Source: Adineta vaga
Taxonomy: Eukaryota > Animalia > Rotifera
Assembly (NCBI GenBank): GCA_021613535.1
Contig: CP075496.1
Coordinates: forward strand, 8,556,001 to 8,620,000
Length of the DNA stretch: 64,000 nt
Direction of reading: 5' to 3'
In this document: piece by piece, positions 1 through 64,000 of the stretch
How the letters are laid out: every line of letters begins with the position of its first letter
How positions within the stretch are numbered: the first letter of the stretch is position 1
Notes under the pieces: generated by a model
Told to the model about the DNA's origin: nothing
Database searches by the model: none
Seen by the model: only the letters and a program-made list of their open reading frames with translations
Position numbers and translations under genes: made by a program

Positions 1-14
1 CAAATTTATCCGTT

Positions 15-416
15 GTGAAATTTAAATTACCAACCAGATCAAAAATTCAAACAAATTTCATTAAACATATTCATTTGAAGCGATTAATTATCAATATGAA
101 TTACGATGAATATCCATGGGATGATAGTATTTTAGAAAGTTATTTATTATGTGTACCGAATCTTGAACAGTTGAAAATATCTCGATCAGTATCGTCAATA
201 AATTCGAATATAATGCAACAGTTACAATGTTATGATTGGCTTTTATCAATTATTTCTAGTCATTTATCAAAACTTGATCGACTTAAGTTTGATTTATGTG
301 TTCGCCGGTCTCAGGAATTAATTGAATTGAATTTTCAAGACATTTGTAGTCAATTGAAAAGACAGTTTTATCATGTTTATAAAAATCGATATGAAAGTCG
401 ATTGGTTGTTTTTTGA
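15..416 (+). CDS. 3' part of a Leu-rich (F-box/LRR-like) protein; begins upstream of the window
   Basis: Open frame from the window edge with LRR-like segments (LKRLIIN, LLCVPNLEQLKI, LSKLDRLKFDL) similar in style to 52262-53242; AATAAA downstream near 497. Confidence 0.5.
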   Translation: MKFKLPTRSKIQTNFIKHIHLKRLIINMNYDEYPWDDSILESYLLCVPNLEQLKISRSVSSINSNIMQQLQCYDWLLSIISSHLSKLDRLKFDLCVRRSQELIELNFQDICSQLKRQFYHVYKNRYESRLVVF

Positions 417-715
417 GAATTTTATTTCAATTCGTTTTTCTTGTAAATACGTTCGTTTTTATAACATTGAATAGTTTTAGTAGTTTTGTAAATTTGAATA
501 AATAAAATAATCACTGCAATAAGATCTTACCGTGAAATCAAGAGAGATACGATCACAACATTCTCTAATGACATCTGTAGATATTTTCATGTTACTGTTG
601 GATTATACTATGCACCATTCATAAATTGACTTGACAGTAGACAAGCACTCACTGGGCACACACACATATTGCTATTTTTCGCACGCAATATAAAAATAGA
701 TTTCTTTTTATTCAG

Positions 716-1312
716 ATGTTTCCATTACTTCGTCGTTTCATATCGATACCAAAACAATCGATTCGTTCATTTCATTCATTCGATGAAATAACACCTGCAA
801 AATATATCTCAACTCGTCTTCAAAATGGTATCGGTTCTCGATATGTTTGTCAATTACAACGTTTAACGATTCAAATATGTAAAGAATTTCGTTCATCCTA
901 TGGTACTCGAGAATGGATTGCTAATGATTTAACTGCATTTGCTCGTCAACATCCATATGTAGTTATATATGTTCAGCCACGTCGTCATCGAGCACCAAAT
1001 TTAATTGGAGAATATTTGAGTGGTGATCGTCAATGGATTCCTCTTTCAAATTGTGATCGACATCATGTTAATTGGTGGATACATACTCTCTTAACACAAC
1101 AAGGTGATCCACAATGGCGATTATTAAAACAAATGCATACTGATTCCCCTTCAACTCAAGGTGTATGGACACCATTCACAAATAAATCCATTGATCGAAC
1201 ATTGAGAACATATCCTGATCAAGATCTTATTGAAATGGAATATCCACAAATGACAGCAACACAGCAAATCAAAGAATTATTTGAACAACAGAAACTAGAT
1301 AAAACTACATAA
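716..1312 (+). CDS. MRPL43: Mitochondrial ribosomal protein L43
   Basis: N-terminal targeting-like peptide followed by GIGSRYVCQLQRLT...SSYGTREWI...VYVQPRRHRAPNLIGEYLSG...TDSPSTQGVWTPF, characteristic of mL43. Confidence 0.9.
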   Translation: MFPLLRRFISIPKQSIRSFHSFDEITPAKYISTRLQNGIGSRYVCQLQRLTIQICKEFRSSYGTREWIANDLTAFARQHPYVVIYVQPRRHRAPNLIGEYLSGDRQWIPLSNCDRHHVNWWIHTLLTQQGDPQWRLLKQMHTDSPSTQGVWTPFTNKSIDRTLRTYPDQDLIEMEYPQMTATQQIKELFEQQKLDKTT

Positions 1313-1532
1313 ATTTTGATACATTTTTTTTGTAGAATCATTCAGTTAACATATGAGCGTGTTTACTAGATTGATTTCTAATGTTATTAAAGAAAATGTT
1401 TTTCGTTTTTTCTTTTTTTAGATTTATGAAATTATCGAAGATAAACATGGTCTTCATGTAATCAACTCATCTCTTGTCTGTAGACATTACATACCATGTT
1501 TTCCACTAAAGATTTCAACAGATCCATAATCA

Positions 1533-3090
1533 ATGCCACTATTCTATCCAACTATTTTTCAACATAGTTTTCGTCGACTTGTTCAACGATGTACTTCAAT
1601 TGATTTTCGTCAATCTTTTACCACTCTATGTTTATTTTTTCTTCTTTCTTTTCTTACTTCAATCATTGTTAATCTTCTAATACCATTTATCGTTATTAAA
1701 CCTTCAACACCGTCAATCTCATCATCATCATCACTTAGTCTACTCTCATCCGGTCATGTTTTCTTTCCACCGGGTGTAACATCGTTACAATGTTCATCAC
1801 CAAAACGACATGAATTACAAGCACATCATCATCATCATCCTCAACACGAATCGTTGAATATAAAACGAAAATATACTAAAGATCAAACGAAACAAAAGAA
1901 CGTGTCCAGTGGTAAGTGTTCGCTCAATGTTCTTCAACTATGTCATTCAACGAAAGAATTCGAATCTTTTTCATGTAGATCTTCGACAAGAAGCAGAAAC
2001 TGCACTTCATCTTGCTCTTCGTTTAATCATCGAAAACAAATATGAAAAAGCACGGAAAGTTTTTGAACATGCTTTGACACTTGATCCTTATAATTCCGAA
2101 ATTCTTGTTGAATATGGTCAATTTCTTGAACATCATCATAAAGATTTAATTCATGCTGATAGTCTATATACACGTGCACTTTTTAAACAGCCTACCAATC
2201 CTCGTGCTCTAGAATTAAAACAACGTACACTACCATTAGTTGAAGAGATTGATCAAAAACATTTTACATTTATTGATAATCTTCTCCAAGAACTCTATCG
2301 AATTCCAGATACAAATCCTTCTTTACGACGTGCTAAACGTGATGCTTATTATTTACATATTTATCATACAAATGCAATCGAAGGTAATACATTAAATCTT
2401 CGTGAAACTCGTCATATTGTTGAAACACGAATGGCCATTGGCGGAAAATCTCTTATTGAACAACAAGAAGTTCTTGGACTTGATTTAGCTTTACAATATG
2501 TTAATTGTACATTAGTAAATCGTCTTGGATCAATTAAACGTGAAGATATTTTTGAAATTCATCGACGAGTTTTAGGTTTTGTTGATCCAGTTCAAGCCGG
2601 TCAATTACGTGAACATCAAGTTTATGTTGGATCATTTGTTCCGCCTGCTGCACATGAAGTCGAAGCATATCTGGATGATTTTCTACTTTGGTTAAATTCA
2701 TTAGAAGATACACGAGATCTTCATGCAATTGAATTAGCTGCTATTGCACATTATAAATTTGTTTATATTCATCCATTTATTGATGGAAATGGTCGAACAG
2801 GACGTTTATTAATGAATTTAATTTTGATGCGATCAGGATTTCCACCTGTGATTATTAAGAAATCGGAACGTTTAGCATATTATTCTTATTTAGATCAAGC
2901 AAATGATGGTGATTTACGACCATTGATACGTTTCATTGCTCGATGTACAGAAAGAACATTAACAGAATATATTCATCAATCTCAACCAACAAAAACTACT
3001 GGACATGAATTAAGTTTAACAGATGAAGATGATGATAACGATGACGATGGAAGAAGTTTATTCGAAGAACGTGTTATCATAGTAGATTGA
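1533..3090 (+). CDS. FICD: FICD/HYPE protein adenylyltransferase; exons 1533-1911 and 1979-3090
   Basis: N-terminal TM segment, TPR region, autoinhibitory motif TNAIEGN and Fic motif HPFIDGNGRTGR. A GTAAGT...TAG intron at 1912-1978 joins the two track ORFs in frame. Confidence 0.95.
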
Positions 3091-3722
3091 AAGAAAGAAG
3101 AAAAGAAAAACAGTGATCATGTATATATATTGAAGATCTATTTTGATTATTTTTTCCCGACCCTTTGTTTGAATGTACTACACTCTGTTATGATATGAGA
3201 ATTATTGAATAAAACCAAATAAAAATATCAAGAATTTTTAGAACTAAAGAAAATTGGAATAGAAACACTCAAATTCAATACGTACAATGAATAATTTCTT
3301 AGATTGCAGCAGAAATCAATACCTCTAATAAAGATTTCTCAAAGTGCAATGAAAATGATATGTCTGCATTTATGTTAAATACAAAAAGACTCGCTAGCAT
3401 CTATCATTCTATGTACAAAAGAAAGAACGATTTCAACTGTCTTACCATTTCGTTATGTTTTTTTCTTCTTTTCTCTCGTCCGTCATCTATTTTTCATCAC
3501 ATATATAAATCGTTCATAAGCGACCACGTGATACATATCTGACTATATTCTATCATGCTGAAAACGTTTTCTGGTAGAGGATATTGTACACAACCAACAT
3601 GTTTTCCGGTTTTGGGTGCTCCACCGATTCTTGTTTTTCTATGTAAAACACATTGTCGACATATGTTATGTTATAGACATTGGCTTTCTCATCAAACAAC
3701 AGAAATCGAACATGAACAAGAT

Positions 3723-4764
3723 ATGGATCATTCATCTTCAAGTACATATATCTTCATCGAGAGTTGAGCATTTAAAACATTCATGTTTTGTATTGTTTAG
3801 CTGTGACATTGGATTCAGATATTGAAGAACAAGAAAATGTTCCTGATCTTTTGAAAGAATGTACCAATCAAGAAGAACATCAATTACCGAAAACGAATGT
3901 TTATTATTCGACTTCATCGCCTGAAAATATCGATTATTTCGAAGATGATGAAAATAAAGATATAGTTACGTCGTTTATGTAAGAATTTTCTTGAAAGAGA
4001 TTTTCTCTGATTGGTTCATTTGAAATTTAGTAATGCAAAAGAAATTGAATGGTGGAACGAAATAACACCTTGGAAAAATGGTGAAAGTAAGCTTAGAATA
4101 AAAACTATTACAAAAAAAGTATTCCTTTTTTTTGTCATTCAGATTTCAATATGAAAACAATAACCAAAGGATCAAGCGATGATGGTAAGATGATATTGGA
4201 ATTTATTTATTGATGAAATCATCTTTTTTTCCCTCTTCAGAATATATTTATAATGATCCAAATAATAAAACAGATGATTCAGATTATGATATCAAAGGAA
4301 AGCGAAGAGTATTAAAGAAAAAACTTAGTCCATCTACAGTATGTCGTTCATATGCGGGTGAATGTCCGTTAACATTCGATGGAGCATTTGGTTTATTCCA
4401 AGAATATCATCAACATCAATTATGTACAACATCGAAACATTCGAACAAAAAAATATGTCTCTATCAACATTTCAATTCTAAACACGGTTTTAAACGTCAA
4501 ATATCAATTCGTCTTGTTAAAGCAATGATTCATCAAGAAGATCCGTCTAAAAGCAGATTATTTTCTTTAATAACTGATACACCATCAACATTATTCGATC
4601 CATTTCATAAAGTTAAATGTCCATTGGCAACAAATAATCATATAACAAATACACCATGTTTAACTCAAGAAATTACTCGAAAAAGTGTTCGACGACATTT
4701 ATCAGGTGTACATCGATTAGATCAAGAAACTATTAATAAACTCATGAAACAAATGAATAAATAG
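3723..4764 (+). CDS. Uncharacterised 5-exon protein with acidic N-terminal half and two degenerate C2H2-like zinc-binding motifs
   Basis: Phase-consistent exons 3723-3741, 3801-3978, 4031-4086, 4143-4184, 4241-4764. Motifs ECPL...CLYQHFNSKH and KCPL...PC...VRRHLSGVH. The first exon and start codon are uncertain. Confidence 0.6.
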
Positions 4765-5116
4765 TAAAAGATGAAGTTTCGTTTTTGTTGTTTTTCTTTT
4801 ATTGTACATGTAGTTTTTTTTCTTTTTCATTTGTTTGTTTTTTAAACGAAAAGAGATTCGAGTCATATGAAATATTGAAATTCTTGTTATAATAGTTATA
4901 GTCCTAAGATTTTATTAATAACAAAAGAAGATAAGCAAAAGAGAAATAACTTCGAAATAAGAGTCATATACATCTTTATTTGGTTGTAAAAGATTCTTCG
5001 ATATGATAGTTCAATCGAACTCAGAACTCGACGACTAGAAAAACGAATGAAAAATGAAAACAAAAAATAATGATAATTAATTACCACCGGTAATAAATAT
5101 AAAAATATTCCCTTTA

Positions 5117-8100
5117 TCACTTCATGTGTTTATCTTCTGTTTCTGATCTTTTCTCTGTATACTCTCTTGCATCAGTTGTTGCAGATCTTGTTGTCGTCAG
5201 CGTTTCTTGTTGTTGTTGTTGTTGTTCTTCTTCTTCTTGTTGTTTGATAATGACAGGAATTTCAACTTGTTGTGATGGAACAGCAGTATTATTTGCTGAT
5301 AATGATTGATTAGCAGAAACAATTGCAGCACGAACTATTTTATCCAATGCCGAACGATAGGCATCGATATTATTCAGTTGACCACCAGAATTTGCAGCTG
5401 TTAAATTAAGACTAGCAAATAATTGTGAAGTAATTTCATCAACAGATTTATTGTCGTCTAAAAGAAGGTTGAGAATTGTAAATAATAGAATAGAAATCGA
5501 AAATAAGGAAGCATCAGTCTAACTCTAAGTTTCAACAGATTACTTTCAGCGTTGAATTTCAATGAATACATCATTTGCTTCCATGACAATACGTTTCTAC
5601 TTTATGTATTCATAAATTATCTGTTTACAATGTATGTTTGTACTACTAATTCGGTTAAGATATAAGCATTCAACTCTTGTTCTCTAATTTGATGTATATA
5701 CATACCGGTTTCAATAAAACGTTCAAATTGAATAACAGATGGTTTTTCTATTGTTTCTGTATCTTGATATTTCTCTCGTTGTAGAATTTTCAATTCGAAT
5801 TCTTTTAATTTCTTCGGTATCATTGGACATAACTTCTTCTTTTCAAACCATTTTATTTGTCCATAAATCCATGGATCATTCGTTTGATCATAAGGTTCTA
5901 CAAGACTTTCTAGAACTTCAATTTGTTCGTAGAAACTTTCTTTTAAGAGTTTTTCTTCGCCCATAAAAACAATTAAATTTGGATATTTTGTCAATAAATG
6001 TAATAAATGAAATGCTTCGTCTTTAAACATTAATACAACTGGTATATGAACATTATTATTTCCATCACCAGTCATCGAAAATATTCCATTTGTTGACGAT
6101 TTCAATGATGTATTATGATCAATAACGATTCCACCAACAGCATGAATACTTTCTAATCGACGAGCTTTTTCAATAAACATACAATCACCACGTCGAACAA
6201 TACCAATACGTGAATAAAGATAATAGGAAGAAAATAAATGTGAACAAGCGGAGAAAGGTTGAGCAACATACAATTGAGCAAATATCTACAAAGAAAACTA
6301 GGTTTTTTAAAAAATCTTCTCTATTCTAAAAAGATTTCTTTACTCCTGATTTGCCATACAATTGTTTTCCAAATTGAGCAGAACTAACTGTGAAACTGAG
6401 TAATTTTGGTTCTGATATGTTTGTTAATGGAATAACGGTTAATGGCATATGATAAGTTGATTCCAATGGCGATTGATTTGATTCAGTGATATTTTTCATC
6501 ATATCCATCATTTCTTGAATAAAAAGAAGACCATTTTCAGCATCTTCACGGGATGCTGCATTAGCGGAATTATGAATCAATTGAATGCCTAAGTGAAAAA
6601 GAAAACAAGTATGAGTAGGAAAAGAAATATTCATTGATTTCTTACGGCCATCAGTCATCGTTTGAATTTGAATGCCCATTTGTGATAATTGTGTGACATG
6701 TTCAGGATTAGCAGCAGAGAATTCTGACGCTATCAAACGACGATGAGTTTCACTGAAAATAAAATCATTCATATTTCAATTATTAAATCAATTCTACTAT
6801 TACTTTCTCGGTGGTTTTTCTAGTTCAATTGCTGATGTTGTTGTTATTGTTTCAGTCATATCTTGATCACCACGGATATTTCTTCTTAATTGTTCTTTAT
6901 ATTGATGTGAGTTTAATTGATCATCCATAGCTGGACATTGATTATATTTGGCTCGTTTTTCATTCAATGGTTCTGTCAATGAAAGATTCTTTTGTTCATA
7001 AAGACGTGCTGATAGCAAAGTTTTTTGATCAAATTCTTTTTGTAATGTTGCATTTATATTAAATAATGATAAATCGATTGGAATAAGGTGTGCTTCTGTT
7101 GAAAAAATAAATTGATCAACATCAATGTAACGATGTGGACTTGGATCAAATAATAAATAAAGATATTTGAATGTTTCAGCTAGAACAAAGGAATCCATCC
7201 GATCTTCTTGTTGACCTGTAGATACATCTGATATAGCAGCATAACCACATGGAACACGGGCATGTTGTTCTAAATTATTCAATATTGTACGGCCAACTTC
7301 AAGATAATGAGGATCACCAGTAGCCTAAAATGAAAAATAATCGATTTGTATTAGAATTCCGATTGCACTTCTTTTGTTATACTTTGTAGAGGAAATAAGT
7401 TGATTCAACAAATTCAGGTCGTAATGGATGAGAATTCCAGTGAATTCGATAATCTGTTGTGAATGCTTCAGGTAAAAATTTATGTTTTTTCACAACTTGA
7501 TAGAGCATTTCATGCAATTCAATGGCTGGCTTTATATCACCTGTCATTACTTGTAATCCAGGCCAAAATGCTAATAAAGCATCCATATGATTTTTAGCTA
7601 ATCGATATGGTTGATGCATATGAACATTAACCATGGCAACGCCTTGTTGAACATAGGACATAATAGAAGAATAATGTTCTTGAAAACGAGATAGATAATC
7701 TGTATTTTTCTCTCCTAATAAAACGTAAGCTTTAAATAAATATTCATAATAAGAATCAATGCCAGCGCCAATGCCTGCTTCTCGAACAATCCAATCACCT
7801 GAATGAACATTTAATATTGTGCCCATTAAATTTGATTGTCGATGTCGCCGTTCCCATAGATAAGACATAGCACGATCAGCGTATTGTTGAAATAAATAAT
7901 TACCTGTTAATCGTGATAAAGTAGCCCACTCCAATATTAATGTTCCTGCACATGCTGTACAAGTAAAACGTTCACGATCACTTTTCGATAATGTTAAATC
8001 AATTCCATAACGAAGATTAACACGTGGCAACGGTAAACCACTTGTAGTGTTAAATGCAGGTAATAAACGAATACCTAAATCATGTGCTAAAACTAATAAT

Positions 8101-8839
8101 TCATCACGGTACCAAGATAAACGTAATGGATGATGAGAATTAATATATTTCGCTGAAATATGACCACCTAGAAGACCACTACAAATACAAATCATTATAA
8201 AATATTTTTCAAACGAATATTTGTAAACTATCTTAATCACTTACCCGATCATACGAATATTGGTTTCAAAAACAGAAACAATCACATCACGATCAAAAGA
8301 AACATGTTGAATAACTTGACGAAGAGCTTGTTCAAATTCATCAAACATTCCAAGCACCTAAATATATATATATATATATTCCTTCATTTAAAATCCAATA
8401 TTTTCATTCTTTACCGCTAATGTATCCAAACTATCAACAAGTGTTAAAGAAAAACTAGAATAGAACGAAAATAAGTCATGTGTTTACGGAGAAAATACCT
8501 ATTTACTTTCCAAGAGCATCATCAATATCACCGCGAGATGTTTCGGAACCACGATATCGGCCTTTACAACTACAAATCAAAATAGTTTGCAAACTTTCCA
8601 AAAAATTCATTTCTTTTACCTTAATGGCATTAATTCATCAGCAGGATAAGCATATTTCTACAAGATAATTATCATATGAAATTCACAACAAACGATAAAA
8701 TTGATTTGCTTACCATATAAGATCCAAAACCATGTTTAAACATATCAATAACTTGTAAACGAAGTTTGGATTGTTCTTCCGGTAACATACCAGCAATAGC
8801 GGATATAAGAAAAAGTATTTGGAAAATTCTGATGAACAT
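5117..8839 (-). CDS. EDEM3: ER degradation-enhancing alpha-mannosidase-like protein 3 (GH47 plus PA domain), multi-exon
   Basis: Signal peptide [17 protein letters not shown]; GH47 motifs [69 protein letters not shown]; PA domain [17 protein letters not shown]. Confidence 0.93.
5207..5243 (-). repeat. Coding CAA/GAA trinucleotide tract ([13 protein letters not shown]) in the EDEM3 tail
   Basis: (TTG)n(TTC)n run visible on the + strand. Confidence 0.8.
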
Positions 8840-10152
8840 TTTCTTTGATTAAAACTTGAATAAAAAATAAAATATAAACAATATAGATATGAAAGAGAAC
8901 AGAACAAATATTGTTCACATACGTGTTCTGAACTGGTTTATACTACTTAGTAGTTAGTAGTAGAGGAAAAAAAGAATAGAAACAATATTATAAATTCGTT
9001 TTTATTAGTAGTTACACATATGCAAATAGAGACACCACATGTTGGACTTTTTCGCCTACAAAATGATTTAATAAAGAAAGAAAAAAAGAAGTTATTTGTG
9101 TTTTCGTTTGATTTATTAATGATTGATAATAATCTCAAGTTGTAAATCGAACGAACGAAAAAAATATTTTCTATGTATGATTCTGATGGGATATACATAT
9201 GAACGAATGAGTCTACAAATAAGAAGGTTTTTATAGAGATGTCACTTTAGTACAGATGAAAATTGATCTTGAATATTTTGTTCATGAAATGTCTTTACAA
9301 ATGATAACATATATAGATGCCATTTAATAACAAGATTTGAATTTCAATACTTGATCCATGCTATCCTCTCGTGTTCAAGAAGACACAAATACAATCATCA
9401 TCTACTATAATTACCTTTATTCGTAATTTATTTTTATTTGAAACTTTCCTCATTTGAACTCTTTTCAACAAATTACTATTTAAAAAAAACTGCAATTGAA
9501 CCAAATATTTCGTTACAAACAAAAGAGATTGAGACGTATGGTTTTGTTATGACGCCAACGCATATTATGAGAATTAACAATTTGAGGAAATCACCGGACG
9601 TCTTCTTTATATATAATTGACTTGCAATACGGCAATGTATATTAAAACAACTTAGACGAAAACATGAAAATACATGGCAGAAATATCAGATTCTTTTCTT
9701 AGGATTAACCGGGAAAATTAATGAAATTACGAACAATCATCAAAATCTTTCCACGTTTTAAAAAGAAGCTTATTGCTCCGAACATAGATTTCATCTTATT
9801 AAGGACTACTTACTCTACATCGATAGACCATCAAAACTTTGCGCTCTTCGTACTATCATATTAATATAACTATTTTAAAAAAAGTAATCAGTATTTGGAT
9901 TAAAATAATGTCTTTATAATTAATTTTAATCATTCCTTTTTATACGGTATTTAAAAAGTATGTCATGTGCCAAGTTGTTACATAAGATCGCATTAACATA
10001 ATCAGTATATCTTTTTTTTATAATGATTATGTCAAACGAAGACATTTCTTAGAACATATAAGAACTCATTTGATTGGTGGAATAAATATATGCGAAATTT
10101 ATTTTTAAAGATGAATAGAAGGGTGAGGGTTTGATACATATATGATAAGTTT

Positions 10153-11280
10153 TTATTGTTGTGTTCCAGTTTTATTAACTCGATTCGATTTCATCAACGT
10201 ACTTAATAATGCATGAGGTTGCTTTATTGCTAATTGTGCTTGTATACGTCTAGGTAGTAATTTCTTTATACTTTTGATGAATATTTTTCGAAATAAATGG
10301 CAAGATATAATTGAAAGATAAAATGATTTAACACTATTTATGTAATATAAATAATTGCTTAATGTAAAAGCAAAAAATATAATCGCCGATTGATCCATAC
10401 TTCGGAAATTATTGCTAGTAGTTGTAAAATATATGTATGTACCAATCCATTGTAATGAAAAGAAACTGGTGACGAATACTTGAGTAATTATCATACCAAT
10501 AAATTGATTTCGAAAACTTTGTTGATTAGCTACACCCATTCCAGCCTATGATAAAAAGAAGTGACATAAACGACCCGAAAAAGAAAATGATACATCATAT
10601 CTATCGTATATACTTACCACACGTCGACGACTTTGACGAATATTTCGATAAGTAAGCAAGACAAATATGAACATCGATATTGGTTGAATCAGACCAATAA
10701 ATATAACATAAAAAATAAATGTGGTTCTTGGTTCAGCTGTTGTACATAAAATACCATATGATGTATTAAAAAGAATAGGAGCATAGAGTGAACAAAGAGC
10801 ACTGCTTATGATCACAAAAATAATGATCCATGGTGTATTCTTAAGTACATTTAATCGCCGCATAGGTGATGCATGACTGGATGTTGCTGCAAATCGATCA
10901 ATAATTGCCATCAATGAAAAATTGATTGATAAATGCGGTAGAAATACCAGCAGAAAATAGTAGATACCACATGTTATTGATGATACAAACCATGCAATAA
11001 TGATCTGATATTTATTAGCAAGATACATTGGTAATAAATTTATTGAGAGATTCATAATATCGATGATTGATCCACAAAGTGAATAGATACAGCAGGTATT
11101 GTAGCGAAGTTCAGCTTGAAGATAAGTAAAAAGATTTCCAATGAATCCCACCAAACCCAAGATAAGAAAAATCAGTGGCAAATAAACAAGACCATTTTCA
11201 ATGATTAGATTTAATTCATCACTAATCGATTTTGATACTTGAAAAATATTGTTCATACCTGTTGTATTGTTTGCTTCCAT
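10153..11280 (-). CDS. Rhodopsin-like 7TM GPCR; intron 10546-10617
   Basis: TM1 GFIGN, TM3 AIIDRF, seven hydrophobic segments; a phase-0 GT-AG intron joins the two track ORFs. Confidence 0.85.
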
Positions 11281-12327
11281 TTGACTGAAATCTCAAAAAG
11301 TTATATTACTTTTACAATCTAAAATTGTTATATATTTATAAGGGTCCAAAAATTAATCAGATGATATTCTTAGAATTAATACGTTTTTCTGATAAACATC
11401 GTTTGCACAAGACCAGATTATGTTCGAAGAAGATTTTCATCTAATTTTTCAATCATATCATTATCGAGCTTAATTTCATATTTCAACAAATCATCTAAAC
11501 AGTAGAGAAAGATTACGAACAATAAACAATCTTATCAAAAACCAGTATGTAGCCGCGTAAAGTAATATATGTACTTAAAATACGTTGAATTCTCTAAGTT
11601 TGGTAAAAATAATTTCATTGATATTTATAATTTCTCATTTATTTCCAGGGAAAAAAAGTGACAACGTAGAATTATTAGAAAACTCATTTTCCGAATTATT
11701 CATCATTTAAAATCCATCTTTATCTGCCGATTTCATTATCACTATTTTATATATTGTAGCCAAATAGCAGTAAAATATGTCAAAGGTAAGATTTTGAGCC
11801 ACTCTTTATCTGATTGTTCTATATATCATACTAGAAGTTCTTGACATATGTGCGTAAAGTTCATATCGTAGAAAGTCATTGATTCGGGAGACTATATCTA
11901 TCGAATATTTCTACTAAGATCGAGTCGAACAATGTTGTTAAATTGTTTTGATAGAATTACTTCGTTTGTAATCGAAATGTATTATTTTTCAATATGTTTA
12001 AAACGAAATCCCTATCAGGCAGTACATTTCCATATGCGTATGTAGTGATTAAATACATTCGAATTGTACACTGGCTGACTATTACTTGTTTTCTCTTTCG
12101 TTCTATTTTCGATTCAGACGTCAATTTGTCTTTCACACTTAAAGTAAATATTTATTACCTCAATATGATTCATCATTAACATGTACTCTTGCAACTTTCA
12201 CTAAAATTTACAGATAAGGACGTCCACGTGTGTTGTTTCTCTCATTTAGAATTTATTTTGTAATCTTGCTTCTTTTTTTGTTATTCTATTTTAGTTTACA
12301 TAAAATATGAAAACATCTTGTCAATTT

Positions 12328-12510
12328 TGATTTATTCAATGTTATTGATTCTTTTCAATATATTGATTTATTTCATCATCGATTTAATTATCTTCTGTTC
12401 TTTTCTATTCGAACATATGGCAGTGATTTTAAACCTTTCAACGAATTTAATTTTAACATTATTTATCAATAATATTTTCCATTGAAAAAAGAACACATCT
12501 CTTATTATTA
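12328..12510 (+). pseudogene. Possible degraded remnant of an F-box-like gene
   Basis: One frame reads DLFNVIDSFQYIDLFHHRFNYLLFFSIRTYGSDFKPF...IIYQ*YFPL, resembling the N-terminal pattern of the F-box-like genes in this window (e.g. YDLYGAFFNLNSRLNILI). Contains stops and no intact start. Confidence 0.3.
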
Positions 12511-12845
12511 TCAAATCATCGTCCATATTCCATGAATGTATTCTTCACATGATAATAGAAGATGAAGATGTCAATGAAAACTACCTAAACTTTGTATTGA
12601 TTGTACGTATATATGATTGTAAATATTTTTCGTTATAGAATAATCGATTACATGATTCTCATGAAGTTTTTAATTATCTCTTTTGCATCAGTGAAATCTA
12701 TGAAACGTTCACATCAACAGTAGACATCTTAGAAAACATCAGAGAAAGTTCAATCATTGTAGTTAAGTTTCATTGACGAATACGAACAACAATAATTCAT
12801 GTGTTTAATATCGTTTTCCTTGCATTTCTGAATTTAAATTTAATT

Positions 12846-12861
12846 AGCCCTAAAGAGGGCT
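12846..12861 (-). promoter_or_regulatory. Histone 3' UTR stem-loop of H2A
   Basis: Minus strand reads AGCCCT-CTTT-AGGGCT (6-bp stem, 4-nt loop), preceded by AAAACCCAAC, about 50 nt after the stop. Confidence 0.92.
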
Positions 12862-12913
12862 GTTGGGTTTTGAAATATATCTTGATGTTATGATATGATT
12901 AAGTCAAGCATAT

Positions 12914-13465
12914 TTATGCTTTTTCGGCAGCTTTGCCTGATGATCCTTTTTCAGTTGGTTTCTTTTTGCTTGATCCAGCACCGCCTGTTGTTTCACGTGG
13001 TGTTTGAACAGCACCACCTTCAGCTGTCTTCTTTGGTAAAAGAATAGCTTGAATATTTGGCAAGACACCACCTTGAGCAATGGTAACACCAGATAATAAT
13101 TTGTTCAATTCTTCATCGTTTCGGATGGCTAATTGAAGATGACGGGGGATGATACGTGTCTTCTTATTATCACGTGCAGCATTACCAGCTAATTCAAGAA
13201 TTTCAGCCGATAAGTATTCGAGAACGGCACCTAAGTAAACTGGGGCACCAGCACCGACACGTTCGGCATAATTACCACGTCGAAGAAGACGATGAATACG
13301 ACCCTATTGAATAAATAAATAGAACAAATATTAATAATCAAGCATCCAATTATCTTCTTTTACGATTTAACTTACAACTGGAAATTGAAGACCAGCTCGT
13401 GATGAACGAGTTTTCGCTTTAGCACGGGCTTTGCCACTTCCTGCAGTTTTTCCACGTCCTGACAT
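12914..13465 (-). CDS. H2A: Histone H2A variant with extended C-terminal tail (159 aa); exons 13465-13376 and 13303-12914
   Basis: [30 protein letters not shown]|[23 protein letters not shown]...[13 protein letters not shown] then [37 protein letters not shown]. Phase-0 72-nt GTAAG...TAG intron at 13304-13375. Confidence 0.97.
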
Positions 13466-13730
13466 TGTGTCTTGATTTGTTTTTTTATTTACTTGACGAG
13501 AATGTAATGATATGATATGAATTCAATTACTGTCGGTTCTATATATATGTCCATGTAATGAACAACATTTTAAACCAATCGAATAACAACACTAGTGATT
13601 GGTCGTTCAACAGGCACATAAACGATAGGAATATGCACGTGTATATAAATAGAAGAATTGAAGAAAAAAAAGAAATATTCCAATTCTTTCTGTCTCTTTC
13701 TCTCAATAGCATTCATCGTTATTACTCAAC
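13466..13730. promoter_or_regulatory. Divergent H2A/H2B promoter region
   Basis: 265-bp head-to-head spacer with TATA-like tracts near 13540 and 13642 and oppositely oriented CCAAT boxes (CCAAT near 13575, ATTGG near 13598). Confidence 0.7.
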
Positions 13731-14114
13731 ATGCCACCAAAAACTCCATCAAAAGGTTCAAAAAAAGCTGTTACAAAAACAACCAAAGGCTCATCTGGTG
13801 CCAAAGGTTCTGAGAAAAAAACACGTCGTAGACGAAAAGAAACCTACTCAATTTATATCTACAAAGTACTTAAACAGGTTCATCCAGATACAGGTATTTC
13901 ATCGAAAGCAATGTCAATTATGAATTCATTTGTTAATGATATTTTTGAACGTATCGCTGCTGAATCAAGTCGTTTATCTCATTACAATAAACGATCAACA
14001 ATTAGCAGTCGAGAAATTCAAACAGCTGTTCGACTTTTATTACCTGGCGAACTTGCTAAACATGCTGTATCGGAAGGTACAAAAGCTGTTACAAAATATA
14101 CAAGTGCTAAATAA
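13731..14114 (+). CDS. H2B: Histone H2B
   Basis: [42 protein letters not shown]...[21 protein letters not shown]; intronless. Confidence 0.99.
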
Positions 14115-14156
14115 AAAAATTCAATAAGAAAATAATTCAATTATATAAACCCAAAC

Positions 14157-14172
14157 AGCCCTTTTTAGGGCT
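14157..14172 (+). promoter_or_regulatory. Histone 3' UTR stem-loop of H2B
   Basis: AGCCCT-TTTT-AGGGCT preceded by AAACCCAAAC. Confidence 0.92.
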
Positions 14173-14867
14173 AATCATATTTTAAATTCAAAAATGTTGA
14201 TATTCGAGTTCTACACATTTCAATTGAAGAAGAGAAACTTTCTTTTGAAGTTTTGATTGTTTTTATATATAATGATAAACCTCTCGATGTAACAAATTTG
14301 AAAATCATATGATAAGAATGTCGAGTAAAAGTGCTGTCATATTCAACAATCGAAATTGTTAAATCTAATATTACTTGAGAATTGACAGTCAGCATCTATG
14401 TAAATGTTGATGGCGTGCCTATTCAAGGAGTTTAGAATGATATTTTTTGACTTCTGGTTTTGCGTTCGAAGAGCATGCAACGATTATTCTCTAAAGAATT
14501 TCACAAATTTGATCAATATCAGTGGAATTGGAATTATAGTTAAATTCTCAATGAAAAACTATGAATCGATTCGTATCGATGATTTCATGACATTTGAATA
14601 ATTCTATGATATGATATTAGCATCACTCTTGAAAGAGAGAAAATATTTTTATGCGTTCTGACATGATATGCTGTCATATACATTCGTTACATATGATCGT
14701 TTGCACTTAAACAGCTGATTGTTCCTTTTCTCCATTTCTATTGGCCACAAATATGTTTCGTTAATCGACCAACGGATGGATGCTTATGGCATCCCTATAA
14801 AATGAATGTTGACAGTTCCTAACGTTCATATCTTCTATTTCAACAAAGAAAATTTATCAATAAATAA

Positions 14868-15182
<315 letters not shown>

Positions 15183-15225
15183 ATTTCATCAACAACATAC
15201 AAAGAAAATACAAAAATACCCAAAC

Positions 15226-15241
15226 AGCCCTCTTTAGGGCT
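15226..15241 (+). promoter_or_regulatory. Histone 3' UTR stem-loop of H4
   Basis: AGCCCT-CTTT-AGGGCT preceded by ATACCCAAAC. Confidence 0.92.
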
Positions 15242-15305
15242 AGAAAACATTTATTTTTCTATATTCAAAAATGATGGACTCCGGTATAGAAAACAAACAT
15301 AACAG

Positions 15306-16487
15306 CTAGTTTTTTGCTGCACATACTGCATAATTGATTGCTTTATTTGTTGACCAAGACCATCGATTTGTAATTGGATTGTACAACATTCCATTGTTGA
15401 GAAGAACAGAAAAGCCATCTAATGCAATTCAATAAAACAATATGGATAAATTCGATTGACGAAGAATTTTTTATTTACTTTTTTCAAACAATACGAGTAA
15501 ATCAGATGGACGAATGAATTTGTTCCATGAATGAGTACCTGCTGGAACTATTCGAAGAATATATTCCGCAGCGATAATACCAAACAAATAAGAAGCCATT
15601 GTTTGATTTAATGTTGTGATAAAACAGAGACCTTTAGGCTAAAATCAAAATCATATATCAATATACAGTTTCATATAAAGCTACAAATAGAGTGTCTCGA
15701 GAAAGATTAACAAAGTAGAATCAATTGAACTATTAGACAGAAGGTTTTCGTCATACTTTTAATAATTTTCCAATATTTCCAATGAAACTATCAACATCAT
15801 TGATATGTTCAATAACTTCCGATGCAATAATAGCATCATATTTTTCAATATGTTCAACGTTTTCACATAATTCTTCAAGTGTCACTAAACTAACGAAAAG
15901 AAATCGATGAAAACAACCAAGAATTTATAACAAGTAATAGAACAAACCATGTTTATAATTTAAATTATGTTTCAAAGCAGGTTCAGTATGATATTGAGCT
16001 GTAGAAATATTTTCTGAAACAGCATCAATTCCTAATACTGATGCACCAAGTCGTGCCAATGGCTATAAATAATAAATAGAAAAGAAAGTTTACAAGAAGT
16101 TCTTTTTTTTGTCATATGTATATGAACAAACTTCACTGAGAATTCCACCACCACAACCAATATCAAGTAATTGTAAACCGTTTAGCGGTTTCCGAGAATC
16201 ATTTGTTTTAGTTGATGATTGAAGAAGTTGTTCACGAATAAATGGTATACGAAGTTGATTCAGTGAATGTAATGCAGCATATTCTCCTGTTTCATTCCAC
16301 CAAGATGATGATAATTGACGAAATCGATTAATTTCATCGGGATCGACAGAACTTCGAACAGATAATTGACGAGATAAGAAAGTAATTGTCCTGGAAAATA
16401 TTAAAAATAATTAACCAATAGAATGAGAAAAAAGATTTACCTAAATCGAGAAATCATTGAAAAGGAAGATCGATATAAACTAGACAT
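15306..16487 (-). CDS. COQ3: Ubiquinone biosynthesis O-methyltransferase, multi-exon (absent from the ORF track)
   Basis: Manual translation gives SSVDPDEINRFRQLSSSWWNETGEYAALHSLNQLRIPFI, LLDIGCGGGILSE|PLARLGASVLGID, YDAIIASEVIEH, AAEYILRIVPAGTHSWNKFI and GMLYNP...INYAVCAAKN*. Confidence 0.93.
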
Positions 16488-16976
16488 TTTGAAAGAATTT
16501 TCGTGCTTGTTGAATATTTTCAGTTATAATAGAATCAGTCACTCACTCGATGTCTTGAAATATCATTGGTTAAAATAGTTAAGTATTATATTATTCGTCC
16601 GCTAGAGGTCTTGACTATACGCTAAAGATAAATCTTTCAACAAGCTGAGGTACTATCGTTATCATTATTGATTTTCGAAAACTGAACAATTTCATCATAA
16701 CAAGCATGAATTATCTGTTCTATTTAAATTAATTTGTTTTCCCCGTAGTATTCACTATTTTGAGAAATAGAATTTTATTAAAGATTTCAACTCTATTTAT
16801 GAAAACTTGAATGTATTTTAGAGGTAGATAAGCATCCGAGATACATTCGAAGTCTTCAGTCATGGAGCTTTTTCAAAGTAGTATAGATTTATTTTTTTGT
16901 ATTCTCGATATATCATAGTAGTAAGGCGCCAATTGAATTTCTTCAATTATTCTCATTTGTAATCACAACTTCCTTA

Positions 16977-18715
16977 ATGTTTCATATAATTTCTATTTAT
17001 CATTATCATCTTCAGTTTCTCAGTTTTTTCCATATTTTTCTAATCTATTGTTCGGTGGAAGCTAAATTAAAATTTGTTTTTCTTAATGGTTACAATGTAA
17101 TTCGTTGTTCGGATAATCAAGTTCAAGTATATAATACTGATGGTGAAGTCTTAAGTCATATTTTAACATGTGATAACAAAGATGATATTACGGATAATAT
17201 GAATTTTGGTTATAGATGGAATGAACTGGAACTTTTGTGTTCAGAAGACAATGCTAAAGTGCACGAGGAACAAATTATTGAACAAGTTCATGATGGTGAC
17301 GATTCGGAATGGTTTCCTGATGATGTACAAGCCAGTTTAGATAAATCAGAAAAATTATATGGTTTAAAAGTTGACAAAGTCGAGGAAGAGGACTCTACAG
17401 CAAATGTTGAATATAAAATGATATTTAATGGACAAGCAGCAAATGATAAATACTTTACTAAATACGATAAGACACAACGAAAAAGAATATTCATATCATT
17501 TCGAAATCACGGTGTTATTTGTCAAATAGAAATTCTCAGTGAAAGATCCAATCCATGTCCTACCAACGATCCAACTGATATTCACTCTCAATATTCTTGT
17601 TACTATAATCCTGGTGGTAAGCAACCAACAAGACAAGAGATGGCAGCTGAATTTAGACAAATAGAAAAAGCCGTAAAACCAGATGGAAAAGAAGCATATG
17701 TGTTAAATCTAAAAAGACCGGTAAGTATATAAAATTGATTCAAATACTTGCATCCGTTATCAGAATGGTTTCTACTGTGATAAATAAAAGTATATTCACA
17801 TTTTACATTGAGCTAAATTTTATCAAATGAGCTATAACCAGAAGTATGACATAAACGTTAGATGATCAACATCAATGATACTCATCAGATACAAATAAAA
17901 GTAGTTGTTCTAGAATTACTATTCAATTCTTAGTTACATCGTTCATATAGAAGCAAACTGAAAAATTTGTCTATCGGCTAATTGTTTTTATTCATAATCT
18001 AAATTATATAAATATAGTGGCTTAGAAAGAAATTTAAAATTTTTTTTAAATACAATAGAACCTATGGAGCTCTCAAAGTTAACATATCAAATCGATTTTT
18101 TCCTCAATAGTAGAACTTCGTAGTTAGAATAAATTTAGATCGCATAACGATTGAATTATTAAACAAATAGAACCACTGGTAAAAAATCAAGTTATTTTCT
18201 TTCAGAATTTAGATGCCTCTGAATCAAGTAATTCAGATGGGAGTGATGATGATGATGTTAGTTCAGGTGAAACTAATTCTGGTACAGCTTCAAATAGAGG
18301 ATCTAATTCAAGCAATAAAAATGGTGGACCAAAGTCTCCAGGAAAAAATACTGGTGGTCCTCCATCACCGGCAGCGAAAAGAAAAACAAATCCATTGAAA
18401 ATTTTTGGAATTGTCGTTGGAATACTCCTATTACTTTCCGTTATTGGCGGTATTGGCTTTTATATGTTTCGGCAACATCGTTTAAAGATGTCTATATCAA
18501 CATCATCAAGTAATCTAGGAGATGGTTATAATAAACATTCAAGCACTCTGGGACCAAGTGAAAGTCAACAATCAATATCAACAAATGATAAGAATACGGA
18601 AATATCTACGAATAATCCATCACATAGAGGAAAGCCAACAGTAGAACTACAAACACATGATACTAATAAACGACAACGAACTGGAGCTAGTATGGTTTTT
18701 AATGAAGATATGTAG
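16977..18715 (+). CDS. Orphan type I membrane protein (about 417 aa); exons 16977-17720 and 18206-18715
   Basis: Hydrophobic N-terminus, Cys-containing ectodomain, Ser/Gly/Asp-rich stalk, TM IFGIVVGILLLLSVIGGIGFYMF followed by basic residues. A phase-0 GTAAGT...TTTCAG intron keeps the frame. Confidence 0.7.
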
Positions 18716-19818
18716 AAAATATTTCTTTTGAAGCAAATTCACGAAACGATTCTGTGAATTATTTTTCTCTAATGTTGTTGTCGATAATAAACACGAAAAG
18801 TTTTTATTTCCATTCTATTCATCAAAATATCAATTTTAATAAGATCTATTCATATAGAATTATGATATGCTTGTGTAAAATACTGAGATCAATATTCTAC
18901 AGTCAAATAAGTATGCGACATTATAGGTAAGATAATTATCGATTTTGTTTACCAAACGTAAAATCTCAGAATACTATTATTATTATCCACATGTTCTTCT
19001 TCGAATATTTAAATTTGTTTTTATACTCGACTTCTCAAAATGAATTTCAATTGATGCTCTTAATTTTCTGTTTGATCATATTCGACTAAGTACAAATTTC
19101 GTTTGCTTGATTCTTGGTTCAATTAGATTTTTTTGGCAATGCTTTTACATTCTTCAACAGAATTTTCATTCGAATTCTTGCTGTATTCATACACTGTCCA
19201 GTTCCATTATTGATATTATATTCAAAGATACTCTTCTAGAAATTGTCTTTTAGTATGATTGATCTTAAAGTAGTATAGGTTTCATGAATCAATTTTTAGT
19301 TGTGATTCTTTCACAAGTTTCAGGCACAGTTGTATATTTCTTACAATGAATGATTTTACAAATTATATTCGGTAGAATGTCGATAGAACAACTAAAATCG
19401 AAGAATTAATTTCAGACAGTATGATTTTTGCATGCATTTGATAATTTCTACAAATAAAAACTATATCAATAAACATTTACCAAAGAATGAAACATTCACA
19501 TCATTTCTTCAGTTTTATTTTCTCTAACTAATTGTCATTCGAACTTCTTATCATTATTGATATTATGAAAAGCAAATATTATTCTGCTAAATTCCGATAT
19601 TAATGAATAATCAAAACAACATTTGGTTATTTTCACATTTGCATCATTTATCAAATATTGAATATATATAAAGCCGATGGCTTTTCACTATCTATATTGA
19701 TAATATCGAATTATAATCAAGGACACCATTTGGTTTAATAGTTTAAGAAAAGTACCGAGGTAAAATTATAACGTTTATTCTATACAAATTCAATAAATTT
19801 ATTTTTATTATAGAAATC

Positions 19819-20163
19819 ATGCAATATTTATTCGTTCTCTCATGTTTATTAGCTGTTTGTTTAACTGTTAGTTATGGTCAAGCTCGTTCTTCATCTGCCA
19901 CTGGTCGATCAACAGGTGTTCCAGCAACAACAGGTCGCCCAGGAACAACCAATCGTCCAATTAGTACAACTTCAGGCAATACATTAACCTGTGTTTGTTC
20001 ATGTTGTTCAGGTCTTCGATGCAAACCAGTTGCTCTTCAATCATTCGCTGATGCTACATGTACAACAAAAGCATGCAAAGAAAAATGTAAAATTTTCGAA
20101 CCAAAACATTGTGATCATACATTTATGGGCACAAATGATGCTTTCTGCACTGTTAAACTTTAA
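19819..20163 (+). CDS. Small secreted protein with Thr/Gly-rich linker and a 10-Cys domain
   Basis: Signal peptide MQYLFVLSCLLAVCLTVSYG; CVCSCC...C...C...C...C...C...C; TATA box near 19663 and likely 5' UTR intron 19760-19813. Confidence 0.8.
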   Translation: MQYLFVLSCLLAVCLTVSYGQARSSSATGRSTGVPATTGRPGTTNRPISTTSGNTLTCVCSCCSGLRCKPVALQSFADATCTTKACKEKCKIFEPKHCDHTFMGTNDAFCTVKL

Positions 20164-21184
20164 AGAAATCTATTTTATCCATTGAAAGGGATTGTTTTCA
20201 GAAAGATATCAATGAGTTATTTCAAATAAAGGAGAAATTAGTCACACAATTGATTTGTAAATGTTCAAAGTAACATGATCAATAATCTTGTATTTGTTAG
20301 AATGCAGTTTTTGTCTTTATCCTGGAAAAATATCAAATCGAAATATTTATCCTTTTCTTTTTCTCAAAGAATAACGTGATAACGATTCACTCGTATTGAA
20401 ACGAGGGGATTTAATTGAAATAATCGATAAGTTACTTTTCTTGAAAATCTTCATGATAGATCGAGTATAAAGACAAATACTATCGTAAATCAAGTACAAA
20501 CTTATTTTCTAGAATCTTCATAACGATACAATTCGGGAGAATTTTTCTTATCTTTGAAAAGTATAGATTTTTCTCGATCTTTGTAAGAAATACAGCGATC
20601 ATTTAATAAACGAGTAAAACAAAGATCACTACCATTGAGATAAGTAAATATATGGAAAAAGAGCTCATGGGGCAATATAATTGAAGTAGGGAAATGTTTT
20701 GTCAGGTATACATGTTAATAAGATCACTTCTATGAGTAAATTCATTAAATTTTTATTGTTGAACTGCGTAAATCTGAACTTGAGACAGTAGAAAATTCCT
20801 TTTCTTTTCAAGAAAATTATAATATATAGATCTCGATCAATAAGTTTGGTGGCACCACACCCTCTACATTAGACAGCATGATTAGCTTAATGAAAAGACA
20901 AACAGTATGTTTATAAGCATGCAAATAAAACATTTTTTCTCTTTTTTATATACTATTAAATCTCGATTCGAAAATGCTATGTATACAATAGATTTCAATT
21001 TAAATGTCGTTCTTTTTCTTATCAACACATGTGAATATAGTATCTGTAATACTGATGTAAAGAAAAGATAATTTACGCGTCTGTCAATTTTGATATATTT
21101 ATTATAACATACGTATATGAATAGTAGGAGAAAAAAAGAAAAACGTCATTTTATATTCGTTTTATCTTCGAAATCATATTAAAA

Positions 21185-21391
21185 ATGGCTGATCTAACAA
21201 ATGCTCTCAAGGCTGAACTGGGTGTGAAAAGTGATGAACATCCTAAACACCATCATCACCATGATAAAATTATTGTACCAAGTCAAGAAGCAAAAGAAGA
21301 TGTTACTCATACATTGCAATCTCAACTCGGCCATGGTAAAGAAGTTGATGTAGAAATTCAACAAGAAAAACATCCAACTAATAATAAATGA
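21185..21391 (+). CDS. Small hydrophilic His-rich protein (68 aa)
   Basis: AAAATGG start context, coding-like composition, AATAAA at 21431; internal repeat DLTNALKAELG / DVTHTLQSQLG. Confidence 0.65.
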   Translation: MADLTNALKAELGVKSDEHPKHHHHHDKIIVPSQEAKEDVTHTLQSQLGHGKEVDVEIQQEKHPTNNK

Positions 21392-22395
21392 TCCAATTCG
21401 TTTTTTTTGTTTTTGAATATTAACTGATATAATAAAAACTCGTATTAAATGTATATAAATAATGTTGTTTGTTGTCTTTTTGCGATAAACTTTCTAATAG
21501 AACGATAACATATTCTATTTTTATTTTGTAGAGAGACAAATGCGATTGTCGATCAATTAGTGATACTTGACGACGAGAGAATATGTGTTAATCGACTATG
21601 AATATTTGCAATGTTGATTGTTATATGAGAAATAAAAGGAAGTGAAATATGTCAATGATGAATACTATAGAATATAAAAGAAACATAATAATGATCGTAT
21701 TCGAAATTTCAATACAAAATAGTAATTATGTGAATAGAATATATCAAATTAGTACTTATTCACATTAGAAGTATGTCATTCATCAGGAAACATAGATGCT
21801 AAGCTTACAATATTACAACAGTATGTCAAATGTATTTATTGAACGTTGAAAAAAATGTACTAAAAAACGATTATATTCTTTACCATTTATGTCGTGACAT
21901 ATTATTCTGACTGAAAATAGAGTTATCTATTTCTAGAAATAACTCTACATCATTCTATTCAGTAAAATCTCCGAAGACATGACTAATAAATTTCCGTCAT
22001 CGTTAAATATGAAAAGACAAAATCGGATTCTTTTATCTTGTCTTCATGCGATATTTACCTAATAAAGTTTTCTCGAGTCAGATCAGATCATTCGAATCTT
22101 AATTTTATTATTATTCTTCATTGATGACAAAAACGAAATTTGTCGTTTAATCTTAGTATACAAATTGCCGAAAGAAAAAAAATGCTGATAGTCACTGTAA
22201 AAGAAAACTAAGAATCAATCTTAGACACATGCATACATATACACTGAGAGAGAGAGAGAAAAAGAAAGAAAAAGATTGACAATAAATGACTAGAATGAAA
22301 GGACAATGTTAACATAGATGAATGAACTTGCATTCGAAAGGCAAGTGATCAACACTTGATCAGATAAGAAAAACAACATCATCGTATGATGACGA

Positions 22396-25300
22396 CTAGC
22401 GAAAATTAGTCATTTCATAATGGGCAAATCGCTCGTCATCACAAACAGGTGCAGAAGTAACTGCTTGTGATGGCATTGTTTGTCGATAGTAATCTGAAGT
22501 AGTTGCAGATGGTCGTCGTTGACTAAGGTTTCCACCGAGACCTGCTGCACCGTACCGATTGATTGGCATTGGTGATTGAGTGAGATCATTTAACAATGGT
22601 GATGAAGGAAGAAGACGTGTCGTTGTTGTGACAATAGGTGCTGATGATCCAGATGGATGTGTTTGTGGCATATGAGCAATAAGTGATGCTGTTGGACGTG
22701 GTGGTACATGTGTCGTATCATGTGTTAAATCATTTTTTTCATCCAATTTCGGATGTGTAGCATTCCAATATGAATCCAAGAAAATACCTAAACTATTACA
22801 AGCATCTTCTAATTGATTTTGTTCTAAGACCAGATCAAACATATCCTAAAATATAGAATAGTAACAAGTCAAAATATCTTCTCTATATCCTATTCAACAT
22901 ACAACAGGACATTGTGTTAGTTTATCAGCAGCAACTAATTGAACATTTAAATTTCGATGTTGACTTTTACCACGTGATTTTATTAATTTTTGTAAAACTT
23001 TTGGTGATGATACTTTAAGATAGATTATAATTGGTGCTAAAGAAGTTTTCTGCAATTGAGCCGGATGATTTATTGTATCACAATCAAGAACAACTAATTG
23101 TAGACTTCGTGCTAATTCAAATATTCGTTCAATTTCATCATGTACTTCTTTAATACCAGTTGCACGAGAACTCATTGGACTCATACCGCCTGCTCCTAAT
23201 GGAGAATTAATTCCACCGCCAGCTCCACTACGTTCGATAAGCGCAATTTTTGATGGATTATTTAGAAGACCACGTTTCGCCAAAGATATGTCAGCTGTAA
23301 CACGTGTGATTATTATTCGTCCTTCATAACGATGTTTCAGAAAGTCAAAAACAGCTTTTTGCATCATATCGGTGACGTCATATCCTTTCAAAGACGGGCC
23401 AACAAGGACAACAGGACGCATATTAGGTACAACATCATATGGAGTGATGTTAACAGTCTATAATAAAAATAAAAGAACGAAAGAGTATGCGAAAAATTTA
23501 TGTTTATGTTAAAATACTTTTTTGAAAAAGTTTTTCTTTTTATCTTTATTTGTATTAATATTTAATCTTGATTTAGTGAGACTATTATTATCACCATCAA
23601 AATCATTCCCTAGTAGATCATCACCGAATCCTGGCATAGCTTGATCAATAATATCTAGGCCTAAAGAGGAACGTAAATGAGAGTTTTTTTTTTAAATTAG
23701 AAAAGCGTTCTTTTCTGAAAATTACTTTGAGTAGATGCTTTTATCCGTGGTATTGTATTTGCTAATGATTGTGACGGATTTTTATTCTTACGATTTGCAT
23801 TTATACGTATTAATTCTAATTTTGCTGGACTTGGAATAAAACCCAGTGGAGCATCAACTTTAACTAATCGACCAATCCACCAATCATTATTAAATTTCTA
23901 AAAGAAGAAAAACAGAATGATTAAAATCATTCACACATGAATTTTTTTTTCTTACGTCTTTTATATGAAGAAATTCTTTGATCCCAAAAGGAAGTGCTGC
24001 TTTTGGAATAGGGCAAAGATCATCGGATGCGGGTATATAATCAATATTTGTTCGTACAGCAAATGCAACTGGCTTCGTTTTACATCGTTCAAGTGCTTCA
24101 AGTGCTGTACGTGTTTGATCACGAGGTTTAACAGGAGGTGTTAAACCTCCGGCAGCTGCTGCTGCGACTTCTACTGGTGTTTCGCCATCTAAACTTTCAG
24201 ATGATTGTTGACTGAAATTGGATTCAGCTGAACCCTAGATAAACATAAAGTTAAGAAACATGAAAGAAAGAGAATTTTCTAGGGAAATTTAGATGTTTTC
24301 AATACATAAGAGAATTGATCTTTAATAAATTTTTTTAGAATACACACCAATATCATACGATTGACAAGTAATGCAAAATTCATCGTTATTATAATGTCCA
24401 ACGAATCGTTCCTAGTTCCTATCTTTTGTTCTCCATCTGCTCTCTCATCAATCATTAATTCGTCAAATATATTTTTCTTTTCTTAACTTAAGTCATTACT
24501 CATCAATATCTAACTTCTTCCTTCTACGTTTGTTCTTAAATACTACGGATGATAATTAATATGATCGAAAATAAATCATTGTCGTTCGAAAAAAGACAAG
24601 TTTGATCTGGTATCTATCAAAATGTTGACGTTCTTCCTTTTTTTTCTCCTGTCCATTCATATACAATGACAAGCGATAGTCGAAAAAGACGATCTGAAGA
24701 AATACGACAATAAAGACTTACACCCGTTGTTGTTGAATAAGCACTATCTGCTGAGTATTGTTTTACATTTTTGATCGATGGTAAGAACATATTTCTTCAT
24801 ATTACATTTTAATATTAATTGAAAGAAAATTTCATCATTTTTGTATATCACTATCGTTTATCGTCTGTTAAAATGTCTAACGGAAAGAAAAAAACTAATT
24901 CTTCTCTTCCTCTTTCATTCTAACAATAGATTTTGACAATATTTTTCTTCTCTCTTCATTTTCTCTTTCTTTTCTTTTTTCTATCTCGTTTGATTATAGT
25001 AAATAGGTATCAATGGAATGTCGCGCTAAGCGACAAGAATGCAGGCGGATGTTTGTTAATTCTATACACGCACATGTAGCTGACTATAGAAAAACATCGA
25101 CATCAAATCATGAATTGACACGCATAGACAATGAGCAATACACCGTTCCACAAAATGCATTAGATTTCGCTCGTTCTACTAATTTACAACAAAGTAAACA
25201 ATCACTATTTACTTGATAAAGACAACACATTTCTACTACACTCATTTTGTACTCTGAGAACTAATGAAGAACTGTAAATTTCATTAAAGTTTTCTTTTCA

Positions 25301-26002
25301 ATTAAATAGATTACTTGAAATAAAACGTCAATAGAAAAAGTACTCACTTGACGATTGATACTGTTCGAGTCTGATGACAGACTGCTATCCTGTGTTAGTC
25401 CAACGCCACCTAATCGTGGAGAAAATTGTGGTTTCTAAAAATAAAATACATCCATCAAATTAGATCATTCATGTGAAAGGAAAAGAAATTTCACAAGCGG
25501 ATCTTTGTATTAAAAGAATTGAAACAAAAAAGTACCTAAATATAGAAAGTTCAAAGGCAAAGGACAAAGTAGAATATCAGAAAGAAGAGATGAAAATCTT
25601 TTGTAGATAATCCTTTCGAAGAATTTCAATTAATGTCATCAATTTTAAAATACACGATGAAATATGTACTTCTAGAAAAGGTCAATATTTTGAAATTAAA
25701 TCGATATTTTTACACTTTAGTCGTGTTGATTTTCCCTCCTAGTAGTTTTTATCAAATCAGCAGTTTTGAGATCAATCAATATTGACATACAAAAATAAAA
25801 CAACTTTCTCTTCTTTTTTTTCTTTTAATGAATAAATAGTGAATGAAATTTCTTAAATCAAAATTCTTACTTTGGGATGAAGTAGATCACGATGATTTCG
25901 TGGAGTTCCACTTGTTTGTAACGAATCGTTATTAGATGAACTATTCGTCGTGATTATTCCACTAGATTTTATATTGTTTGTATTGTTGGCCATTAAGATC
26001 AT
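22396..26002 (-). CDS. CACNB: Voltage-gated calcium channel beta subunit (SH3-GK), multi-exon
   Basis: [16 protein letters not shown]|[78 protein letters not shown]. Upstream exons 26002-25871 and 25434-25348 (...[10 protein letters not shown]|GSAES). Confidence 0.95.
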
Positions 26003-27148
26003 AATTTAAATTCCAAATAATCATTTTCAATATTGCATACGTTTGTAATAAGTGATTAACGAATAGAATTTGACAAGTCTTGATTGAGCTCTATTTACTT
26101 CAGATTTGTTTACATGTTCATTCATCAAGTTGTTATTCAAGAAATTTGTTCAATCAACCAATCAACAAAAAACTGACAACCTCTAGTCAGTTTTCTTCTT
26201 CTCTCTTAACAAACAGAACACATTAGTCAACGACCTCTATCGAGAACAATTCTAATCTAAAACGATCATATAGAGAATAATAAATAATAGAATTGATAAG
26301 AAAAATATTTTTATATATACTTGACAAGAAAAAATAAACCCACGCATTGAGAAGGATAATAATGACATTGATATCTTTGGATATATAACGAAGAAATATC
26401 ATACTGACAATCAAATATTAGAATAAGATTGATTCATTATAACATCAACGTGTTATGTGAATCGATCCGAGTAATGTAATTGAATAATCTAGATCTCAGT
26501 AGTTTGTTCTGAGTTTTTGTCGATACCTCGATGTTTTCAATAATCTGCTTATATATTGAATATCCGATTTGTTTTTTCGAAGTGGACTGTATATGTCTTT
26601 TTCTATTAATTCTGAATCAAAAGTTTGAAAGGATTAATACGAACGACTACAATCGTATATTTTCTGGAAAGTATACGATAAAACGATAAATGTATTTCAA
26701 TATGTGACTGTGACATTTAGTAGAAATGTTTGATCTTGAGTGAACGTGTATTTTCGATATTTTTGTGAAAGAATTCTCAGAAGAAAACGTCTTTCTTCTA
26801 AGAAGTATTCAAGTAAAATATTGATCTCTTTCATCGACTTTCCGCTATTAAAACACATCTTAATTATTTCGGAAATGAACTATTTAGCAAAAGAGCACTC
26901 GAATCGATAAAGACAGCGTGACAATTTCAAAGACTATTGAGATCCAGAACGGGTTATACTGATATATGAAATGTAGGAGAATGATTTATTGATGGTTTGA
27001 GTTTTGTATATTTATTCAATGTGCATATAGAATCCTCTAAGATATACGATGGAAAGAAACAAATTATATTGAAAAAAAAATAGCATATATATAGTAGTAG
27101 GATATATTCATTGTATTATAAACCATAGCTCTGTTAACAACCTTCATT

Positions 27149-28175
27149 TTAATCATCTGATTTTACAGAAGTATACGGATATGGCTGACGTTTTACTTCA
27201 GCAGTTGTAGTAGTATTAGTAATAGTCGGTGCGATCATAGTCGGTGGTGACGATGGTGATAAGGTGTACTGTTTCGTTTGTTGAGGAAATCTATGCAAAA
27301 CTGGGGGAACTATCATTGTCGGTACAAAGAATATTGTTGGATGATTTGGATATGGTAACATTGGCATGACTGATGAATGAGCTGTATTTGATAAAGAATT
27401 TAACGAACTTGATCGATTAGTACTTGTAGCTAATTTTGCTTCATCGGTATCATTACTAAATTTGACATAGATTGGTTTTGAAAAAACCCATTGATCATTT
27501 ATTTTATTTACAGCTCTTGTGGCTTCTTCCACTGTATTAAAACAAACAAAGCCAACACCTTTTGATTGGCTACCATGTCTTAAAATCTAAAATATAGTTT
27601 TTTCATCATTTTCCGTCTACATATCTTATTCGATAATCGCTTACATGTGTTTTTGTAATTGTACCAAATCGACTAGAAATTTCTTCGAGATATTTTTCAT
27701 CAATCATCGTATCTAAATTACTAATATATAAACATAATTGATTCGATCGTTTTTCATGAATTTCTTCTTGCATTCGTCCAAGGTTGTCGTTCAGATTTTC
27801 TTTGAAAAAGTCCCACATACAAATGTTTATTATTATTTAATCTATAACCATTTAAGTTTTCCATCGCCTTACATATGAAGAGGACTAAAAATCAACAACA
27901 AAAAAACAAATAATTTCGATTCAATTAACCTTCTGTGCCATATCCGGTCTTTCAAAATTAACAAAACCAAATCCTTTCGATTGTCCATTATTATCCATTT
28001 GTATCTAAACATTAGATAATGATGTATATTTCATAAACAATCAAACCCATTTACATACTTTGCAACTAGTTATTGTCCCAAAAGCTGAAAACAATTGACA
28101 TAATTTTGTTTCATTGAAATCTTGATCGAAATTTTTCACATATAAATTAGTCAATTTCTTATTTCCATTCGACAT
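27149..28175 (-). pseudogene. Truncated PABP-like two-RRM gene (RRM3-RRM4 equivalent) with an apparent frameshift near 27783
   Basis: [25 protein letters not shown]...LYVGLFQRKSERQ then an in-frame stop; the second RRM (LYISNLD...SKGVGFVCF...EEATRAV...KPIYV) continues in another frame with no intron available. No MLLE domain. Confidence 0.65.
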
Positions 28176-28320
28176 ATTAAATAGAATATAAGATTCATGT
28201 ACCACTTATAATTTTACTTTTATTTCAGCACACAATCGGACGACACAAAAAAGAACACCGACAATATGTTAGTTATTTTTTCACCTTTTTTTCCTTTTTC
28301 TTCCGCTGTCTCTCTCTTTC

Positions 28321-28419
28321 GGTCTAGATAAGATACATTCAAATTTAAGCGACCAGGACCGCCAGTGTCAACTTGATTCACGTTGATGCCGGCGACATTG
28401 TATCTAACTTATCTCGACC
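28321..28419. mobile_element. 99-bp MITE with 9-bp target-site duplication
   Basis: Imperfect TIRs GGTCTAGATAAGATACA / TGTATCTAACTTATCTCGACC; flanking direct repeat CTCTCTTTC at 28312-28320 and 28420-28428. Confidence 0.75.
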
Positions 28420-28461
28420 CTCTCTTTCCTATTTATTCGATTTTTATTTGTCGATTATATA

Positions 28462-28582
28462 GGGAAAATGACGTTTCGTCTCACCTTTTTATTCCGAACA
28501 TCGAATAGTGAGGGTGTTCGGAACGGACTTCATGAGGAAAAACAGGATGCTCGGAAAGGGTGAGACGAAACGTCATCTGCCC
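28462..28582. mobile_element. 121-bp MITE with about 40-bp TIRs and 8-bp target-site duplication
   Basis: Left GGGAAAATGACGTTTCGTCTCACCTTTTTATTCCGAACATC; right, reverse-complemented, GGGCAGATGACGTTTCGTCTCACCCTTTCCGAGCATC; ATTATATA on both flanks (28454-28461, 28583-28590). Confidence 0.85.
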
Positions 28583-28635
28583 ATTATATACACAAGCATG
28601 ACAAAAAATACAGAAACGAATTTGTTTTTATCAAG

Positions 28636-30023
28636 CTACACATTCAAATCAAAATTTATTCGATATTTCATTGTTTTGTGAAGTGATTCTCTATTCTCTT
28701 CTAATAGATTACAATCTTGTAACCAAAGAGTATTTAAAATTTCATTTCCAATTAGTAATTGAGCAAAATAAATAAGCTCGAAAACAGTAATCAATTTATT
28801 GCCATGTAAATATAATTGCATAAGTGTTTGATTTTTCGTTGTTAAAACTTCAATTAATCTCCTAAGACCTTGATCACTTATTTGATTATATTAAAGCCAT
28901 AAATCAGTTAATATTTGATTGTTCTCTAAGAATTCAGCAATATATTGTACACCTTCATCTCGAATCGAATTATGATCAAGAGTAAGAATAGTTAAACGTG
29001 AAAAACGATTTGAAAGACTTGTTGTTAAATATTCTACACCGATATCAGTAATGAGATTTTGTGAAAGATATAATGATTCTAATGATGTATTCGTTTTCAA
29101 TTCAATTGCTAATAAAGATACACCATATGATGTTATTTGATTGCTTTGTAAGGATAACCAAGTACATTGTTTTATTCGAAGTACTTCTTTGATAATCATT
29201 TTCATATAGTCATCGGTTAGATTTAGATTCCGTAAATTGATTTCACCATGCGTAGAAGTTTTTTGAATTAATAAATTTAAGGATCTTTTCAATTGAATAG
29301 AACTGATTGTAGTTGAAGGATATAACGATAAATCTTTGAGAATAAGAATTCGAAGATTATCTTTTGTTTTTTGATTCGAAACAACTTGAAATCTTTGATT
29401 GAATGGAATTAAAATTTCCCTTTTTGTTGGATAAAACGAATGTTTAGTAATATTTCTTCCTTGATTTGTATGAATTATAAATAATGTTCGTGTGTACCAT
29501 CACGACCAAAACATTTCTCTTCTTGATCAAGTCGATCAATTGATGGTAAACATGAGAAAAATTCATGCCAGAAAAAGATTTGATTATTTGAATATTCTTG
29601 TTCAAGATCGAACTTCATTCCATGATAAAATATTCCACTAGATGTTGGAGATATTTTCAATAAAGATGTATTAAATAATTTTAAATATAGATACCATGGT
29701 TGAATATTATTTGAGTTTAATTTTTGATTAAATATATAACAGAAAGACGTTTCTTTTGTTATCCATTCTATTGTATAAAGCATGATTGATGATGATTCAT
29801 CGATGGATAGATTATCGATTGATTGTTGACAATTATCTTGAACTAATTGCATCATATCATCTAGTTGAAAAACATGAAATTTTAATGGTTCAATAGCTTT
29901 TTTCAATGTAACCAAAGGTATTTCATCATAACCATCAATAACTAAAGCCATTTTCTTCGATTGTTCTATCATATCAAATATACGCCAATGATGTTTTGGT
30001 TGATGAACTAATGTTAAATCCAT
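28636..30023 (-). pseudogene. ADP-ribosyltransferase-like domain fused to RI-like/NLRC3-like LRRs; disabled
   Basis: ART-family segments (GYDEIPLVTLKKAIEPL, LSIDESSSIMLYT, PWYLYLKLF, GRNITKHSFYPTKREIL) followed by LxxLxLxxNxIxDxG repeats. Extra CA dinucleotide near 29490 shifts the frame; in-frame TAA at 28891-28893 inside an LRR (LWL*YNQISDQG). Confidence 0.8.
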
Positions 30024-30361
30024 GAGTAGGTGTGTGTGTATATATAGATATAAACAAGTCGCTGTGCATTTCACAACAACTTACATCTTTTACAAAGACT
30101 GTGGGTTTTTTCTCCTGACGAATAGTTTTGCAAGAAAGAATAGAGGAAAAAAAAACAAACCATGCTTTTTGATAAAATTAGAATAAAAAAATTAGATTCC
30201 TTCAACACAAACATCTTTCTATCATCATAGGAAAAATTATATCGTCGTATGATATTTATTGAAGATGATTATCTTATAGAGATAAATTACGAAGGATAGA
30301 GCAATCTCTATGAGAAATACAAATGAAATAAAGATTTCAATTAAATTAGTTTTTAATTATT

Positions 30362-31402
30362 TTAAAACTTCATTTTCCAAACTAATGACTTTACAAGTTG
30401 CCAACATATTTTTCGAAATAAACTACCACCACTGAATAGATAGATATAAAATGGTAAACCATTAGCTAGATATGTTAGAAGAATAACAAAATTGAAAATA
30501 AAATCGTCTATAGCTTTAGTCAATGCTGATCTAGTTTCGTTTGTAGCATTCAATGTTAAAAATGTTTCGTATAATTTTAGAATCGCTTGTGGAAAAACTA
30601 AGATAAGTACAACAAATACTTGAATTAAAGACATGAGTATCAATTGACGATCTACTTTCTTTGTATATCGCATTCGAATATTTATCATTGTTGTATTTGT
30701 ACCATTTTTCAAATAATCTAGACTATGACGTACATTATAGATAATCAATATAGAAAAACATCCCATTAACAATGATGGAATTAATATTGCTCCACATGCA
30801 TAGAAAAGATCAGTATACAAACGACATGATAAAGATTTACCATAACTCGAATTGGAGCATTGATCATATTTAGACTTATAACAGAATGTAATTGGAATAT
30901 TGAATAAAATTGAAAAAATGATGACACTTATAGTTCCACGTTGAGCATTTTTTAACGTACGAAGTTGCTGTCGACTGATATCAGCACAAGATAATAGCCA
31001 GCGATCAGCTGTCGCGAGCATGATTAACCATAACACAACCGTTCGAGAAGAAAATAAAATAAATCCACGAAATTGACAAAGCCAATCAACGGTAGATACT
31101 AAATCTACAGTCCAATTAGCAACTATACGACTGGTTAATCCAGAGACAATAGCAAAGAGACTGGTTATTGATGATATAAGAAAAAGAAATGCACAAGAAT
31201 TTGAAAAGAATACTCGTTTGGATAAAACAAAAATATTAAGAATATTTCCTATAATGCCAGATAGAAAGATAATAATTGATAAATAACGATTTAAATGAAT
31301 TGTTGCATCTTTAATCGATGCAATAAGATCTTCATAAGATAATGTTGAAGACATTTTGATTATCGTTCTAAATGATGTGCTTGCTAAGAAAGAGAAAAAC
31401 AA
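30362..31402 (-). CDS. Rhodopsin-like 7TM GPCR, intronless (likely start at MSSTLSY near 31354)
   Basis: GIIGN, WLCQFR, ATADRW and NGLPFYIY motifs with seven TM segments. Confidence 0.87.
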   Translation of the reverse strand: MFFSFLASTSFRTIIKMSSTLSYEDLIASIKDATIHLNRYLSIIIFLSGIIGNILNIFVLSKRVFFSNSCAFLFLISSITSLFAIVSGLTSRIVANWTVDLVSTVDWLCQFRGFILFSSRTVVLWLIMLATADRWLLSCADISRQQLRTLKNAQRGTISVIIFSILFNIPITFCYKSKYDQCSNSSYGKSLSCRLYTDLFYACGAILIPSLLMGCFSILIIYNVRHSLDYLKNGTNTTMINIRMRYTKKVDRQLILMSLIQVFVVLILVFPQAILKLYETFLTLNATNETRSALTKAIDDFIFNFVILLTYLANGLPFYIYLFSGGSLFRKICWQLVKSLVWKMKF

Positions 31403-32045
31403 AAAGTAAAGATTTTGCTTGAGATAAAGTACTTCAGCAAAAACTTTTTCTTACATTCTTTTTTTTTGCAATTAAATGTACTATTTTATACACTTAAAGA
31501 GAATCATTAGTAGATCATTTTTTTCTTTAATCTAATTCCAGTAGTGGGATATCTTGACCTCATTTCGAAAATATTTGTAGATGAAGTTGCCATTTAAAGT
31601 AGCTAACAAACTGGAATTGTAGTTATAAAGAAATACTTTAAATTGAAGATTCGTTTTTTAAAAGCAAGCAAAAAGATGTTGTCTTTGATAATAGATGACA
31701 ATTTGTAGACGATTTACTTCTAGTTTACATTAAAATTCAAAAGTTGTTCTAATGACATCAATTCTTCTAAAAAGTTAATATCTTTGAATATAAGAACGGA
31801 ATAGTCAAGTATTCTATCAGTCACAGCCATTAGAAAGAAAAGTAATAATTATCTCTATTAACTTATTACTTCATCTGTTAATTGCTGATACTTTATAAAA
31901 GATATCCATGAAATTTATTCTTCAGAATATCTTGACAAAAAAAACAACATATAACCCAGCTACATAATTCTCTATGTACTTAAAAACTACCCAATGCTTG
32001 ATTAATAATTTATGACATACATATATCATTTTCTCATTCTTTCAT

Positions 32046-32770
32046 TCATTTCTCAATAGTTCCATCGATCGTACAAGCTGTAGCAGTTACCAACGTTAAC
32101 TGGTTTTCTTCTACAAATTGTTTCAATGGAAATCGTCGACGTTTTTCTTGTTCGATAATTGGTAATGCGCCAATTGGTTCATTCGATTCATAGAGTAAAA
32201 ATATAAAACGATGTTTATCATCCGAACCAACTTTGGGTGCTTGATAAGTGCCTGAAGAAAACAATACAAATTAAATTTAGATAAAAAGATCTATCTTACA
32301 AAGTGTATGTGCATCAACAATCGTTGTGCCTTGAAAATTAGCTATAATCCAATGAAGATATGGACTATTGATTGGATTATCTTTATGTGGTGCATCGGTA
32401 TCGATTAAAATCTAAGCAAATATAAGAATCATTTTCAAAAGTTGTTTTCATGCACAAAGATGATTGGGCAACAGATGTGTATAATCTCTCTTTGCGCCGA
32501 AATCATGATTAATAGGCATAAGCAGTATTGGGCTATACCAATCGTCTTTTTTTCAAAACGTACCAATGTATAATATGCTTCACTTGATACAGTATCGATT
32601 TCAACAGTCGGATGTGCATGTGTTTTGTGTTGATCAAATGAATTTTCTCGGATGACTTTTCGATCACCATAAGTAATAGTCATTATTGTAACATTGTCTT
32701 TCTTTGCATCGTATTCATGAAGTAAATAAGTGACGTCTGAACTGACTTGTTCGTCGGATATATGGGTCAT
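32046..32770 (-). CDS. Phosphatidylethanolamine-binding (PEBP/RKIP) family protein; exons 32770-32564, 32411-32300, 32251-32046
   Basis: YYTL|ILIDTDAP...YLHWIIAN...Y..P....HRFIFLLY...RRRFPLKQF; splice phases are consistent. Confidence 0.85.
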
Positions 32771-33014
32771 ATTTTTTATACCTCTTTTGATATATTTCGA
32801 ACTAATAGATTAGAGAGATGTTTGACTAAGGGAACGGAACGGATCGTATTTTATTGGACACTTTTCTTATGTAAATGACTATATGGTGCCATTGTTCGGA
32901 ACTTCATAGAGGGCGGAAATAATCAATACTTTATTCTAATTTTTTTTGTTGATCTGAATTAAAACATAGATTTTTAGTTTGTTGTTTAATATTTATTGAC
33001 AAAAGAAAAATAGT

Positions 33015-33340
33015 TCAACCTGCACCTTTCCGATAGAATCTCCAATCTATTGACCATCTTTGCATCATAACGAGTTTGAGCACCTGATTCTGTAGGTGCT
33101 AATGGGAATCGATAGCAACCATGAGCATCTTTATGAAAATCACAAGTATTCGCATTTTCTGGTGGATTACAACTTGGATCGATTGTCTAATCCTCTTTTA
33201 ATTTTGCTGGAAATAACATGGAAACTACACATGATGGTTTCAATGTTTTAGCAAGAGATTTATTAGGATCTTCTTGTATTGCATATCATAATGAACAATT
33301 AATGATACCACAATCGTCTGTCTCCTTTCGATTCGAATTC
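33015..33340 (-). pseudogene. Unidentified degraded coding remnant
   Basis: Coding-like stretch with stops and frameshifts (NCSL*YAIQEDPNKSL...IDPSCNPPENANTCDFHKDAHG...QRWSIDWRFYRKGAG*); family not recognised. Confidence 0.3.
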
Positions 33341-34239
33341 GTACTGTTATACTGACCAATGGTATAGCATTGATAACAACAACATTTAAAAAAATAATTG
33401 ATGAAATATTTGTTGAATGTTTTCATCAGTGTAGATGTCTGAAAATTTAACTTGTACGCATTGTTATTTCTGATGGCAATGTAACTCTGTTTGTTGTTTC
33501 AGTAGTATCTTTGATATGACGGAAAGGTAAGTTTTGACTGATATTAAATCGTTGGAAAAAATAATTTCTCTCAAAGCATTATGCCGGTATCATAGAGTGA
33601 AACACAACAATGACTATAGATTGTCGAAATATTCATATGAGCAAGATGATTTTATTAGATTTATTATGGTAAAATTAAGTGTATAGTATATGTTATAAAT
33701 TAAGGTATGTATACGAATCTATGACTAATTGGTCAGTAATTATGTTATTTCATTGTGATATGGTACTGTATATTTTCAAATTTTGATTTATACGATATAC
33801 TAATCACACCTCTCTGCAAATATTTACGTTCCTAAGATTTTAAAGCCATATTGTCTATGTTTCACGCAACTGAATATCGCTCCTTTTTATTAAATGACTG
33901 TTGTTTATAAATTCGAATAAGTTATATTAGATCCAATAGTATTCGATATTTTTCATTGGTAGATTCACAAAGATGTGCTTATCTTACATCTCGAATAAAT
34001 TTATCAGAAACAAAAAAGTACTCGTATTAAGACCTATTCATTCGTATCTTATATAGTTCGTTCTTTCATATTTTAAACGTTCGACTTTACACTCTAGGCG
34101 ATAAACAACGTGCGGAAGCCGATAGAAAGAAAAAGAAGACGAAAGAAAAAAAGGAAACTGATATGGTGAGAGGATAAGTAGTGCACTGTGGCACACCCTT
34201 CATTTCTTTCATAAAAGATAATCGTTTTTACAAGACAAA

Positions 34240-34929
34240 ATGATATTTCAACAAGAATTTTATTTATTATGGTCTTCACTCGAATTATTCATGGCTTTGA
34301 CCCATCTTTTTGTTTTCTTAGGTAGTTAATTAACTACAACAACATTCTATTTTTGTTTTCTACGTATTAATTCTCATTTTTTCTTCAAAATAGGTTTTCG
34401 TAATTCAAAATTAGGATTTCTACGTCGTCAACATAATTATTTTCTATTAGATGGATTAACACATCTTACCAATGCTTTTCTCTTTTCACCAAAAATAGTC
34501 GGTAGATTGATTTACTCTCTATGGCTATTTGCTTTCGTTGTTCATATCTATTATTATTACAATTTAAAAAGTAATCCTCCACCACGACGCAATCAAGATG
34601 ATCAACCTATCGAAGATAATTCCCATAAAATATCTCGTATATTTCATTGGTCTTGTTTGGAATATCAACCAAATCGATTTAGTATAATGCATTCTGGAAA
34701 AGAAATGTTAGAAACAGCTATCGATGTTGTTGCTCATTCAAGTGGTTTTTATCTTGCTTTTCTTATGATCGATTCATTTTTGTATAAAACAATAGCAATT
34801 TTACTTATGTTTGCTCTATTTTATCGACAAATGCTCAGTTTGAAATATTTCTTTACAGAACCAAAAATGATGCCACCACAATTACAACAACTATTTACTT
34901 CATTTCCAAGCAATTCTGTAGCAAACTAA
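34240..34929 (+). CDS. Uncharacterised multi-pass membrane protein; intron 34322-34393
   Basis: MIFQQEFYLLWSSLELFMALTHLFVFLG|FRNSK... joins the track ORF in frame; several hydrophobic helices containing His/Asp. Confidence 0.65.
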
Positions 34930-35189
34930 ATTGTTTGTTGAGCATGAACATTTTTATTTGATTGTATTTCTGATTTTTTTGTTTCAAAAAACGAAAAGTA
35001 CTTCTTGACTTTTTTAATGATAAGAAATTTTAAGATCGAACGAAAAGAAGACAGTATTTTCTTTCTGGAGATAAGAAATCGCTATCAAACTAGAGCTCCT
35101 TATCTTATCATTAAGTAAAGATTTATAAACAACATTAAAATGATGTATTTATAGAAAGATATGTTCATTTTGAGAAGAAAAATCTGTAA

Positions 35190-35444
35190 TTATAATTCTT
35201 TTTCGTTACATAAACAATATTGAAAACAATTTGATGATAATGAACAATGTCCTGATGCATGTCCTGTTTGAATACATCGATGATGGCATTGATCATTTTC
35301 AACAGATGTTATTTCATTAGTATTACGAACTTGCGTGCATTTTGAACGTTCATTGTGTAAACACGTTTCACCATTAATCATTAAATTTTGTAAAAGTAAT
35401 AACAAAGTAAATAGAATCATTGTACGAGCAATCGATTGATTCAT
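35190..35444 (-). CDS. Macin-like (CS-alpha-beta) cysteine-rich secreted peptide
   Basis: Signal peptide followed by ETCLHNERSKCT...CHHRCIQTGHASGHCSLSSNCFQYCLC; 8 Cys with CxxxC, GxC and CxC, matching the hydramacin/neuromacin layout. Confidence 0.75.
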   Translation of the reverse strand: MNQSIARTMILFTLLLLLQNLMINGETCLHNERSKCTQVRNTNEITSVENDQCHHRCIQTGHASGHCSLSSNCFQYCLCNEKEL

Positions 35445-36102
35445 GATTAGACAGAAGATCTGAAAATGAAATGAAATGAAAAACAAGTGTTTTGAATCAG
35501 TTTACTTACTATTTATATCAATATTAATCTCGTCTGGTCGTGTAAATCGCGTGAAAGAAGTAAGAAGAAATACGAGTGTATATATACATATGTTTTATCT
35601 CCCATAGAACGAGAAAAGGGTAACACGGACGAATCGATGAAAGAAGAAGAAAGAAGAAAAGATTGAATTTGATTTTTGTTCTAAAAGTATATTTTATTCA
35701 TATTTCTTTGAAAACACAACATATCCAACTGTATATATTGAACACATTCATCAATCATATAGAAATTCTTTATTAAATCCATATTTTTGTTCGAATATTC
35801 CTATATTGGACGAATTTCATTGATATATTCTTACATTTAGATATTATATGACTCATTATGAAGAGTATAAGACTGAATGAATGAAAGGTTTCTGTTAGAT
35901 GAATCATGAGTTTATTTTTTCTTTCCATGTGTCATTTACAGGATAGAAAGAGAAAAAACAAGCGCTTATATAACAGAGACGCCAACGTCATAGAAATTTG
36001 CTTTGTCATTGATGATGACGATATATGGAATGAAAATTTTCATTCTCTGATTATTTCTCTCATATAAAACACTTTGCATCTTATTTCAAAATTGTAAATA
36101 AA

Positions 36103-36687
36103 ATGGTTCGTTACAATGAAACATTAGGAGTTGCTTCATCCAATGTTCCAGCTTATTCTAATGGTGATGATACGTATTTTTCTGGTGAACATCACTATTT
36201 CCACGGAATATTTACTGGATTTAAATGGCAATGCGTCGAATATGCACGTCGATGGTTATTAATACGCAAAACTTGTATATTTCGAAGTGTTAGATCAGCT
36301 GCAGATGCTTGGCATGAATTATCTCATATTGAACGTGTAACTGATGGAAAAAAATTTCCATTGATTCCTCATGCAAATGGTTCATCTACAAAACCAAAAA
36401 AGGATTCTCTTTTGATTTATTCTCTCTGTCGAGATCTTCCTTTTGGACATATTGCAATTATTACTGATGTTGGCGATGATTTTATTTGTATTGCTGAACA
36501 AAATTATCGATTTCATCGCTGGTCAGGAAATTTTGCACGTCAGATATCAATGACATATAAAGATGGAAGATATTACCTCAACGATCGTTTTCGAATCGAT
36601 GGATGGATGGAAATTGTTAATAATGAACAATTAGAACCATTGAATGAATCATCTTTAGAAATTATACGTTCACAACAACGATTATAA
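36103..36687 (+). CDS. Stand-alone CHAP amidase of the glutathionylspermidine/trypanothione amidase type
   Basis: VPAYSN, GFKWQCVEYARRWL (catalytic Cys), FGHIAII (His), IAEQN (Glu); no synthetase domain follows. Confidence 0.88.
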   Translation: MVRYNETLGVASSNVPAYSNGDDTYFSGEHHYFHGIFTGFKWQCVEYARRWLLIRKTCIFRSVRSAADAWHELSHIERVTDGKKFPLIPHANGSSTKPKKDSLLIYSLCRDLPFGHIAIITDVGDDFICIAEQNYRFHRWSGNFARQISMTYKDGRYYLNDRFRIDGWMEIVNNEQLEPLNESSLEIIRSQQRL

Positions 36688-37108
36688 ATATATATTTTGA
36701 ACTGTTTATGTATTCTTTTGTTTTTGTATAAGTATTTCAATCCGATCAAATTTACTAAAATATGATTTGAAATTTTTCTCATATAATATAAATATTCAAA
36801 GATTACTATTTATTTTTTTGTCATGAACTGAAGAGAATCGAAAGAGGAAAGTAAATTCAGTGAACCGTAAGAAATTATTCACGTGAAACTACAGGTTCTT
36901 TTTTTTTCGCTATACATAAATGTCATACATCACAAATTATATTCATTCACACTTATACGTGATAAAACAACATCGATAGTTCAAAATGTTAACAAGTTTT
37001 AAATGATATGATCGTTGATTGGGAAGTAATTTCTGTTTGATATAGATTTCATAAATAAAAATAAATAGTAATACAAGATACTGATTATTATGTTTCCTTT
37101 CGTTGTAG

Positions 37109-38228
37109 ATGAAGACGATTAGTTCTACTCGAACTATTCATCGATGCAGACAAAGAAGAATATATTATATGTTAACATACTTTCGTTGGTCAAAGATACG
37201 TTGGCTTGTTTTAGGAATTTTATTTACGATATTTCTTGTTCAATTTATTCAAACACGTTCTGTAACTTATCCAGTCTATTTTCGAATGTTATTTGGTACA
37301 TATTTTCCAAATATTTTCGGTGTATTTTCTGATGAGAGTGAAACTACTACTATTGCTCCGGAAATTGTTATTGATATGAACGATCGTACACCTTCATATA
37401 AACTCGTACTTCGAGCAGATGATCGAACATATATCGATCCTGATCGTGCACAAGCACAGCTATTGGAGAATTTAAAACTCTATGAAACATGTCAGCATGA
37501 TCCATTAACAACCGTTGTTCATATTGGTCCATTTTTAGGTATAAAACAACACTTGTACATAGTAAACAAAATCTTTTTCATAATTTTATTTAGGAGATTT
37601 TGGTCTTTATGCTGCAGCATGTGGTTGTATTGTATACATATTTGAACCTCAACCAACTCTAATACCTCTCATAAATTCATCAATTCGACATAATGAATTT
37701 TCTACCTATCGTGTTCGTCTTTTCAATAAAGTTGTTAATGATTTACCATCGAATACGAGTGTACAATATCCACCTGGTGATGGTTCACCATCTGCTCTTG
37801 ATGATCCAGCTACAGTAACGACTATTCAATTAGATGATATTGATTGGCCATCACAATCAATTTATCTCTTAAAAATCGATGCTGAAGGATTTGAAATGAA
37901 TGTTTTTCATTCAGCAAAAAATCTCTTTGCTCAAAAACGTGTTCGCCATTTAATTTTCAAATATCATCCATGGTTAATCGATCGAGGCACACAAAAAGAA
38001 CTTTTACCGTATGTAAGTAAAGAATTTAAAGCAAAATTTATCTATTGTCTTTATCGAACGGAAAATATTATCTATGGTCCTTTACGTCCAAGAGATATTC
38101 AATTGTTTTATGATCAACATGTGAATGTAGATTTACCGGCAGATGTTTACGCAGCATTAGATGAAAATGCGAAGAGAGCTACGATTAAATCGCAACGATA
38201 TAATACAAATAAAAATGTGGCTTTTTAA
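37109..38228 (+). CDS. Type II membrane FkbM-family methyltransferase, copy 1; intron 37539-37593
   Basis: Basic tail plus TM plus stem; VVHIGPFLG|DFGLYAAACGC, FEPQP, LKIDAEGFE. Confidence 0.85.
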
Positions 38229-39509
38229 TAGAATATTTTTTACTTTTTTTCCAAATATTTTTGTTGATTATGATGAAATAGATTGATTATAATCGAAACT
38301 ATTTTCTAGCTTATTGTTGAAGTTGAATGGATTAATTTCAAAGACTTCTAAATTTTCGTCATTTTGTAGATATATCGATTACATATATTTACTACTAGTA
38401 TGATGATAATCTCTGAAGTAAAATCATATAGAATACCAATGTGTCTGCATTCTTAATTGTTCTAAAAAAAAGTCATGAATTGCCTTTTATCTGTAACAGT
38501 ATTTTCATGCATGAAAAGTGCATTTTATCAAATAACAGTTCTCTCAAAATTGATCGTATGATGTCAATCTAACAGCAGAGATGAATTGATTCTTACTAAT
38601 GCTATTGACGTCAGTTAGGACTGTTCAGTTAATTTTCTTCTTGAACTTCAATTAGATCAGTTAACAATATGTATATATCAAGAGGCGTTTTACTACAATT
38701 ACATCAATGTTTCCTACTTCGTTAACTATCAATTTTACACATCTGAATTGATGAGTCACCTTCATGATATTTTTTATTAATTGTAGAAATACAACTAAAC
38801 TAATGAAATATATGAGAAGAATCGCTAATAGTATATTTCTATATTGATTTTCATTCCATTTGATCTATCAATTGTATCAAAGCCCATAAACTTGATAGAT
38901 AGATAATACAAACTACATGATCGTATTCTTCATAAAATTATCGCTCTTTGATCTTCGTACGTAATGTATATCTGTGCTTTTCTTTCTCAAAAGAAAAGTT
39001 TTTGACTGGCTTAAATTTTTTATGTTAAAATGAAAAAGAAAAAAAAGTGAAGAATGAAAGTTCATTGAACTATGACGAGTTATTCATATGAAACAAATTT
39101 TGATGTACGCATCTATTGATATAGATAAAATTATTAGATATCAATGTTTAACAAAAGATGCATACCTGACATTATTTTTTGTGATATAAAAAGGAAGTAA
39201 ATATCATTTTCATCGTATTTTTCTTTTGAGTACTTTCACTATTGACAGAGGAAAATATATATCATATTGATCCATGCCAGAGATGTCCCTATCAAATCAA
39301 ACTAAACAGTATGTTGTAACAATTGAACTATTTTGTAATTTCATAAATTATTATTTGTTTTTTTGTTATGATCAATAACTTTTTTTTTCATAATATGTAG
39401 TATATATATATGTAAGCATCAATATAGCGTATCTATCATAATTATTATTGGAAATTTTTAATTGTATTTATCAACACTTTCAAAATCATATTTTATCTTA
39501 TAGATAATC

Positions 39510-40633
39510 ATGACAAATATACTTCAAATTGCCATGCGACCTAGAAAAGTAACCGTTACATTAAGTTCAATAATTTCTAATTTTTCCAAATCTACATGGA
39601 TTGCGACTGTTTCACTATTTCTTATTCTAATTATTGTTCTTTATGATCTTCATTCTTATCCTTTTAAAGAAATGACTCGTTTATTGAACAATTCAAGTTA
39701 TTCCAATTCAATAAATTCGCTTTTCTCACAAGCTGAAAGTCACACAACATCGACGACAACTAGTACAACAAGTGCTTCGGAATTAGTAATAGATGTTTAT
39801 GATCGAACGCCGCCGTATAGAGTAGCAACGAAAAATGGTGAGACACCATATCCTGAAGGATATCGAGTACAAGCAAAACTACTCGATGAATTACGTTTGT
39901 ACGAAATATGTCAACGAGATCCATCGACCATTGTCGTTGACGTTGGTGCTTACTTAGGTATGAGATGCAAACACTTGAAATCAAATTAAATAAATATTCT
40001 TATCTTCTAGGTGATTTTGGTATGTATGCAGCAGCATGTGGTTGTACTGTGTATATGTTTGAAATTCAATCAGATATGATTAGTCTTATTCGTTCTTCTA
40101 TTCAACATAATGCATTTTCAGATTCTCGAATTTTTGTCTATCATAATGCCGTTAGTGATGAACCCAACGGTACAACAGTAACATATGTTCCTGAAGGTAG
40201 TGCAACAAAGATTTCAGATGGTATTTCTTCTGTACAAACGATTCGATTAGATGATATAGTATGGACATCATCTTCAATTTACATATTAAAAGTTGATGTC
40301 GAAGGATTTGAATTGAATGTTCTTCGTTCGGCAAAAAGTCTCTTTGCTAAAAGACGTATTCGTCATTTAATTTTCAAATATACACCTTGGTGGACTGATC
40401 GAGCTCCACAACAAACTCTATTACCGTTTGTGAAAAGAGAATTAAGAGCAAAATTTATCTATACTCTTAATCCAACGGAGAATGTTATTTATGGTCCATT
40501 ATCTCCGAAGGATGTGAACAATTTATATGATCAATATATGAAATCTCGTTTGCAAACATATATCTATGCTACATTCGATCCAAAATCTGTACGAACATCA
40601 ATAAAATCACAACAATTTGTCGAGCATAAGTAA
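39510..40633 (+). CDS. Type II membrane FkbM-family methyltransferase, copy 2; intron 39958-40010
   Basis: TM plus Thr-rich stem; VVDVGAYLG|DFGMYAAACGC, FEIQ, TIRLDD, LKVDVEGFE. Confidence 0.9.
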
Positions 40634-41418
40634 GGTGTTAAATAAATATTTAGGTAGTTCTTTAGACTTAATTTTTTATTACAATGTAAATATTAATTTA
40701 CTAATAAATTAAGATCTTAGAATCGAGAATATTTACAAACATCATTGTACAGTATTAAAATACATTTCGAAACGATTTTAATATTCCACAAAAATCTGGA
40801 ATATTAGATCAACCTGAAGAGAAATCAGTGATAAACACGATCAATCATAACATTAGGATAGTATGATCAGATTGTCTTGTTTTCAATTTTTTGATAAGCA
40901 AACTTCGTAAAGAAAGAAAATACTGAATAAAAATTGTTTTCTTCCGCAGACACAAGGAAATAAGTTAACAAGAATGTTCGTTGAACCATAACAGTCGGTA
41001 CATATATAACTAATTTTTTGACGTTTGTATATCGATATATGCATTGAAGAAATTACATTCAATATCAATGCTAACGAATGAGACAACCTTCAATGTATTT
41101 TATTCGCGGGAAAAAACACACATCCAATCGAACATTCTTTTGCTCGTCATACTATTTGCATCTTTCTTTTTACTCCGATTGATATGAGCATGTCATAAGG
41201 CATATCGTTCTGATCGAACAAATAAATGTGAATTTTATAATCGAAATGAGACAATCTTAATGGTCTCATTAGAACACTTTTGTGTTGATTTTTGAAAATT
41301 TTTTCTCGATATCTTTCGTTGTTTATCAACTATTTGAATAGCTTTTTGAAAAAATATATCAATCGACTGAGATTTTGAAATACTCATTATAATTTATCGT
41401 TTAGTTAGAGAATTCATC

Positions 41419-42515
41419 ATGGCAAAATTCAATACAATTATGAATAAAATGAAACAATTCAAATCGTATCATATTTCAACATTACTTCGTTGGACCAGAT
41501 TACGTTGGTATATTCTGATCTTTATCTCATACATATTGCTCGTTTATATTCATCCTTTTCGTTCCTTATCACCAACACGCATTCCTCAACTATGGAGTGA
41601 ATCACATTATTCAAAATATATGAATTTCCTTTTTGAAAATCCTGCACCAGTGACCAATCCTCCGGATATTTTTGTTGATATGAATGAACGCAAACCGTCT
41701 TTTAAACTGGCTATGAGATCCGATGATCGACCATTTCTAAGTGTCGATCGAGCACAATCAAAATTATTAGAAAGACTACGTCTATATGAAACATGTCAAC
41801 GTGATTCATCAACGATTGTTGTTGATGTTGGTGCTTACCTAGGTAGGAGAAAAATAACAATTCAATAAAAGATTATGTCTTTTTCTTAGGTGAATTTGGT
41901 CTCTATGCAGCAGCATGTGGATGTACCGTTTATCTATTTGAAGCTCAACCAGATATGATTAAACTTCTTCATTCATCTATCAAACAGAATATATTTCCAA
42001 CAACTCGAGTACATGTATATCATAATGTTGTCACGAATTTACCTTCAAATACTAATGTTAGTTTTCCACCTGGTGATGGTTCGGTGGCAATGGTTGATAA
42101 TCCAGTTACAGTACGAACTATTCGATTAGATGATGTTCAATGGCCATCGCCATCAATTTTTATGCTTCGAATTGATGTTGATGGCTCTGAATTCAATGTT
42201 CTTCGTTCAGCAAAGAAATTATTTACTCAAAAACGTATACAACATCTACTTTTCACATATACACCATGGTTATCTGAGAGAAGTTCACAAAAAGAACTTC
42301 TACCAAATATTAAAAATGACTTTAAAGCAAAATTTGTCTATAGTCTATTTCGAACGGATGATAATATCTATGGACCACTTCTACCCAGACATTTAACGAA
42401 TTTCTATGATCAAATATTAAATTTAAATATACCAGCTGAAGTCTATGCTGTTTTTGATGACAAAATATCGCAATCAACAATCAAAGCGAAACGTTATCAT
42501 CAATTTAAATCTTAA
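41419..42515 (+). CDS. Type II membrane FkbM-family methyltransferase, copy 3; intron 41843-41889
   Basis: VVDVGAYLG|EFGLYAAACGC, FEAQP, TIRLDD, LRIDVDGSE. Confidence 0.87.
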
Positions 42516-43591
42516 GTGTTATATTTGTTTCATCAAAGTATTATTAGTTTTTCTTTCGAAGATCGTATGGTACGAATTCTAAATTCAATTTTGTTTTCAA
42601 ATTAAGTATGCTAAACACTGTCTAGAATATAAACTGAATCGATCGAGCATTATTATCAGATGATAAAGTAAAATTCTATTAGAATAGTAAAACAATGCAT
42701 CTTTCGTACTCTACTTTCCTTTTCATCATCAGTATGTTCAAAATAATAAACATTATATTAGTAATTTTCATCAAACATCTTACACAATTGGTTGATTATA
42801 TTATCAATTTGTTCTAATTATGTAATATTTACAATCGGTATTTTCTCTCGATCATGCACGTATGAAAGTTTTCTAAAGTCTTTCTCTGATTTTTTCAATA
42901 CTATGTTAAAAGATCTTTATCTACTATCAGTAATATAAACATAAATATTCATATAAAAAAATAATTGAGGAGAAGATGTTGTTGTTTTTCTGTTGGATTC
43001 GATTTCAATTTCACACATCTGAAATAAATGATCATTTTGATAGGTTTTGTTAATTATAAAATATAACTGAGTCAATGAAGTATATAGAATATATCAATAC
43101 AAAATATATAACAGGATGCATTGAATTTGATATCGATAATTTACTGTCATTTGAGTTGCAATAATCTATAGTGATGTGTTTTGTCTTATTATCGAATGAC
43201 TTTCAATAGATAGTAATGCTCAAAGGTTATGAATAGGATGTTAACGAGTGAAAAAAAAAGCATAGGTTACATCATGTTATGTTTTAATGTTCGATTCAAG
43301 CAATGTTAGTTACATAATCGGCTATGATTATGAACATTTTAATTGAAGTTCATTCTCATTTTTAATGCGTTATATAGATCATTTTTATGTCAACAAAAAT
43401 ATCTAGACTGAATTTATGATATTCTACATTCGTAAAGATATTGCTCAGTAACGAACGACAAAACATTTTCATGTTTATCTTTCATGTGTTTCTATTGCAT
43501 TGCAATTTACATTTAAACAAATTATTTACGATCTTTATATATTTGTAGATATATTTATACTTAATTTCAATAATTTTATTAAATCAATGTT

Positions 43592-44736
43592 ATGGAGAAT
43601 ATCAATAGTTCACAATTTCACAACTTGTTTCCTTCTTTGAAACATCGTTACTGTGCAAAACCATACTTATTTCTTTTATTCATTATATTCGCTACATTTA
43701 TTCTTATGTTTCATCAGATACAATATTTTTCATTCAGAATTCCCTTCCAAATTATGTGGATTAACTCTACTCACTCAGATCGTATAAAATCCACTTTTCC
43801 TCAAAGCACAACAACAACAACAACAACATCTTTACCTCTTAACACGCCAAAATCTTCTGAAATCGTAATAGAAATGGATAATCGTATACCAACATATAAA
43901 CTTGCTACTCAATCTGGTAATAAACCATATGCTGATGGTGATCGAGCACAAGCCAAAGTACTAGAGGAAATACATCTTTATGAAACGTGTCAACGAGATC
44001 CATCGACAATTGTTGTCGATGTTGGTGCTTTTCTTGGTATTTAAAAAGAAATCTATTCTACAAATCAAATTCAAACGAAAATATGTTTATGTTTTGTTAT
44101 TTAGGAGATTTTGGCCTTTATGCTGCAGCTTGTGGTTGCACTGTGTATATATTTGAAATCCAACCAGATATGGTGACTTTGATTCGTTCATCAATCAATC
44201 ATAATTCATTTTCATCATCTCGTGTTCATCTTTATCATAATGCAGTTAGTGATTTACCAGCAGGATCGACCGTGAAATTCATGCCAGGTGATGGTTCGAC
44301 AGCCGCTTCAGGTGGTAATGTTTCTGTGGAAACTATGCGTCTAGATGATATACCTTGGTCATCAAATTTCATTTATATGCTCAAAATCGATGTCGAAGGA
44401 TTTGAATTAAATGTTCTTCGTTCGGCAAAGAATCTGTTTGCTGAAAAACGCATTCGCCATTTAATTTTCGAATATACACCTTGGTGGACTGATCGTGCTC
44501 CACAACAAACTCTATTACCATATGTTCAAAATGAATTAAAAGCAAAATTTCTCTATGCACTGCATCGAACTGAGAGCATTATTTATGGACCTTTGCGTGT
44601 CAATGAATTAAAAACGTTTTACAGGACACATTTAAATGCACATCTTCAAACAGATATCTATGCAATATTTGATGATAATGCAACAAAAACGTCGATTAAA
44701 TCAAAACCATACAGTCAGGGTAGAAGAGTAGCTTGA
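43592..44736 (+). CDS. Type II membrane FkbM-family methyltransferase, copy 4; intron 44037-44104
   Basis: VVDVGAFLG|DFGLYAAACGC, FEIQP, LKIDVEGFELNVL, LIFEY; all FkbM consensus motifs are intact. Confidence 0.92.
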
Positions 44737-45867
44737 AACTGAATAATTGTTCAAATTTATTTTCACAACTTCGTATTCTTTTTCGTGAGATTTTTAAGAA
44801 ATCTGATTTTTTGAGAAAAAAACGGATCGATCTATCACTATGTTTATCATTTTGTTTTTCAATAACACGGGAAAATCGATAAAAAAATAAGTGCATTTTT
44901 ATCTCTTCATATCTTTTCGATCAGGTATGCTTATGTCATGAAAAAGTAGAAAAACGTGGACATATTCACGAAAAGCATACCTGCTCGTACAGAATAGTTT
45001 AACTTCGTCCGGATACGGTTTAATCAGATATGTCATGGTTATTATTACACAGATGAAAATATATACAAACTACCTGATGATGACAAATGAAACGGCTGCT
45101 TCTTAAAATTTTCAAAGTATTTGATATCAAAAACTAATTTAGTATTATTCGACAACATAGTGATATTTGTGTGAAAATTCGTGTTAAACGCTTTTTTCGA
45201 AATAAATCATATAATAAATGTCTTTCGATGAAATTATCACTTGCATTCATTCTAAAATTCATAGATATTTCACCATAAATCAAGTTACTTTTCATCATAT
45301 TTTCTAATAAGTTCAATGAGTTAATATTTTCTTAGAGGTGCAATTTTTATCCTTGCTAAATAAATGAACAAAAAAAGAAAAAGAGAATAGCAAATTTATT
45401 CGACCAGAACCAATTCATTAACAAGAATGCATACACCTATAATCGACAGATGGAAACTTATATTTTATAGTATGTACCGTAACGTATGCACTACTAAGTT
45501 TATAGTGAAGAAGAAAAAACCATACGTAGTGTTCCTTGCATATTTTTTTAGTTACTCTCTCGACGTGTCAATACAATGAATTAAACATATACATGATCAA
45601 AATCTATTGCAGGTATTAATCATATTTGATGTTTACAAAACAGTATATGCAGTTATTTTTTCTCAGTGGTTAGCATATTCTACCAACCAGATTTAAAAAA
45701 AAAGTTTATTAATTGATCAACAGCATCTTTTCGTTCGACGGATAAAATCAAATAAGAAAACATGCGGAATCAGCGAATGCAACATGTAATTGAGTATTCA
45801 ATCATAAAGAATATAAACTAGTTCGAAAATATTTATCTTTTCAATTGAATTTTCCTTCCAGATTACC

Positions 45868-46990
45868 ATGTCATATATCAAAAAACAAAAGAATACCTAT
45901 GGGATATCAGGTTTACAATGTATAGCAACATTCTGTCGTACATCGAAACCGAATTGGTGTATTTTAACAGCAACTTTATGTACTTTTGTTCTTCTCTTTC
46001 ATCATGCACATTACTTGTCTTATAGTAAATTGTCTGAAGCATTCTCTAATGAAGACGATTCTAATTCGGTTATGGCAGACGGTAATGTTGAAAATGAACC
46101 AATACAGACAGAAGAAGTCAACACAAATGAAACAGTAATCGAAATGAGTGATCGAGTGCCATCATTCGAACTTGCGACAAAAAAAGGAGATAGACCATCT
46201 TCAGAAAGCGATCGTGCATATGGAAAATTACTCGATGAATTACACCTTCAAGATGTATGTCAACAAGATCCAACAACGATTGTTGTTGATGTTGGTGCGG
46301 GTTTAGGTAAAAGAATGCAAGATTTATGTACACATTTCCAATAAGAAAGAAAATCTTCTTTTAGGAGAATTTGGTCTTTATGCAGCAGCATGTGGTTGTA
46401 CTGTTTATATGTTTGAAGTTCGAACAGATCTAGTTACTCTCATTAAATCATCCATAAAACATAATTCATTCACGTCACCTCCTGTTGATGTTTTTCAGAA
46501 AGCTGTTAGTGATGTACCAACGGATAGTACTATCGATTATTCACCTCCGGAGGGTGAAGGAGACAATACTGACACTTTTACTACAGTACAGACGATTCGA
46601 TTAGATGATGTCTCATGGTCGTCCTTATCAATCTATATACTTAAAATTGATACACCTGGATCAGAATTAAATGTTCTCCGTTCCGCAAAAACTCTTTTCA
46701 ATCAAAAACGTATTCGATATTTATTTTTCGACTATAGTCCATGGTTAGGTGATCCAGAATTACAAAAAAGCATCTTATCATATGTAAGACGAGATGCAAA
46801 AGCGAAATTTATATATAATATCTATCGAAAGGATGAGAAAATTTATGGACCTCTAGTACCAATGCATTTTCCGACACTTTATGATCGAATGGTGGAATCG
46901 CGTACGAATACAAGTATATATGCTGTTTTTGATAACAGAGTAACGAGATCATCCATTAAATCTGAACCATTTCCAATCAATAATCGTTAA
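45868..46990 (+). CDS. Type II membrane FkbM-family methyltransferase, copy 5; intron 46307-46364
   Basis: VVDVGAGLG|EFGLYAAACGC, TIRLDD, LKIDTPGSE; acidic stem. Confidence 0.85.
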
Positions 46991-47140
46991 GTTCAAAAAT
47001 GAACTCAGGCATTTTCTTCATTTGTTTTTTAGATTACAGAAAGTTATTACGTTAAATTTATTTTATTTTTAAATAAAAAAACAGAAATTTTTACTTAAAC
47101 AATGTAGAAAGTTACATGAACTTTACGCAAAACATTATCG

Positions 47141-48640
47141 TCAAAATGATTGTTTCGGTAATGTAATTGTCATGTGTTCTGTTGTATCATCGAAGTGAAC
47201 AGACTTACGTTTGATCAAATTGTATAATAACCAACGATTTTTTTGTAAACGTAATGCTGTAGTAAAATTAATACCGTGTAAATTTTGTTGTTGTGAATCA
47301 CATCCCATTTGAATTAATAATTCAACAATACGATATCGACGACCTGATACTTTTAGACAAGTGAAAAGCAGTAAATTATTGCCATCTTTATCTAATTGAT
47401 AAATTGATGATGGAGAAGATTTGATGAGTTTTTCAATCAATTGCCGTTCTTTTTTTTTCAATAATAGAAATATCAATTCGTCATTAATTAACCATTTTTC
47501 CCATGGTTTTTTATCGATCATTTGATGAAATAATCGTCTTCTCCATTGATTTTCTAACAACATGTGGACAATATGTTTTGAACTATCAAAAAAATCTTGA
47601 AAAAAATGATTATTATGATAAATAAGTAAGATAATATCGTATCGATTGTTGATGATTAAACTATCAAGAATACGTTTAAATCGATCAGTTAAATCTACAT
47701 TGATTAGTTTAATTCGTACTAATGATCTGTATTCATCTAAAAATATCTTTAAAATTTCTAATTGTGTTGTATAAAGAATAATTTGATTCGATTTGATTCG
47801 TCGTTGGTTCGAAAGAATTTCTAAGATAATTAAAATCATTTTCTGTAACCAAATCTCATCATCTGACTCATATTTCTGACATTGTGTTGCGAAAAGAATT
47901 AATTCAATCAATGCATGATAGTTTTGTTCATATATGAAATTTGTACGATAAATTAAATAGACAAGATATTCATAGATACTAAATCGATGACCACCACCAT
48001 AACACGGATATTTCAAAAGAGAAGGATTGGATATGAATAAAGTTTGTAACATTTTCGAAGTTAAATTTGATGAAGACAAGACAAGTTCACAAAAGTCATC
48101 AGCAAAATAGAATCCTGCTTGTTCATGTTCATTATATTCCAAAGATGCACCTTTTATGTAAACAAGATATTCGATTTGTTTAAGAATCGATTTTTCAAAT
48201 GGTTTTTCGAATGTTTTCTTTAATTCTAGATCATTGAGCAACATATCCTCATGAGAAAGATATAAACGAATAGATTTGTAATACGAAAGTTTTTCTTTGA
48301 CTTTTGATTTCATTTGAAAATATTGTTCTTGTAAATGAAACTGAATTAATGATTGAAAACATTGTTTTAAAGTCGAATTTTTCGTTGTTTGATTTACAGG
48401 TAATAATTGTTGAGTGATTCTTTCAAATAGAACTGAATTAGAATAACGATGAAAATTTTTGTCATGTTTTTTAATATTTAAAAATTTCGGTAATAAATGT
48501 AAATGTTTATCCAGAAGAATACTATTTAAACGTTGATTTAAACCGAGAAAGGTGTGAAATAGAAAATATATTTCATTGACATATTTGAATATAATGAGAA
48601 TAATTTCATCGGGTAATGTTTCAAATGTCGATACAAACAT
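47141..48640 (-). CDS. F-box-like protein with C-terminal ankyrin repeat(s)
   Basis: N-terminal FETLPDEIILIIFKY; C-terminal DKDGNNLLLFTC...IVELLIQMGCD...NLHG. Confidence 0.75.
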   Translation of the reverse strand: MFVSTFETLPDEIILIIFKYVNEIYFLFHTFLGLNQRLNSILLDKHLHLLPKFLNIKKHDKNFHRYSNSVLFERITQQLLPVNQTTKNSTLKQCFQSLIQFHLQEQYFQMKSKVKEKLSYYKSIRLYLSHEDMLLNDLELKKTFEKPFEKSILKQIEYLVYIKGASLEYNEHEQAGFYFADDFCELVLSSSNLTSKMLQTLFISNPSLLKYPCYGGGHRFSIYEYLVYLIYRTNFIYEQNYHALIELILFATQCQKYESDDEIWLQKMILIILEILSNQRRIKSNQIILYTTQLEILKIFLDEYRSLVRIKLINVDLTDRFKRILDSLIINNRYDIILLIYHNNHFFQDFFDSSKHIVHMLLENQWRRRLFHQMIDKKPWEKWLINDELIFLLLKKKERQLIEKLIKSSPSSIYQLDKDGNNLLLFTCLKVSGRRYRIVELLIQMGCDSQQQNLHGINFTTALRLQKNRWLLYNLIKRKSVHFDDTTEHMTITLPKQSF

Positions 48641-49167
48641 TTTCAATATTTATACTGTCAATATACACTTATTTTTTGACCTTAAAATGGTACATATTTA
48701 TGCGCACCTGTATTCGATCAGATAAAACCAATCGTTTTCTTTTTTATGATGCGACACAATTATAGTTGACAGCACTTGAATGATATGATGTGAGAAAGAG
48801 ATTGTATCGATTAACAAAGATTGAAATTAACAAAACAAATTTCAATGAAAAGTCCAAATCGATAAAGGTTCATTTCGTCTAATTAGATAGATCATTTATT
48901 TTGCGTGTAGGATGACATCTGTCTCAAGGAAAAGAAATTAATAGAAGTGAACAATAAATATTTGTCCTTCGTAAAAACTTGTAGTTTTTTATTCCGGCTC
49001 TTCAATAATGATAGAACTCGAACGGTATATTTAAGATTTTCGAATTGATAACAAGTTTTATGAGGATATCAGTTCATGTTATCTTCATCATAAAACATCA
49101 ATAAAAGAAACACCTTTATAAATTAGAGTCTAATTTGAATAACACTTTACAACTTAGATTCATTAAG

Positions 49168-50309
49168 ATGTTGTTTTATATGCTTGAAATCTATCAAATC
49201 GTATTTTTTATTGTAAGAATTTGTCAGGGAATGGAGCGTCCATTAGTTATTGGTCATCGAGGTTCAGCTTATCTACCAGAATTAACACTAGAAAGTCAAT
49301 CAATGGCACATGCATTGCATGCAGATATGATTGAAATTGATGTATGTCTTACTCGAGATAATCAATTAATTGTTATTCATGGTAAATGAAAATATTTTAC
49401 TTAGAAAAATCATCTCACGAAAGAATTCTTTATTCAATTCTAGATTTGTATTTGAATGCAATTAGTAATGTTCAAGAACTTTATCCAAATCGTAGTAGTT
49501 CGGATGGATATCATTATGTTATTGATTTTGATCTTGTTGAATTACGTAATTTAACGATTCATGAACGTATTAAACCATTTACAAATATTCAAACTTATCC
49601 ATTGCGTTTTCCTTGGTCATCATCAATATCATTTTCTCTTTCGACATTAAATCAAACGCTTGAATTACTTCTTGGTTTACGTCGATCAACGAATCGACAA
49701 TATGAATTACTAATTGAAATAAAAAATCCTGAATATCATTCACAACATAATAGATGTATATCATGTATCTTAATTTCAACATTAGATACCTATAATCTGA
49801 CAGAATCGACAGATCCAATTGTCATTCAAACGTTTCATATAGAAGAATTAATCTATATACGTGAGAAATTATCCCGTCGTTTAAGGCTCGTAGGTTTATT
49901 AACATGGAATTGGTTAAATGAATCTTCAAGTAATTATGATTTTTATCGTAGTGAACAAGGTTTACAAAATTTATCATCAATCCTTCATGCAATTGCACCA
50001 AATATGGAATTATTAGTTAATTTCAATACCGATGGATCAATTATCGATATAACGAATTTAACTTCATTAGCTCATAAATATAAACTTGCTGTTTATCCAT
50101 GGACATTTCGATATGATACATACAAGGGAAATTTTCAAGAATTGATTGAATTTTTTTCTCAAAAAGTACATGTCGATGGTTTTATTACAAGTCAACCTGA
50201 TATAGTTATCGAAATTTTAGAAAGAAAAACATCGGACGCACAGAGAGAATTTAAGCAATCGATTTCTTTACTTTCTTCTATATTTGTTTTATTCTATTTC
50301 TATTTGTAA
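49168..50309 (+). CDS. GlpQ-type glycerophosphodiester phosphodiesterase with hydrophobic N- and C-termini; intron 49382-49443
   Basis: PLVIGHRG..YLPE.TL, ADMIEIDV.LTRD..LIVIH|D, YVIDFDL.EL, IEIKNP, IQTF, VYPWTFR, VDGFIT; C-terminal SISLLSSIFVLFYFYL. Confidence 0.9.
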
Positions 50310-50599
50310 AGATTGATTTCATCGATCTTAATTCGTAAAAGAAAAAGACTCTTCTATTATATTCAATAGAATAAAAACACGTTCAGTTTAATAATGATCA
50401 TGAGTAAATTTTACGGGAATATTTTAATCACACTATACTTTCATTTTACCAAACGTGTCTAATTGTAATATGTGATAAAATGATAGAAATACCTTCTTTT
50501 TCTCTTGTTTCGAAACGTAGTAATGAATAATAAATCAATTCTTCTCAATTACTATTAAATAGAAAACAAAAAATAAATCCTTCGGTATTTATCCTGGAA

Positions 50600-51701
50600 A
50601 TGACTCTTCGTTTGGTACCATTGGTGTTTATCATAAATTGTAAGAGATCTAAGCATTTTTTGCTGTGATTTAGAATGAATTTCATTGAATTATTTGATTT
50701 AGTAAATCTCATTTTTATTGGAGTGAACGTCTCGATTGCAAGTGATGATAGTGATCTAGAACTTCCCATTGAACGACGAAATTTTTCTGTATGCGCTTGT
50801 GAAAATTCATCGATTATCAATATACCTTTATTTGAATGTGAATTACCAACTGAATATCTCCAAGATTGTGATAATCAAACATGTTATGCGACTACCGCTG
50901 AACCAACTGAGCAAACAACTACAGTTATGAAACTTATATTACCTTCTTATCAATGTCCAGATGAAAATTACATGGGTATTTATTGTAATGTAACGAACGA
51001 TATATGTGCAATATATGAACCATGTGAAAATTACGGTATTTGCATATCGAATAAATCTCTTCCATTGGAATATAGTTGTCAATGTTTATCTGATGAATAT
51101 TCGGGTTATAATTGTGAGAATGATAATCGATTATGTAAAAATGGTACTTGTTTGTAAGAAGAATAGTTTATTTTTGAGAAAATAAACCGCATCGATTGAT
51201 TCGTTTAGGCATGATGGTGATTGTATCAAAGAACGTATTTCAGCTGATAATAAAACAACATTTGCATGTTTATGTCAACGTGGTTATGATGGAACGCGTT
51301 GTGAATTAGTTTCGAATATGTGTACGAATATTACATGTGAGAATAAAGGTATTTGTCGATCATCTCATTTATCATGGAAATGTCATTGTATTGATTCAAC
51401 ATTGTATTCAGGTGTTTATTGTGAACATCAAAGTACATCATTAACTATTAAAAAAGTGTTAAGTCAATCATTTGTATCAATAGCAATTGCTGCGATTATT
51501 GCCGTATTTCTATTTGTTATTATTATGGATGTATTGAAATATGTATTTCAAATTGATCCTATTATTGGAGAAAGAAGAATGATGAAAAACGAACGAATGA
51601 AAAAACTATCTGATAAGAATAAGAAGAGAAAAAAAATGATGGAAAATTATGTCAATATAGCAATACGATTTGCTTATAAGAATTTTTCTGAAACATATTA
51701 A
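50600..51701 (+). CDS. EGF-repeat single-pass membrane protein, 3 exons (50600-50639, 50703-about 51153, about 51209-51701)
   Basis: Signal peptide; EGF motifs PCENYGIC...CQC...YSGYNCE, CLCQRGYDGTRCE, CENKGIC...YSGVYCE; TM segment and basic tail. Confidence 0.82.
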
Positions 51702-51974
51702 TATATTGCTTGATTGATTCGAAAAGTATTTGTTTGTATGTTAAAACTATACGGAAAAGAAATAGTTTATCGTACGTTTCGATGCTTGAGAGATTATATT
51801 TTTAAAGATCTTTTGAAATATGTCAAAGATAATGTTTTCATCTCGAGAGACTTGAATTTTAGATAATAACTTGTTTTTCTCCAGAGTAATGAAGTAGAAA
51901 CTGTTCAAGCGTATAACATTAAGTAAAACGTCTTTTTATCCATATCTTACCTACTCGACTTCATTTAATTGATC

Positions 51975-52213
51975 GAGAATATCGTTGCGATGTGTGTGAT
52001 GATACACAGGATGTTCTATTTCTACTTGGAAATCGACTTCTACCTGGTTCAATTCTAGTCTTCGATGAATTATGTAATTGTTCTGTGTATGAAAAACATG
52101 AAATCAAAGCTTTATTCAAATTTCTACCAGGAACAAATTTACGATTGATTCCATTACGTTCAAGTACTATTATTCAACCTATGATACCTATGAACAATCA
52201 TTCATTTGCCTAG
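51975..52213 (+). pseudogene. C-terminal fragment of a TylF/MycF-like O-methyltransferase
   Basis: TQDVLFLLGNRLLPGSILVFDEL...YEKHEIKALFKFL matches the TylF-like PGxxxxFDE...HExxA pattern; no intact upstream frame. Confidence 0.55.
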
Positions 52214-52261
52214 TCGATATCACATAAATCTATGTTTATTATAGAATCATCTTTTCTTTAT

Positions 52262-53242
52262 TTAAAGGGATGAAATAAATAGATATTTATTGCGATCTCG
52301 ATTATTATCACGAGACAAATCTACTGTTCGAAATAAAGAATGTAATTGTTTGATAGAATTAGAATTGTTCAGTAGAACAATATTTAATGGAAGTTTTACT
52401 TTCAAAGCTATCAAATTTGGCACATATGTTGTTAATAGACGAGCGAATAAATCAAATGAAAATTCCATATTAAATTCATTTTCATCGATAATTAATTGGA
52501 AACTTTCTAAATTTGATAAAATGGATAATAACCATTCAATATGTTTATACCAATCATTTCCTAATGAATAAAATCGAATATAAAGTGAACGAATTGATCG
52601 ATGTATCGGAATGAATGCGAATGATAATTGAAAAGATAAATTTCTCAAACGAATGATTCGTAAATAAACTAAATTTGGACATGAAGAAAATATTTGTTGA
52701 TAATTATTTACTTTCCAAGTTGAAGGTGTGATGATTAATTGTTGAAGTGATTGAGACGATTGTGAATGGTTATTATCCAATGTTATTCGATCAATTTGAC
52801 AAATACATAAATGAGAAAGAGCAGAAGAGAATATTAAACTACATAATTGTTTTGAATGATCCAAAATGAAGAAATTTGATATTGATAGATGTTCGAGATA
52901 AGGTAAATATGATGATTGAATAGCATTACATTGAATTTCTGTTGGTCTTGATAGTTTTAATGAACGTAGATTTTTGTATGAAGAAAAATCGATTTGTTCA
53001 TCATGTTTAACAATTAATATCGAGACTTGTGATGCAAAGAATGGAATCGTTCGTGGCCGATTATCCCAATCTTCGTGAAGAATTAAATGAAGATTTTGTA
53101 GAGATTTGATAAGAATATTTAAACGTGAATTTAAATTGAAAAATGCTCCATATAAATCATACGGAGTAATGTACTGAAATAGTTCGATAAATAATTCATT
53201 AGGCAATATTTCAATGGTTGAAATAGTACTGTTCATTGCCAT
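52262..53242 (-). CDS. F-box-like/LRR protein
   Basis: IEILPNELFIELFQY...AFFNLNSRLN followed by LRR-like segments (YKNLRSLKL, LPYLEHLSI, CPNLVYLRI). Confidence 0.78.
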   Translation of the reverse strand: MAMNSTISTIEILPNELFIELFQYITPYDLYGAFFNLNSRLNILIKSLQNLHLILHEDWDNRPRTIPFFASQVSILIVKHDEQIDFSSYKNLRSLKLSRPTEIQCNAIQSSYLPYLEHLSISNFFILDHSKQLCSLIFSSALSHLCICQIDRITLDNNHSQSSQSLQQLIITPSTWKVNNYQQIFSSCPNLVYLRIIRLRNLSFQLSFAFIPIHRSIRSLYIRFYSLGNDWYKHIEWLLSILSNLESFQLIIDENEFNMEFSFDLFARLLTTYVPNLIALKVKLPLNIVLLNNSNSIKQLHSLFRTVDLSRDNNRDRNKYLFISSL

Positions 53243-54061
53243 TAAAAAGAATTCATTATCAATTTATGACATATTTTCATCGATGTCATTTGAAGCAAGA
53301 TATTACTACATCACGAGTGATGAGTTAGAAAAAAAAGGGAGACGTAAAACTATTTAGATCGATCATCAAAAGCGATGAAAGAGAGTATGGTTTGTTGACA
53401 GAAGAAGAAAAAAAGAAGAATTTCTGACTGGTCGAAGAAGTGTGTATATGGTCAGTCATCCTGTTAGAGTAGTAACGGTCAAGGCACGAAGAAAAGAAAC
53501 ATGTCGGTCATCAGTAAAAAAAAAAGAACGCAAAAGAAGAATAGAAAAAAAAAATATTGATGAATACCCCAATGTTAGACAACAAATACTCGTGTATAAC
53601 ATCAACTATTCATATGAGCATGTAACAAGCAAATAATGAAATGATATAGAAAAAAAAGACGATTTCATCTGTAGTGACAAAAAAAAGGTTTACATAATAA
53701 TTATTACATAAAACTATTCTTCGCTACAAAGTGATATTCTATCAAAGCCAGGAGATTTAACATTTTTATTGAAATATATAACAGAATCTTATCATGTCAA
53801 AACTATCCGTATATTCAGAAATTAAGACGTCACTAGACCCTCGATTGAGTTAATGGATATCATTCAAATGCAGAATAATCTACATTAGCTCATCTTGACA
53901 TACATCTTCCAATATTTATACTAAGTGTATGACGTTCGTTCTTCTTTTCTTTAGTCTTAACTATTTTATCATTCGCACATCAACTGACATATCAAAAGAG
54001 TATGAAAATAAATATTTTATTTTATTCATTACAAAATAATCTAAAACAAAGATATACATGA

Positions 54062-55517
54062 ATGAAAAGAATGAGTGACGATATATGTCGTAAGTTGAAA
54101 AAGAATTATTAAGATTTAGATTAAATCTTTGCTATTTCCTATAGAAGAAATTCTGTTGTCTAAAACTCTTAAAACTGATTCATTTACATCATTAAAATTA
54201 TCTCCAAATGACTGGATAATATCTTCAAGTAATGCCATTAGTTGCATTTACTTTTATAATATTCAACAATGGCCATTATACAAAAAACAAAACAACAATA
54301 ATATCTTTATGAATGTTGAAAAATTGATTTCAAGTTTACAAATCTTATTGAAACATTATCCTTTACTAACCGGTACATTCAAAATATTCGATACAGATAA
54401 CAAAGTATCCCTTGAAAATGACGAGAATAATGGTGGCATTGTATTTGTTTCAACATGCGTCAATATTCCAATCAAGGAACTGCCAATATCAATTGATCAA
54501 TATACTAATACTAAGAAAATACCAGAATCATTACAATTGATTAATTCATTCACTGCAAATGTTCCATTTCATGTTCGTCATACTCGATTTTCATGCGGTA
54601 GTGTTGCACTTGGTATATCATTGAATCATCAAGTTGCTGATGCTCACTCCTATTTTCAACTGATTGATGATTGGAGACAAATTTATCAAAATTCGAATTA
54701 TCAATCGAATGTTTGTCATCAAAGATCACTTCTTCAGCCAACTCTCGCAGAAATTCAACAATTAAAAAATTCAAATCCAAATTTTAACAATCGAAAAAGT
54801 CTTTCATTTAAACACGAAGAACTATCTTCTCTTCCGATGCTACCAAAAGAAACTATTATCAAAATATTTCGATTCTCAAATGATGAATTACAACGAATGA
54901 AGTCTGATGCTGTAATTCATTTATCATCCGATATTGATTATCTATCTACATTTGAAGTCCTGACTGCACATCTTTATCGACATGTAATGTTTGCTCGTCA
55001 TCATTCAACATCATCAATACAAACAAAACTTTATATTTCAACTAATATTCGTCCACGTTTGATTCAACCATCCATTCCTAATACTTATTTCGGTAATGCA
55101 ATTATGCTTTCGTATTCTGAAATGATGATGCGAGATTTATTGAATTTAAATTCTCTTAGTTTAATTGCTAGTCAAGTACATAAATCAATTGAAGAGAATA
55201 CAAGTAATGATATTCGAACGACCTTAGCATGGATTAGTTGTCAAGATGATAAGATGAAAATAACACCAACTTGGAATTTAGATACAACAGATTTTACAAT
55301 TTCAGCTTGGAATAAAATGGGAATGTATGCAAAATCAGAATTTGAAATTGATGTTCCTGCATGTCGAATTATACTTCCACAGAATACGAATTTTAATGGT
55401 GCAGCAACTTTATTTTCAACAGAAGATAATGATGGAAGTATTGATGTCTTTTTAGGATTAGAAGTGAATGAAATGAATCAATTAGAAAAAAACTTAGATT
55501 TCAGAAAATATCGTTGA
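54062..55517 (+). CDS. BAHD/Tri101-like CoA-dependent acyltransferase (Transferase family); micro first exon 54062-54089, intron 54090-54144
   Basis: HYPLLTG, TRFSCGSVALGISLNHQVADAHS (HxxxD), LSTFEVLTAHL, NIRPRL...YFGNA; GTAAGT...TAG intron in phase 1. Confidence 0.9.
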
Positions 55518-56078
55518 TAAGATACTCAATTTAATCATACATCATTTCTTGATCTCAAAAAAACTATTTCTTTTTTTCAGAACCCAACATCTGTAAGCGC
55601 TATTTTTCTAAAATCTGTCTATTCACATGCAAAAAGAATAATAAATCCTTTAATTTATAATTCCACTCTCTAGATATTCAATAATGCATGCACTAGAAGA
55701 AAAACTCAATAACTTAGTTTTTTTTAAATTCTATCAAATAAACATCTGCAGATAAGATTGAATCGAAAAGCTTGATTATTTATGACGTCAACTAGAATCT
55801 CTGTCATCTGTTAAGAAAATTTTACGATGATTAGATCAGCATTCTTTGTTCTTCACACAATACCTCGACATGATAAGAAAAATGACATACTACTTTGTTT
55901 TTTTTAATTATGTTTTTAGACAAAACCTTCCGGTTCTCTCAAACAGATGACACTTTATTAAAATGTTTCAAAGAAATGCATTGACACATAATCTTTATAT
56001 AATTTTCAGATTCGACTTGTTATAATCTAAGCATTTCTTTTCTCTATACAGATTCTTTATACTCTATCAAAAAAATTA

Positions 56079-57068
56079 ATGTCATTTCTGATCAGCACTT
56101 CGTATTATATTACTGTTTATATTGGTGCATGTATTTATATTTTCGGTTTCTTGGGTAGTTTAAGTAATATTGGTATTCTTTTTTCTAAACGACACAATCC
56201 ATGTACATTTTTATTAATTTATTCATCAATCATTGATTTTTTTGTTCTAAATGTTGGTTTATTACCACGTATATTAGCTGTAGGATTTAATATTGATCCG
56301 GTATTATCGAATTTAATCTGGTGTAAAATTCGAACTTATGCTTTACGTATAACAACATTAGTTTCAATCTACAGTGTTTCTCTTATGTCAATCGAACGAT
56401 TTTTTGTCAGTTGTCGAACAGTACGATGGAGACAATGGAGTAATCTTTCATTTATTCGTTGGCTAATGTTTTTCCTTACATTCTTTATTGCTATTGAAGG
56501 TCTTCCATTCTTTATTCTTACGCAAATTCATCGTACAAATACGAGTATTAGCTGTACACCGATGTATAATTCAATTTTTGCTAGATATGCATCCTTCTTT
56601 TGTATACCTGTTCTTTATGGTATACTTCCATTGAGTATTATGATATTTATGAGTATTCTAATATATTATAAATTACAACGAAGAATTCATCTTCGAAAAG
56701 TACAACGTTCTTTAACATTAATTATACTTTTTCGAATATTGATTGTAGTCATTTCTTTGGGTCCATATGCAGCATATTTTGTTTATTCAGCGATTGTTAT
56801 GATTACAGTATCGGAGAAATCTTCAGAAAGAACAGCAATAGAAAATTATATTTTAAATATTGCTAGCATTATTCTTTATCTAACACATTCTTCATCGTTT
56901 TTTATTTATTATTATTTATCAGCATCTTATCGAAAGGAGATATTCAATGTACTTCGATATTTATGTCAAAAGAGAAGAACAAATACTATACGACCTACAC
57001 AACTGCCGGCAATTGTTTTAATTGAAAGAAATGTTGTTAATAATGAAGAAGATGATGAAATTCATTAG
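56079..57068 (+). CDS. Rhodopsin-like 7TM GPCR, intronless
   Basis: IWCKIR, MSIERF, SFFIY...SYRKE motifs with seven TM segments. Confidence 0.87.
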   Translation: MSFLISTSYYITVYIGACIYIFGFLGSLSNIGILFSKRHNPCTFLLIYSSIIDFFVLNVGLLPRILAVGFNIDPVLSNLIWCKIRTYALRITTLVSIYSVSLMSIERFFVSCRTVRWRQWSNLSFIRWLMFFLTFFIAIEGLPFFILTQIHRTNTSISCTPMYNSIFARYASFFCIPVLYGILPLSIMIFMSILIYYKLQRRIHLRKVQRSLTLIILFRILIVVISLGPYAAYFVYSAIVMITVSEKSSERTAIENYILNIASIILYLTHSSSFFIYYYLSASYRKEIFNVLRYLCQKRRTNTIRPTQLPAIVLIERNVVNNEEDDEIH

Positions 57069-57724
57069 AAAAAAACGGCTTGTTCGTCATATGGAAAATC
57101 TTATCTAACTTATTGATGTTTCTCGGTGGGTTCAAAATATACAAAAGAATCTACATGTATTAATTAATTTGAATAAGTTGATCTATGATAAGAAAACTAA
57201 TTAAATATTTGAACAGTACAATGGTGTATTCAAATTGACGATGGATAAAAACTATAATAATAATTGAAGAAAAAGAGAACACAACATGACAATAACGTCG
57301 AAAAAACTTGTTTTTATATTTGTCTTAACAACGTTATATTTCTATTTTCAAATAAATAATAAATCATATAAACTTCAAAATACAATTTTGATGTATATTT
57401 TATTAACATTCATGATACTACTTTACATACTATCTAATGATCTATCATTTTGATAATCAAAATTCTAGGTATATATGAACCTGAGAAGGAAAAAGAGACC
57501 ATGTCTTGTGTATACACACGTATAGAACATGAGAAAGAAAAACAAAAGTGATGCTGATTCTGATATATATATACTATTACTCATCGATTAAAGTTAAATA
57601 GAACGATAGAAAAATTTTTTTTTTCTTTTCATCTGATGTTGTTTCGAGAGAAAAAAACAGTGTGCAGAATTAATCTTATCGGTACATAGTTATGTATATT
57701 TTTTTCTTCTGAGATTGATGAATC

Positions 57725-60700
57725 ATGACTACAAACAGTATGGATTTAACATATATTGATTTCAATCATGATTGGAAATATTTTTATCAATCATCAAATG
57801 ATAAAACGATTGTATCAACGACTGATGATCCTGATCAACATTGGTCTTCAATTGATTTACCACATGTTCTGGAGAAAAACAAATCTAATGCAGATCCTGA
57901 TAAATGGTGGTATATAAAACAATTTGAATGGTTTGCAACAAATTACCAATCGGAACACGAAATTTATTTCAATTTTCAAATATCGGACATTTGCGAGAAG
58001 AAATTTGATATTCATGCTACTATATGGCTTAATAACAAAGAAATATTTTCGGGTTTATTATCATCGTTAAACAAACCTATGGAAATATCTCCCAAATTAT
58101 TACATAGAGAAGATAAACATGCTAATACATTAGTGATCTGTTGTTTAAATATGAGTCTTATCTATCGTATTTCACTTTTGACCCATGCAAAAATAATTTG
58201 TGCCACTGGACAAGTAATGACAGATGAAAACTTGAAAGATTCTGAGAAGAAACCAATAGATGTTTTGGATTATACAGTGAGCATCGATAATTCAGATGGA
58301 CGTATTGATCTTGCTTTCAATCCAAAACTGAAATCTCAATTGTCATTAGTATCATTGATACAAGAAAATGTTTCTTCAATTGTTAAAGATGATAAAAAGA
58401 ATGAAAACATTGACGAAGATTTTCTTGTACCTCGTCTAGCAATTCTAATACTTATAGTTGGTACACGAGGTGATGTTCAACCATTTATTGCGTAAGTTAA
58501 TTTAATTATTTCTTAGATAACAGCAAAATCGTATGTATCTACTGTTTTCAGTCTTGGACAAGCACTTCGTCAAGTTGGACATCGTGTTCGATTAGCTACA
58601 CATGAAACATTTCGTTCATTTGTTCGTGGTAATGGTTTAGAATTCTATCCATTAGCTGGCGATCCAGCTGATCTAATGTCATTTATGGTAAAAAATGCAG
58701 GTATTATTCCTTCGATAAGTAGTATTCTTGAAGGTGACATTCAAAAAAAGCGTCGTTGTCTTGCTGAAATTCTTGCTTCAACATGGTTAGCATGTATAGC
58801 TGATGATGATGAAACAAAAGCACCCTTTACTGCCGAAGCAATCATAGCAAATCCACCATCATTTGGTCATATTCATTGTGCAGAAAAATTACAAATTCCT
58901 TTACATATCATGTTTACAATGCCTTGGACACCAACAACAGAATTTCCTCATCCATTAGCCAACATTGAAAGTTCCATTGGACCGAAAGAAAAAATTAATT
59001 TATATTCATATGACGTCATTGAAATGCTAGTAAGTTTATAAATGAAAAGAAGGATGACTCAAAATTTCTTCTTTATTTTGCTTTCTATTTCATAAGACAT
59101 GGACAGGTATGCGTGATATTGTCAATAATTTTCGAAAGAAAACTTTGGGACTCAGAGAATTACACGTACGTCAAGCGATCAATGTCTTAATCGATGAATA
59201 TGTACCACATACATATTGTTGGTCACCATCGCTTGTCGTTAAACCAAAAGACTGGGGAGCTCATATAGATGTGTCAGGATTTTTCTTTCTCAATCTTGGT
59301 ACTGCATATACTAATCCACCAGATGATCTTCTTGAATTTCTGGGTATCAATCATGATGGCACACGTAACGCTCGTCATCTATCTCCTCCAATTTATATCG
59401 GTTTTGGTTCGATTACAGGTCATGATTCTCGTCGACTTCTAAAAATTGTTCTTGTTGCTGTAGAACAAACTGGATATCGAGTTTTATTATCTGGTCTAGC
59501 AACGGATACAGATCGATTACCATCGAATATATTCAGAATCGGAAATGTACCACACGATTGGCTTTTTCAATACGGTAAGTATTCTTCATTATCATAAAGG
59601 AACATATCATTGAGTATATTATGATTTATTTAGTATCTGCTGTTTGTCATCATGGTGGAGCTGGTACAACAGCTGCTGGTCTACGTGCTGGTAAACCAAC
59701 AATTATTGTGCCATTTTTTGGTGATCAATTTTTTTGGGGAAATATAATTGAGAAGAGTGGAGCTGGTTCACAACCACTTCCAGGAAAATCAATTACTAGT
59801 TCTCAACTAATTGAAGCATTTCGTTTTGTTCATAAACCATCAACATGTGCTGCTGCAGAACGAATTCGTGATGCTATTTTAAAAGAAAATGGATGTGCTG
59901 CAGCAGTTTATGCATTTCATGCTAATTTACCTTTGACACGTATGCACAGTGATCTGGAACCAACATTTGCTGCTTGTTATTATTTGGAAAAATACAATAT
60001 ACAAATATCACGACCTGTTGCTCAAGTACTTGTTGCAGCAGGTGCTTTGGAAGAATCTGAACTTTGTCACCATATTACACGAGAATGGCAATTTGAACAT
60101 GATAATCGTGTACATTTATTGACTCATGGTATTATTGAACATTCTCAAAAAGCTTTTTCAAGTATGTTTATTGATACTGCGGACGATTTAAAACGTGCTG
60201 TTAATAATGATAATGCAGTAAAAGGAACATTAGAAGGTGTAGGAAGTGTTGCTAAAGGTTTTGGTCTAGGTCTAGGTCATTTAACAATTGGATGTTTATC
60301 TCTATATGGTGAAATGACTGATGCACTCAATGTTATTACGTCACTTTATGATCCCTATAGGTAAGATTATTTGTTTCATTCCATAAATATTTCAAGGAAG
60401 ATCATATGATTAATAATTCATTGTGTAGTGATACAAAGACACGACAGCGACCACGAGTAACAGATTTTAAATCGGGTGCTAAGGCAGCTGGTTTAGCTCT
60501 ATTCAATGGTTGGAAAGATGGAATCACTGGTATCATCAAACAACCACGAGCGGGTTATGAAAAACATGGTGTATTAGGTAGTGCAGCTGGATCGGTTATA
60601 GCAACAGTGAACATTGCTGTAAAACCAACAGTAGGAACTCTTTCATCTATTACTTGGTTAAGTCGCGGTACTTATGCGAGTGTTAGAAAAACAATTGAAA

Positions 60701-60975
60701 CTTATCGCAATGAAGGACGACGAATTTCATCGAAACTATTCGATGCATCATTATCATCGATCGAAGATAACGAACGAAAACATGACGAAAGTAATGATAA
60801 TGATGAATCATTTTCGACCAATGTCAAGACAGCAGCAACAAGATCGGGCTTTCATCCAAAAACATGTCAAACTATTCTTGATGAATTTGAAAAAATTAAA
60901 AGAGAACAAGTACAAAAGATTGATGTAAAAATAAGCAAAAAGAAGAGTATATCGAATTTTTTTTTGAAAAAGTAA
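57725..60975 (+). CDS. Sterol 3-beta-glucosyltransferase-like (UGT80/Atg26-type) multidomain protein; introns 58492-58551, 59030-59096, 59575-59633, 60361-60428
   Basis: [13 protein letters not shown]|LG...[93 protein letters not shown]; all four introns preserve the frame. Confidence 0.92.
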
Positions 60976-61019
60976 ATATATCGTCATCTGAATAAATGAC
61001 TGCATATCAAACAAACTAT

Positions 61020-61790
61020 GTATAAGAATGTATTAAACAAGATCTCCAATGGTTGTCAACATTCTTTCTTCAGAAAATATTCTACTTGATGGTAAAAACG
61101 TGGTATAAAGACTATATAAGTATAAAAGCTAATCTGTTATAGAATAAAATGTGAAAAGTATGAATTAGAAACAAAAATAATTTTATCGTATAAATGAGTA
61201 GAAGAATGGAAATAATGATTGCCTGTATAAAATATCCAATTGCATGTTTTGATGGTTTAGTTTTCGATAGCAGAAATTGAACAGTGTAGATTTGTTGACG
61301 AACATACGGTGAAACTGAACAAGCTAATAAATCGAAAACGAATGTAATTACAATAGGAAGAAAGCCAATCGAAACTGGATAGAAGATATATGTTGAATAA
61401 GAGAAAAATATCGGATTTAATATGACTGATGCATAAAACGAAAAACAAACTATAGTAGTAATATATTATGCTAGTTTCAATGTAAAAAGTCGTCTTAGAT
61501 TGACTGATATAGTAAGAGTGTGTATCGATTTCTACATTATACACGATAATAACCTGTCAGATCATCACCATATATTGATGTTAAGATGGTTAAAATTATT
61601 GAAATAAATCGATAGAAGAAACTAGCGATTGATTCAACAATAAGATAAAACAGATCTTGATTATTACGGAAATGTTTTGACTGATTGAGAACAAGAATAT
61701 TTAAATCATTACCAATAATTCCCAAAGTAAATACAATACAATCGGTATAAAATGTGTGATCAGTGACGAATTTTAGTAAACCTGAGGACA
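61020..61790 (-). pseudogene. Degraded rhodopsin-like GPCR
   Basis: TM1-TM2-like FTLGIIGNDLNILV...FYLIVESIA followed by frameshifted, stop-containing fragments. Confidence 0.65.
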
Positions 61791-61937
61791 TTGTAAAAAA
61801 CTGTGATACGTTATTCAAAGTGACTTAATGTATGAAAATCTAATTACATTTGATAGATACTGCTTTGCCGAAGAGTTTTTATAATCTCGAGAGTATGATT
61901 AAAAAGGATAAAATTAATAAAAATAAGTACTAAAAAA

Positions 61938-62860
61938 TTAAAGAACTTGACCCTCTCTATTTGACCACCATTTTTCTATGAACTCATCGATTTTGGTTAG
62001 TTTCATTTCCGAAAAACGTTGATTTAATGTTGGTTCATATTCTACTTCTCCTCGAGCAAAATGAACCATTGAATCAGGATACAATGTATCGATCAAGTTG
62101 ACCGGATTTGGACTTCGTGTTGCTAACATTTCGTCAATGGTAAGACGTTGTACAAGAAATTTTTGATGTCGGACTTTTTCTCCTAATCGAATGATTTCAT
62201 TCCAACTTGTCCGTGATCCAATAATTCCCGAATGAGGTTCCCATCGTTCTAAATCAAGTGCAGCTGCAACAAACTTTGCAACATCTTCTAACAAAGTAAC
62301 ATTCAATGGTTCATCGCCAGTACCAGCAAACCAAGCAGTACATTTATTAATATCAACACCAAAAACCATCGGCTCCAAAGAAGGATTACTTCGTTGCGGT
62401 GTTGCAAAATAATCCATAAATAATCCATTTAGAAATAAAGTATATTCAATACCAGATTTTTTTACGGCATCAACAACTGGCTTCTTTACTTTCGTAAATA
62501 ATTCTATCGATTCATTTCTCTCACTTGTACCAGTCCATTCAGAGGGTGCAAATCGTTTTACACCAGCATCGATTGATGCTTTTAGTAGAGCAATTTGAGC
62601 ATCACGACAGATTCATTCACATCAGCAATACATGATATGACAGTATGAACATTTTCTAAACCTTTAACAAGTTGTTGATGATCATTATAATCGACTGTAA
62701 TGAAGATAACATCTTTGGATACCAGATCAGATGATTGTTGACGTGAAAATACAACAACTCTATACTTTCCAGTGGTATGAATTGCATTTACAATATTTCG
62801 ACCAACCGATCCTGTCCCTCCTGCAACAACAACTTTTTTCATTTCATCCATCTTTAACAT
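61938..62860 (-). pseudogene. NmrA/isoflavone-reductase-like oxidoreductase with an apparent 1-nt frameshift near 62610
   Basis: VVAGGTGSVG Rossmann motif; after ...DVNES the homologous sequence RDAQIALLKASIDAGVKRFAPSEW...IEYTLFLNGLFMDY continues in another frame. Could be an assembly error. Confidence 0.75.
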
Positions 62861-63022
62861 TCAGTAAACTATTCTCGTGTTTGTTTTTATATACAAAAGA
62901 TAACTATTTTGATTCTAAGATATCAACATTTCAAGCACATTTAAACACAAAAAATGAGTACAGATGACACGTATATACTTTAAAAACACTACCATTATCT
63001 TTTAGACAAAAATATCCAAGTT

Positions 63023-63541
63023 TTAATTTTTAATTTTGCCTTGTTCGTTATCGTACGCTTGGAGACATCTGTAAGACCAAAAAGCAGTCACTAAATCTTG
63101 AAGACCAAAAATAATCAGTTGTATTTCAATAGAACTAGAACCGACAGTAATAAAAAAACATAATCATTCAATTACTTTCAAAGTAATACTCACTAAAAAT
63201 ATACCATAGCAACTATTACAGGTAGAGCAAACAAACGTCCTATTATACTTGCTCTAAATATTGAAAAATAAAACCAAATTGAAAGTTAAAAACAATTTCA
63301 ATTTTCATTACCGAAAAAAATCAATCAATCCATATTTTCCAGCAATATAATAATAGTATCCAATGATGGCTACACCTAAACCTGTTGATCGTACATATTG
63401 AGCAGCTTGTGCTGTTTGAAGAGGTAATACGAATAATAATTTCGTTGCCAAATGTGGAAAGAGTAGAAGTAATAAGCCTTGAATGATTAATAATATTCCC
63501 ACCGATGTAAAACTTGTTTTTAATGCTCGTTCAGTCGACAT
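63023..63541 (-). CDS. Small four-TM membrane protein, 3 exons
   Basis: MSTERALK...YVRSTGLGVAIIGYYY...FFR|ASIIGRLF...|SIEIQLIIFGLQDLVTAFWSY...KIKN*; GT-AG introns preserve the frame. Confidence 0.75.
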
Positions 63542-63851
63542 TCTTGAATACAATTCTATCCAAAAGAAAACGATTTTGTTTTTCTTTCTGTTTTTCACGT
63601 GGGTAACAGCGTCCTTGTGTTTACGTCTTTTTTCTATTACTATGACAGAAAGAGAGAAACGTTCTCTTTTTTCTTTCAGTCAACGATTTGTTCGTCGCTA
63701 TTGGTCTAGTCAATTCTAAGTAGATACAAACACATCTTTTTTCGTATAGGCTTGTTATTTTTACTCGAAAAAAAAAGAGAAAAAATATTTTAACATAAAT
63801 TTCAGTTTTTTATCACCAGGTATTTTGATGCATTGATAGTTTCTTCAAGGT

Positions 63852-64000
63852 TCAGAAAAATAGGACTGACGCGTAGCCCAGCGTCGATGTGGATAATCAT
63901 GTTTATATGCCGTTGGAATCCAAACTGGTCGTTCTTCTGGTATTCGGCGTTGACGAAGACGTTGAAGATCAAGTTGTCGAGATAAATATTCCGATAATTT
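63852..64000 (-). CDS. 3' end of an unidentified gene extending beyond the window
   Basis: Open frame KLSEYLSRQLDLQRLRQRRIPEERPVWIPTAYKHDYPHRRWATRQSYFF*. Confidence 0.55.

Follow-up and report, generated by a model that had tools for sequence, protein, structure and literature searches.

Introduction

On chromosome 4 of the bdelloid rotifer Adineta vaga, five adjacent genes encode proteins of the FkbM methyltransferase family, each with an apparent membrane anchor. What would such proteins methylate, and how did the animal come to have them? Glycans of nematodes, molluscs, planarians and algae carry O-methylated sugars, which innate-immune lectins target. The literature that we found names no methyltransferase that makes these sugars in any animal, C. 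elegans included. In this report, we analyzed a stretch of 64,000 nucleotides (the window), in which the array occupies positions 37109-46990. With a probability of roughly 0.55, we favor the reading that the five products are old, maintained, single-pass anchored FkbM methyltransferases of a eukaryote-type subfamily, with catalytic domains that would face a lumen and O-methylate glycans.

The gene array

All five genes (g1 to g5) lie on the (+) strand, and each has two exons. In g1 (37109..38228; 354 aa), exon 1 (37109-37538) and exon 2 (37594-38228, including the stop codon) flank an intron of 55 nt at 37539..37593. It is followed by g2 (39510..40633; 356 aa counted from the first ATG), with exons at 39510-39957 and 40011-40633 and an intron of 53 nt at 39958..40010, and by g3 (41419..42515; 349 aa), with exons at 41419-41842 and 41890-42515 and an intron of 47 nt at 41843..41889. 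The exons of g4 (43592..44736; 358 aa counted from the first ATG) are at 43592-44036 and 44105-44736, with an intron of 68 nt at 44037..44104; those of g5 (45868..46990; 354 aa) are at 45868-46306 and 46365-46990, with an intron of 58 nt at 46307..46364. Every intron is GT-AG and of phase 1, splitting after its first base the Gly codon that precedes the acidic residue in G-x-x-L-G-D/E-F-G. A tblastn search of the window found no sixth copy or fragment.

The same splice is used in the public A. vaga protein models. One of them, P0007, is g1 exactly; P0004 is g2 from Met9 (the second Met), except for the last residue, which is N in P0004 and K in the window. A third, P0001, is an N-terminally truncated g4 whose start lies downstream of the anchor. 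Residues 5-148 of g4 exon 1 are conserved in A. ricciae, and this conservation supports our longer model.

The original prediction of five co-oriented genes with a common phase-1 intron in the same Gly codon is thus borne out by the exon/intron structures, by the domain matches and by a corresponding array in A. ricciae. It had also held that the intron predates the amplification. We agree, because the intron is common to g1-g5, a chromosome-2 array, a third bdelloid subclade and A. ricciae. Pairwise identity among the five paralogs is only 47-62%, and their base composition is host-like. Their spliceosomal introns, their position between GPCR genes on a chromosome-scale contig and their synteny with A. 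ricciae mark them as integrated host genes rather than contamination.

The catalytic domain

The second exons of all five genes match PF05050 with 36.8-51.2 bits (Pfam cut-off, 22.7), and the four that were tested against TIGR01444 score 40.8-51.3 bits (cut-off, 37.7). Membership in the FkbM family, as predicted, is therefore well founded on curated thresholds; indeed, an automatic FkbM-domain label is already attached to these proteins in databases. The AlphaFold2 model of g2 (mean pLDDT 87.3) has a folded domain at residues 83-348 (P0004 numbering) with the class I (Rossmann-like) SAM-methyltransferase fold. Its top Foldseek match is the FkbM entry 2py6 (E 1.2e-7), from Methylobacillus flagellatus, the only solved structure of the family that we found; VIA-align superposes the two with a Z of 13.9 and an rmsd of 2.8 Å over 174 residues (20% identity). 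Across residues 79-333, the model reaches a Z of about 14 to class I methyltransferases in general. Hundreds of these tie at Z 13-14, and so a structure search cannot tell substrates apart. The best fold match in the ESM Atlas (TM 0.68) is a eukaryotic cluster in which Haptophyta are commonest.

The columns of G138, G142, E159 and D237 are invariant across 45 family sequences. Motif I (acidic-x-G-x-x-x-G) and the acidic residue after strand 2 are present in g2-g5. SAM binding and methyl transfer are the predicted function of the array.

Anchor and stem

The N-terminal tails of g1-g5 comprise 23-29 residues and are net positive, with 3-8 Lys/Arg and 0-1 Asp/Glu. In each exon 1, a hydrophobic stretch of 20-24 uncharged residues follows (Kyte-Doolittle mean 1.4-2.2). 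It spans residues 30-49 in g1 (nt 37196-37255), 28-47 in g2 (nt 39591-39650), 30-53 in g3 (nt 41506-41577), 24-43 in g4 (nt 43661-43720) and 30-53 in g5 (nt 45955-46026), the last being the weakest of the five (1.39). Hydropathy analysis revealed no second hydrophobic segment in any of them. The anchor is succeeded by a low-complexity stem that is Ser/Thr-rich in g1, g2 and g4 (with a poly-Thr run in g4), acidic in g5 and Pro-rich in g3. In the model of g2, a helix at residues 19-40 precedes a disordered region at 54-77 (P0004 numbering), with pLDDT values under 50 over residues 54-59 and 64-77.

The hydropathy and charge of exon 1, together with the model of g2, corroborate the type II-like architecture that had been proposed. 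The basic tail, single anchor and FkbM domain hold for every gene; the Ser/Thr-or-acidic stem holds for g1, g2, g4 and g5 but not for g3, whose stem is not Ser/Thr-rich. From hydropathy and the positive-inside rule, the N-terminus would be cytosolic and the catalytic domain luminal. Enzymes that modify glycans in the Golgi are commonly built in this way, with a type II anchor and a Ser/Thr stem, and the Golgi is the putative location of these products. FkbM genes with a membrane anchor are no rarity in A. vaga, in whose genome several subfamilies together account for at least 35 PF05050 matches.

Maintenance by selection

In A. ricciae, the same five genes stand in the same order, with all five introns in place and the same flanking genes: a CHAP gene, the five FkbM genes, a gene for a 494-aa protein and a GDPD gene, with the row continuing as far as a BAHD transferase and a GPCR. 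This identity of genes, introns and order excludes chance. The orthologous exons of g3 lie within this A. ricciae array (locus L108), and exon 2 of the g5 orthologue (P0070) shows 67% identity. Between the two species, dN/dS is 0.07-0.20 for the catalytic exon 2, denoting purifying selection, and 0.27-0.53 for exon 1. The array is thus an old one that has been kept by selection.

Origin of the genes

The nearest named relative outside the rotifers is a protein of the green alga Scenedesmus, with 31-43% identity and best exon-2 scores of 97-168 bits. Against the window genes, the other FkbM subfamilies of A. vaga reach no more than 40-52 bits, and g1-g5 are therefore closer to non-animal homologues than to their own genome's other FkbM proteins. 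In our trees, g1-g5 fall within an all-bdelloid clade (support 99). The 22 bdelloid rows are united in a single clade (99), itself part of a eukaryote-like clade (98-100). The latter leaves out bacteria and the other A. vaga subfamilies in both trees. Within it, Scenedesmus and the environmental protein P0135 together form the sister group of the bdelloids (SH-aLRT 88). Members of the eukaryote-like clade conserve an extension on either side of the Pfam core, about 45 residues long on the N-terminal side and about 70 on the C-terminal side; profile positions 85-327 cover the core and both extensions. An N-terminal hydrophobic anchor is present in 20 of the 27 non-rotifer members. Because most environmental relatives are already anchored, the anchor is an inherited feature and not an addition by rotifers.

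Adineta and Rotaria are the only animals named among the relatives: word-index searches and cluster look-ups, in which about one-quarter of the database proteins are named, returned no non-rotifer animal. Among named organisms, then, the anchored subfamily was detected in bdelloid rotifers and one green alga alone. The lack of any other animal among the named matches makes transfer from an alga-like eukaryote plausible. Foreign genes are abundant in bdelloids. A single entry into the bdelloid stem lineage, from such a donor, is probable; one intron would then have been gained, and diversification would have preceded the split of Adineta and Rotaria.

A different history, namely vertical inheritance from an early eukaryote with loss in most animals and no transfer, is possible, if doubtful. 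An AU test does not reject (p = 0.40) a tree in which the rotifers lie outside all other clade members instead of being nested among them. Related FkbM clusters of eukaryotes occur in Streptophyta, Bacillariophyta and Haptophyta, and the broader family is thus widespread in eukaryotes; further, the host-like composition, the introns and the stable synteny of the genes fit this history. However, this account needs losses in every other sampled animal lineage, and it must accommodate both the restriction of named animal relatives to rotifers and the far greater distance of the other A. vaga subfamilies than of the algal protein, in a group known for its many foreign genes. The horizontal acquisition that had been suggested as possible therefore stands as plausible, and the AU result keeps it short of demonstrated. 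We prefer the transfer from an alga-like eukaryote, whose direction and donor are putative.

Function and acceptor

We propose that the signal anchor inserts with its N-terminus in the cytosol (type II), so that the catalytic domain would lie within the Golgi or ER lumen. MFS_5 transporters of the SAMT-1/GoSAMT type would bring SAM into this lumen. Matches to MFS_5 (PF05631) are present at several A. vaga loci (best E 1.2e-37); this family is widespread, and its presence is supportive only. Such transporters have been tied to Golgi SAM import (bioRxiv 10.1101/2021.07.06.451061). Each paralog might then O-methylate its own sugar position or acceptor, whether on N-glycans, O-glycans, glycolipids or a secreted polysaccharide. 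The glycan-methylating function of the array is one that we wholly infer, and glycans, perhaps those of cuticle or mucus as originally suggested, are its putative substrate. Our literature search found no rotifer glycan data, including data on methylation.

The family was founded on FkbM, which methylates a macrolide, and membership therefore does not imply a glycan acceptor. The same architecture could instead serve to methylate lipids, secreted small molecules or luminal proteins, much as FkbM acts on a polyketide. The surroundings of the array are compatible with this idea: no glycosyltransferase or sugar transporter lies beside it, nothing in the window ties it to glycosylation genes, and two of its neighbors, a BAHD acyltransferase (PF02458) and a GDPD phosphodiesterase, are small-molecule or lipid enzymes that are syntenic in A. 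ricciae. The fold search, too, is neutral between substrates. We nonetheless consider a non-glycan acceptor somewhat unlikely, given the Golgi-like anchor and stem and the fact that sugar O-methyltransferases are among the characterized bacterial members of the family. Further, a green-algal FkbM gene sits among glycosylation genes (PMC5082852).

Methyltransferase activity need not extend to every copy. Motif I of g1 reads H-I-G-P where its paralogs have D-V-G-A, and nearly all of the 45 family members have Asp and Ala/Gly/Ser at the positions of its His and Pro. This change is retained in the A. ricciae orthologue (P0017; exon 2 82% identical). Some copies, g1 above all, could thus be pseudoenzymes that have lost catalytic activity and serve the other copies as partners or regulators. 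But the catalytic exon of g1 is under the strongest purifying selection of the five (dN/dS 0.07), and g1 keeps the motif glycines, the strand-2 Glu and the other invariant residues; loss of SAM binding is a prediction from the motif. On balance, we think inactivity unlikely.

The bdelloid clade offers concrete, testable candidates for animal sugar-methylating enzymes of the secretory pathway, as well as a clean case in which to ask whether a eukaryote-to-animal transfer brought a secretory enzyme complete with its anchor. A. vaga is not a genetic model. More tentatively, g1-g5 and their paralogs on chromosomes 2 and 5 may be the first animal Golgi glycan O-methyltransferases to be identified, an acceptor-specific set from a green-alga-like donor that would lend a methylated, alga-like coat to the rotifer's glycans, whether surface-borne or secreted.

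Comparison with known systems

The rotifer proteins resemble the FkbM family (PF05050/TIGR01444, Streptomyces FkbM) in profile, class I fold, motif I and a K-I-D-x-x-G motif. Bacterial FkbM proteins differ from them in being soluble, with neither anchor nor stem, and match only over a core of about 140 residues, without the extensions found on both sides in the clade. The best exon-2 scores of bacterial and viral members are 43-65 bits, confined to that core (25-37% identity), and a search covering 185,579 bacterial and archaeal species, with one genome per species, gave only core matches of 23-37% identity and one fragment of 43 residues at 51%. Thus, although FkbM is predominantly a bacterial family and bdelloids hold many bacterial genes, direct acquisition from a bacterium followed by addition of anchor and stem in rotifers is disfavored and seems highly improbable, given these core-only matches, the position of bacteria outside the clade and the anchor and both extensions shared with eukaryote-like relatives. 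In its strongest form, with a bacterial donor, the domesticated enzyme of the original prediction does not survive this comparison.

The closest counterparts are Scenedesmus sp. PABB004 HT031_006230 (P0295), which is 40% identical over 243 residues including both extensions, and environmental proteins (P0135-P0148, P0120) that share a clade with it and the rotifer genes and are mostly anchored. The full-length environmental relatives are contiguous ORFs without the rotifer intron, and no five-gene tandem array like that of A. vaga is known for these organisms or for Scenedesmus. A domain fused to some environmental relatives gave no profile match that would identify it as a glycosyltransferase (model pLDDT 33). 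Within A. vaga, other FkbM subfamilies (e.g., C1:15023777, C3:18682938, C1:14029523) also have a single N-terminal hydrophobic segment and PF05050, but they are not members of the clade and have no intron at the position where g1-g5 have theirs.

In Ostreococcus tauri, the "viral immunity" chromosome carries ostta19g00560, a gene predicted to encode an FkbM methyltransferase, for which glycan methylation was proposed from context (PMC5082852). It adjoins glycosyltransferase genes, as the rotifer array does not, and we liken the two by description and not by sequence. The C. elegans N-glycan methyltransferases were still unidentified in 2023 (PMC7614267), and homology of the nematode enzymes to g1-g5 cannot be claimed. 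The proposed logic is nonetheless the same as in nematode glycan O-methylation, where the MFS_5 protein SAMT-1 would import SAM into the Golgi and methyl transfer would follow in the lumen; like C. elegans, A. vaga possesses MFS_5 loci that could supply such a system.

Gene array and protein architecture

Five FkbM-family methyltransferase genes (g1-g5) lie on the plus strand between 37109 and 46990, each with two coding exons and separated from its neighbor by 785-1281 nt. The window corresponds to C4:8,556,001-8,620,000 of the six-contig, 100.8-Mb A. vaga assembly, in which C4 is chromosome-scale, and the public proteins encoded in it bear I4U23 locus tags. The second, catalytic exons of all five genes matched Pfam PF05050 (the FkbM domain) above its cut-off, as did the four tested against TIGR01444. 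The original prediction of five tandem, co-oriented FkbM paralogs is thus borne out; a tblastn search found no additional FkbM copy or fragment within the 64-kb window.

The window sequence was searched one exon at a time, and full-length work was carried out on the public spliced proteins P0004 and P0007. P0007 is identical to our model of g1; P0004 is g2 starting at its second Met and ending in N where the window encodes K; P0001 corresponds to g4 but is shortened at its N-terminus. The exon junctions that we derived for g1, g2 and g4 agree with these proteins in all three cases. Several public gene models seem to be in error: those for g4, P0001 (A. vaga) and P0002, have their start placed downstream of the membrane anchor, and a 687-aa gene of A. 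ricciae (L108:3670-6722, in the locus holding the orthologous array) fuses the g2 and g3 orthologs into one product.

A confident AlphaFold2 model of g2 (alignment of 45 sequences; mean pLDDT 87.3) comprises a helix (residues 19-40), a disordered segment (54-77) and a compact domain (83-348). The top Foldseek match in the Protein Data Bank was 2py6, an uncharacterized FkbM entry. VIA-align gave Z-scores of about 14 against many class I methyltransferases, with the best rmsd and identity again to 2py6 (Z 13.9, 2.8 Å, 20%), and a sequence-profile search of the PDB found nothing closer. The modeled fold confirms the enzyme class and does not indicate the acceptor.

In all five genes, exon 1 encodes a tail of 23-29 residues, 3-8 of them Lys/Arg and no more than one acidic, an uncharged hydrophobic stretch of 20-24 residues (Kyte-Doolittle mean 1.4-2.2, lowest in g5) and a low-complexity stem. 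The lengths of the tail and hydrophobic stretch are more consistent with an uncleaved signal anchor than with a signal peptide, and from the placement of charges the N-terminus is predicted to be cytosolic. Such an architecture is not unusual in A. vaga, as PF05050 has at least 35 matches in its genome, spread over several anchored subfamilies.

The g1 protein diverges at motif I (37520-37600), where it has H-I-G-P versus D-V/I-G-A/G/S in its paralogs and nearly all of 45 aligned relatives. Its A. ricciae ortholog, P0017, carries the same change, and g1 is the most constrained of the five (lowest dN/dS, 0.07). This protein may have an altered SAM/cofactor site or a non-catalytic role as a conserved pseudoenzyme.

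Age of the array and its shared intron

Identity among the paralogs is only 47-62% for the catalytic exon and 28-44% for exon 1. On a single A. ricciae contig, the same order of genes is found: a CHAP-domain gene, the five FkbM genes, a gene of 494 aa on the opposite strand, genes for GDPD and an EGF protein, a gene of 310 aa, and then those for a BAHD-type transferase and a GPCR. The window exons all find their best matches within this locus, in collinear order, and each of the five introns is retained. Exon 2 identities between the two species are 82, 71, 66, 71 and 67% for g1-g5, respectively, and pairwise dN/dS (NG86; approximate, as dS is near 1) is 0.07-0.20 for exon 2 and 0.27-0.53 for exon 1. 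The conserved order and introns, together with these ratios, indicate that the array is older than the split of A. vaga and A. ricciae and that every copy is under purifying selection. Further, in the trees two proteins of Rotaria form the sister group of the g5 pair (SH-aLRT 91), which suggests that the duplication, at least in part, preceded the Adineta-Rotaria split.

Directly upstream of the array is the CHAP-domain gene (PF05257; 36103-36687, plus strand), a single open reading frame of 194 aa whose position is conserved in A. ricciae (L108:710-1294); its product resembles a bacterial-type amidase, and the gene is likely foreign. Directly downstream is a 501-aa open reading frame with no Pfam family (47141-48646, minus strand), which corresponds to the 494-aa A. 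ricciae gene (L108:11285-12769). The BAHD family is typical of plants and fungi, and the intronless, 462-aa BAHD-type acyltransferase (PF02458, E 6e-50; 54129-55517, plus strand), syntenic in A. ricciae (L108:17630-19090), is a candidate for another foreign gene in the same block as the CHAP gene.

The introns of g1-g5 are 55, 53, 47, 68 and 58 nt long, all GT-AG, and each splits one glycine codon after its first base, where G-x-x-L-G meets D/E-F-G in the conserved motif. Position and phase are identical in the A. ricciae orthologs and in all four copies of an array on A. vaga chromosome 2 (C2:14,500,804-14,508,106). Judging from in-frame read-through insertions exactly at this site in two database models (P0297 and P0111), a third bdelloid subclade probably has the same intron. 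The original prediction that the intron predates the amplification was thus correct, even conservative.

The intron is precisely absent from one paralog in A. vaga, located on chromosome 5 (C5:5,849,832-5,850,269). This paralog is a single 337-codon open frame (304 aa from the first Met), and no poly-A tract is evident downstream of it. Because this copy branches beside the chromosome-2 array, inside intron-bearing clades, loss of the intron is the simpler reading and the probable one.

Three of the four tandem genes on chromosome 2 show almost no differences, indicating that they duplicated recently or underwent gene conversion, in contrast to the old, diverged g1-g5. In A. ricciae, the g3 and g5 orthologs (L108:6017-6100 and 10439-10522) are identical over 22 nt across the exon 1-intron junction and differ by one mismatch in 24 nt at the acceptor junction, with G-T-F-G encoded in both; these junctions may represent a local gene-conversion tract.

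Origin of the subfamily

With window exons as queries, bit scores were 244-373 for bdelloid orthologs, 97-168 for Scenedesmus, 101-155 for unnamed clade members, 65-83 for the next tier of unnamed FkbM proteins, 43-65 for bacteria and 40-52 for other A. vaga FkbM subfamilies. The ranking was the same for g1-g4; for g5, an unnamed clade member scored slightly above Scenedesmus. The only named proteins from word-index searches were from Adineta, Rotaria and one green alga (Scenedesmus sp. PABB004 HT031_006230). An exhaustive profile search of 1.84 billion representatives yielded 61 proteins at E ≤1e-30, aligned over profile positions ~85-327, well past the Pfam core; among the 30 looked up, only Rotaria proteins bore names. 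The unnamed clade members range from Ala/Gly/Arg-rich to AT-rich in coding composition, and the contig of one relative, P0120, has a GC content of about 49% and neighbors without Pfam families. A hydrophobic N-terminal anchor is present in 20 of 27 non-rotifer clade members. Both ESM Atlas searches led to eukaryotes: by sequence features, the nearest clusters were those of Streptophyta, Bacillariophyta and Rotifera, and by fold, the best match (TM 0.68) was to a eukaryotic cluster found most often in Haptophyta.

Some of these environmental relatives have an uncharacterized domain fused N-terminally (P0156 residues 1-275, P0168 residues 345-625, P0171 residues 130-420), in which the motifs D-x-D, W-x-x-D-Q and D-D-x-H are invariant; in P0168, further unassigned regions flank it on both sides. 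This domain matched nothing in Pfam or NCBIfam at E up to 10 and gave only spurious RNase A matches in a PDB profile search. ESM Atlas features pointed only weakly to nucleotide-sugar transferases (score 0.88-0.90), and its AlphaFold2 model was unusable (pLDDT 33). We have accordingly dropped the description of these relatives as glycosyltransferase fusions.

Trees were built with FastTree (114 rows) and IQ-TREE (LG+G4, 61 rows), the latter set omitting the other subfamilies of A. vaga together with 24 bacterial, 16 tier-3 and seven eukaryote-like rows (P0157, P0163, P0164, P0170, P0178 and others). Both place g1-g5 inside an all-bdelloid clade (support 99) and unite all 22 bdelloid rows in one clade (support 99). 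That clade falls within a eukaryote-like clade (98-100), from which bacterial sequences and the remaining subfamilies of A. vaga are excluded. We read g1-g5 as belonging to a eukaryote-type, membrane-anchored FkbM subfamily. Most likely, bdelloids gained it once, from an alga-like eukaryote. Taxonomic statements are provisional because most of the relatives are unnamed.

The horizontal acquisition originally suggested as possible is favored by the scores, in which Scenedesmus exceeds bacteria, and by the nearest neighbor of the bdelloid clade, a pair formed by Scenedesmus and P0135 (SH-aLRT 88). On the other hand, a tree with all non-rotifer members as one group was not rejected (AU test, p = 0.40), so nesting, and hence a donor, can be only tentative. 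Vertical descent of the subfamily with wide loss is a less likely alternative. A giant-virus donor was set aside, as matches among IMG/VR viral contigs were confined to the core at 25-34% identity (41% in one 57-residue fragment). The proposed domestication of a bacterial enzyme is unsupported, and a bacterial donor is rejected: across 185,579 bacterial and archaeal species (one genome each), matches covered only the core domain at about 23-37% identity, a short fragment aside, with low bit scores, and fell outside the eukaryote-like clade in both trees.

Function

Rotifer proteins are already labeled automatically as FkbM-domain proteins in databases; we found no paper on FkbM in rotifers, including the proteins of g1-g5. 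The methyltransferases acting on N-glycans of C. elegans were, as of 2023, reported to be unidentified (PMC7614267), and we found no later identification of a glycan methyltransferase in any animal in the literature. That five conserved paralogs have diverged suggests that their acceptor specificities differ.

We consider g1-g5 candidate secretory-pathway glycan O-methyltransferases, with a probability a little over one half. Several points count against a glycan acceptor: no glycosylation genes adjoin the array, searches gave no glycosyltransferase assignment for the domain fused to some relatives, and our literature search found neither rotifer glycan data nor glycan methylation in rotifers. 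Among known systems, the founding FkbM enzyme, which methylates a macrolide, also weighs against such a role, and the known sugar O-methyltransferases of the bacterial FkbM family favor it. So do the membrane-anchored architecture, the MFS_5 transporter loci in the A. vaga genome, of the SAMT-1/GoSAMT type (bioRxiv 10.1101/2021.07.06.451061), and, as a precedent, a green-algal FkbM gene that lies among genes for glycosylation (PMC5082852).
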